Source of the DNA: Octopus vulgaris
Taxonomy: Eukaryota
Reading direction: 5' to 3'
Length of the DNA: 64,000 nt
Assembly: GCA_951406725.2 (NCBI GenBank)
Contig: OX597816.1
Location: forward strand, 91,202,001 to 91,266,000
Part shown: in pieces, positions 1 to 64,000 of the stretch
Layout of the letters: every line of letters begins with the position of its first letter
How positions within the stretch are numbered: the stretch's first letter is position 1
Position numbers and translations under genes: made by a program
The notes under the pieces: generated by a model
Database searches by the model: none
What the model was told of the DNA's origin: nothing
Seen by the model: only the letters and a program-made list of their open reading frames with translations

Positions 1-140
1 TGTCACACTGAATCTCCCTGAGAACTACTGAGTACACATATCTGTGGAGTGCTCAGCCACTTGCACGTTAATTTCATGTGCAGGCTGTTCTATTGATCGG
101 ACGAACCGGAACCCTCGTCGTTGTAGCCGACGGTGTGCCA
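1..140 (+). mobile_element. 3' part of tRNA-derived SINE (same family as 22084-22471)
   Basis: Aligns by eye to 22321-22465 (tgtcac.ctgaat.tccc.gagaactac...ccggaaccctcgtcg..gta.ccgacgg.gtgc). Confidence 0.85.
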
Positions 141-344
141 GAAAAGAAGTGTGCAGACTTAACCAGTTGGAAGTGCACAGTAAGTTACAACTTTCGTCTG
201 TCACCATTGCTTCAAACCACGGAAATTGCAACGGGGCTGAATAGTTATCAGTAAGGTCATAGATAGAAAGAAATGCCATCGACAACGAGGAAGCACAAGG
301 GGGCAACCACGTGTATAATATATCACGTGTGCGCTCATGGGACT

Positions 345-500
345 CTATGTACATAGACGACTTACACGCTTCCATCGCTAACACCATTCACTCTTATAAA
401 GATGATGCCACCATAGACCCCTCTTTAGTATTTTCCCCGAACAGCTTTCATCCTCCCCTCACCTTAGCACGACCTTAACACATATCTAAACTTCACTACA
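345..500 (+). mobile_element. Decayed LINE reverse-transcriptase fragment (CR1/Jockey group)
   Basis: Translates YIDDLHASIANTIHSYKDDAT, resembling the YINDL...YADD RT motifs. Confidence 0.55.
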
Positions 501-3049
501 TCCATGAATAAAAAGTTTGAAAAGATCCTCCGATAAGGACATGACAATTTTGCCACTAATGATCTAACTTCAAAATTATACATTTATAATATTGTTAAGA
601 TTGCATCCAAAAGATTAGCTTTCTTCAGCTGAACACCAACTGCATCAATTTTCCTATGTGAATACAGTTCTTTTCTTTTAAAAGCGTTAAAAATATGAAC
701 AAATGCTGCGATAGACTGTGTTCTGTCCCGCAGGAGATATATCTTGATGGACAAAAAAGAATGTATACAAAACACAATAAGAAAACATAGAAAATCCGAT
801 CCCTGTGTGTTTTTATACGTATAGAAATAGATTTGGCGTTTACGAAACTGATTCTTAGTGCAAAAAATGTGAAATTTGTTGACATTTCTCAATAGTAAAT
901 TCAATTTCTTACAATACTCGTTGTTTTTACAAATACCAACAAAATAATATTTTTTTATATATAAGCGGTTATTATAACATCAGAAATATACCATTTATTT
1001 ACAATTAAACATGCATTATTGGCTTGAATTCCTTATGATGATAACAGCAGAGAGAAAACATGTGTCTTTTTTCTTTTCTATGCCTTTCTTTCTTTTTCGA
1101 TATTCCCCTTTTTCTTATTCACCTCTCTCTCTCATCACTTTCTATTTGTTTCTCTCTGTCCATTTGTCTGTCTCTCCCTCTCTTTCTGTTTTTACTTCGC
1201 TTTTCAGTTCTTCCCATTTCCCTTCAATTATTTTTTTTTTATGTATATTTGAATAACTGTAGTTGGAGATAGAGCTTATTCTTATAGCTTACCATTACTA
1301 TTGGATTCATTTATTTGCCGCTGGTGGTCCTGTTATTACTCTTACATTGATCAAATATGACATTGCTGAATGCCCTTTGCTAGCGGCCCAAAATAATTAG
1401 CCCTATATTGTTGTTAGTAACATCAACTGCAAAAGTAAAAGTTAGCCGTCTAATAGGCGCCGTATAAAGACATTTCCGTTCTAAATTTAGTCCCGTTTTC
1501 CACATATCTGAAGTTATAAATTTCTATAATTCCTGATACATGTGTATTTTGATGTTTATACTCATTTATACATATTTTTGTATGCAGTCAAGTCCTTCCG
1601 TCATATGCTTATTAAGGGTGTGGGTCGCCATCTGTAAGTTTTTACGCTTGCCAACCTTCTGATATACTATGTAAACCATTTTTTAACCCAATAATAGCTG
1701 ATACTTGTAAGAAGCTAATGATTTTTGTTGATTTCTTTTTATTTGTCATGTGGGCACATTAGGAAAAAGCCTACGGGCTGTGAAAGATGAAACAGATAAA
1801 AAAGTTTAACCCAAGCTAATAAGCATGCTGTCTTGTCATTTATCAGCTGTTTGTTGAAACAGAAACAAATTTAATTTGCTATTAGTTTGAGAATTAGGTT
1901 ATATTTAGTATAGACATAAACTCTATGGCATAACGCAGCTTTGACTTTAAACAAACAACATAACGTTTATTTATTCTTCTTAATGTCATCAGATCGGGAA
2001 ATATTTTTACTCGTGTTATATCAAGACTGATTCCACTTAATGTATATTATCTTAGGAGTGCCGGATAGAAAACAGCATTTTAGAAAAAGAAACCTTTATT
2101 TCTTGAGGATTTTTACTATACAGCCACTTTGAAGACAATATATTTCATACTTAAATATACAATTTATCGTTTTGAAAAGAATATAAACTGATCTAGGAAG
2201 ATATTGTTGTCAATGAGTTAAAAACATTAATAGGGAAAGTGTATAAGAAAAGAAATGGTGTAGCAATTCAACCGAATCATAAACTTGGAATAAACGATTA
2301 GGAATCAAATTTGTACGCAAAAGAAAAAAAAGCCTTACAAAAGATAACTACCCCAAAACACTGTTTGAAATGGTAACTTGATCTGATATCTGGTATTTAC
2401 ATACATATAATACTGCAAAATAATATTGTACAAAATATAGTTTGTTTTTAAAAATTCTTCGAAGACATTATCAAACTGAAAGGAATCAGTATCCAAGATT
2501 GTGACATTGGAAATAGAGACAGTAAGCCATGTAATGCTCCTACTACTTAGAAATATTACATAAATATGAGACTTTCTATAGCCACGCAGGTTTAATCTAT
2601 TCCAACGTCATCAGAAAACAATAGCTGCATACACTGAAATAACTTTTGCTCTATCCATTTTCAGATATTTGCCGCAGAATCCTTACTACATTTTCATTTT
2701 AATGAATATTTTTTCGTTTTAACTGTTTAGTAGCAAAGCGATCTACGCAAAAGTAGGAATTTAAGATTGAGCGTATCGAAGTTTGAAAAACACTGTAACA
2801 GCTGAAACGACAGGAATTGCATTTGCTCCTTATTTACAAAAATGTCAGATTCAACACGATCAGCTGCCTCGAAAGGAAATATCTGAACCGAAAAAGAATA
2901 TTCAATTATTCCTTCTCTTTAATAAATCTGCTCAAAGCATATTTCGTTGCAGACAACGTGGTTGCTTCAACCAGCGTACATTTTTAACACATTAGATTTC
3001 ATTTACTGAAAGCAAAATGATACTACAAGAAGAGTTAACCATTCTTTTG

Positions 3050-4747
3050 TGTTAGTTTTGGAGATCAGAATCTTTATTCATCTAAGCTTACGCTATTGTA
3101 TTTTTATTGTTCAACGTCAGAAGCAACTTCTTTCTATTCCAATGTTCTGTTTCAGACAAAAAATGCCAGTACCCCAGTAATTACAGGTATAAACATTAAC
3201 TTGTAATCTGGATAGAATAACTGCAGATTTCTCAATAGTTCGGGTGTTCTCTTGTTCATTGATCTTCACCTTTATGTTAACATCCGATAGGCAGCTGATT
3301 TCCACAATTTCTCTTCTCTATCCTAAACCATTATATCAAGTATACTGTGTTTATATTTTATTGAGGTTTTCAAAGGGACATTCCTCCAATACTCCTTGTA
3401 TCACGAGTGATTATGCATTCTTGTGTTCTTAGTGGTTATCATTAGATTTCATTATAGAGTGTCCTAGCTACTACAACAGCATGTCTTATCAGTAGATAAT
3501 ACCATGATGACATTTTTGGACAACTGCTTATGCTATGGGCGATATCTTCGGTGTTAACTCCATAAATTCTGCATCGGTTGTCACATTTTACTGCTTTTCC
3601 TGCATCTCTGTCCCTTTTGTGCATCAGGTATTTGGTTGATATTTCCTGTTCTTGGGTTGCGAACGCATACCCTTCAAAGTGGGAGGTAATTATCCGGTTG
3701 TTGGTTCATGATAGACTGCTTTGATGATCAATGCTATTATCATCTCGGAGCTTTCTGCTAACATCCATGCATGGTCTTCTGCTCGTATACGCTCGTCCTT
3801 TCATCAGATGATATGTTGCGGTAGAGTCGTGCGACTTCTTTGGGCATGTACATGTATGGTCTTCTGCTCATATACGGTGATCGTTTCATCTGATGATATG
3901 TTGCGACTTTTTTGGGCATGTATTTAAGGTTATCAGACAAGGAATGCTGTTCAAGGAGCTGTCTTCCAAGTCTTATGAGGCTATCAACCTCATGTGTGCA
4001 AACTTAGTCAAAGGATGCACTTCGACACTTGGTGGTTAAAAGATGTTGCTGAAGGGATGTGGTACGATACTCAAAAGCGACTTGGATCAATGTTAAGCCC
4101 CTGCCACCTTGTTTTCCTTTTAAGTGGAGGCGGTCTACATCACTGCTGATGTGGAAATTCTTTGTACTTGTTAGTTTTTTTCCGGGCCTTTACATCAATG
4201 GCTCATATCTCATCAACCGTCCAATCAAGCAGCCCAGATGTTGATATGAGTCCTGGCACTGCAAACCCATTGTGAGTCACTGTTTTATTGTATGCAGAGA
4301 GTTCCGAGGTCCAAATTTTCTGTAATATTCTTTAGTGACATCTGTTTTGTTATAGGTGCCATTATAGGATATGTTTTCATCCCCCCTTAGATACATGTAA
4401 CATTCCTTACCAGATACAGGGGAAACAGTTAAGTCACCGAGGAAGATGTTGCTAGTCTGGTTTACAGTTTTCTCTCTTTTCAGAACCATATAGCAAAGTT
4501 TATCTTGACCAAATGCCAACCCTATATCTTTTGAGAATGTTGTAACCAGGTCAAGGCTATTTTCCATCTCATGCATATTCTTTGCGTATAGTATCAAGTC
4601 ATCCACAAAGAAACTGTGTAATTTAGGTATTTCTGTTTCCTTGTGAACCAGTGAGATACCTTTTAGACTTCATTAACATGAAGAATAAAGGATTTACAGA
4701 AAGTATAAACATCATAGAGAGGTTGTCCCCTAGGAATATGCCTCAGC
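3050..4747 (-). mobile_element. R4/Dong-like RLE-type non-LTR retrotransposon relic (RT C-terminus, zinc knuckle, RLE), frameshifted
   Basis: Minus-strand peptides DDLILYAKN...FSKDIGLAFGQDK and FEGYAFATQEQEISTKY...CRIYGVNTEDIAHSISSCPKM; truncated at (TATG)n near 4753. Confidence 0.85.
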
Positions 4748-5748
4748 GATACTGTATGTATGTATGTATGTATGTATGTATGTATGTACGTATGTATGTA
4801 TGTATGTACGTACAGACACATACAAACACACAAATAAAATATGAAATTAAATACTAAACTACTTTCTTTCGTTCGAAAAGTTTTTCTTAAACAACCACAA
4901 ATATGTGATAGTGATCGATTGTCTTCTACTCTTTCTATTTAATCCTGAGTTACTTCTCGCTTTTACCGGTTTTAAAACTGTTAATGTAACTCGATTTTAT
5001 TCTCTGATTCTCGCTCTATTATTTGAGCTCTCCTACTTAATTGTTGTCTTCTCAGCAGTCACATACAGGATTACGTCAGGAAAACAAAAGTTATATCGCT
5101 TGTGTCTTGTACTTGTGCGTCTGTGTGTGTGTGTGGGTAAGTGTGTGTACGTGTGCTCGTGTGAGTGTGTGTGTGTATGTGTGTGTTTATGCGTGTGCGC
5201 TCACGTATGTGAGTATTAACCTCCATCATTTAGAATTAAAAAATAGTGAATTTCATTTTCAATTCCCTAACTTCATTTTTCAAACTTATCAAATATAAAT
5301 TAAAACGTATTTCTCACAAAAATAGATGTCAAAACTTTACAGTTTCATCTCAATCCAACTATCAATCATTCTAGCCATTACAACACCTCTCACTGCAGTT
5401 CACTACAATCATAATTCTTCACTTGTCCTTACCTTCATTTAAAATCTCTCGATGCCATTCACGCCGTCTTCGTTTGTTGTTTCAGTCTCGCTTTACCAGC
5501 GTAACTGCAAACAAACACACTTTCTAAATTATTATAGGTAATACTTCCGGTAACTGTTCCATCACTGGGAATAGAAGCAAATTATATCTCAGAATCCGAA
5601 CTTCCTGTAAAACCTCAACAGTCCTACTGAAAAGTGTGACTCTAGAAGCTTTGCAATTAGATGCTATTAAATGTAGTATATAAGAAGAATATGACAAGCA
5701 ATAGACTAACAGTTTAATGGTTATAGTTTTAATGCTTAACCGTACTGA

Positions 5749-6024
<276 letters not shown>

Positions 6025-6029
6025 ATAGA

Positions 6030-6620
6030 CAGACAATTTCTCTGACCACCACATCTAGAAATCTCTGAAGTTCCTTTTCTGATTCTGGAAGTAAGGATGT
6101 GTCATCTGCATATCTTATGTTCGGGATTTTTCTGTCTCCCACCCTAAGACCTTTTCCTTCTCCATGATCTCTTATAATCAATTTTCTATAGTAATTGAAG
6201 AGACCTAGCTCATTTTTCTTGCCAATTCCATACTGACCAACTACTTTGTCACCCTGTCCACGATCCACCTTTGCGTTCAGATCTCCTATGATGATATTAA
6301 TTTTATCTGACTTGCACTAGGATCTAGCTTCTCCCAGAGTCTTGTTGAAGGTATCAATCTCCTTTTCTGTGATATCTTCTGATGGTGCATAAACCGCTAT
6401 GATAGAGATGTTAAATGGAAGTCGATGTAGCTTTACTAGTAGTACTTTTTCTCTTACTGTTCAGTAGACAAGGATAGATTTTGCCATGCCAGAATCAAAC
6501 AAAGATCCTACACCTTTTCATGTTTGTTACTATCCGTAAAAATCATCTTGAAATCATTGATTATGAAGTCATCATTATTCGGCCACCTTGTTTCATTTTT
6601 GCAACGTAAGTTTCCTGGAT
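6030..6620 (-). mobile_element. RTE-like LINE relic, APE endonuclease joined to RT by an internal deletion
   Basis: Minus-strand IIAVYAPSE...IIIGDLNAKV...GQYGIGKKNE followed directly by LFNYY...NIRYADDTSLL. Confidence 0.8.
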
Positions 6621-7201
6621 CAAACCAGACCTGGAGTTTACGCAGCAGCAACACATGTTACATATCTAGATGCCGTAAAAAAATTTTTTTTTTAAATGGG
6701 GAAACGATAGTCACCATATCTCATTAAAAATTATATAATCATCTTTAATATGAATAATGATGTGTTTATAAAGAAATTCTAAGTGAATTAAATAAATTAT
6801 ATAAACAGTAAACCCCAAGCTTCTAAATTCACAGCATGCACTTAAACGTACGTTTAAATATATGCACGTGTATATATATATATGTTTGCACTATGCAATA
6901 TGCAATTCATGTATATGTGTGCGTGTGTGAGTGTGTGTATGTGTGTGCGTGTGTGTATGTGTGTGTACGTGTCTGTGTGTCTGTATGAACTGTATATTGC
7001 ACATACTGTAAATATACAGGTGTTTCTTTGTGCATAAATCGATTGATAAGAAAAATTCATTTCATTATTGCTCTCTAGGCAAATACCAACATGGAAATAT
7101 ATAACAGAATATTTAAGAAATATTCATTACTTTCATACTATCTTTCATCATATATTTCTTTATAATTTACTCTGTGAGTCTTTCTGTCATTTCTCCCTCC
7201 T

Positions 7202-8402
<1,201 letters not shown>

Positions 8403-10283
8403 TCTAACCCCAATAACAAAACCTGGCTTACTTCTGTCACGCTCGCAGTTTGTTGTTTTACTCTTTTCCCTATACGCCATTTTCTCTTTATTTTGATATC
8501 TCTATATAGAACTGTTATCTTGCCTACGTATCTTCTTTTTCCAAACATCAAAAGGATCAAAGTTACCATTATTTTTAGGACATTTTATAAGATTATTTAT
8601 TGAATCTTCGCATTTTTTTTTTTTATTTTCTAATTTTTACAAGTTGTTATGAGAGTGCAAAAGAGGTCCAAGCAATGCCAGAGAAACTTGAAAAAGAAAT
8701 TAGATAAGTATTCCTTTGATATATTTTTCGATCAAATTAGACAATAAATAAATGAAGAAATAAATATATAAATAAATAATAATTTGGCAAACATCATTTA
8801 ATAATGTGAAATATTTGTGAAGATGAAATGCTTGATTTATCATTTTTTCCCCTTTTTTATGTTATTTTATTATACTTACCTTTTTCGCCCGATAATGATG
8901 GAATTTTGCTGAAGGGGAATCTCGTTTAAGTTTGATGGCAACTTTCAATTGACTATAAACAGCACGAATGTATAAGATGTATAAGATGTAAGATAGAGGG
9001 AGAGAGAGAAAGAGAAGGGGAGGGGGAGAGACAGTGAGAAAGAGAAATAGAGGGAGGGAAACACAACAGCTGTATGTGCATTACTATTGAAAGATACTAA
9101 CAGTGCAGATTTCAACAGTTAAACCTCGCAACACACTCAAATAAATTCTCAGAAACTAGAAACTTTTATATAAAATTCTATCAAGGCAAAAAAACAAGTT
9201 AGAAAAATACAATTTTTCAAATGTATATTTATCATACGTGTATATATATAATTTATATTTTTTAAGTACGAAATACATCATTAACATCTACATATGTATG
9301 TTTATATATATATGTGTGTATATGGATAAATATACATATACACACACACTCATATAAATGCAAGCACATAATTAAGTGTATGCATGTATTTATGTGTGTG
9401 TGTATGTATGTATGTGTGTGTAAGTATGTATATATGTGTGTGCATGTATGTATGTATGTATGTATGTATGTATGTATGTATGTATGTGTGTATGTATGTA
9501 TGTATGTATGTATGTATGTATGTATTTATTTATGTACATATGGTAGATGTTCCCTTTATATTTTCGGTGATCTGGTGAGTTAGCTTCCTTTATTTGCATT
9601 AATTTGTAAATATACGATTGTATTAAATAATACTGAGCGTTCATATTGACCTAAACATGCATGTGCATGGTTGCATGCTGTAATTAATAATACTACTCAT
9701 TGAAAGCTACGAAACAGCTGTAATGATATAGAAGTCATATGGGGAAAAAAATCTATGCTCATATCTCTCAGCGTCTCACTTTATACTTTATTTTCACCCC
9801 GTAGAAAAAATTATTGTTTGGATTCCCTGGACAGCTGCACGGATATATTCCATTACATCCCGAATGTGTATGGAGGGGTGGGAGATAACTGAGAATGCTG
9901 CTTGATTCTCCAAAAGTCCAGCTTTCCTACTACCCTCATATATTCATACATACAGGCATACCTACATGTATATATATGTATAGATGTATGTTTGTGTATG
10001 TGTATGTGTGTGTACGTGTGCGTGTATGGTTGTATAACAAATAGCTTTATAGTATATTGCCCATAAGATGGCTACATACAATATATTGTCCATAAATGAC
10101 AACACAAAACTGAACGATCATATAAAACAGACATGCTTCATTATCAGGTGGCTTACATTGCTAAAATATTTAAGATAATTTTCGTTTGTCGTGCCATGTA
10201 GAAAGTTCTGAAGACAGCAGGTTATTCATGACTGATCTAAATTCGACAACGTACATGTATATTAATTTTTACATTAGCATTAA

Positions 10284-11152
10284 GTCTTAAGTAATATTGC
10301 TTTCAAATTAAGACCAGCAAATTCGACGGTATGGAGTAAGTTGGTTACAATGATTCCAGCGATTAACTGGTATTATTTTATCAACTCTGAAAGACGAAAG
10401 GAAAAGTCGACCCCGGCAGCTTTTGAACTCAGAATGTAAAGTTGGAGAAATTGCCGCGAAGCATTTTTCTTGGCACGATAATGATTTTGCCAGCTCGCCA
10501 CCTTAGCCTAAAGAAATATTGGCTTTAAATATTGGTACAAGGCCATCGGTTTTTGTTGGGGTAGAGGCGCCTAGACAAATACATTTTATTGCATCCGAAA
10601 GGATGAAAGTCGACTTTGACAGAATTTGAACTCAAGACGTAAGGACGGACGAAATGCTGCTAAGCATTTCGTCCGTCCAGCTTGCCGCTTTGCCTAAAGT
10701 AATATTTTGACACAAAGCCAGCAAATTTTGGTTAAAGAATAAGTCGATTACATCGACTTCAGTGTTCAATTGACACTTATTTTATCGACCTTGGAAGAAT
10801 AAAAGAAAAAGTCAGTTTCGACGGCATTTGAACTCAGAACATAAAGACAGACGCTTATGCTTTTTTGTCCCGCGCGGTAATGATTCTAACAGCTCAACGT
10901 CTTTGCCAAAAGTAATACCGGTTTCAAATTTTGGCACAGGGCCAGCAATTTCGGGAGAGGGATTAAGTCGATTACATTGAACCCGGTGTTTAACTGGGTT
11001 CAGCTGGTACTGGTTCAACTGGTACTTATTTCATCGACCCTGAAAAAAATGAAAGACAAAGTTGACTTCAGCGGAATTTGAACTCAGAGCATAATGACGG
11101 ACGAAATGCAACCATTCTGCCAGCTTGTTACATTTTTGCCTAAAGTAATATT
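10284..11152 (-). mobile_element. Head-to-tail array of four diverged SINE copies (about 10299-10505, 10521-10691, 10707-10904, 10920-11137)
   Basis: Each unit carries atcgacc..gaaa.gatgaaag..aaagtcgac...tttgaactcaga; units are separated by gcctaaagtaatatt-like 15-mers. Confidence 0.85.
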
Positions 11153-11978
11153 AATATGTGACTGAGCGTTTGTGTTTTCTGTATGTACCAACAAATGTGT
11201 AACTCATATCAAACATTTATTATAATGTTTAAACAATAAAATGTATATAATGTCAATTGTATTTCTTACACCGCATCTTCCAGTCTCTCTCTGCCTCCCT
11301 TTCTCCCTCTCCCGCTTTCTGTCTGTCTGTCTCTGTCTCTCTCTCTCTCTATCTCTATCTATCTATCTATATATCTATCTATCTATCTATCTATCTGCCT
11401 ATCTCTGTCTTTTGAAATGTACTTTCCATGTTTTCCTGTGACCAAATATATGTTGTTATCTAAGTATGTTGTTTCCATAAATGGTTTGTACATATTTTCA
11501 CATGCATTTAATCTGATTTTCCACTTCAGCATTGGTTTACAGGTGTTTTTTTTATAATTTTTATACTGTAATTATGTCCCATGAGACCGACATAAATTCG
11601 AATAAATCGACTGAAATTGAGGTTTATTTTTTAAAAAAAGAAAGGACGCAAAATCACCAAAGACGTAACTCAAAACGGCGTAAGCTGAGGTATGCCAGTA
11701 CTTTTGAAGACTGCTGGTATGTGATTTGAGATAGATTTCGTAGTCATTTCTGCAGGTCGTGTGACCACGGAAGGTAGGTTCTCGTCTATTCATTTTTCAA
11801 GCTGTAACTAAATAAAGTCATGGTAGATGCAGTAATTAATCCGTTCTTTTTTTCATTTCAAAGTTTGCACTTAGTCAGTTAGTCTTGTGGCTATTGATAT
11901 ACAGGTATCTTTCAGAACACTTAGAATTCATAAGCTTCCAATGTTCCGAATAAGCTTCCATGGCTGTAAGACACTGCT

Positions 11979-12049
11979 GACTGATATGCATACGTCTGTG
12001 TCTTTCAACTAAAACTTTAGTTGAAGACACAGATGTGTGCATATCAGTC
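11979..12049. repeat. Near-perfect palindrome/hairpin with about 35-bp arms
   Basis: gactgatatgcatacgtctgtgtctttcaactaaa versus tttagttgaagacacagatgtgtgcatatcagtc. Confidence 0.9.
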
Positions 12050-12222
12050 TTGTTTTTCTAAAATGCACCATAAATGTTCAATAATATTGAGATCTGGGGA
12101 CTGTGGTGGCCAGATAAGATGTTCAACTCCACTAGAATGTTCCTCGAGCCATTCAGTAACAACTATAGCTGTGTGAATTGGTGCATTATCACCCTGAAAG
12201 ATTACGTTTGCCTCCGGAAACA
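12050..12222 (-). mobile_element. Inverted fragment of Tc1 transposase catalytic domain
   Basis: Minus-strand FQGDNAPIHTA...WPPQSPDLNIIEHLW; homologous to 13145-13276 on the plus strand. Confidence 0.9.
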
Positions 12223-12237
12223 TCTGTGTCTTTCCCC

Positions 12238-12304
<67 letters not shown>

Positions 12305-12353
12305 TGTGTGTGTGCGTATGTGTTGTCTGAGTGAGTGTGTGTGTACGTACATA

Positions 12354-13484
12354 CAGGGGTTGGACAAAATAATGGAAACACCTAGCATCATAATTTTGAA
12401 ATATCTATAAAACCCTCAAAAGCTTGTTTATTTTTTATGTTTTTTGACTTATTATTAGTGTTGCTTAATATGTTTTGTTAAAATTGCTGTTTCTTTTCAG
12501 ATATCATCAAAAAAAGATAATTAAAATTCAAAGTGGTCTAATTGTTAGTGCTCGTATGGCAGGCGCTAGCATAACAGCCGAAATGTTTGGTGTATCAAGA
12601 AGTACTGTCTCAAAAGTAATGACAGCCTTTGAGAAAGAAGGAAAAAAACCTCCTCGTCGAAACAAAACTTCGGACGAAAACCCAAAACTCTCAGATAGGG
12701 ACTGTCGGTGTCTGGCGCGAATTGTTAGAAAGGATCACAAAAGTACAGCTCCCCAAATTACTGAAGAGCTTAATGTCCACCTCGAGAACCCAGTTTCAAC
12801 AAAAACCGTTTGCCGGAAGCTGCACAAAGCCGGATTTCACGGGAGAGCAGCAATTAGAAAACTACTTCTTTCAAAAACAAAGGTTGCAAAGCGTTTAGAG
12901 TGGAGTAAAAACCTACAGAATTGGTTCTTAGAGCAGTGGAAGTATGTTATTTTCTCGGACGAGTCATCTTTTACCTTATTTCCGACCACCGTCCGAGTAT
13001 ATATGTGGAGACAGCCAAAAAGAAGCATTTTACCCAGTCTGCCTTCTTCCAGCTGTTAAGCATGGAGGAGGATCTGTGATGATCTGGGGGTGCTATATCT
13101 TGGAAATCCGCCGGCCCAATGATTTCCCTTCGTGGTTTAGGAACTGTTTCCGAAGGGAAACGTAATCTATAGTTGTTACTGAATGGCACGAGGAATATTC
13201 TAGTGAAGTTGAACATCTTATCTGGCCAATATCTCGATATTATTGAACATTTATGGTACATTTTAGAAAAAACAAGTAATGAGCCGATATCCTCCATCAT
13301 CATCACTTCAAGAACTGGAGATTGTTTTAGTTGAAGATTGGACAAAAATTCCTTTGGAAACAATTCAAACTTTGTACGAGTACACACCCCATAGAATTCA
13401 AGCTGTAATTTCTGCGGCTACCCCCATATAAAAATAAATTTGTTTGAAATTTTAAGGTGTTTCCATTATTTTGTCCAACCCCTG
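12354..13484 (+). mobile_element. Tc1/mariner DNA transposon, defective, with 30-bp perfect TIRs
   Basis: TIRs caggggttggacaaaataatggaaacacct at 12354-12383 and 13455-13484; TA on the left flank; HTH region, WKYVIFSDESSF and VKHGGGSVMIWG motifs; frameshifts and deletions. Confidence 0.95.
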
Positions 13485-13540
13485 TGTATATAAACAAAAG
13501 TAAAACATTATAAATAATAATGGTGGCTTATTTGCAATTT

Positions 13541-13545
<5 letters not shown>

Positions 13546-13638
<93 letters not shown>

Positions 13639-13668
13639 TATATATGCATCTATCTATCTATCTATCTA

Positions 13669-13705
<37 letters not shown>

Positions 13706-13742
13706 TAAATATATATACATAGATATGTGTATATATATATAT

Positions 13743-13800
<58 letters not shown>

Positions 13801-13814
13801 GTATCTATGTTTAC

Positions 13815-13860
<46 letters not shown>
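13546..13860. repeat. (TA)n/(TCTA)n/(CA)n microsatellite block
   Basis: Directly visible. Confidence 0.97.
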
Positions 13861-13863
<3 letters not shown>

Positions 13864-15349
13864 TATAATGTCATTTGGAAACCCATTAGTTTTACATCTC
13901 GTTTCACGCTCTCAACATATCAGACGACAGACGACTTGTGCCTATGTAATAAAATATCTTTGTTGTTATTCTCTTGGTGAGTTACATTCATGTCTCTGTT
14001 TCGATCCCCAGATGAAGACTTTTATCATTAATTGGGTCTTTAGTTGAATTTATCCCAAAGGCATAAGTGATATCCTTTAACTGTAATCGAGAAGATAAGG
14101 CAAAAAAAAAAAAAAAAGCGGGCGGGGTGCAGGGAGAGACAAAACATAGGACGTTATGAATTTAAGAGTGCTTGCCTATATGTAAGAAATAACATTTAGC
14201 ACTCCGTTAGTGGATTTCTGTTGATATTGTTTTATTGTTGTCGAAATTGTTCTTGATGATGATGATGATGATGATCATGATGATGATGATGACGACGATG
14301 ATGGCAATGATGGTGATGATGACCTCGTTGTCTTCAGTGAGTCTGTCACATAACCTGTATTAACACTTCTCTTGGCAACTGTAAAGTGAAAGGAAATGTA
14401 AACCCAGTGGTTGTAGATATCGTACGATAAACTTAACTCTCACGCTTCACTAGGCTGAGATCAGGATTGTTATAAAAATGATATGTAATGTAATATTTAT
14501 ATGTATAATGATAAAAAAGTGTAACAATTTAAAATGGCATTGAAAGAAGAAACCGAAGTGTTTTCTTTTCTTTTTGCGTTATGTTGAATGTTTTAACATG
14601 GGGCCCTTCAGTGAACACTGCAGAACAATCAGAAACATTATCAAAACTAAGCAAAACAAATAATTTTAAGACATATGTTCTATGAAGAATCACTTGATTG
14701 CGTACGCAGGAAAATTTAAGATCTTATGATTAAAATGTGTGCTTTGTAAAATATGAGATGAAAATTCATTTTCTTCTACTTTTTATTAAATGATATCATA
14801 ATGCGAATGATTGGAATCTAAGTATCTGGATACCGAATGAATATGAGATGGTAAAAAGAGACGTTTAAAGGACACGTTGATGTACTTGTATCTGTAGAAC
14901 ACACGAAGTAATTAATTAATTAAAAATCAACAATAACAACATTTCGAAAATCGTCACCTGACATAAACTTTTTCTGGGCCGCGCTGACTCGAAAGCTATT
15001 CATGGGGTTTCCTGAAGCGAGCAAGTACGCAGATTACGTGACCAGAAACAAAAAAGAAAGCCGATAAAGGGCTAAGACGCTGTTTTTATGTAATCTTTAT
15101 TCATTTATTTCTGTTCTTCAATCTTTGTGAAATGATTAACATGTTCATGTACTACCCCTTTTTAAATATAACTAAGTCTTTTGCGGACACATTTCGAGCT
15201 TCCATGATAATGGAGACGTCGGACAAAAACATTATACAAATGACGAATTTCGTGGAAATCTCTAGACGAAAAGTGTCCTTGTTTGAGTAAGTTCTGTAAA
15301 AACAAACAAAAAACAACAAAAACAAAAACAGCATAAAAGCAATAATATA

Positions 15350-17040
15350 GAAACGCATAAAGTCTACAAGGGAATAGCAAGAGATTCAAACTCAGATAGA
15401 AAGGTGGCTATAATTAATTTGGGTCCTCAAAAGCGAAGATAGAAAGTTCGGTGGAAATATGGTTTCAACCGAAAGAGAAGCAAAAACGCATTCATAAATC
15501 CCCTAAAAAATAAGGAACTAGTCCTCAGAAGAGGAAAATTAGGAGCGGTGGATGTTTCAACTGAAATCAACGTCTTCTGGCTGACGGCAACCTTGCCAAA
15601 AACAACTATCCTCGGAGTCTCTTCGAAGTCCAGATGCTGCACCAGAAAAACCAGGACAGTTGGGGAAATGAAGGTTCTGGTCCAAACAGATCAGCAGAAC
15701 CTGGAATTCGTTCCCAACCTAATCAACTGACTAAATTGTACAATTGTTCACAGTGATAGAGGCTAGAAGAGTCAGGTGCCATATATGTGGTGGAGACGAC
15801 CATCTAAGAGCTTTCTGCTTGCAACAGCCAAGAAAAGAAGTACGGCTGCCAACACTCCCACTCAAAAACAGTATCATCAAAGATAGACGTAGGAACAACA
15901 AAAACAGCAGCAACAAGGAAGGCGGCCGTTGATAACAAAACAATAGTGATATTAGCAGCTGCAGCAAAAACAAAATCAGCAGCAACGCCAGTAGTGACAA
16001 AAACAAGAACAACTGCGGCTATCACAGCAATAACAACAGTAACCAACAGCGGCAGGAACAACAATAGCAACAGACACCGACAATATCACCAAATCACACA
16101 AGACTCAATGATAACAAAAAAAAAAAAAGAGCAAATCGACAAAACCGAACAAGATAAATTTTTCTTTCCCTCTGATCTCTCAGGAAGCCGTCGCGAGAAG
16201 AAAGGGAAAAGGTCAGATCAGTCAACACAGAAAGCCGGGAGGTGTGAGAAGGAAGCAGAGTTTCCTATATACATCAACATACCTCAGCATTGACACTATG
16301 AAAAACACAAACCAACAGCATCCCAAACAACAGTACCAATAGCATCCTTAAAAAAAATCACAAACTTCACAGCTATAAGCAAAAGCAGCGACGTAATAGG
16401 CTACATAAATCAATAAACGACAAGCCCTTCGTAACTCAGTGTCACAATATTTTACCTACACATTCATCAGAGAAACTATTCAAGAGATTTCTAGTGATTT
16501 TAAAACTAAATTTTCCGAAATATAGTAAATAAAGACAGCAAAAATAGTTGATTGAGATACTCCCTCAGTTAGCACCTAACCGGGAAACTAGATCACCCAT
16601 CCTTCCACAGAAACAAGGTAAGTAACCTCTCCCCTCTTCAACTTTCACCTTTCTGGCCTTTACTCAGAATAGCTTGCATAAAGCTACGTAACCTGGGGGC
16701 GCCTTGGAATAAAAGTCATTAACTCAACCATCTCAGGCTGCTGATAGAAATGTAGCTTGTTATCTGTGAGGATAGAATTTCCGGGAAACACACTTTTGCG
16801 CCTAACTTCGACGACTACAAGATGAATGAATATCTAAGTCAAACTGGATCGAGAATCTGAGTAGCAGTGTTGTTCCAGAGAGATCTGCATTTCAAAATAC
16901 ATCTTCCTGGAGTCAAAAAGTAATTCGATGGTAATGGTGGATATAGGCGTGAACGGGGAAGAAGGCCATAATTTCAGTCTAGTAGTCGTTTATGTCGCAA
17001 AAGGAGCAGAAAAATAGTTGGCCACATCACTAACACCGCT
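15350..17040 (+). mobile_element. Tx1/L1-like LINE 5' relic (ORF1 with CCHC zinc knuckle; probable decayed ORF2 start)
   Basis: RVRCHICGGDDHLRAFC fits CX2CX4HX4C, followed by a low-complexity T/A/N-rich tract; many stops. Boundaries approximate. Confidence 0.6.
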
Positions 17041-17545
17041 TGCAGTTCTGAGATTAAATTCTGATTTTATCAACTTTACCTTTCGTCCTTTCGGTAGTCG
17101 ATAAAATGAAGTACTCAAGTGCCGGAACTGATGGTATCAGCTAACCACGACCTTCCTAATTTCACTCTTTCAGCTCATGTTAGAAATTATTATTCTGCGT
17201 GCCTCGTTAGTAGAGTCGTTAGATCACTGTTGAAAAATATTTTGCAGTATTTTTCTTGGTTTTTAATGTTCTGATTTCAAATCCTGTTGAGCTTAACTTT
17301 GCCTTTCATACTTCCAGGGTTGATAGAATGTACCAGTCAGTTATTGGATCAATGATATCGGCTAACCCCTTCCTTCAGAGTTACTGACCTTGTGCTTATT
17401 CCGTCTCGATCGAGTTTACTTTTCATCCTTTCAGGGTCGATAGCATAAGTTCCAGTTGAGCACAGGAGTCAATGTCATCGGGTATCTCCTTTCCACAAAT
17501 TTCAGGCCTTGTGCCAATAATGGATAGAATTATGATTATTATTTT
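17040..17545 (+). mobile_element. Cluster of about three degenerate SINE copies
   Basis: Repeated actttgcctttcatcctt..gggtcgata..aagtacc core near 17073, 17296 and 17414. Confidence 0.75.
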
Positions 17546-17852
17546 AATTACTATTGGAGTTTGTCTTGCCGTCACTGATGCTATTTTAGTGTTTCCTCTG
17601 TTGTGTAAAGTATGTGCAGTGAGTCCTCTGTTATTTTGCTGGTTGATGAATAGATTAGTGCTATCTGCTTCAGTGTCAGACGGTGATTGTGTATACTTTG
17701 CGGTGTGTGGTTTGTGTTGCATTAATGGTTTGCAGCTGTGTGGAATGGGAGTTGTGTTAGTTAATGGTATAATAGTGTCGGGTAACGGTTATGTGTGTGT
17801 GGTGATATTTTGTAGGTGCTGATTGTATATAGTATGAGTTGTGAGTAGTCTT

Positions 17853-17877
17853 TATATATATGTATATATATATATAC

Positions 17878-17936
<59 letters not shown>

Positions 17937-18002
17937 ACTGTTATTATTATTATTATTATTATTATTGTTGTTGTTGTTGTTATTGTTATTATTATTATTA
18001 TT

Positions 18003-18069
<67 letters not shown>
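17853..18069. repeat. (TA)n-(TTA/TTG)n-(TA)n microsatellite
   Basis: Directly visible. Confidence 0.97.
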
Positions 18070-18079
<10 letters not shown>

Positions 18080-20231
18080 AAATACTCACGGGCGCATTTG
18101 CATCAAATGGGGAGTGGCAAAATAGCATAGAGAGGGCAAGTATAGTAGTGCGATAAGGAGCTCCTTTCCCCTATGTCTCACTGAACTTCTTAGCTCTTCG
18201 CATAATAAATGAAAAATTAAAAGAAGACTAAACAGCTATTTCTGGCAAAGTCAGTGGAAAATAGTGAGGAGAGATGTACAGATTAGGCCGAGTCTGTGAA
18301 TGACTTTATGTAAATCAGTATGAAGTATAAAAAGGAGTCTCCCCTATAACGGAAAAAAAACGGATGGTTAAATCCAAGTATGTCTGATTGATAATTAAGG
18401 TCCTGCAATCTTGTTTTGAGGTCTTTTTAAAATTAATATGCTAATACTGTTTTGCAATACAGCCCATATTAACTTCAAGGAATACAGCCTACATTACTCT
18501 GAACGATTCCTTCATACCAACTTTTAAATGCACCCTCTTTGGTAAAGAATGGTAAAAGGAGAATCTACTGCTGTTGGCACCGTCACTATTCTCACCTACT
18601 GATACTTAAATAATAATGGTAACATTAACATTCCTTTACTGTAAATGAATATTCAATATTTCATCAGCAAAAATGCCATTACGCCTTCAGCTTAAATTAT
18701 GAGAATTTCTAATCGGAAAGTAAATTCGAAGTTTATCTTCTGAATAATAAGAAAATATAAATTTCAAATGAAATAGTTTTATGAGGATGTATTATCGTTT
18801 TTTTGTTTTGTTTTGTTTTTTTTCATGGGGAAGACATCGTGGCTCATTTAGCTTACTAGAAATCAAAGCTAAATCTCCCTCCATTCATGCTAAAATTCTA
18901 TCAAGTCTAGCTTATGTGGATTTTTAGCTACTACTAGCTAGACTCACTTTGAAATTTTTAAAGGTTTTTAGATATAGTTGTATTAGTTATATCTTACACA
19001 TATTATATCACCCACTTGTATTGATTGACAATATAAACAATACTGTCACTTTTCAACTCAGCTTATAGTTCTATTGCTGCACGTATGCATGAAGCCTCTT
19101 CTGTTCCAACTCAGTGATTCGACGATACCACAAATCTGAGTCATCGTTTGTTTTGTCATTTGTTCTTTTTGTTTTTATTTTTTTGTTCATAAAATATTCT
19201 TTCACCAATAACTGTAATTACATTCAATCTTAGCTTCTCACAAGAATTGTACACATCATCCACACGCAATTTCAACAACTCATGCTAGGCCAGAGTTCTT
19301 ATCAACAGAAAATTCCAAATCATCCCGGCATTCCGTAGCACTAAAACACTGAAATTACATACAACTATAAAGTGTAAATATATATACATGATACATATAC
19401 ATATACATTTACACACACGCATACATACACACTCGCACGCACGCATTTTTACTTAGGATATTTGGACAATTTAAGTTATAAAAATTCCTGCATTTGGTTA
19501 TACTGTGTACATAGCTGAACTCACTGAGAGAAAAATTACAGTCGGTTTCTAGTCTTTCATGAGTCTCACTGTTCCTTTTGTAGAGGTACCATCCTGCATA
19601 CTTGAAAGCTATCACATTCTAGATCGCATCTAAGAAAATACGTACACTTCACAGGCCAACTCACGTTGAAAAACATTGACAATTTGTGTCGTTCATCAGC
19701 CTCTTCTGTAGCAACCATAGTGAAATCGTTTGTTATATGCCTTCCCACTGTTGTGCTTATTTTTCTAATTCGTGTCACATGATTCCAAGATTTATCTAAA
19801 TCACATTATCGTTTCTCATATATTTTTTTAAATTATTAATCTGCAACATAAGAAAAAATTTAAATATCTACAGGTCCATACTATTATCATTCTCCCACCA
19901 ATAAAGTGCTGTTTCTTTTAAACTGGTCACAAGTACAGTTGGCTTGTTATATATCACAAAACTATTACTGATAACTAGCAATAGTTTCTACCTTGAGTTG
20001 CAGAATAAAAACGTATTTTATGAGATAATCAACAGCATTAGTATAACATATAATCAATACCCCATCACACATTTAACTATTTCCTATACTTCTATTTTCT
20101 ACACCACCACTTCTACTTTCTAGCCCTCTTTTTCTCTTCATTTTATTTCATTTCTCTTCCGAAAGTGTCAACTTTTATGTTTATCTCAAGCTTTGATTCG
20201 TGTATATCAATATTAAATGAACACGCTATTA

Positions 20232-21295
20232 AGGTGTCCGGTCAATTCGTCGGCAGCAATTTGTCGTTGTTTAATTACTCCCTAGTCAATTCGTCCCCAA
20301 GTCAATTTGTCGTCAGTCAATTCGTCGTCAATCAATTTGTCGAGATCATGGGAAAAATGGAAGAACGAATATCTTAATTAAAGAACTTTTATTTTAAAGC
20401 TTGCTGTATTACATATTTATTTATTCTTAAAATTTTAAATAGTGTGCAATTGCTTTTATAAAAATGATTTTTTTTTTTTTTTTGCTAGAATCATATTTTT
20501 CTGTGACATTTTTTATATGCAGGTTCATATCTCTGTATTTTTTTCTTTTGACTTGGTTCTTCTTGCATAAACTTCTGCAATTTGGTACTGGCAAACCTCT
20601 CCTTACATTTAACCACAACAATAAGTCTGCAAATATTTGGATGACTAATATTCACTGTGTTTTTCTGCGTGCTGAAGTGGTCCTATATAATTATTTTCAA
20701 AATAGGATACAAATGACTGTGGAATATCATGCATCATCTACAAGTTGTTCATATCAATCTAAAATATCATCAACCTGCAGGAAGGCAAGGGCAACAAAAC
20801 ACTGCATTTTTAGACTAAAACTGTCATCTTTGTAACATCTGCATTTTAATCTTTCTTGCACAACATGCTTACCAAATTCAACCCAGGAAATGATTCTAGA
20901 AATCCGTTATGAGCTGCTTTTATGAAATCCATAATTATATTATCAAGTCTCTCATTCTATAGTAATTCATTTATTTTGGCAAAATGTCTACTATATGTTT
21001 CTTGACTTTTGTCAGAGAGCAATGCGGACAATTGTGGGCCATTAAAATTATTAATTTGAATGGGAAGTAAATATAACTGAAAAAATATAGTAGAGCAGCA
21101 CGATTTTCGCACCTCCAAATTATCTTCGATTCATCTGCATTCGGCTTATTTTTTTGTGTATATATAATTTTTTTGATCAACCACTTTGATTTTTCTTTTC
21201 TCTTAAGTTATGATCTTGCTGGTTGTCATATTGATGGGTAGGCGTATTGAATAAACTTAATTCGATTTGCTTGAAAATCTTTGTTTGTAAACTGT

Positions 21296-21327
<32 letters not shown>

Positions 21328-21579
21328 AGAGAGAGAGAGGAGAGAAAGAGAAGAGAGAGAGGGAGGTTAAAGAAAGGAAAAAATATCTAAAACTGTCCAA
21401 CGACAATTTTAATTCTAAAGTGATTGTTCTAAACTTTTCGTCGAAAATCATATTTAAGAATATTTCGGGTCGAAATAGCCAGCGACGAATTGACCTGGGG
21501 ATGAATTGATCAACGACGAATTAACTAGGGACAAATTAACCGACAATAAAATCATCGGGGAGGAATTGTCCTAGCACCC
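20232..21579 (-). mobile_element. Mutator-like (FLYWCH-MULE, Phantom-type) transposon relic with repeat-built terminal inverted repeats
   Basis: Left end has gtcaattcgtc repeats and right end has gacgaattgac repeats (about 15-bp period); minus-strand SKIIWRCENR, IIMDFIKAAHNGFLESFPG, FVALAFLQVDDI, YFENNYIG. Confidence 0.8.
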
Positions 21580-22083
21580 TAATTAACGCGTATTCTTATC
21601 AATCACGCTAATAATTCCTTCCCCATGTTTTTTTAGAGAGAGGGTAACAACTTTACACCACTAAACAAAAATTTCATCTAAAACTAGTAAATATCATATC
21701 ATATTGGAGGTGGGAATAAAACAGTATCAGAAAGGAAATAAAACGGAAGCCTATTCATATACGTAAATGATATATTTATTATCTTTTAGCTGGAATTATT
21801 TTATTTAAAATTATGAAGAAAGGATATATATTCCGGCAGTATCCTTGAAGTTTTCTTTTTCTTAATTATTAATAAAAAGATAAACAATATCCATATACTT
21901 TTCATATTCTTCCAGACTAGCGAGACGGACAAAGTTGCTCTTAAGTTTAACATCTGTAAATCGATGCTATGAATAAAAAATGTCGACAGAGAGATAATTC
22001 CTGAGATGAGGATTATAGAAGAGAGGCAAGTGTATCGGGTGAGTCGATAAATCGTATGATGTGTAGCTAACTATTTTACGAGT

Positions 22084-22471
22084 GTGGAGGCGCAATGACC
22101 CAGTGGTTATGGCAGCGGACTCGCGGTAGTAGGATCGCGGTTTCGATTCCCAGACCGGGCATTGTGAGTGTTTATTGAGCGAAAACACCTAAAGCTCCAC
22201 GAGGCTCCGGCAGGGGATGGTGGTGATCCCTGCTGTACTCTTTCACCACAACTTTCTCTCACTCTTACTTCCTGTTTCTGTTGTACCTGTATTTCAAAGG
22301 GCCGGCCTTGTCACTCTCTGTGTCACGCTGAATATCCCCGAGAACTACGTTAAGGGTACACGTGTCTGTGGAGTGATCAGCCACTTACACGTTAATTTCA
22401 CGAGCAAGCTGTTCCGTTGATTCGGATCAACCGGAACCCTCGTCGTCGTAACCGACGGGGTGCTTCCATCC
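22084..22471 (+). mobile_element. Full-length tRNA-derived SINE with 11-bp target-site duplication
   Basis: A box tgacccagtgg and B box gtttcgattcc; TSD attttacgagt (22073-22083) and attttacaagt (22472-22482). Confidence 0.9.
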
Positions 22472-24858
22472 ATTTTACAAGTACAGAGACCATTGTAAAA
22501 GCTTTTGAACAGAGAGCATATAGTAGTGCAAGTTCTGGAATCCAGAAGTTGTAGTATGTTGAGGATTATATTTTGGCAATCAAACGAATATCCTGTTCGA
22601 TATTATCCAGGATGTGTTTGTGTAGCAGATAGAGCACAATCCTAAGTATTAGTAAAATTTCAATATGTGTTTTTATAGAGAGATGACAATTGATCAGAGA
22701 CAAAGTATTTTCTGGCTCTTAAAATGGAGTCTAGATTGGGGGATTCAGACAATGTGTAACGTCACCAAAAGAGAAATGAATAGTTTTATATGTGTATACA
22801 GCTTTTGTAACGATTATGGAGACTTTAGGAACGTGTTGTTCATTTATAGGAAATATATTGCAAGATTGTAACTGTGATATGTATAGCGATTGTATCGTTT
22901 TTTTTTTGTCTGTTGAAGTAGTTTAATTTTTCATGTTTCGGTGTTTTCGATATTATCTTATTTTTTGGCATGATGTATAATTTATATTGCATGGGAATAG
23001 CGTCTGTCTTTAGAAGATTAAGAACAAATAAATCGCAGAGTCACCTGGATAGAAATAACTGGAGGAAGTGGTTGAACGGAAGAGTGTAGCAAATATAACC
23101 GAACCTTGAAGAACATCAGAGTTGATATAATATTGGCCTGAAGGCGCTGGCAATACACACAGCAACGGAGTTATCTTATAAAAAACATTTAATTAAAAAA
23201 AGATGAGACAAAGAAAAACACCATCTGGTCTATTTAAATGAGACTGAGAATTTAATATTTTGCATATTCTTTAGGATAGTCTTTGGCAGAAATCTGAGGC
23301 ATGCAAACAAAATAATGATTTAACGAGGTAGTGTCTTTGCAATCACTCATCCTGCAAAAAATAACAGCCATAAACATTCCCGTCTTAAAAGAAATTAGAT
23401 AGTTTAGTCATTCATAACGTCTAAAACGACTGTATAGTCAGGATTCGAGCCGTTCTATTGATGTAATAAAATAAATACTAATCCAGTACTGGAGTTGGCT
23501 CAATTGAGTATAACCTGCCGACAAAATTTGTGGCTTTATACTTTAACATTTTGTATAACTCTAAAAGTAGGATGGATTTGATGGTGACAGTACAAGGTGA
23601 GACACAGTGTTTTTCTGTGATAAGTTAGAAACTATAAAATGCTGAGCAGTTTAAACGTTGACTGATCAGTCAATTGTTTGCTCAATTAAAGACAGGGTTC
23701 TTTAATTCAATTGTGTTCTTCCCTACAAAAAAGATAAAAGAAACCTGTTGTAATTTTTGTGTATTTTTTGGAAATCTAGTTGTATCTCTGTGCAAACAGG
23801 ATATGCACAAGTTCTAAACTGACCATTTTTGTTGTGTTCTTAATACCAGATGACTGCTGAAAATTAAAATTTGAAAAAAATAAATAATAAATAAATAAAT
23901 AAACCATCGTTCTGATAAATATTCTATCGGTTTCTTCAAAACTTTTAAAACTTTGTGTAACAATAATTAAATGAAATTATTTGGTTCTATGTCTACTAAA
24001 TCTATTGATGTCGATAGGAGATAGAATTTAATAATATTTCATACAAAAGAAAATGAATTGCAAAAATACACCACGGAGAAGAGAGAAAAGGCAAAAGGAG
24101 GAAAAAGTCAAAGGAAACTCAGCATGTCAGTATGGTTTGAAAAATTAATAAAATATTTCTACAGGAGGTTGCGTGAGTGTTATCTAACATATACCATATG
24201 ACTAAGTTTAAAACTACATTTCATTAATAGATTTATACAACATAGAATACCATTGCATGATTAAACCATAATACTGTTCTCATCAGTGTCTCGATCTCAA
24301 TATGTGGTCTTGCTATTTTCTGTAGATAAAAGACGGGGACTTGTGTGACGGCTGACCATAGCACATCAGGAAGACTTGATGAAATGCAATGAGAAATGCA
24401 GAAAATAAACATCTGTAATGAAACAACAGCTGCAATAATAAATGGTAAAAATAATAAACATAGTTCATGAGAAGTGTGGATTTGTGTGAATGCACTTGAT
24501 ATTAGACCAGGAGATTACTGTTTATCTATGGATTCATTCAGTGATCAACACAGAAATATATAAATAGAGATTCTTATTAATAGAAATCACAGTAATATTA
24601 ACAAAATATACAACATTCATGTACTAATTTAGCTACATACGCACGCACGCACATACACACACAAACACACATGTAAGTATGCATTGTTTGTACATATTTG
24701 TCTCCAATTGTGTAAACGTCTGTATTAATGAGTGACAGAGACAAAATGTGCATATGCATATGCCACACACACACACCATGTACATACACATAGGCATACA
24801 TACATGTATATAAAGGCACGTATATCTGTTCATATATGTATGTTTGAATGTATGTGTG

Positions 24859-24904
<46 letters not shown>

Positions 24905-24907
<3 letters not shown>

Positions 24908-25290
24908 CCCTTAATGTTGGTTTCTTTGTCCTGTTTTTATTCTTTATGTGTACTGTATTTTTTTGTATTTGTATTTTTATTTGTAATTGTATTTTATTTG
25001 TATTGCTTTTACGTCCTGTTCTTCTCACATTTTTTTCTTTCCTTGTTTTTACCCCTCTGCAAAGGAATTTTATTTAATTCCTCTGCAGGAAGGACTGGAT
25101 CGACGGGTCGTGTTCTGTCCTTACCTTCGAAACACGCATTGAGTCGATCCAGGGACAGCTAATGAAGGGGAATATTCCTTGTATTGTTTGTCTTGTACTC
25201 TGTTTTTTCGTTGTTAAAAAAAGTCCGTTTCCTAGTTGTTTTTGTTTTCGTGTCTCGTGTTCTACGTTTATTTGAGGCGTCCTGTACTCA
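24905..25290 (+). repeat. Unclassified T-rich element embedded in (TA)n, carrying a permuted hammerhead-like motif
   Basis: Bounded by (TA)n on both sides; structured core at 25057-25170; architecture shared with 49590-49960. Confidence 0.55.
25095..25170 (+). ncRNA. Candidate non-circularly permuted hammerhead ribozyme (G5A core variant)
   Basis: CGUG-UU-CUGUCC, then CCUUC-GAAA-CACG, then GGACAG-CUAAUGA-AGGGG; extra 10-bp helix CUGGAUCGAC/GUCGAUCCAG. Confidence 0.6.
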
Positions 25291-25434
25291 TATATATATA
25301 TATATGCATGTATATATACATGTAGATGTAAGTACGTACATATATGTATGTATGTATGCATATATTTTATTTATTACATTATTGTATGACTGAGCGCCAT
25401 CGCATCGTTTCGTTTCTTTTCTTTTCTCCAAGTA

Positions 25435-25498
<64 letters not shown>

Positions 25499-25657
25499 GG
25501 ATGAGTGGACAAACGAAATAAAAAGGCCCTCAACATATTTCGTTGGAGTTATTGCTTAAAACAGTTTGATTCAGTTCCTTATGGGTTTCTGTAAGGAGCC
25601 CAAAGCACTTCATGTTGCATGAGGCCGAATCAAACTGTTTTAAATAACAACAACAAC

Positions 25658-25692
<35 letters not shown>

Positions 25693-25697
25693 TAATA

Positions 25698-25922
25698 GAC
25701 TATGTGGAACAAAATCCTGGGCTTCGTTAAAAATGGAACAATTAAAAAAACCAAACAGAGAACCTAATTGTAGCAGCCTTTGGTCAAGCGATAAAAAACA
25801 ACTTGAGAAAAATATATATGAATAGAATGTCAGAAATATGTAAAGCCTCTGGAACTTGGAACGAAACAGTGGCACAGACAGTGACAGAATACCCCAAGTT
25901 GGCACATGAAGAATATAAGAAA
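25698..25922 (+). mobile_element. R4/Dong-like LINE fragment following (AAT)n
   Basis: NETVAQTVTE..KLAHEEYKK resembles the RLE zinc-knuckle region ETVSHIVSECPKLAQKEYK. Confidence 0.6.
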
Positions 25923-26445
25923 TTCAGGGACCTTTTGAGCGGGATGGGCTACTCAATCTGAAGAGAATTCTAAGTGGGGCCCACCAGAAAGATCATGCAC
26001 TGTTTATCTTGATATGAGATCACCTTGTCACGCACATATGGTTGTGATGCATGTGCCTGGTACGCCCTTATCAGACAGGTAGTCATGATGGGTACACTGG
26101 GCTTCGTATATTTTACACCAGTGTTACATTGATGGCATGCGGAAAATATATAAAAGATGGACTACAGCAAATATTCTGCTCAATACCACAGATTTACTTG
26201 TCAGTTGTTTGACCATACGAGTTGAGTACGTCCCTTAGTGGTTGCATGGTCAGAAGTAGTGGGGGAGAGCATCATAGTCATGTGTTGAGAGGAATTCTTC
26301 GGGGTTTGGATAATACACCTCTGGAAACATAGGTGTTTTGTTCAACATCCTTAAACAACCCTTATTCAGGGACCTTTTGAGCGGGATAAACTACTCAACC
26401 TGAAGAAAATTCTAACTGAGCTCCACCTGCAAGGGTCATGCGCTG
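25923..26445. repeat. Unclassified repeat with an about 85-bp internal direct duplication
   Basis: ttcagggaccttttgagcgggat...ctactcaa.ctgaaga.aattctaa...ccacc occurs at 25923 and again at 26365. Confidence 0.6.
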
Positions 26446-26449
26446 TTAA

Positions 26450-27517
26450 ACAGATTCGTCAATACTGTCTGTAAGACTCTTCAGCAAAGATATAGGCATG
26501 GAATTTGGCATAGATAAGTGAGCAATATTAGTCATGAGAAGGGGAGAGGTAATCAACAGCGAAGGCATCCAATTACCAGATGGCCAAACATTAAAATCAT
26601 TGGCAGGAGGAAAGAGTCATAAGTATTTAGGAGTATTAGAATCTGACAGAGCACTAACTAGAGAAATGGAAACGAAAATTGAGAAAGAATACACCAGAAG
26701 GGTGAGGAAGCTAATGAATGGTCTGAATCCAGTTAAGGCTCTAAATACTTCGGCAGTATCATTACTTAGATACTTATCAGCTTTTGTAGATTGGACAAAA
26801 ACTGAATTAGCAAAGCTAGACAGAAGGAATTCAATATGAATGGAGAACTCCACCCAAGGACAGGAGTAGGAAGATTATTCCTATCTAGAAAGGAAAGTGG
26901 AAGGGGGTTACTATCAGTGGAAGACTGCGTGGAGTTAGCTAGAGTAGATACGGACTCCTATATCGGTAATAGTGAAGAAAGTTTATTAAAAGCTGCTAGA
27001 GTCACAGTAAGACATAGGGAAACCAAAGCACCAAAACGAAGTTAAAAAACAGAAAAAGAACAGAAATTATCTGACTGACAGGAGAAGGTGTTGCATGGTA
27101 GATAGTTTCAGCAAATAGTAGTAGTGAGACATTGTTATGGCTGCAAAAAGGAAAGCTGCAAAGGGAGACAGAAAGTTTGTTAGTGGCTGCATAAGATTAA
27201 GCATTAAGGGCTAATCGGATAAAAGCCAAAAATAGACAAAAACCAAGTAGATTCCCAATGTATATTATGCAACTCAAAAGAGGAAAGCATTACTCATATA
27301 GTTACTCATATAGTGCTGGTACAGAAAGAATACAAGAAAAGACATGACAATTTAGGCAGAACAATCCACTGGGAGCTTTGTAGAAAGCTAGGATTTGAAC
27401 ATACTGATAAATGGTATGAACGTGAAGCTGGTAAAGTACTAGAAAGTAAGAAGTACAAGATGTTGTGGGACTTGAACATTCAGACTGAGAGAATAATAGA
27501 AGCTAGAAGGCCTGATT

Positions 27518-27553
<36 letters not shown>

Positions 27554-27916
27554 ATAAAGACAGTAGAAAGTATCAGATAATTACTTCACACTCCCAAATG
27601 ATGAAAAAATTAATATGAGAAATATAGAAAAATAACAAAGTACCAGGACCTAGCTATTGAATTACAGAGACAATGGAAAGTGCAGGTAAAATGTATCCCA
27701 GTAGCTATAGGTGCATTGGGAACTATCCCCGAAAATCTAAGCAGGCAGATAGAGGAAATGTGCACAAAACCCAATTTAGTACAGCTGCAGAAAACTGTTA
27801 TTAGGGACAGCTAGGATACATAGGAGGGTTCTTGGCATCTAAGACAACTTGTAGCCCGATGTTAGGATTCCTTTCTTTTCCAACAGTCTAATCGGCTGAG
27901 TGTATATGAATAATAA
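26450..27916 (+). mobile_element. R4/Dong-like RLE LINE, 3' half with 3' UTR and taa tail
   Basis: FSKDIGMEFGIDK, KYLGVLE, SGRGLLSVEDCV, YKKRHDNLGRTIHWELC, ARRPDL, KYQDLAIELQRQWK..IPVAIGALGTIP; ends gaataataa. Confidence 0.92.
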
Positions 27917-28006
27917 CATGTGCACATACACATACATAATATAATATAATATAATATAATATAATATAATATAATATATATAATATATACATATATAACG
28001 TGTGTG

Positions 28007-28040
<34 letters not shown>

Positions 28041-28122
28041 CTCACACACATATGCATACATGCATGCTGTATATACGTGTGTGTGTATATATATATACAT
28101 ACACATATACACACACACACAC

Positions 28123-28185
<63 letters not shown>

Positions 28186-28559
28186 TATACACATACACAT
28201 TCATATCCACACGATAATGATAGCTCCGTCGTCGGTTTTGATGGTGAACATTCAGTTATCCGATCATATGTACTACATACTCGTTATATTAACGTGTAAA
28301 TTGTTGAGTATCCTGAAGACGTATTTCTTTAGTAGAACTCTAGTGCTGAATCAATATTACTACAGTATAGGTGACCAAGCTGGACCAACGAATTATAGAT
28401 ACAATCCAGCCAACGGGCTTCTACACAGTTTCCATTTACCTCATTTCAACCCAAAGGTTTCGGCCTACATGAAGCTATGGTAAGAGTTACTTTTCCAGGA
28501 TGTCATCGAGACCGTCACAGCATAATTTTTCAAGGTAATTTAGCTGTCGCCTTTTCTTG

Positions 28560-29260
28560 GTATCAAGTCACTTACTGTGACCTCAAATATCTAGAAACTA
28601 TCTTATGATTCTCCTTGTTCCTAATAAACAAGCTTTTTCTATTCAATCCCAATCTCCTTAACCATACTTCCAGCTTGCTGGTCACTGTACCCTGGGATAT
28701 GACAATGATAGGAATGACTTGAACCTTCTTTTTGTACTTTTTTCTTTCAATCTCAGTCTGTAAGTCTTAGTATCTATCTGTGTTATCTGATTCATTTTCA
28801 GTCACTTTGGTATCGAGGAGACATGCAATATCTTTCAATAAGCAAGCTCTCTTATTTAGGACGATTATTTCGGACCTAGAATTTTCGACTGCGTTGTCAA
28901 GTCTGTATCTTCATGCCCCACAGTATTTTGTTATTTCTTAAGCTCCTTTTCCGCTTTGTGTTCGTACCATTTTTCTGCATAGTCAAAGAAGAATTTTTGA
29001 CAAAGTTTCGAATGGAGGATATCTGTAGTTCTGTCATGTCACCATTTTTGTTGGTTTTTTTTGTGCAAATTTTGGGTACTCATTATGTACGGCAGTCTTA
29101 TCTTATATGTTGCTGTGTCTACAGTTACCATCAATGTTCTCTTTCGCAATCAATTCTCTTATATGCCTTGACCTGAATACTTGAATTGTAGTGCTATGAT
29201 CAACTTTTCGTTTTGCCTATTTAAGCTACCTCTCTTTAGCCAATCCAATGTTTTGCTTTT
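28560..29260 (-). mobile_element. R4/Dong-like LINE 3' relic
   Basis: Minus-strand DLQTEIER..KKVQVIPIIVISQGTVTSKLEVWL and WLKRGSLNRQNEKLIIALQ. Confidence 0.75.
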
Positions 29261-29789
29261 TGAACTCCTGCAAGGCAAACAAAACAGAAATGTCATTGGA
29301 GTGAAGGAGTGGGTTACACTTGACGAATTTATTAGCATCTCAGATAATTTCAATTGCAAAGAATGCAAACTACTGCAAGCAGTTGTCAAAAGTGGCGAAA
29401 ATAAACTAGCGGATGAGATGAGGTTCCGATAAAATTACATTATGACCACCAAAACCCAAAAGCCTAGTAGCATCCCAAAAGTTTGAAGGAGTTCGTACAT
29501 CATACAGACGAAATATTCTTAAGAGGTGAGAGTAGGGTGTTTTGCACTAGTACAGTCAACGGTACCACAAAGGAGACTTTTAATGAGAACTATATCAATA
29601 GTGTATCGCTCCAAGAAGAAGCGTTTCCTCCGTGATGTGGAACATTTAAAAAATAAGCCAAGAAAGTTTGAGAGGGCTCTTACAAGAGCTCGAAAAATGA
29701 TTAATTACCATTAAGTCAGATTAAACTATTCTCACCCTTTTGTTTTTGTATTTTCTAATGTTTGCGCAAAGAATAAGCAATATAAATCC

Positions 29790-30300
29790 ACATAGCCTGG
29801 TTTTGGTGCGAATAAAATATATTTGCTTCATGATCTCAAGTAATTTGTTCTCGTAAATGTAGTCATTTGAGAGACCAAGACATCCGAGACTACTGCGCTT
29901 GTACTAGGGTCGACCCGGTTCAAGTGTTGTGACAGTGCTATTTCGAAAAGCTCCAGATCTATAGGTACTTCTGGATGGTCACTTGTAATCACATAGATGG
30001 CACGTCGGGGGTTTTAGATGTGAGCAACAACAGGGGGCAGGGTCTGGATTTCTTTAAGCATCAAGTGACATTCCTAGAAATATCTGTCATTAGTATTAGT
30101 GGGCGATTTAAAAGGCTTCGTTGACTCACACAAGGGCTGTGTGTTGGAAACTGATACAAAGAGCAAAGGCTTCGCAAACCTTCTGAGGATGTCAAATTTT
30201 GTAACAGATTGCTCTCGACGGTTGCGCGCCAACTTTTGGACTGGGCAGCATTGACAACTATTCAGACATACCGGCCAGAAGCGCATAGCTCCTTTTAGGC
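29790..30300 (+). mobile_element. Tx1/L1-like APE endonuclease relic
   Basis: Frameshifted VVTVLFRK, DFFKHQVTFLE and SLVLVGDLKGFVDSH (GDFN-type motif). Confidence 0.55.
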
Positions 30301-30467
30301 CAGATGTCCAAGTTGGCTCGGCGATGCTAAAAACAACAGGAACGAAAATCTGTTGAAAAGATATAACATTTCCGTGAGGGGGGGGGCAAAGAAGAGTTGC
30401 CTTCTATGGATCGATGTCAGCGGTGACCGAAGGGTGTCAGGCGTGTGTGTGTGTGCGCGCGCGCGCA

Positions 30468-30735
30468 TAGGCACGTGGCCTAGTGGTTAGACTGTTTCAC
30501 TCACGATCGCTAGATCGTAAGTTCGATTCCTAGAGCGAGCGGCGCATTGTGTTATTGCGCAAAACACACCATTTCAAGTTTCTCCAGCCCCACTTTCGTA
30601 CAGGGAGGGAATGTTGACCTACTCGCCTTGTCAGCGGGGTGTGGCGTCATTCGAAGGCTAAAACGAAGCAAAACGTATTGTGACCAGCGTCGTGTAACAT
30701 CATTCTATTAGCCTGGTCGGTTACGTAATCACGTG
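30468..30735 (+). mobile_element. tRNA-derived SINE (same family as 53825-54090)
   Basis: A box tggcctagtgg and B box gttcgattcc; body matches the reverse complement of 53825-54090. Confidence 0.85.
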
Positions 30736-31489
30736 GTCACCTGCTATGTGTGTGTGCGTGCGTCTGTGTCTGTGTTTGTGTGAGTGTGTGTATGTGTTTG
30801 TATGTGTAAGTTCGTGCGCGTGTATGCTTTGGCTGTAAGTCCTTCATGATTTCATGTTATTTTGGTTCATCTCACTAAAACAGTAGGTGAACAACTCGCA
30901 GCAATTCACTACAGACATGTGAAGGTGTGGCCACTGTGACAGTCACTCGAACTGAAAATAGCTATCAGTTTACTGTAAGCACCATACGTGCTTTGTGACA
31001 AGTTGATGAAGTCAAGCTATAATAATATAAAATACAAAAATAGATGTTGATGTGTTGATGCATATATGCGTTGTTCAACTGATACTACAACAATAAACCA
31101 TCATTAATTTAGTCTTATACACTGCTATTATCAGAGTGTACATTAATATCCTAACATACACACACACACACCCTCTCACTCTCTCTCTTAGTGGGTTTGT
31201 TTTAAGCTGCAGAACATTATTTTACTTGAATTGCTATTGTTATTCCATGCGGAATGTTATGAGAAAATGTTTTTCAGTGAATAATTCTTTGTAAGGAGAC
31301 CTAAATTTAATTTTAATAGTTAATTGAAACAATAATGAAGGAGTAATTCTACTTTTCAAAAGAAAAAGAAAAATGTTTTAAGCTACATGGGGGAAGTGGG
31401 TATAAATTCCGAAGCAAAAGGTTTGGGGAATATTTACGTTGGAAATTATTTAAGGATTAAGAGACCCATTTACATTCGTTTTTCTTCCA

Positions 31490-31884
31490 GATTCTTTTCT
31501 ACTCTAGGCACAAGGCCCGACATTTTTTGGGTGGGGGCCAGTCGATTAGATCGCCCCCAGTGCACAACTGGTACTTTATTTATCGACCCCGAAAGGATGA
31601 AAGACAAAGTCGATCTCGGCGGAATTTGAATTCAGAACGTAGCGGCAGAGAAAATACCTATTTCTTTACTACCCACAAGGGGCTAAACACGGAGGGGACA
31701 AACAAGGACAGACACACGGATTAGGTCGATTACATCGACCCCAGTGCGTAACTAGTACTTATTCAATCGACCCCGAAAGGATGAAAGGCAAAGTCGACCT
31801 CGGCGGAATTTGAACTCAGAACGTAATGGCTGGCGAAATTACCGCTAAGGATTTCGCCCGGCGTGCTAACGTTTCTGCCAGCTC
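31490..31884 (-). mobile_element. Nested or dimeric SINE (two cores with two different tails)
   Basis: Core atcgaccccgaaaggatgaaag.caaagtcga twice; 31658-31884 matches the reverse complement of 45011-45243. Confidence 0.88.
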
Positions 31885-31969
31885 CAGATTGCAGTTGTGT
31901 TTTAAATGTTGAAACATTATTTAACGTCAGGATTTATTTTCTATTTTTTTAACAACAGTCTGACTGGAT

Positions 31970-32370
31970 GAGATGCTCTGGATAAGAAGCTTGCTTTTCG
32001 ACCGTGCGGTCTTGGGTTCACTCCCACTGCGCTTCACCTTGGACGAGTATTTTCTACTATAGTCCCCAGACAATCAAAGCCTTGTGAGTGAATTTGGTAA
32101 CGGGAAGCTAAAGGAAGCCAGTCATGCGCGCGCATATGTGTACGTGAATGCGTTTATGAGTGTCTATGTGTTTCTTCACCACTTGAAAACTGGTGTTTGT
32201 TTGCGTCCCGGCAATTTGGCAACTTAGTGGTTTGGCAAAAGACACCTATAGAACAAGAGCCAGGCTTTAAAAAAATAAATATTGGATTGATTTGTTCGAA
32301 TAAAACTTTCAAAGCGGTGCCCCAGCATGACCGCAGTCCAGTGACTGAAACAAGTAAAAGATTAAAGAAT
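31970..32370 (+). mobile_element. tRNA-derived SINE (family shared with 43283-43432 and 61189-61535)
   Basis: taagaagcttgct...gggttca.tcccactgcg..caccttgg...ttctactatag...caaagccttgtgagtg; tail gcagtcca.tgact. Confidence 0.8.
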
Positions 32371-32936
32371 AAATTAACTATTTTGCTATTTATCTAATAA
32401 TAATTAGATCTCGTTATATATTCGTAAACGTTGACTCCAATACTATAAAATAAGTCTTAGCAACTATTTTACTTCCTCTGATTTTATAGAAAAAATGCTT
32501 CCTTCAAATACTAACCAACATCGTCAAAATTACTTATCCATTTATTAATTACTAATATTTGCGCCTAGAATAACAATAGTATTTATGCAACGAACCGTAA
32601 AGATGGCTCTTTTTACTCCATTTAAATTGATATATCCACTGTGCTACCAGCTGCTTTATGATGATGAGTAAAGCTGTGTATGTGTAAAGCAATCCCAGGA
32701 AAGAATGAAATACCTATATAGCAAGTGTTTACTGTTATTTCTGACAGCTTAGGTATGTGATAGCGTACGACCAAATATGCGCTTTTAATCGAATATGTGT
32801 TTATGCATGCGTGTATATTGTAAAGTTATTTTACGATTATATGAAATAGGGAAGTACAGAGAAATTAGGTTTTCGAGAATTTATAAATCTTATTCCTGTC
32901 ATGGTGTGCGTGTTCGCGCTTGTGGTTTTATGTACA

Positions 32937-32987
<51 letters not shown>

Positions 32988-34068
32988 TATGTGTAGGTGT
33001 GTATATGCGCTTGTATGTTTGTGTGTGTACCAATGCATTTGACCAGAGCTACATCGTAAGCAACGATAATATTTTTCAAATAAACCAATTCAACCAACTG
33101 GTCAGTAAACTGCAGGTCATCAAGTACAGCACGTTGCTACATCGAATGCTCCTGTTTCTGGTTCAGTGCTTCCTTAAATGTTCTTTTTCAGAACAAGCGG
33201 AGTTTCTTTAATTTATGAAAGTTTCTGAAGTAAAATAATAGACAGGCTTGGCAAACCAAGGTTAAAATTATTTGCCTTAGATTTAATATTGAAGCAAGAC
33301 ATGTATTTAAGTTGGGTTTCGAAGTTTAAAGGTGAGGCCAGACATAATGTGCCGCTGATGTTATTGTTAACTGCAGGTTAGCCTTGGTTGAGCAGACCTG
33401 TGATCAAAGGTGTTACAGTTGTGATAATCCCCTCTTTATGTTTATTTATGACTACATTTTTCAGCGTGGCCGTCCTGATCTTTACAAACATATGGTGTGG
33501 TTTTTCAGAGAACTTAGCTGCTATTTCTAGCACACGGATGCTCTCTCATTGTAGTGGTTCCCGTGTTGTTTTCGTGTTTGGGGTGTCCTCAGGTTTCATA
33601 TGATATTCCTGTTAAATTTGGGAGGAATGCGGTTGGGATTTAACAAAAACAAAAAAAGAAACAAAACAATAGTTGTGCTTGAAGGGACAGAATTTAACTG
33701 TAAACAATGTAATATCTTGAGGTGTATAGTGAAAGATTAGTATTTAGAGGACAGGTTTACTGCTTATGGTTTATATATAGCACCAGTGCTCGCCCCACCC
33801 CTACACTCTTCAGAGTAGTGGGTGGCGAGAGGGGACTGATTGAATGCTTGACAACTACGGCTCTAAATGTGCCCAGCGTAGTAGAATACCTACTTAGCTG
33901 CTCAAATCCGTTGCTAGATCTTTGCTAAGTTCCTATTCTACCTTGCTTTGGTGTTTACGTACTTGTCCGAATTAGTTACTTGATTATCTGTGAATACTGT
34001 ATGTGATAGACAAGCTTCCTATCTAATCATGCACCTACCCACACAATCTCAGTGTGTGTATGTGTGTA

Positions 34069-34100
<32 letters not shown>

Positions 34101-34319
34101 TGTGAGTGAGAACGGAAACTGGCGTTTTGAGAATTTCGTTTGCCAAATATTGACAATTTGGACAAGACGGTTGTTGATGGTCTCTCTATCTTGTCAATAG
34201 AAAGTTAATATCGTGAATTAACAAAAAACTTCCAAAGAGCTGGAACAAATACTACGAAATATTTTAGCCAATGTTGTTCAGATACGATTCTGCCAATGCA
34301 ACGCTTTCACAACTTAACG

Positions 34320-34460
34320 GATTCTTTTCTACTCTAGGCACAAGGCCCGAAATTTTGCGGGAGGGGGCCAGTCGATTAGATCGATCCCAGTACGAAACTG
34401 GCACTTAATTTATTGACTCTGAAAGGATGAAAGGCTAAGTCGACCTCGGCGGAACTTGAA
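34320..34460 (-). mobile_element. 5'-truncated SINE
   Basis: Near-identical to 31490-31630. Confidence 0.85.
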
Positions 34461-34702
34461 ACACACACACAACTTCACAGGTTGCGAATGGAAAGTCATG
34501 CATGTTGAGATTTGACTTCATTTGATTGTTTCAAGATAAGTTGATGGAAACCTGACATCAAGTTGGCCATTGGTGGTTTCAAAAGTTGGTTGAGGGGAGT
34601 TAGTTTTGATGTTTGTACATCGCACTTATGATTGTTGCGAATGGCAAAAGTTTTGGAGCTGCAGCGTTTTGTTTTGCTTTCGAGAGAGAGAGAGAGAGAG
34701 CG

Positions 34703-34756
<54 letters not shown>

Positions 34757-35485
34757 TCACGATTTACTATTTAGCACTCCGAGATCTGGACTGGTATACC
34801 GAATGAATCCCTCTTGAGTAAGCTCTGATGATGAATACGTTGGATTCACATTGCCACTGCATTTTGTGAAATATTATTGCACTACTTGGGCGTACGTCCA
34901 TACATTTACAATTCTAGTTTAGAATGTGATACATTCTATGTATTTATCTATCCTTCCACCTGTATGCATCGTTCCCCACCACACGCACATTCCTCTTGTG
35001 TGCCTCTGTATGCTAGTATTTTTGTGGGGGTAAAGTCGAATGGCTAAGAATTCGTTCCCAGTATAATGTCTCAGTTTTAACGTTCCTGAGCTGCAACTTG
35101 AATAAGGATCTTCTTTCATAGCCCCGGTTCAGCCAAAACGTTATGAATAAAGCATGGTTGACTGAAATTGTGTCGAAACACATCAGATATACTGTAGCAG
35201 TAATTTAAAGTGCCAAGCTTGTCATACATGGCCATATTAATTCTGCCTCAAGATTACTAACTAACTTACTAACTAACGAACGAACGAACGAACGAACTAT
35301 ATATGTACATATATATATATATATATATATACATATTTCTCGATAAATTTTGAGCGTTAGACTATATACCAGAAATCCCTAGTTTGTCGGGTTCGTTCTG
35401 CGTCTGCGCAGTGATCTGATTAGTTAGAAAGAGCAAATTAGTAGACGCACATGTGTCTATCGAGTTGCGCTTCATAATAACAGGA

Positions 35486-35560
35486 ATCTTACTGAAGAGC
35501 CTACCTGAGTAAATAAATATTATTTTTATTGCTGAAAAAGGTGAAACTGCAGTCTAAGAT
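35486..35560 (+). ncRNA. Type-I hammerhead ribozyme with intact core
   Basis: AUCUUA-CUGAAGA-GCCU...AGGU-GAAA-CUGCAG-UC-UAAGAU: 6-bp stem I, palindromic stem III, GUC site (predicted cut after 35554). Confidence 0.8.
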
Positions 35561-35727
35561 GAACAGAGTTAGTAAAAGTTTTTATTTTCACTTCACTAAA
35601 TTTATCAAGCTTCTGTGTTTCTAGTACATACTTCGCCTTTAATGTACTTATATATGAATAATATATGGCCTGTGCTAGAAACACCAGCGATAACAATTAA
35701 TTTGATTTTATCGCATTTTGAATTTGG

Positions 35728-35758
<31 letters not shown>

Positions 35759-35771
35759 CATATATACATAC

Positions 35772-35818
<47 letters not shown>

Positions 35819-35846
35819 CATGTATGTATGTATGTATGTATGTATG

Positions 35847-35962
35847 ATCTAACCAGTCGGTTTCACGCAAGGAATACAATGGAGTGTTAGGTAACAATCC
35901 AACTGTATAACCTTACGCTCATCAGAGTTAGCCGATATGGACGGAAATATGGCGACTGCTCT
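35847..35962 (-). ncRNA. Hammerhead-bearing repeat (Penelope pseudo-LTR-like), copy A1
   Basis: Minus strand AACU-CUGAUGA-GCGUAAGG...CCUUGCGU-GAAA-CCGACUGG-UU-AGAU; homologous to 37275-37390 and 47215-47375. Confidence 0.7.
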
Positions 35963-36306
35963 TTATGGTCGAAGGTGAATTGGCACAACCAGTGAGCAGC
36001 TACTTGGAAAAAGAATGGTGAAACGAAAAAGGGCCAGAAGATTGGGTATGCTGTGAGGCCGGTAAGGTTTATTTCAAAGCATTTGTGGGGGGGGGTGGGT
36101 GCATTTCAGTAACAACGTGCTTATTCGGAATAAACATTCAGTACTGATTATACTCCGGTTAAATTTACAATTTAATGCAATTCGAAAACGCCCGCCATTT
36201 ATATAGATGTGTAAAGGGTGAACATTTCTATATGCTACGTTGGATACATTGGTTGTTCGTCTGGTATGTTGATTTTGTTCATTCGTTATAAATCTTAGAT
36301 TATGCT

Positions 36307-36364
36307 TGCACTGAGGATTAAAAAGTGCATTACTGCACTAATTATGAAATCACGGTGATATGCA
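36307..36364 (+). ncRNA. Type-I hammerhead-like motif
   Basis: UGCA-CUGAGGA-(stem II containing AGUGCA/UGCACU)-GAAA-UCACGGUGA-UA-UGCA; 10.1-11.1 is a U.U mismatch. Confidence 0.6.
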
Positions 36365-36528
36365 TTTTAAATTACTTGCTTTGTGAGTTGCATTCGGTAC
36401 GATGTGTTTATTCATTTTGTTAGTTTTGACTTTAAAAGTCCCTCCTAGCGTGTGGCATTTATGTATAGTAATATATATATATATGTATATATATACATAT
36501 ATGTATGTATATATGCATATATGTATAC

Positions 36529-36562
<34 letters not shown>

Positions 36563-36567
36563 GTATG

Positions 36568-36668
<101 letters not shown>

Positions 36669-36758
36669 ATATATATTATTTATCTTATTTATATATGATT
36701 GGAGACCATGCATGCATTTCCAAGTAAATTTATCTCTCTCTCTATATATATATATATA

Positions 36759-36806
<48 letters not shown>

Positions 36807-36814
36807 TGTGTGTA

Positions 36815-37125
36815 TAGGAAGAGGAGGTCCCTTCGGTCATGAATGACCATAGGATTGCACCTAGAAAGTTACCTTTCGAGGCACAAGTCCGGGCAAGGTT
36901 GTTGGTTGAAGGCCAGTAGTCGCCCATGCATACCAGCCTCCCCTCTCCACACCACTGATGTTATCCAAGAGAAAGACAAAGGCCGATACAGCTTGGCACC
37001 AGTGATGTCGCAACTCATTTCTACAGCTGAGTTAGCTGGAGCAACGTGAAATAAAGTGTCTTCCTCAAGAACACAACACGCAGCCCGGTCCGGGAATCGA
37101 TCTCACAACCTCACGATCATAAGCC
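36815..37125 (-). mobile_element. tRNA-derived SINE
   Basis: Reverse-complement B-box-like gatcgattcc and gtgttcttgag.aagacactttatttcacgttgctccag body related to 53985-54090. Confidence 0.8.
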
Positions 37126-37274
37126 TTCACATATATATATGAGTCGCCTAAGAGACCATAAGTCAGAGAAAAGATGCACTCGTATATCTGTCAATAGAGT
37201 GGGCATATTATCCGAAGTATCGTATATTTGTCAATAGAGTGGGTATACTATTCGAAGTATACATCTGCCTATAG

Positions 37275-37390
37275 AGAGCAGTCGCCATATTCCCTTCCAT
37301 ATTGGGTAACTCTGATGAGCGTAAGGTTATATTATCTTATTGTTACCTAACACTACATTGTACTCCTTGCGCTAAGCCGATTCTTAAGAT
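37275..37390 (+). repeat. Hammerhead-bearing repeat copy A2, core inactivated (GAAA changed to TAAG)
   Basis: Inverted homolog of 35847-35962; CTGATGA at 37312-37318; stem II gcgtaagg/ccttgcgc. Confidence 0.75.
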
Positions 37391-37669
37391 CAGCTCTGAT
37401 GTATATATAATACATTATATTTCGGGTAATGTATATAATACTATATATAATATGTATAATAATAATATATATAAATAATTATATAATATATATATATAAT
37501 TATATATATAATATATATAATTATATATAATACACATACACACACACACACACAATATCCATCAATCTTAGAGACTATGGTGAAAGTTTGTGGAGAAAGG
37601 ACGGAGATGAGGAGCCACTTCTGAAATAACTGTGAAATCCTGTCTTCACTCCGCTGCCTTAACCGCAGG

Positions 37670-37742
<73 letters not shown>

Positions 37743-37924
37743 GCATAAATGTATATATGTATGCGTGCATATATGTAGGTATGTATATATGTATGCATAT
37801 GTGTGTGTGTATGTATGTATGTATGTATGTATGTATGTATGTATGTATGTATGTATGTATGTATTTAAATATCTATATTAAATACATACAGCGCGCACGC
37901 GTATGTAATGTATATATTTATTAT

Positions 37925-38190
37925 GACTAGCAGAAAACCGCTTGGAGGATGGTGTTTCCGCTAATATGTACAACTAATACAATATTTACTGTCGTGCCTT
38001 ATAACATGTCTAATAAATGATTGATAGACTAATTAGTGTTGTATCTAGTAATATGAATGACTGATACAATAATTGCTGCCATATTTAGTAATATTATAAT
38101 TGATGTAATAATTATGTCATGTCTAGTATTATATATAATTGATAATTGGTGCGACAACTCCTGTCATGTCTTGTAACATGTATAGTTTGG
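37925..38190 (+). mobile_element. Possible Helitron-like non-autonomous fragment with a degenerate internal minisatellite
   Basis: Starts actagcagaaaaccgc; repeated catgtctagta-like units. Confidence 0.35.
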
Positions 38191-38671
38191 CATATATTTT
38201 TTATCAGACTCGGTCGAATATATTTCTGAAGTATAATTGGTCTTTTGAAATGTAAGTTTAATATACTCTATAGAATTCGCTTTATTGACGTTCGTCAATG
38301 ATAAAATCTTCGGTATTTCTAATTCTGATTTCATGAAATATTATGTGGGTTCATAGATTGCAGATGTCGCCATCATGGGGTATTTATTCATACAGTATAC
38401 CTAGGAATACCTAGGACTATCATTCAGTGTGTCTTTGTATATTCTTTTTTTTTGTGGATGTTAAGGTGTAATTTGAATGACATTTGGTTGATATTTCTAG
38501 ATGCAGGCTCTCTTATCGACCCGCTCAGTGGCAGAACACTCGCCTATCATTCAGCTGCTTATTACAAGGTTCAGTTCAATCGCTAGAGCCCTTGGTGTAA
38601 CATCACCGATGTATTTAAGCAGCTTTATTTAAGGAATCAGTTTTAAAAAATCGAAATGGATACTTCAAAAA

Positions 38672-39100
38672 TCGGCTTCAAATTTTGGAAAAAGGTCAGC
38701 AATTTCGGGTAAGGAACTAAGTCGATTACATCTACCCCTGTGTTCAACTGGTACTTATTTCATCGACCCCTAAAGGATAAAAGGTAAATACAGAATTTGG
38801 CAGCACTTGAACTCAGAGTCAGAGTAAATGCCATTAAGCATTTTGTCCGATGTGCTAATGATTCTGCCAGCTCACTGCCTTGCAGCTAAGTCATGAATAT
38901 TTATGTGTGTGTAGGTATGTACATGTGTGTGAATCAGTGCGTGTCTTTGTGTATCATCGTTTTGGCACCGTTTGAGCAACTGTGATATATGTTTACATGA
39001 AAGGCAAAATCGACCCCGGCAGAATATGAACTCAGAACCTAAGGACGGGCGATATGCCACTAAGCATTTAGCCCAACGAGCTAACGATTCTGCTACCTAA
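38672..39100 (-). mobile_element. Two degenerate SINE copies (38672-38880 and 38997-39100)
   Basis: Same core as the 10.3-11.1 kb array. Confidence 0.8.
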
Positions 39101-39380
39101 CCGACGTGGATACTTCAAATATTTCACATTAAAAACAGAATGACTCGCATTCATAACATGCCTACTCTGAATTGATATCCGTTTATATATTCCATTCACT
39201 ATCATCCTATAATTCGTCGTTTGCATAGAAGTATTTGAAAAATTGGTAATTTCATGAAGTGTTGAACTGTTGCAGAATTTCTTCCTAATTTCTTTTGTAT
39301 TTAACATTAGGAATACTCTGCTTTTTAATCCAAGCTAAATGACTTGATTTGGTAGATAGTTATAAGGTGATTAGATAAAG

Positions 39381-39472
39381 AACATCCGAGTTCTGTAATA
39401 TGGACTTTACTATGAAATAAGGCTTTAACATCCGAGTTCTGTAATATGGTCTTTACTATGAAATAAGGCTTT
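39381..39472. repeat. 46-bp tandem duplication
   Basis: aacatccgagttctgtaatatgg.ctttactatgaaataaggcttt twice, one mismatch. Confidence 0.95.
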
Positions 39473-40722
39473 GTCGTACCTTCCTTTTATACAAAACCTT
39501 ACAAAGCCCAACCTATGGTCGTGGGATTGTCCAGACTGTGTGAACTTTCCCATAAGTTCATTGACCATCTAAACGCTACTACTGACAAGTTTGTTTTCAT
39601 CTCTTCTGCTTCACTCATCAAACAGTGCTTACAGAAAAATGTACACCCTAGTTACATGCCACTAAAAGAAACGTGTCCTAATTAAACAAAATGTTCTAGA
39701 AAAACCTGGAAAATCCAATAGGGTTAACTTAATGACTGACTGTAAGGTAGTATTAGGATATAACAAGTCAGTCTCGACTGTTATCTGTTGGTTTATAGTG
39801 AAAGTGTATCTATTAACTTGCCAATTATCCCATTTTATTTGATATTATTTCAAATAGCTAACTCTGTTTCTGAGATTAACAACATAGTTGAAAATTGAAG
39901 AAAGTGATATTTAATAACACTTCAATATTACTTTCATGTAAATTAATTTCTAATAATAAAATTTCGACTACACACTAACCATGAGTATACGTATGTGTGA
40001 GATTATTTGTATTAGAGGAGTGTATGTTTCTCACATTTCCATTAGCATCTGCCGCGTCCGCTGTGCATAGATTGCGTAGTTCACATGAAACTAACCGTGA
40101 TATTTATTCAGCAATTCTATCCGATTCTTTGGCAGTAGAGATTTCTAGAATCTATATTTTCTTTGGAAATCTCAACCCCTGCTTATTTAAGCTAATATAA
40201 ACACATACATATACACACATACAAATATTATATATGTATTTAGGTATGTATGAATGTGCGTGTATGTCTATGAATGTCTGGGTGAGTATATATATATATA
40301 TGAGTTACAATTTCTTTTGTTTAGCAGGTCAAGTTTATTCGATTGCTCGTCGGTAACAAAATATTAACAATATGCAAGCAAAAATATAGAGTAAACTGAC
40401 GTGAGAGTTTATTATTCTCAGCTAGGGTTTGTTATTTAAGCAACATTCCCTTCATTTTAGCCATTCAGAGAAGCTGAACTTGTGAAATATTGTCGTTCTT
40501 TCACAATAAAAAATGTTGTTTGGGATTTTCATTGCTTATTCGCAAATAATTGCGTTAGCTACGATCTACCGACTACCACAAGATTGCCGCCATAAGCAAA
40601 AGAGAACAGAGGGAAAGATATTTTTAAAAGCCAATGTCTCGATTATTTACATGAAAATTACTGAAAAACAACTTTATTTTTTTGTCAGCCTAACCTCTCC
40701 TTGTCATTAAAAAGATATTATG

Positions 40723-40791
<69 letters not shown>

Positions 40792-41599
40792 TTCTTTCTG
40801 TGTGACCTTTACTTTTAAGGGTCATATGAAATCCCAACTAGCTTCCAGATCTATGACAACTATAAATCATCAGAGTAATATCAGTCCTGTTAAATACACA
40901 TGAATGGAAATAGTGGTAGTAATGTTTTATAGTTATTTTATTCAACGTATCTTTTTTATTCATTAAAGCTCTCTCTAGAAATGAAGGTACAGAAATTCGG
41001 TCACTGAACCTGCTAGATATAGCAGCCAAATCCTCTTCCCTCTAATCACCCACTGCTGTCTTTAAAAAACAAGAACACTGTGATTCTAGATTTAAGTTCG
41101 AAATTAAGACGCAGACAGTTGTCGCTGGAAAGACACTAACCTCATGTTTCCCAAACTTTTGCCAAATTGCAATATCGCCCACCTATTGACCAAAAGATGC
41201 TCCATCACCCACCTGTGTTAAAAAAAACCCTGACACAACCCTCACCAACACTGAATCCCGTAGGAGAACCCCGCTTCTATCATTTGACAAACAAACACAC
41301 ATACACACTATATCGTAGACTCGTTGCCCGGTTTGGACTAAATATGCATAGTTTACAAATCCCTTATAGTGAGTTTAGTTTTGCCATTAATGTTAATAAA
41401 ATTCTAACGTTAGTTCTATATTATGCAGCCAGATTAACTTCGGTAAACTTGCGTTTTCTTTTACACTGAGTTTTATTTTCCCCAAATGAACCATTTGAAG
41501 TTAGCTATCACACATTGGCTGAAGCAAAGAAGTTGTATTCTTGGGGATATATTCTATACTTACATTATCAAAAATATCAACTAAGTTCGCGGAAAAAGC

Positions 41600-41960
41600 C
41601 GTGCTTTGTTGGAAATGTGTCTGGCACTGTATCTTTCTACGACAGAACAAAAACGTTTGTAAACCCCTCTATGAAAGTCATCCGTACTTTCTTATTTGAA
41701 CGCCGAATCAGAGGTAGATTAAAGTTTGTGTAACCCTTGAAAGCCCTTGAATTTTCGGAGTGATACACGTGTAGGGGCTTTAATTTCATATCACCTGCGG
41801 CGTTTCCTCTCAAAAGAAGTGTGAGATGACTTTTGGCAGCTTTAAATCCTGATGTTGATTTTTCTTCCAGAAAAGTGCAGTTTCATCAACTTGCTCTGAT
41901 GTGTAGCTCCCTTCAACAATCATATTCTTCAACTGCTCATTTTAGCAATATAGCTTAATT
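41600..41960 (-). mobile_element. pogo/Tigger transposase relic (DDE_1 region)
   Basis: Minus-strand EQLKNMIVEGSYTSEQV-DETALFWKK...GFKAAKSHLTLLLRGNAAGDMKLKPLHVYHSENSRAFKG...LPLIRRSNKKVRMT. Confidence 0.9.
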
Positions 41961-42731
41961 TTACTTCTGCCTCAAGTCTTATTTTAAAAGCATCATATTT
42001 AATACCTAGTGTATCATTTTACGATTCTTTTCTCACTAGTGCTTCCAGGTCTACTTGGTAGCTTCTTTCCAAACATCTTAAATTGAAGGCAAATCTAACA
42101 GTAGCATGTAGTACAAAAAAAAATTGGCCCAGGAAAGATGTGATTTTTGACAGCTGAAAATTGCTTTATTTCTATTGATGCAATAATGAAAATGTGATGA
42201 AAAGGTGTAAAACTGAGAAAGAGAAGATTACAGTTCACTTAAGGTTCACGAGATTTTATAGGCAATTCACCCCATGCACTTCGGACTCAAGTCATAAATA
42301 TGTACACACACACACATATACTCATGAACAAACGTATTGGCGTACATGTTAACTGTTGTAAGCCAGTTGGATTCAAAACTTGGTGGGTTAATAGCGGGGA
42401 TGATGTGGGTTACATTGGTTTAGATGTTAGTGGTGGTGGTGGTGGCGGTGGTGGGACATTGTTGGTGTTGTAGTAGTTATACTGTTTTTGGTATTTGTAT
42501 TGCTGTAGCTGTTTAGTCTCAGGTTAATCCTCATAGGCCTAAGATCAAATATATTTCATTCAATTTTTAAGACATTAGAATATCGCCGTATGTTATTTGA
42601 AATGGATTTGCTTATCTACTTCATTCTATTTATCACTGTTGTTGTTGGTGGTTGTGTTGGAGTTGATGATAGCAACACACACGCGTGTATACACATATGT
42701 ATGTGTATACATACATATGTACACAACATAC

Positions 42732-42802
<71 letters not shown>

Positions 42803-43282
42803 CGTGCGTGTATATGTCTGTGTATCTGTGTGTGTATGCATATTGTTGTGTGGACACCCCAGACGATGAAGTAGGTTAGCCCAATACGTAGATATAGAGG
42901 GAGAAGCCTAGACGTCGTAGAGCACTGTCGAGCAGAGAAGAGTTGAGTAGAGGTCATCCGAACGTGCGACATAACACATATATGTGTGTGTCTGTGTATG
43001 TGTGTGTATGTGTGTGTGTGCATATCTGTCTGTGTATCTATGTGTGTATGCATATATATGTGTGTGTATGTGTACCCACATTATGTACCTTATACATACA
43101 TGTGCGTATGGGTGTGCATGCATGTGTGTAACGTGAGGATAGTTTTTCAAATCGGTAATTATATCCTTTAATGCTAAATAAAGCGCAAGTGGCCAACGAG
43201 CTAAGAAGAAAGTGTAGCTTTAAATCGTTAACAATTTACGCACACGCACATACACGCACACCCACGCACGCGCACACACGAT

Positions 43283-43432
43283 GGGATTCTTTCAGTTTCC
43301 GTCTACTAAATCCATTCACAAGTCCTTGGTCGGCCCCAGGCTCTAGCAGAAGACACTCACCCAAAGTACCATGCAATGAGACTGAGCCCGGAGACACGTA
43401 GCTGGGAAGTAAGTTTTTTACCACACAACCAC
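43283..43432 (-). mobile_element. SINE 5' portion
   Basis: Reverse complement of the gtggtaa.aa.ctt.cttccca...accaa.g.cttgtga.tggattt.gtagacggaaactgaaagaa head. Confidence 0.8.
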
Positions 43433-44437
43433 GCGTATATATGTGTGTATGTATGTATGTATGTATGTATGTATGTATGTATGTATGTATGTATGTATGT
43501 ATGTATGATCTTATGCGCGCGTGTGTGTAAGTAGGTATGTATATATGTGTGTGTGTGTGTGTAGGTATATATGTATATATGTATGTGTGTGTGCATGTGT
43601 GTGTAGGAATGTATTTGTGTGTAAGTGCGCGCGCTCGTATATGTGTGTGTGCGCGCGAGCGTGTTTAAGTATAAGTTTGATATTTGAGTAGTTGAAAATC
43701 TGCTTGTCATTTCCGAAGTGGTATTGATCCATATATAATCTCAACAATTGAACTAAATCATATATATAACATGCTCTGAAAGAAGAAATTGCTATAAAAA
43801 CGAGTACCACGTCTTATGTATTATTTCAGGACGCATAATGAAGTGCAATATGTTTTCTCATAGCTACGCAACAGCTAAGGGTCTCATTAAACATGACACA
43901 TTTGATTTACAGGATAAGCTGCTGATTAGCTACACGTTTGGTTTGGAAGATTAACTTCCACTTACTTCTAAGCAATCTGATCATATTGTTGTAGGGCGCA
44001 CAGAAACTGTGGCGAATAAGCAAACATTTAGATCAGTTTTTATATGTTTGGGATATATCATATATGGCCCGCACAAAGGCCGTATTCGCTGTTATTTACC
44101 GCTGGAAAAATCTCTCGCTTTAGGCAAGAGGCGTTGAAAAATTCCAGTGTTCACTTCAATGCACTCTCGATAGGAATCTGTAAATGCATTTCTAGTTTTC
44201 TACTATTAGCACCGTATACTACAAGAGAGATAACCTGGAGATGGCTTTGGAAGCATCTGTCTCCTTAAAGTAAATCAGCATCAAAACGTCAGCTGGTTAT
44301 GCGTGCATAATATATTATTGAGATAAATACTTGCAAACATATAAGATGCATGCATACATACATACATACATACATACATACATACATACATACATACATA
44401 CATACACACACACATAATACATACATACATACATACA

Positions 44438-44469
<32 letters not shown>

Positions 44470-44480
44470 CTTCATTTAAA

Positions 44481-44563
44481 TGGCTCTGAGGAAGCTACAG
44501 GATGCCGTGTGAGTGCTCAGTTCTGAGTGCAGTGTTTCTTATGGCAGAAACAGCTCTAAGCTA
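44481..44563 (+). ncRNA. Type-I hammerhead-like motif (stem III mutated)
   Basis: UGGCU-CUGAGGA-A-GCUACAGGA...UCUUAUGGC-A-GAAA-CAGCUC-UA-AGCUA; compare CAGCUG at 57608. Confidence 0.6.
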
Positions 44564-44750
44564 TTGAAAATGATTAGGTAACTCCTGTTTTCTTTTTTGT
44601 TTTCTTTATGTCATTCATTTATTGATATTATGCCCTGTACTCACCTAACACTTTACTTTAAAGCATAAGTATTCCGAGCTCTAACAAGTTGTTATTAGTA
44701 TTAATATACCTAAGCGAAGTCATATAACGCGCGCACGTGCCTGTGTGAGG

Positions 44751-44966
44751 CAGGTTCATTCCGCCTTACTTGGTGCCTGTTAATGCCGTTCATCCGCTTG
44801 TCACTTACCAAGAGGTAAATAGTGCTTCGATATATAGACAAGTTTTCCGCAATACCAGTGAGTGTATTATTCACTGTTTCCTATATATCGAAAGGCGGAT
44901 TTCACTAAGCAAATGCCAAGCGGGTGCACAGCATTAGCAAGCACCAAGTAAGACGAAATGAAGCTG
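44751..44966. mobile_element. Foldback/MITE-like long inverted repeat
   Basis: About 55-bp outer arms plus inner ttcgatatatag/ctatatatcgaa and cagtga/tcactg pairs. Confidence 0.75.
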
Positions 44967-45010
44967 TTGTTCAAATGAGTCATTGTTGCAACGATGTTTA
45001 CCTCCTTTTG

Positions 45011-45243
45011 GGCGGCGAGCTGGCAGAAACGTTAGCACGCCGGGCGAAATGCTTAGCGGTATTTCGTCTGCGTTACGTTGTGAGTTCAAATTCCGCCGAG
45101 GTCGACTTTGCCTTTCATCCTTTCGGGGTCGATAAATTAAGTACCAGTTACGCACTGGGGTCGATGTAATCGACTTAATACCTATGTCTGTCCTTGTTTG
45201 TCCCCTCTGTGTTTAGCCCCTTGTGGGTAATAAAGAAATAGGT
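45011..45243 (+). mobile_element. Well-preserved full-length SINE
   Basis: ggcggcgagctggcagaa head, B box gagttcaaattcc, core gtcgactttgcctttcatcctttcggggtcgataaa. Confidence 0.9.
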
Positions 45244-45320
45244 ATATCCAATAACGTTGCACCGTTGTATTTAGTGGCTATTTAAGCAATGTGTTCGTCG
45301 GTGATTAAGGGGTTAGATGA

Positions 45321-45363
45321 GTGCTGATGAAGGGACAAAAACTCCCGAAATATGGCATATACG
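45321..45363 (+). ncRNA. Minimal hammerhead-like motif with weak stem I
   Basis: CUGAUGA-A-GGGA-caaaaac-UCCC-GAAA-UAUGGCAUA-UA. Confidence 0.45.
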
Positions 45364-45620
45364 ACCCTTACCCTTTTTTCATCTTCGATCTCATTTTTTG
45401 TTTACATCTGACATTTCGCGTACGAAATGTCTTAACAAAATCAGTGCTGGCTATAATTTGTATAGAATATCTGAAGAGATAACCTTAACGAGTGTTTTAA
45501 CACATATTTGCGAAGAGATTTTTCTCTTAGACAAGACCTCCGCACTATGATTTTCAACGCTGTATATACATTTAGTATGATACATAGAGGGTGATATCAG
45601 TATACATGAGCGCGCGCACA

Positions 45621-45685
<65 letters not shown>

Positions 45686-47120
45686 ACACACACACACGTA
45701 CACACACACACGTACACACACACACGTACACACACACACGTACACACACATACACACACAGAGCCAGACAGACAAACACACACGTGTACATATGCAACAC
45801 CCTGCGCCGCGTGCGCAACGTTAATTCTAACTCAGGCTTTTTATCAACCAAAGTAACAATTTCCTGTAGAATGGAAAGAGGTACACCCACATATTTTCTC
45901 AGTAAGACATCTTAGATTTGAAAACTTGTCACCATTTTAAAGATTTTAAGGAATGTTCAAAGTATCAGGTCATCTTCATTCAACATTTGACGATCTGATT
46001 GGTTCACTCAATGTAAGAAGTTGTCCTACTATTTATGTGTAATCTTACCTAACAAATAGATTGATTTCTCATAATTTGGGTATTTACAAGAATTCTTTCC
46101 TAATGTTTAACTAAAGCGTTTCATTTCGAATCGTTTAATATTCAATCAGACAAAACGAAATGCATGCCGCATGTTTGTAGGAAACTTGGGGAGGATTACT
46201 TCTAATGATTTTAACTTTAACAGTTTGTGATGCATTGCTTATATAAAATCACATAAAAGAAACTGTATGTGTACTATAAGATTACAAACGAGAAGAAAAT
46301 CCCCTTAGTCTTGATAACTACCTTGACAACAATCTTGATAGCCAGTAAGCGAGGGAGTCTCTACGTGGTCACTCAACGTGCTAAAAATATCAAGCAAATT
46401 TCCCTCAAATCAGAAAGAAAATACCCATTGGTTGATGTGTTTCTAGATATACTATGCCGGGAAAAAGGGAGATAAAGGCTATGACGGAAACGTCTGTGAT
46501 CATAGGACTGCTAATGATATGTTGTTTTTCTTCAGAAAAAAACATAATATGATAAGGAATAACTTATCTCGGATTAGGCATATTTCATTCAACTCGTATA
46601 TAAAACTTTCTTGATAGACAAGAGATATTGATCAGGCTCTGGTATACATTGACCAACATTAACAAGATATCACAAACAATGAAAAGATAGAAATGCTTCG
46701 GTTACATTTCATTGCCCTTGGTTTTCGAGTATGGAGGGATCAGTCATGTGACTGAAGGGAATAATTTATATTTCCCTGGCAGTTAATCTTATTTCTCAAT
46801 GCCCTACACCGCTTTTGACCCTTAAATACGCTAAACATATCTCAGAATGTTAATTCTAGGGATGTGATTAATACTCTCCTTTCAGAACCTTTACTTTTAG
46901 TGGCAGTTTTAATTGGCGAAACCCGAATTAGATTGTAAAATAGTAGTTAAAATAATCGAAACTTTACACGGGAAGTTCGAACTAAATCTAAACATATGTA
47001 AGAACAGGTACCAGACGGTGTTCAAAGAGTGAACCGAGCGAAAGATACCAGAATATAAACTATTACTTTATCTTTATCTCATCTTAGAAATATAAACATA
47101 TATATATATGTATATATGTT

Positions 47121-47160
<40 letters not shown>

Positions 47161-47214
47161 TATATATGATAGATCGCTAGCAAAATGATCGACTGGTCAT
47201 ATATACATACATGT

Positions 47215-47375
47215 ATATTATCCGAAGTGTACAGTATTATATATCCATTTCAGTCGATCTTACCAATTGGTTTCGCGGTAACAATCCAATTATGTAAGGT
47301 AACAATCCAATTATGTAACCCTGCGCTCATCAGAGGTAGTTGCTTTGGAATGAAATATGGCGACTGCTCTCTATT
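47215..47375 (-). ncRNA. Hammerhead-bearing repeat copy A3, intact core
   Basis: Minus strand ACCU-CUGAUGA-GCG...CGC-GAAA-CCAAUUGG-UA-AGAU (47257-47337); 21-bp tandem duplication in loop II. Confidence 0.72.
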
Positions 47376-48124
47376 GTTTGTTGTATCTCTGTTGCTCAAT
47401 AAATTGGGTGGCTAAAAACCCGGCTCTTATATAGAGCCTCTCATTTTAATGTTTTATATTTAAATTCAAAACTTTTTATCATAATTAAAACTTTTTGTGG
47501 GATTATTTTCTAAACATTAACTTATTAATGACAGTTTTATTAATTAAGGAAAGATACCCCTTTAAATTTTTGATTGGCTTCAAACTTAATTAAAACACAA
47601 AAAGTTCCGTGTTTTCTTTGCAATATGGCCAGAAATAGGTCAAAACAATACAATCTTACTGAAATTTCATCCTGAATGCGTAACACAAATAAATGTCTGA
47701 AAGATAATATCCTGATGAATAGATCTGAATGAAAAAATTCAAAGCTATACCTTGAATGTTAGTAAAATATTATTATTGAAAAAACTGCCTCACAAAGTAT
47801 CTTGTGTCTTATACTCTAATATAATAATAACAATTAATCTTCAGCTTTGAGACATCCGCTTTTCGAGATGTTAATAACCGATTATCATTCCTTAATTACC
47901 CTCTCCACAAACACATTGACAAAAGTCCATACATGAACTTTCATATCACTCCTGTCTCAAACACTTATATGATGTCCTTTTCATACTCCCAATTGCACGG
48001 TTGCCCCTCACGCGTACAAATTCTAGTATGACGATACCGCCTGAATTATTACTACTTCAACCACCTTCTCTCTCTCTTTCGCCCGCACCTCTCTCTGTCT
48101 TTCTCTCCCTCTTTCCCGCTCTCA

Positions 48125-48175
<51 letters not shown>

Positions 48176-48339
48176 CCCCACTTCCTCAAACACACCTCAT
48201 TTTTACACACTCTCCACGTTTACTTAGGCTCCTCGTTTTCTTCATCTGAAGAAGTTGGTTTCTAACGATAAAAAAAAATGAAAAAACAAAGCTCCATGGA
48301 ATGTAGGTTACAAAAGCAATGTCATATTTTAAACTCGAG

Positions 48340-49510
48340 AAAAATCTTGCATATTTTTACTGTTCCACTTACAGACTGTATTTGTAATGCGCGAGTTAAT
48401 TGATCGATTTCTTTTTCTGAAAGCCTTAGCTTATTCAAATTGTCACCTAGGAAAACACCCACAAAACCAGGTGCACTAATTATATTATGGCATAAATGTG
48501 AATTTGGAATTTGGATATAGAAACAGGAGATTTCGAAGTAGTTGTCCTTTAGTTATCCTCTTTCTTTTTGATTTTCAAAGAGATATTCACGTCAGCAGAA
48601 CAGCTGACCTCTAGAACGCTACATACTTTTTTTTGTTTGTTCCAAACTTGACAGGTGACTGTTCTCTCTGTTGATGTATGTGTACGTATTCAATAACAGG
48701 AAGATTCTCTATATCTATTCCAGGATTGTCTTTTTTCCGGAGAGAATTGTTTATTGTTTTTGCGACAACATTGTGTCGCATCGGGAGGTAGTACCTTGGT
48801 GACAATTTGGGTAGCTGTTAATCGCGTATGATGTCTTCTACAGAAATATGGCATTTTCGGTTGCATCTTGGAACTCCAATGGTTGTCTCTTTTGTTTATT
48901 GGGTATTGCATAGCAATCTCCTGTTCTTCGATTGAAACTGCATAACCTTCGAAGTGTGATGTAGCGGTCACGAGTTCAAGGGTGGCTTCGCTTCATATTC
49001 ATACTACTGTCTTTTTCCAGTCTTCAGAGAACACACCCATGCGTAGTCTTTCTTTTTTCTTTTTTGGGGGTGTGTGGGGGTGGAGTGGGGGTATGCTGAG
49101 TGTTTCTCATCCAGGTTTTCTTTAAGGTATGAGTGTTTCTCACCCTGGTCTTCTTTAAGGCTGTTTTGGTGTTGTATGTGAAGTCACCAAGAAGAGAGTA
49201 CTTTCTGAGGAGCTCACTACTGACATGTAGGATGTTGTTCTCTTCACTTTTCAGTTAATTAATTATTTTTGCTGCTGTTATTTAGCAGTTACTGTCTGAA
49301 AGAGACTATATGACATTCGAAGGCTGTCTGCACCGATCTTAAGCCTCAACTTCTTTCATCTATTCGTAGGTAGAGCCTGCCGGTATCACTATTTTCAGTT
49401 CATGTCAGTATCTTGAGGTTTTTAAAGTTTATCGAATGGATTTGTTCTGCAGACCAGCCAAGAATCCCAAATGTTTGAATCAGCACTGGTATTGTAAATA
49501 CATTGTAGGA
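48340..49510 (-). mobile_element. R4/Dong-like LINE relic (same group as 3050-4747)
   Basis: TSHFEGYAVSIEEQEIAMQY and SPRYYLPMRHNVVAKTINN parallel the 3.4-3.7 kb peptides. Confidence 0.8.
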
Positions 49511-49589
49511 TATGTATAGAAATGTTGATATGTAGAGATATGAATGTATGAATGTATGAAAGCATGTGTAGGTTTTCACTTCCTACACG

Positions 49590-49960
49590 CCAGCTCAATT
49601 TGATTTGTTTTCAGTTGAAAGACGCCTGTTGTTATTTCTTGTTGATTGTATTCGTAATTGTGTAACATGTTCTCCGTTTTTTTGTTTGTTTGTTTATTTT
49701 TTGTCTTTGTTTCCGCACACATTCGCTAGCTTTCTTACAAAGGGGTCTAATGCTCTTAGCTTAGACTTTTTTGAGGGCAACCAGATCGAACCATCTCAAG
49801 TGTAACTGCCCGAAATGGTCGTGACTTCTGGGACTTGAGTGATGAAAGAACGCCAAGAATGGCCCGTCTTTTTTGCCTCTCCTTCTACTTGTTTCTCTTG
49901 TCCGCCTTTGTATCGTCTATCTGCCCGAACGTTTTAATGTCCTCTATTGTGTTTTTGTTC
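49590..49960 (+). repeat. Unclassified T-rich element with a structured core, ending at (TA)n
   Basis: Hairpin at 49745-49766 followed by a permuted hammerhead-like motif, as at 24905-25290. Confidence 0.5.
49781..49850 (+). ncRNA. Second candidate non-circularly permuted hammerhead (C3G variant, stem II unpaired)
   Basis: ACCA-UC-UCAAGU, then GAAA-UGGU, then ACUUGA-GUGAUGA; outer helix CCAGA/UCUGG. Confidence 0.5.
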
Positions 49961-52900
49961 CATATATATATGAAAAAATTCAGGAGGTATGAGATGAATA
50001 TATTTATTTCACTAGTTGATATCCATAAGATTACGATCATTTCGCAGTCAATGTCATAGATATTCTGTGATCTGAAGAGCAAGCCTACCTTACTTGTATT
50101 ATCTTATAAATTGTGAAATAGTACTATATAATTTATAACATATACACTAATAGAGACATGTAAAATGATTTATCATACACTGAGGGGAGTTATTTTTCTA
50201 CAATGATGGCTGCGAAACGATAGGTAATTTTATAGATATCAATTGGTGAAATATATATTTTCATCCCGTACTTCCTGAATTTCTTAATATTTTAATACTC
50301 CTAATGAAATAATCATTACTAATTAGATTTACTGGATTTTAACTGCATTGCACTATACATCACACATCTTTGTATTGGTTTACTATGTGGTTTGTAGTCT
50401 GGTTCACTAAATGTGCTTTTTTGTGAGTACCACCATTAAATCCATATATTGTGCATTATATATATATATATGTGCGTGTGTGTGTGTGAATGTGTGCGTA
50501 TGTGTATATATACGTATATATATGTATGTGTGTGTATGTATGTATATATGTAATGCATGATACATAATGTTGTACATTATTAATAAACGATAACTTAACG
50601 AGAATTGAACCACACATCTTTTGCTTACAAGGAAACCTTTATAATACTTACACTATAGGGAGCCTGGCGCTTTTCTTTTCTCAAACTGTTTATCGACTAT
50701 ACGGAACTGTCATCTCAACACGGGCGTCACGGGTATTTCATCTGGAATTTGTCAGCATCCTATATATATGCGCACGCGCACACACACTCGCCCGCGCGCA
50801 TTCACATACAGAAAACAATGTATGTGTTAGTTGCTCAGAAATTTCATCTGTATGTGTGCGCGTGCGAGCGTGTTTACATTTCAGCATAACGTTGCGTTGA
50901 TGTGGACATGAGAATACGGAAAGGGATAAAGATGTCAGAAGCCTACCTTCTCACATTTTTATCTCTGTATACTCTTCATGTCGGCACCAACACTCTGTGG
51001 AAATGTAAACATTTATTCGTTGTTCAATCCTAGGTTAACCAAAAATAATTTGAAATACACACACACACAAGCACACGCGCATACATACATACATACATAC
51101 ATAGGTGTGTGTGTGTGTTAGAATTCCTTATGTAAAATCAATGACTATGTAGATTTTAGAATTCCAGGCAAAGTAGAACATTTATTAAAGCGTCTTGGCG
51201 ATGGTTTCGCTGGTAGCGATAGGGTATCAGCTGCTGGCAATATGAGACCCTTAATTTCATTGAAAACTTAAAATTATAGCTATACATATCAAAAGAATGT
51301 CTGCACTGTTTAACTGTATTATTTAATTGTAACATTTGCTATTATGATATCTAATCTTAAAATACAATAAACGCTTAAATTGTCTTTACAAGAAAGCATT
51401 TTTGAAAGTTTCTCTGGGGTCATAAATTTTATAGAATATGATATTAGGCACGATATATTGTGGACATATTATGAGCCACTTTCTTCAATGTATCATAACA
51501 AATTACTGAAAATACGTCTCTCTTGAGAAATATAAAAACAATTATCAAAGTTCGCCTCGCTAATGAGCAAATATTTGCTAAACTTCGAGATTTTATATTG
51601 TTTTATTTTTGTTTATATGCAGAGTTTTTATGTATTTCTTTTTTATTTAGTAAATATAATTAGAGCAATGCTTTCCTTCAGAAGATTTGATGCTGTAAAA
51701 ATACTTTGTTGCTGAAAAATGTCTTTGAATTGAAGACGTTAGTCGCCATGATATCTCTATAGATTTAACCTCTATTTTGAATAGAAAGTTGCAAGAAGAA
51801 AGGAAAACACAAAATAGCTGGCAGTTGCCAAAACATTCTAAACAAGGCAAAATAAATATCATTTGGTGTTTGTGAATATTGAAAAGCTATGTGGTTAATT
51901 AACTACACATCTCTGACTAATTCTTAATTACTTTATCAGGTAAGATCTTTTTCCCATGCGTTCTAGAATTGTGTAGTTCTTGGAAAGAAATTTGTATTCA
52001 ATACGAGTGTTACTTGTTATTTTACTTGGATAACATATATCTCGTGTAACTTGTATTATTTACTCGAAATATGTCAGTATAAACCAAAGTCGCACTATTA
52101 GATTGCTGGTTATCTTCTGCATGGCATTTGAACACACCGTGTCAATAAACCTCATTTCTTACAGTAAGGACGGGGGATGGGGAGAAGGGATGAAAATACT
52201 TTTCCCAATGGTAACAGCTGCAACATGCAAATAAGACAGTCTCAACGGGGAATCGAAACTAGGAGTAATTATACATAATTACGAACTCTAAGATTTTCGT
52301 TGAAATATAGAAAGGGTCGAAAATTATAAGTAGCGGAAACAGTCCCAAGTACCAAACGGTTTTCGGACACACTTCTAGGAAGTATATCGCCAACGGCTAG
52401 AAGTCTAAAACCTTCCTTAGAATGTATCTATTAATAAAAAAGATGAGTACTTTTCTTTGAAACTTTATTTTTAATTTCTCAGATTTCCACACGATTTTCT
52501 CGGCAGATATTTTATGTAGCTTGGGTTTCCTAATTAAATTTTATTGACGTTTGAATATCACGTGATGCTATATTCAGCATGCCTGGCCATAGAATGACGG
52601 TTGTTGTTACTTTATATTCTTTTTATCTGACATCTGATGTGGTATTATAAAGGGTGTGGTGATTTGCATATTGGCATTAGTGGGAACAGTTTTAATGCAT
52701 TCTCCGTATGTTGCTCTTGTGTGTTGAGGATTGCTATATGTTTATTTAAAAGTTCATCAAGACAATTTCCCATTTAGATCAAGTGTCTCTTAAATACATA
52801 CCAGCACATAATGTAACTATGGAAACTGTTATGTTTTATTACCGACGTTCTCTTCCGGTGCCCCAAAGCAAACTGCACCAACAGACTGAAGGTGTTTGTA

Positions 52901-53481
52901 GATTCTTAAAAACAACATTGACTTCGAAAACAAAGAAATAAAAAATGCTTCACTTGCATGTGATCTACTAAATATAAATTGCCTAAAGGTGGATGTTATT
53001 TTCTTATTATAAAATATGAAATGAATGCAGACAGAAAACAGAAATCCCAGGAACAGTTAACAGTATTAAGATTTAACACTAAAATAGAGGAGAATGTTTT
53101 TTATATCAAAATGCATATTTTATGATCAAATACAAAAAAAATCTCAGATTTTCAGTAAGGCAAGATGTGTTGATGTTCGTGCTTTACTAAAAAGAATTAG
53201 TGGCGTTACTGAAATATTCTGAAACTGGGAATCATAAAAAGGTAACAAACTCAGCACACTAGGGCTTTATTTCTCATTCTATGAGTGTAGCCATTTTTAT
53301 AATATTGATATTGATGTCTTCCACCTTGACACTATATCTTATATATTCATACCTCACCCATGAGCATTAGAGAGGCGAAGTGGATATTAAGAGAAAATTG
53401 AAACCTGTGCACTGGGCTGTATTCACTAGAATGTAACTTCTGAGGACAGCAAAAATGGCTCTATTTATCAATAGTATTGAA

Positions 53482-53807
53482 CGAGGGTTTTCAATCACTT
53501 TTTTTTCTTTGAAACCCTTTGGTTACTATTTTATGCTAGTGGACCCTCATAGCCATTCTATGTTTAAAAACTAGTTTTATAGAAACTTCTTTCAAAATTC
53601 CTAATTTGTTTTCCACACAATAACCTGTGTAGGCTGAACTACGTAAAATGTTTCTTGCAATACATATCAATACATACATTTAAAGCAATTTTTTTCTGGG
53701 CCCTTAAAATACTATTGTAAATGCCCAATTTAGTATTTTGTTATGCGGAACCCCCAAAATTTATATGGACCTTCAGATGCCATATGGACCGCAGTTGAGA
53801 ACCACTG
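53482..53807. mobile_element. hAT-like non-autonomous element
   Basis: Right end gttgagaaccactg, decayed left end cgagggttttcaatc; internal ggaccc-like subterminal motifs. Confidence 0.55.
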
Positions 53808-53824
53808 GTATAAATGAATACATT

Positions 53825-54090
53825 CACGTGATCCCGTGACCGATCAGGCAATCAGATGCTGTTACACATTGCTGGTCACAATGCACTTTTGCATCACTTT
53901 AGCCTTCAAATGACGCCACCCCGCTAGCTAGCCGAGCAGGCCAACATTACCCAACTGATCGAAAGGGGGAGTGGATCAACGTGAAATGAAGTGTTTTATT
54001 CAAGAGCACAGCACGCCATCCGGTCTGGAAATCAAAGCCACGATCTAGTGATCGTGAGTGCGACAGCTTAACCACGAGGCCACACACCTT
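53825..54090 (-). mobile_element. tRNA-derived SINE
   Basis: Reverse-complement homolog of 30468-30735. Confidence 0.85.
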
Positions 54091-56854
54091 CACTGATACT
54101 AAATGATTGCTAAAACGTTAATTAGATACCTGTTTCTTGTTTCTATCATAAGAGGTTTCTTAATTTATTGAAAAACAATTGCTTTAATAAGTCACAAATA
54201 TTCCATCATCAGGATTTAAAGCTCACTGTCACTAAAATATGGAAAAGGTTTAACAATACACCATACAAGTATAAAATGTTTTAAATCGATTATCATAAAA
54301 AAATACGTTATTGAAAAATAGATTAATATTGTTGAATTAAAAGTTAGTATGTGATAAATGTAAAAGAGAAGAATTACTTGAAACGTGATATGTCTTTCTT
54401 TACCTCGATACACTTCAGTTTTCTGGCTTTTTACATACATATATATACATATATATATATGGCAAAAATTTAGATTCAGATGAATATGGTACTTTAGTTG
54501 AGGCACCAGAGTTTAGTACGGTATTATCCATACAATTTCAAAATAAGGTGATTAGAATCAAAATAAGCAATGGATCGCTGGATATCTCTGATATGACAAA
54601 GGAATAAACAATTATGTAATGAAGTTCATTTGCTTACCGCTGATTCTACTATAAGATGCAATGTACTCACAGCTGAGTGCTTAAATATCATCTCATAGCT
54701 TCATCGTAGCTAAGATCTGATGAAGCTATAGGGTGTTGTTCATTGAGTTTGTAAAAATCATTTGCACCAACTTCAGATTGTTTCCTGATAAATCTGTGTT
54801 GAAGTTCCCTTAAGTTGGCACTATTCTAAGATTTCATAGTTGTGGTTGCTGTTTAACCCCGACTCAGTCATTGGAATTAAAAATGCCTTTCAACCGTTAC
54901 CATTTTCTCTCATATCAAAGACTATATTGCATAGTTTACTACGTCCGCTTTTATGCACATCGATCAAGTTTGGTTTTAGCGTTTGCTCAAGAATGGATTT
55001 AAAAACCCGTTTATTCTGAGTGTTTTATTCAGTTTTCAAACAGCTACCATCATCTCTCCTTTCTCTTTTTTTTTTTCTATTTACCCATCTCCCTTTATCT
55101 GTCTCATTCTATATATCTCTTTATTCCACTAGTTGAGAGAGAGAGAGAGAGAGAGAGAGATAAAGAGAGAGAGAGAGAGAGAGAGAGAGATAAAGAGAGA
55201 GAAGGGAAACAATAGAAAGATGAATGAGAGACTGAAATGAGGATGATCATAGAGTTTGACGCCATGTAAACTGTATTTTAGAATCCTTCGTTAAATAACA
55301 TTCTCCCTTAACTGTTGGTTCCTAATTTTTTTTTCCAAATCTACATACATTTCACCTTCCTATATCTTTTCTATTTTCATTTTTAATGGTCGTGGTGGTG
55401 TTGGTGGTGGGGGATAGGATGTAGTTTGAGCGGGATTTGGTTGCTATTTCTCAAAATGTACATAATTTCCCTGTTATGCGGATGTTTGCTTCGTTGTTTC
55501 AGAATATATACTTACAATACACAGGCACACACGCATATACAGACATACAGATTTCGAGAATAAACAACCGTTTTGAAAAATATTATTGGGGAAGCAGTGT
55601 ATTTTAAAGCATACAATTTGAAGTGGATGAACTAAAACACTTTGATAGCAGGTAATTATTAAAAGAAACGGAATTAATATCATGCGGTATAAAAAGATGT
55701 CTGTCATTAGAGTCACTATTGTAATATTTAAGTCGTAAAATAATCACACGTTTCAATCAGTTTAACGTATATGTACCCACTCGTGTGTAAGTATTCATAC
55801 CTCAATGAATATAAAATTCTAGTCCCATACAGTTAAGTTAGTATAGAAGCAGTTTGCCACCCACTAAAACAGTAATTTAATCCTCGAGTGCGATCTATTA
55901 AAAAGCAATAATAATTGTCTAACAATGAAGAGTTAAGATTTTACGTTTATTTCTTAAACAAGAGGATTGTTCAGTTGTATGTAGGACCGTTTAAACTACG
56001 TTTTATTTATCCTACCTTCTACTACTAACATTTAATGTGTTTTTGTAACTTACTCACGAGGAGTTTAAGTAATTTTCCTCTCTAATTATTATTCTCTTTC
56101 TCATACATGCACACATGATATAGTATGAAACAGTTTGGTAATCACATTATTTCCGTTACCTGTATAAATCTTCGAGCAGACAAACTAAGTCTATATTTAA
56201 TCAGAAGCTCAATAGATATAATCAAGAAATATTTCTAAGAAACCCACAGTATCAATATCAAAATTTGAACTTTAAACTTCTAAATTGCAAAGAAAGAAAT
56301 TAAAATAATATAATACACTTCCGATGAAATCCGTTAGCCTGATGTGCTTTTTTCACGTTAACTCATAAAACTGGCATGAGTAAGGTATAATTTGATGACA
56401 AGCTACTGAATATATGTGAGTACTTCTAAAGTGCTTACGAAGGAAAAGCGCAGAGTGGTGCCGAGAATTAGCTGGGTTTTCATGCTATCAAATTCACATG
56501 GTGTAAAATATGGGGAGCTAGATTCAATATTAAAGTGCTCAGGCTCTGCTGGCTTTTCTAGTGACGCCAATAAAAAAAACAACGACCTTTATTGTATTGT
56601 TACAAAGCTGCACCATGCTGATTAAGTCCGGTTGTTTCAGTGCAACCATTACTGACAATAGTAAGGTTCAACGTTGGAATGATACCGAAAATAAGTCAAA
56701 GGTTTAATTAGTTCCTTTAAATAAAAATGTCTCTTACCGTTATAAGTAATTTAATAGCGGGCATAAAAATTAATTATTTAATATATAAATTAACATAATT
56801 CCAATGCCAATCCATGCTATACTGGAAACGTGCACGATATATGTATGTATAAGT

Positions 56855-56929
<75 letters not shown>

Positions 56930-57479
56930 TATACATATACATATGTACGTATGTATATATAATTGTGCGTGTGTGTGTATATATATGTGTGTATGTGTGT
57001 GTGTGTATGTGTACTTACATGCATATATATACACACACGCACAAAATTTTCTTATTGAATAATATAAACAAAAATATATTATAAATATAAATAACGTATA
57101 CATTAAATTATGCCATTGAGTTTAAATACCATGAACATCAGAAAACGAATTCATACTGGTTAAGGTGGATTTCACAATACGAGAGTGACTAATGTTTTCC
57201 GAAATATTACCGTAAGAAAATAATGTTAATTAAAGTATTTCATCCCGGTGGTAGGAAAGATGTGTTACAATATGTAAATGAAAATAAAACAATTTCACAG
57301 TATTTCGATTATTTTAACGTACGAATTTCAATCCAAAATGCAATGCTTATAAACTCTATATCTGGATGGACTCATTTAAAAATCTGTTGGACTTTGGGAT
57401 TTTACTCAAAGGATATTGGAATATTACACATATATACCATTATGTCTATAAAACGGATTTACGAATTTAATAACCATAC

Positions 57480-57640
57480 ATATCTTACATCTATTTTCTT
57501 TCCTCCACCTCACTCTGTATTTGTATCACATCGAAACTAACTATGACTTCATTTTCCCTCTTACACCATCACCGATGAAATGATATTATTAATTAATATC
57601 CTAGAAACAGCTGTAAGACCTTTTATCTATAAATGCTCTA
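57480..57640 (+). repeat. Penelope pseudo-LTR-like fragment with decayed hammerhead
   Basis: CCGATGA (57572-57578)...gatatta/taatatc...GAAA-CAGCTG-TA-AGAC. Confidence 0.5.
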
Positions 57641-57859
57641 ATATATATATATACAGCCTTGGTTTTTTATTCCCATTACGCAAAAAATTCATATATACAC
57701 ACGCTGACAGAAAACCAACGTTGAACCCTTTATTCGCAATATTACCGAATCTGGAACTTAACTATGGTCTGTCTATAGCACTTATTCAGCATTACCTGAC
57801 ACCTTTGGGTCTCAATGACACCATTATTTCTTATAACCTCAACTTCTCGCGTATATATA

Positions 57860-58547
57860 TATATACGCAGACAATAAAAAAAGTCTCGCAGAAAATACAG
57901 GATCCCAACGATGTTGCATAACTGCAGCAGAAGTTGGACTCAATTTACAGAAGGGTTGAGGATAATAATATGCAGTTTAATACTGAAAAATTCCAAGCCC
58001 TGAGCTACCAGCGTCCAAAATTGAATATAAAACTTACAGGGTACACTGATCCATAGGGGTTACATCAGCCTAAATCAGTGAGGGACCTGTGTATCTACAT
58101 GAATGAGGATATCTATTTCCAAGTACACATTACCAGGGTGGCGACAAAGTGCAGACGACTGGCTGGATGAATCCTGAGAACGTTCAGAACCAGAGAGAAG
58201 GAAACCATGATGGTCCTCTGGAAGACACTCGTCCTCAGCCGCCTGGAAAACTGCTCCCAACAGTGTAAAATTAACAATGGACCTTGAAGCAATCCAGCGA
58301 AGCTTCACAAAGAAGATCGTCTCATTGCAACAGCTCAGCTACTTGGAAAGGCTGAAAAAGTTAGAACTCTCCTCCCCGGAGCGAAGGCGGGAGAGGTATG
58401 CAGTAATATACATTTGGAAGATCCTGGACGGAATTGTGCCAAATTTTGGCATTTAAAGCTACACCAATACCAGAATGGGTCAACACTGCAGAGTGCCAAA
58501 GATCCTAACAATGCCATTGCGCTTCAGGACAAGTTACTGCAACAGCA
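57860..58547 (+). mobile_element. CR1-like LINE RT C-terminal relic
   Basis: YADNKKVSQKIQ...LQQKLDSIYRRVEDNNMQFNTEKFQALSY and SVRDLCIYM...ILRTFRTREKETMMVLWKTLVLSRLENCSQ. Confidence 0.88.
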
Positions 58548-58588
<41 letters not shown>

Positions 58589-58620
58589 TGTGTGTGTGTG
58601 TATGTGTCTGTGTGTGTGTA

Positions 58621-58815
58621 AAGGAGACGAACGCTCGAGCTGTTGCTAATCCATTTATATCATGAAGTCCCCCTACATACGTTTCGACGTATGCTCTCCA
58701 AAGTGTCCGGCAGGATAAATAATGGTCAGCAGTGCACCAATCTCTTCAGGAGGTTTATGATCACAAGTTCATCAAATAAACATGTTAACCGAAAAAGAAA
58801 TTCCTACAAAATGTA
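58621..58815 (-). ncRNA. Hammerhead-bearing repeat copy B1, intact core (58670-58753)
   Basis: Minus strand CCUC-CUGAAGA-GAU...GUC-GAAA-CGUAUG-UA-GGGG. Confidence 0.72.
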
Positions 58816-59569
58816 TCTATATTTATGATAAAGGGAAATCTCTCCTTTATGCACGGAAGAACAATATTTTATTTTCTTGTCTAAGCATGAATTAGTAAAC
58901 AAATTTACAGAGAGAATTTTCAAATGCATCCATTGGACAAAGCACACGTTCAGTAATTTCAAATAATATCCACCCGAAACCTAGTGATATTTCATGCAAA
59001 CTTCTTTGCCATATTCCTCAATCTTACTCCCTTTCACCTTTACTCCCCCTTATTAACTTTTCTTTTGTCTATCAGTGTGCACAATATTTTATATGTGCCT
59101 ATAAGTGTATGGGTTTATTGTAGTGTGTAAATGTCTGTCGGTGTTTTCAGATGTGTGTGATCCTCTATATATGTATGAACGGTTGGTTATATTTATAAGT
59201 CGAGATCGTTAAAGTCCTGGAAAACATACTTAAGTATATGTATGCGTCTAGCTATATGCTTATGAGAATTATAGTGAGTTTACAAATCTATGGTTTAACA
59301 CATTTCTTCCCATTACCTAATAACAATTTATCCAAAGTTTCTTTTATTTCCTTTTCTTTTTCTTCTGGCTTTTCCTTCCTTTATTTCCCCTCCATATCTT
59401 TCTATAGTTCAGTTTCTTCTCTCACAATATCTACTTTGTTCCGATAACGTCTTTTTAAATTCCACGCGTCCATTGTTCTATGTAAATATTTTGTGAATGA
59501 ACGTAATCTTTATGTACTTAAGTGTGAGTATACAATCATGTGTTGGGGTCTATAGATATTTTGGGATGC

Positions 59570-59719
59570 GTATATCAATGATTATTTAAATTATTTATTC
59601 TGATTATTTATTCTGATTATTTATTATTCTGTATTTCATTATTATTTAAGATTAATTATTCTGATTAAGATTATTTATTCTGATTAAGATTATTTATTCT
59701 GTATATCAATGATTATTTA
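59570..59719. repeat. AT-rich minisatellite (gattatttattct units) between 19-bp direct repeats
   Basis: gtatatcaatgattattta at 59570 and 59701. Confidence 0.8.
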
Positions 59720-60179
59720 TGAGTATTAGTATATGAACGTTAGCGTATATTTTAGTATAGGTTTGATTCTAAGTCGCTACTGCATGAATATGTACGAGTA
59801 TATGTGTAGAGATATATATGCATATGTGTGTGAGTATATCTCAAAATATGTATATATGTATGTATGTATGTATGTGTGTATGTATGTATGTATATATGTA
59901 TGTGTGTATATGTATATATAATATTTTATATAAATATATATTAATATATATGTACGAGCAAAACGCCCCCCCCCCCCGTCCAATGGACGGTGCTGAGTTG
60001 TCAAACATTTAAACCAAATTTTCTCAAAACAACTTGTCCGACCGTCCCATAGGCCTCCCCTTTGAGAAACACTGATTTAACCTAAATTTGAGACACCGTG
60101 CATTTTTCTCGCGTATGCGTAGTATCGATCGCAACAGCTGATGTACTTGCGCGTACAAATGCACGTTCCCACGGCTTTA

Positions 60180-60346
60180 TCGATCGCATTCTCACCTGGA
60201 ATCGATTTTTGTAATTTTTCAAGACTTATACACGCCCTAATACCGTCGGTATCTACATATCAAATTTGAGCGCAATCGGGTGGAGGATGCCCGAGATCCT
60301 AGAACACACACACACAGACAAACAGAACGGATTTTATATAATAGAT
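60180..60346 (+). mobile_element. Possible Helitron/DINE-like non-autonomous 3' end
   Basis: atcaaatttgagcgcaatcgg...(ca)n-cagacaaacaga...ttttatataatagat terminus typical of such elements. Confidence 0.45.
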
Positions 60347-60508
60347 ATGTATATGTGTATGTATATATGTATATGTATAAGTGTTTGTATTTTGATGAGT
60401 GTGTATGTATGTGTTTGTACACGTTTGTGTTTTTGTATGAATATAATGTTTATATTTAAACGTCACATGTTTGAGTGTGAACGCCTGTGTCCAGAAAAAT
60501 AAATACGT

Positions 60509-60702
60509 TACATTTTGTAGGACTTTCTTCTTCGGTCAACATGTTTATTTGATAAGCTTGTTATCATAAACCTCCTGAATAGATTGGTGCACTGCTGACC
60601 ATTATTTATCCTGCCAGACATTTGGGAGTGCACTCGTCGAAACGTATGTAGAGGACTTCATGATATAAATGGATTAACAACAGCTCGAGCTTTCGTCTCC
60701 TT
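60509..60702 (+). repeat. Hammerhead-bearing repeat copy B2 (G8U core mutation), inverted relative to B1
   Basis: CCTC-CTGAATA-GAT...GTC-GAAA-CGTATG-TA-GAGG at 60571-60654. Confidence 0.78.
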
Positions 60703-61188
60703 TTTATATTTTAATGTTTTCTACTAAATAAGTCTTGCTATATCGGGATTATTTCCTAGGACACTTAGGCAACTTTTAGCTACTTTGTAATTGTTCCCTT
60801 GGATTTCTCCTATTAATTATAAACTCGCTCTCTCCGTATCTATATATAATTATATATATAGGATAAACTTCGCTGATGAAATCAATAAAATTCAAACACG
60901 ACATAAATTGTGTCTCTTATTTGCCAGAAAAATAAAAATAACGTTATTCATAGTCGAATAATCTCTTACGTTAAACACGTTTGCACAAACTTAGCTATTT
61001 CTTGTTTTGTATACCCATCGAATGCCCAACATATACCAATTTTGTCTTGTGTAATTTCAACTCAGGAATAAGCATATCTGTGAAGGTTAGGAAATTACTG
61101 CAACCACGTCGTATCAGGTTCGATCGAATCGAGCAGCATGCATCTTTCCCAATAGATATGGATCGAATTATTTTTCTGTTCATATGCA

Positions 61189-61535
61189 TAGGTGCAGGCT
61201 TGGCTGTGTGGTAAGAAGTTTGTTTCTGAATCGCATGGTTGCGAGACCCTTTGGGCAGAGGTCTTCTACTATAGCCCTGGAGCAACCAAAGTGAGTGGAT
61301 TTGGGGAGGGGGGCAGAAACTGAAAGAAGCCCGTCGTATGTATAAGTGTGCGTGTGTTGCTACCGCTTGACAGCTGATGTTGGTTTGTTTACGTCTCCGT
61401 ACCGTAACTTAGCGGTTCTGCGAAAAAGACCGACTAGGGTTTTAAAAAAATAAGTACTGGGGTCGATTTTCTCGACTAAACCCTTCAACGAGGTACCCCT
61501 GCATGATTGCAGTCCAATGACTTAAGTAAGAATAA
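61189..61535 (+). mobile_element. tRNA-derived SINE
   Basis: Head and tail homologous to 31970-32370. Confidence 0.8.
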
Positions 61536-61599
61536 CGATTGCTCAATCTAGAGAAAGACGTTGTCTCCATGGCCTTCACAGACTCTCAGATAGTAGAGA

Positions 61600-62500
61600 G
61601 ATTGATACTTTTATCATTCCGTCTAAACTGTTGGCAGTTGCCATCCTGAGGATAAGACATGAGGAGGAAAGACCGGATATAGTGGTTAATGCTTGTTCTG
61701 AGGTAGTTTAACACAATATGGATGATGAGAGGAGGAGAAGGGAGTCGGTCAGGAGTACATAAATTGTCGTGTCACAAGACCATTTATACCCGATGAGCAT
61801 AAGCTTATACAGTAGCAGTAGAAAAGGCAATGAGTTAAAGCAACAAATCTGTGAGCCAGAGGCTGGAGAGTATATGTCAGTGACCTTATGTCAGTTAGTT
61901 GAGTAACTTTCTCTGAATACGGTCAAGAATGTCTGGCTGTACGGCGGCAGGACTAACCCAAATGTAGAAGCAATATCTTGACCTTATCTGAATTTTGAGC
62001 TCTGAACTTTGACTCTAGAAGAGTGGAGCCAGTTTTTGAGACTCGGTTCTAATTATGTTAACGTCTTTAGTATGCAGATTATTCTGTCAAATGTAATGAT
62101 TATTTCATCATGTCACAGCTTCGAGATTTCGATGTTGTGTTTGCTTATTTCTAAAACGACATTGTTGAATAAGTGTGAGGTTTGTACATAAAAAGGGTAA
62201 ATATTTGGGCCTGGTATGGCCAGTTGAAATGGTATTTCCTCGGTAGTAGTGTGACCTTTAAAACGATCACGCTGGTTCTAACTGCGTGCTGCTCATGCTT
62301 AAGGGGGTTAGGTGCAATAATGTTGTCTCAATATGGGTAATATTTGTATTTTTTGGGTGGGTGAGACGTTGTTGAAAGAGACAAGATTACCATGCCTCTT
62401 TTGGAGAATGCCTTGAAGGCCTCTGTTACTGGAATCAATGCAAGTTTGGTGCGTGGTTTCTGTGTTGCATATTGATGACACAAAGATAGAAAAAGATAGA
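61600..62500 (-). mobile_element. CR1/Jockey-group LINE relic, heavily deleted
   Basis: Minus-strand LQPLAHR..ALTHCLFYCYC..LCSSG resembles the LQPLSHRR..SLFYRYY..CSSE C-terminal motif; SNRGL-like APE start near 62430. Confidence 0.55.
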
Positions 62501-62989
62501 AAATAATAAAGGTTAATAGAGTGAAGTTTGACATGCAGACTGGGGAGAAGCTCGAAAAACATATATATTTGTATGTGTACGTCTGTGCGTTCATAGGTCC
62601 ACGTGGGTGTGCTTATGTGTGTGAGTGTATATTTATATAAGTTAGGGGTGAACTAAACCGGCACACCAGACAAATATATTTTGCGTTATTTATATTCGAT
62701 GTTGCCTAACGAAATCGATGTCTAAGTCGATAAAAATCAAATAAAAAATTTAAAGGCAATGCTACAATCTGGCTCCCCCAAAAAAGGACGCAGGCCATTA
62801 TTAGTCTTTCAATTCTAGTGCCTATTTATATTTACTTGTCCAAAAACAAAAACAAAAACAAAAACGAAAAACAACTACTTAGAATAAACAACTTCATTTA
62901 GTAGCTGTTTTATAGATAGCTACAGACCAAGTTCTAGGTTAATGGTTATTCTATACTTAGCATGCACCATGTCAACAGCAACAACAACA

Positions 62990-63640
62990 GTATCTCCAAC
63001 TTCCATGAATGGGACCTCATCCAAGAAAATATTCCAAGAAATATTTCGTTCTTACAATTACAGTTCTATTTCTTTTCAGTGAAGGATAAAACTACATATG
63101 GACAGTAAATATGTAGTTCAAAATGTGTATAGTGTTGTGTAAATACAGAAAGTGAAATTAGAAGAGAATAAGCGTAAGCTCTTTTACTCCTTTTTAGGTT
63201 CATTTTATATATCGGCAAAACACTATTTGAAAATAATATTTTGTTCTCAAAAATTGTTACTATATACTATATATTATATAAGCACAACTAACGAGAAATC
63301 CTTCAGAAAGAGGTTGACAGTGATTGATGCCATAGGAAGAAAATATTTACAAACTAAGACACCAAACATATGTGAAATTAATTTTTGTTTCTGTTTTATT
63401 GCTGCAACGATTAAGCTACATATCGGTGAAACATCATGGAAATAAACAACTGCAAGCCTATGGAAAACACTAAAGTATATATATAACAAGTAATGAAAAA
63501 GAATATTGATTGACAATTCTTCAAAAGAAAACAAATGTGTAGAGTTATAACATTTGTGCGAACGACCATAGAATTTCTGTAGCATCTATGAACATCAGAC
63601 ATCTTATTGCTTGGATGGTTCAATACTGTACACAAATACG
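62990..63640 (+). mobile_element. Possible Penelope-like GIY-YIG endonuclease relic
   Basis: PNICEINFCFC...LHIGETSWK resembles VY.I.C..C...YIGET.R; highly decayed. Confidence 0.4.
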
Positions 63641-63692
63641 AACGCCGAGAGCTTTTCAATAAACACTAACATTATTGTAAAGGATATATAAA

Positions 63693-63902
63693 ACGGTGAG
63701 CTGGCAGAATCGTTAGCATGCCGGACAAAATGTTTAGCGGCATTTCGTCCGTCTTTATGCTCTGGATTCAAACACCGCCGGTGTCGACTTTACCTTTCAC
63801 CCTTCGGAAATCGATAGAATAAGTACCGTTGAGCACTGGGTCGATGTAATTGACTTAGCTCCTGACCCGAAATTACTGGCCTTGTGCCAAAATTTGAAAC
63901 CC
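63693..63902 (+). mobile_element. SINE
   Basis: ggtgagctggcagaatcgttagca head, gtcgactttacctttcacccttcgg core, ggccttgtgccaaaatttgaaacc tail. Confidence 0.88.
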
Positions 63903-64000
63903 TCATTACATGCGTAATATAGAAACACTTTTCAAATACATATGTCACCTGCATTAACGACAGCCATCACACATCTAAGAAGATTTCTTTAAAATCGAAA

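What the first reader, a model, noticed from the sequence alone, without database searches (positions are those of the whole stretch)
49745..49850. Second, sequence-dissimilar copy of the permuted hammerhead architecture
Seen: the same order as at 25095-25170 with different helix sequences: stem III ACCA/UGGU (versus CGUG/CACG), AUC site, stem I UCAAGU/ACUUGA (versus CUGUCC/GGACAG), outer helix CCAGA/UCUGG ending one base before stem I, core GUGAUGA, and again an upstream hairpin (49745-49766). Full compensatory change between two families argues against chance (inference). Caveats: C3 is G here, and stem II (AAGAAC versus UGCCC) does not pair.
Basis: partly seen in the sequence, partly recalled or inferred. 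Interest (0 to 1): 0.75.

Follow-up and report, generated by a model that had tools for sequence, protein, structure and literature searches.

The report
Four-way-junction hammerhead in animal retroelements
This stretch is a likely dead copy of a high-copy jumping repeat that carries a predicted self-cutting RNA (a hammerhead ribozyme) whose parts come in a scrambled order and whose catalytic strand is interrupted by an extra four-way junction; the same fold ends Naiad retrotransposons reported to lack a normal hammerhead, but cutting is untested.

Summary
Observation confirmed; both caveats are resolved. The locus is a 5'-truncated copy (about 49569-49971) of a non-coding, roughly 750-nt tandem repeat, F2. 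C3 is C in 73 of 78 copies, so the G here is a mutation and this copy is probably dead. Stem II is displaced, not missing. UGCCC before GAAA pairs with upstream GGGCA (49775-79). The strand after CUGAUGA pairs further upstream (49729-36), and the 'upstream hairpin' fills the gap, giving a four-way junction between A9 and G10.1. Nine families in this genome share it: stem II opens with G-C in 9 of 9, and a canonical stem II opens in 0 of 9. It breaks the intact-block rule of the published non-circular hammerheads (Eckert 2023). One family ends decayed Naiad-type RT genes and two end HERO-like genes. By eye, the fold also ends 7 of 48 published Naiad consensus ends. No ORF was linked to F2 itself. 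5' ends pile up at the predicted cut in F1 (13 of 40) but not in F2 (3 of 40). Cleavage is untested. The scan noted this fold before on other DNA.

The parts
49569..49971 (+). 5'-truncated copy of non-coding tandem repeat F2 (unit about 750 nt); 3' end at a TA run
   Evidence: 5' end 227 nt before the predicted cut
49729..49736 (+). strand a (GCUUUCUU); pairs with the strand right after CUGAUGA
   Evidence: (89.6% of cells paired)
49775..49779 (+). strand b (GGGCA) = displaced 5' strand of stem II; G49775 would be G10.1
   Evidence: 91.3% paired, 4 of 5 pairs with changes on both sides
49781..49785 (+). outer helix c, 5' strand
49788..49789 (+). GA of a predicted kink-turn between c and stem III (partner: CGU bulge 49820-22 plus GA 49823-24)
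   Evidence: pattern in 53 of 78 F2, 34 of 43 F7, 5 of 8 F8; inferred, k-turn consensus recalled
49790..49801 (+). block S: stem III 3' strand, AUC site (predicted cut 3' of 49795), stem I strand
49807..49819 (+). block G: stem II 3' strand UGCCC (C11.1 = 49811), GAAA 49812-15, stem III 5' strand
49827..49831 (+). outer helix c, 3' strand
49833..49845 (+). stem I strand plus core; GUGAUGA here (C3 mutated to G), CUGANGA in the family
   Evidence: (intact core in 60 of 78)
49846..49853 (+). strand a' (AAGAACGC here; A at 49851 in 58 of 78 copies)
25052..25170 (+). sister family F1 copy with the same a-H-b-c-S-G-c'-C-a' layout (core CUAAUGA, G5 mutated here)

Best explanation
The locus is a likely inactive (C3-to-G) copy of a non-coding tandem retroelement whose family carries a predicted hammerhead ribozyme wired a-H-b-c-S-G-c'-C-a', in which stem II pairs with an upstream strand and a four-way junction would sit between A9 and G10.1. 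Shown: the sequence order, the family-wide pairings, and zero unpaired nucleotides at a|H|b in the nine majority lines (the F2 closing pair is a mismatch). Inferred: stem II (b/b', opening with G10.1-C11.1) stacks on the G12-A9 core as usual, while a/a' and H stack on each other as a crossbar. Opened inside helix a, the fold is a circular permutation of type CSG with two inserted helices. Inferred use: read-through transcripts of tandem units are cut once per unit. Linear pieces give copies that start at the cut. Uncut or re-ligated (circular) RNA gives copies that run across the cut and into the previous unit. A Penelope-like (Naiad-type) RT is borrowed in trans and primes at (TA)n.
For: Covariation in 40 F2 + 6 F8 copies: 93.1% of cells paired, 13 of 39 pairs with changes on both sides (3 of 500 shuffles reach this), slid controls 33-52%. 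Nine families: helix b 36 of 36 pairs, III 34/36, I 35/36, H 35/36, a 33/36, against cross-family means of 2.1-2.5 of 4; first stem II pair G-C in 9 of 9. F9 and F10 turned up unselected in flanks. Shuffle null 0.023 hits per 2.29 Mb. RNA reads of a related organism carry C at 49839 in 277 of 283 reads; many carry C49792U and A49793G, and loose ends read CAGU after GAAA. F1 5' ends fall 0-21 nt after the predicted cut in 13 of 40 copies against 1.6 expected. In 17 of 30 F2 loci the unit start directly follows an upstream copy's 3' end; core spacing 743-790 nt. Inverted truncated pieces lie before F1 copies. F7 lies on the same strand downstream of a PLE-type RT C-terminus in 17 of 30 and 12 of 20 loci (one counted twice). 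Published Naiad ends show the fold by eye.
Against: No cleavage assay. F2 5' ends show no pile-up at the cut: 3 of 40 against 2.8 expected. The F1 window was chosen after seeing 30 ends (the next 10 gave 4 in the window), and RT stalling at the knot would look the same. No F1 or F2 ribozyme lies downstream of the sampled RT ends (0 of 50), so the F2-Naiad link is indirect. Eckert 2023 states that no known hammerhead has more than 1-2 nt between CUGAnGA and its stems, so tolerance of two helices there is unproven. Helix a is imperfect at the junction in F8 (2 of 4) and F7 (3 of 4). Strands a, H and b were located by a search that maximises pairing. Nested folding does not favour the fold in the window copy (z -0.69) and cannot model pseudoknots. 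Related copies share changes, so covariation counts are not independent events.
Confidence: 0.72

Rival explanations
1. It is an ordinary type-SGC hammerhead whose stem II has decayed; the upstream helices are incidental.
For: The block order S-G-C matches Eckert 2023. a' can make 3 of 4 pairs with b' in F1, F3 and F9.
Against: The canonical 10.1-11.1 pair forms in 0 of 9 families; F8 and F10 make 0 of 4 pairs. 0 of 120 S-G-C hits have a canonical stem II of 3 or more pairs. 36.5% paired in F2/F8. F10 is young (95-98% identical copies) and still lacks it.
Confidence: 0.05
2. The fold is real and hammerhead-derived but slow or silent in cis; the junction is a switch or protein-binding element, and any cutting needs a host or element protein or a dimer.
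For: 30 of 40 F2 copies extend across the predicted cut, with no pile-up. Published SGC ribozymes are slow. An AUC site was least efficient co-transcriptionally in one viroid hammerhead.
Against: All catalytic nucleotides and the G10.1-C11.1 pair are kept across 9 families. F1 ends pile up at the site.
Confidence: 0.18
3. The junction stacks the other way: a/a' serves as stem II on the core and b/b' stacks on H.
For: A9 runs straight into a', keeping block C covalently intact; a perfect four-way junction allows either stacking.
Against: The first a pair varies (A-U, U-A, C-G, and U-U in F8), whereas the first b pair is G-C in 9 of 9, like the conserved G10.1-C11.1 (that conservation is recalled).
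Confidence: 0.12

Closest known systems
Type-SGC (HRIMA-1) and type-CSG hammerheads, Eckert et al. 2023, PMC10085705 (seen: outline, sections 13-15, part 1 of 2 of section 18, 12 passages; supplements not opened)
   Same: Non-circular block order, pseudoknotted core, full CUGANGA / GAAA / NUH, and a short linker from stem I to the stem II 3' strand.
   Different: Block C is split: stem II comes from upstream through a four-way junction, against the paper's assumption that blocks cannot be interrupted. [quoted passage not shown]
Naiad Penelope-like elements, Craig et al. 2021, PMC8557442 (seen: 12 of 25 passages; supplement metadata rows and 48 record ends)
   Same: (TA)n targeting, partial tandems, inverted truncated copies. 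F7 matches the 3' ends of Naiad_Obim and Naiad_Ovul by eye, and the paper flags 'HHR_half_core' in Naiad_Ovul.
   Different: The paper says Naiads lack canonical hammerheads. F2 has no ORF and no direct link to a Naiad gene.
Non-LTR retrozymes / PLE type I hammerheads (bioRxiv 10.64898/2026.07.22.740005, 8 passages; PMC7229834 and PMC4209133, search listing only)
   Same: Non-coding head-to-tail units with one hammerhead per unit, derived from or mobilised by PLEs.
   Different: Those carry type I (minimal) hammerheads; this one is a split, non-circular form in a unit of about 750 nt.

Membership tests
Hammerhead ribozyme | Core CUGANGA, GAAA and NUH site | tested here: met
   Family level: intact core in 60 of 78 F2 copies, all 9 majority lines. 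Not met in this copy (C3 is G).
Hammerhead ribozyme | Stems I and III flanking the site, with A15.1-U16.1 | tested here: met
   97.1% and 95.2% of cells paired, 3 pairs each with changes on both sides
Hammerhead ribozyme | Stem II closing on GAAA with G10.1-C11.1 | tested here: met
   Through upstream strand b: G-C in 9 of 9 families
Hammerhead ribozyme | Site-specific self-cleavage | not testable with these tools
   Indirect only: F1 5'-end pile-up, absent in F2
Type-SGC hammerhead (Eckert 2023) | Order S, G, C | tested here: met
Type-SGC hammerhead (Eckert 2023) | Intact block C: stem II 5' strand directly after CUGAnGA | tested here: not met
   0 of 9 families, 0 of 120 hits, 36.5% paired
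Naiad PLE | ORF with N-terminal GIY-YIG, CxC linker, C-terminal RT | tested here: not met
   The F2 unit is non-coding and tandem; F2 lies behind 0 of 50 RT ends. For F7 the RT pieces end without a C-terminal nuclease; its N-terminal GIY-YIG was not recovered.
Naiad PLE | (TA)n-associated ends, partial tandems, inverted truncated copies | tested here: met
Non-LTR retrozyme | Non-coding tandem unit with a hammerhead in each unit | tested here: met
   Core-to-core spacing 743-790 nt in 3 of 30 loci; 17 of 30 with an abutting upstream copy
Non-LTR retrozyme | Type I hammerhead | tested here: not met
   Order is S-G-C with a split block C
Non-LTR retrozyme | Circular RNA intermediates | not testable with these tools
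   Genomic tandems give the same junction reads; no suitable library

The most novel reading that the evidence does not exclude
A four-block hammerhead with a perfect four-way junction inside its catalytic strand is an active ribozyme. It is shared by Naiad Penelope-like elements from cnidarians to cephalopods, by HERO-like non-LTR 3' UTRs and by non-coding tandem parasites such as F2. It is the missing Naiad hammerhead, arose by reopening a type-CSG ancestor (the unsplit form seen in nematode Naiads), and yields unit-length, probably circular, templates for retrotransposition.
Probability: 0.5. Interest if true: 0.88.

Novelty: new variant of a known kind. Interest (0 to 1): 0.74.

Why it matters
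If it cuts, it adds a hammerhead topology outside the six permutations that Eckert 2023 considered possible and shows that the core tolerates a four-way junction between A9 and G10.1, a new place for engineered switches. It would move non-circular hammerheads from environmental RNA into animal genomes at thousands of copies. It would explain why descriptor searches reported Naiads as lacking hammerheads, and it would put a self-cleaving ribozyme at the 3' end of non-LTR elements. A 130-nt transcript tests it directly.

Tried and rejected
Rfam scan of the window: only microsatellite-driven miRNA/snoRNA matches among the 150 of 177 shown. RVT_1 search of the genome: 150 generic RT hits, not followed up. 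Canonical SGC stem II: rejected. First pattern search: 212 matches against 108 in the reversed control, 100 listed; it was biased to mutated copies, so the F3-F5 majorities rest on 6-8 such copies. Direct ORF link for F2: none. Run search: no RNA holder listed. Laid RNA reads gave no start or end pile-up and lie in both directions, so they are no test of cleavage; F1 was essentially absent from those runs, so no test. Nested MFE folding was uninformative, z from +0.57 to -4.09 over 5 sequences. Pfam and PDB did not name the ORFs: one Pfam match among 5 proteins, below its cut-off, and R2 hits at E 0.16-0.19, so the 'HERO-like' and RT-motif labels are recalled. Metagenome pattern scan: 3 of 80 fetched loci had CUGANGA downstream; 2 look like F9 but their contigs end before strands a and b. 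The first F2 end analysis failed on a bad anchor and was redone. No paper describing the split fold or a Naiad hammerhead turned up in searches (open-licence PMC and bioRxiv only). Eckert's supplements were not opened and could hold similar variants.

Full report
Observation. The 5'-to-3' order is site block, GAAA block, CUGANGA block (S-G-C), which Eckert et al. 2023 (PMC10085705) described and validated from metatranscriptomes. Rfam shows no hammerhead among the 150 of 177 matches listed.

The locus is a repeat copy. In the 2.8-Gb genome G000 the stretch has 2258 first-look candidates; the 39 other copies scored are 89-93% identical. The sister locus at 25.1 kb (F1) has 3250 candidates. These are not copy numbers. 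Among 78 distinct F2 stretches extracted from fetched loci, position 49839 is C in 73 and the core is intact in 60. RNA reads of a related organism carry C there in 277 of 283 reads. The G is therefore a mutation, and since C3 pairs with G8 in the active core (recalled) this copy is probably dead. F2 is a non-coding unit of about 750 nt that ends in a TA run. In 17 of 30 loci picked by the unit's 5' part, an upstream copy's 3' end abuts the unit start, and core-to-core spacings are 743, 753 and 790 nt. F1 shows the same partial tandems and inverted truncated pieces, the layout Craig et al. 2021 give for Penelope-like elements (PMC8557442).

Stem II. The strand after the core does not pair with the strand before GAAA, in this copy or in the family: 36.5% of cells, and the base pair in 3 of 46. 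Instead UGCCC (49807-11) pairs with GGGCA at 49775-79 (strand b), and the strand after the core (49846-53) pairs with GCUUUCUU at 49729-36 (strand a). Hairpin H lies exactly between a and b. On an alignment of 40 of the 78 F2 and 6 of the 8 F8 copies, this six-helix structure has 93.1% of cells paired and 13 of 39 pairs with changes on both sides (3 of 500 shuffles reach this; slid controls 33-52%). Helix b has such changes at 4 of 5 pairs, helix a at 1 of 8, with F8 rows one column off there. These counts include changes inherited by related copies.

Nine families. A pattern search and a descriptor run over all fetched loci gave families F1-F5 and F7-F10, with 6 to 78 copies each; F9 and F10 turned up unselected in flanking DNA. 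In all nine majority lines a, H and b follow each other with no unpaired base (the F2 closing pair is a mismatch). The four pairs nearest the core form 36 of 36 times in b, 34 in III, 35 in I, 35 in H and 33 in a, against 2.1-2.5 of 4 when strands are swapped between families. The first stem II pair is G-C in 9 of 9 through b and forms in 0 of 9 canonically. Exceptions: a makes 2 of 4 pairs in F8 and 3 of 4 in F7. The strands were found by a search that maximises pairing, so the control is the shuffle: 63 hits in 2.29 Mb of loci (selected, some fetched twice) against 3 in 128 shuffles, and 0 of 120 real S-G-C hits with a canonical stem II of 3 or more pairs. A kink-turn-like motif between c and stem III, a lead from earlier notes that I then counted, is present in 53 of 78 F2, 34 of 43 F7 and 5 of 8 F8 copies, in the reverse orientation in 5 of 8 F3, and nearly absent from F1, F9 and F10.

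Fold (inferred). The connections A9 to a', a to H, H to b and b' to G12 make a four-way junction. The invariant G-C at the base of b argues that b stacks on the core as stem II while a and H stack on each other. Closing helix a with a loop and opening behind stem III gives the order C-S-G, so the fold is a circular permutation of type CSG with two helices inserted between A9 and G10.1. Eckert et al. assumed that no more than 1-2 nt can lie there. One extra nucleotide in a viroid core is known (title seen in a reference list; its position after A9 is recalled). Passages of Perreault 2011 show only short core insertions.

Carriers. F7 lies 440-1930 nt downstream, on the same strand, of a PLE-type RT C-terminus in 17 of 30 close and 12 of 20 divergent hits (one locus counted twice; matches of 54 nt or more; the query came from an F7 locus). 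The decayed RT pieces end without a C-terminal nuclease. No F1 or F2 ribozyme lies behind any of these 50. F9 and F10 follow ORFs with a zinc finger and a restriction-like nuclease motif in 5 of 25 loci each (four of the F10 ones in one duplicated cluster); the HERO label is recalled and was not confirmed by Pfam or PDB. Craig et al. report that Naiads insert in (TA)n and lack canonical hammerheads, and flag some as 'HHR_half_core'. Reading 48 record ends of their supplement by eye, not by computation, I see the full split fold in 7 (Naiad-3_Chem, Amil, Aacu, Anas, Naiad-2_Movir, Obim, Ovul), the visible part of it in 2 (Plae, EuTe), a degenerate form in 1 (Esco), and an unsplit type CSG in 4 nematode ends. 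The other 34 show another motif or nothing I could parse. The close match of F7 to the Obim and Ovul ends suggests an octopus-like host (inference).

Signs of cutting. In copies picked by sequence downstream of the core, 13 of 40 F1 5' ends fall 0-21 nt after the predicted cut, against 1.6 expected from the rate elsewhere (Poisson P about 1e-8; the window was set after the first 30, and the next 10 gave 4). F2 shows no such excess, 3 of 40 against 2.8, although 5 of 20 upstream partial F2 copies start 2-18 nt after the site and one copy, L154, is deleted from the site onward. RT stalling at the knot would mimic this. Laid RNA reads showed no defined ends.

Mechanism. Most likely, tandem read-through RNA is cut once per unit. 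A borrowed Naiad-type RT primes at a (TA)n target about 170 nt downstream of the cut, so cut linear RNA gives short copies that start at the site, and uncut or re-ligated RNA gives copies that cross it and continue into the previous unit (30 of 40 F2 copies cross it). The pairing and layout are shown; catalysis, stacking, circles and the identity of the RT are inferred.

Novelty. It works like a hammerhead and has the SGC block order, but it fails the intact-block feature of type SGC, so I file it as a new variant. Eight searches of the held library found no description of it; passages of two 2026 preprints do not describe it. Earlier notes of this scan reach the same reading on other DNA. I read them after forming mine; they are not independent support.

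Noticed in passing
   Followed up: no
PMC8557442 supplement, four nematode Naiad ends: Unsplit type-CSG hammerheads by eye, with an extra helix enclosing block C; type CSG was known from two sequences only.
   Followed up: partly
L329-L353 (F9) and L354-L378 (F10): The same split fold sits in the 3' UTR of two HERO-like non-LTR families; F10 copies are 95-98% identical and mostly intact, the best assay candidates.
   Followed up: partly
L154 (G000:C8:95988283-95991588): F2 copy whose sequence stops at the predicted cut and resumes about 135 nt downstream; its upstream partial copy stops at the same place.
   Followed up: partly
L020 and L025 flanks; window 45324: Canonical minimal type I PLE hammerheads lie beside F2 copies; a CUGAUGA...GAAA type I-like core lies at window 45324.
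   Followed up: no
L107 about 1900-2100: Palindromic junction of a hammerhead-like core next to a PLE GIY-YIG remnant on the other strand.
   Followed up: no
L395, L413 (metagenome contigs): F9-like S-G-C cores in other organisms; the contigs end before strands a and b.
   Followed up: partly
window 26522-27615, 4280-4669 (-), 12469-13056: Decayed ORF pieces resembling non-LTR retrotransposons and a Tc1/mariner-like transposase (labels recalled); no host exon was identified near the finding.
   Followed up: no
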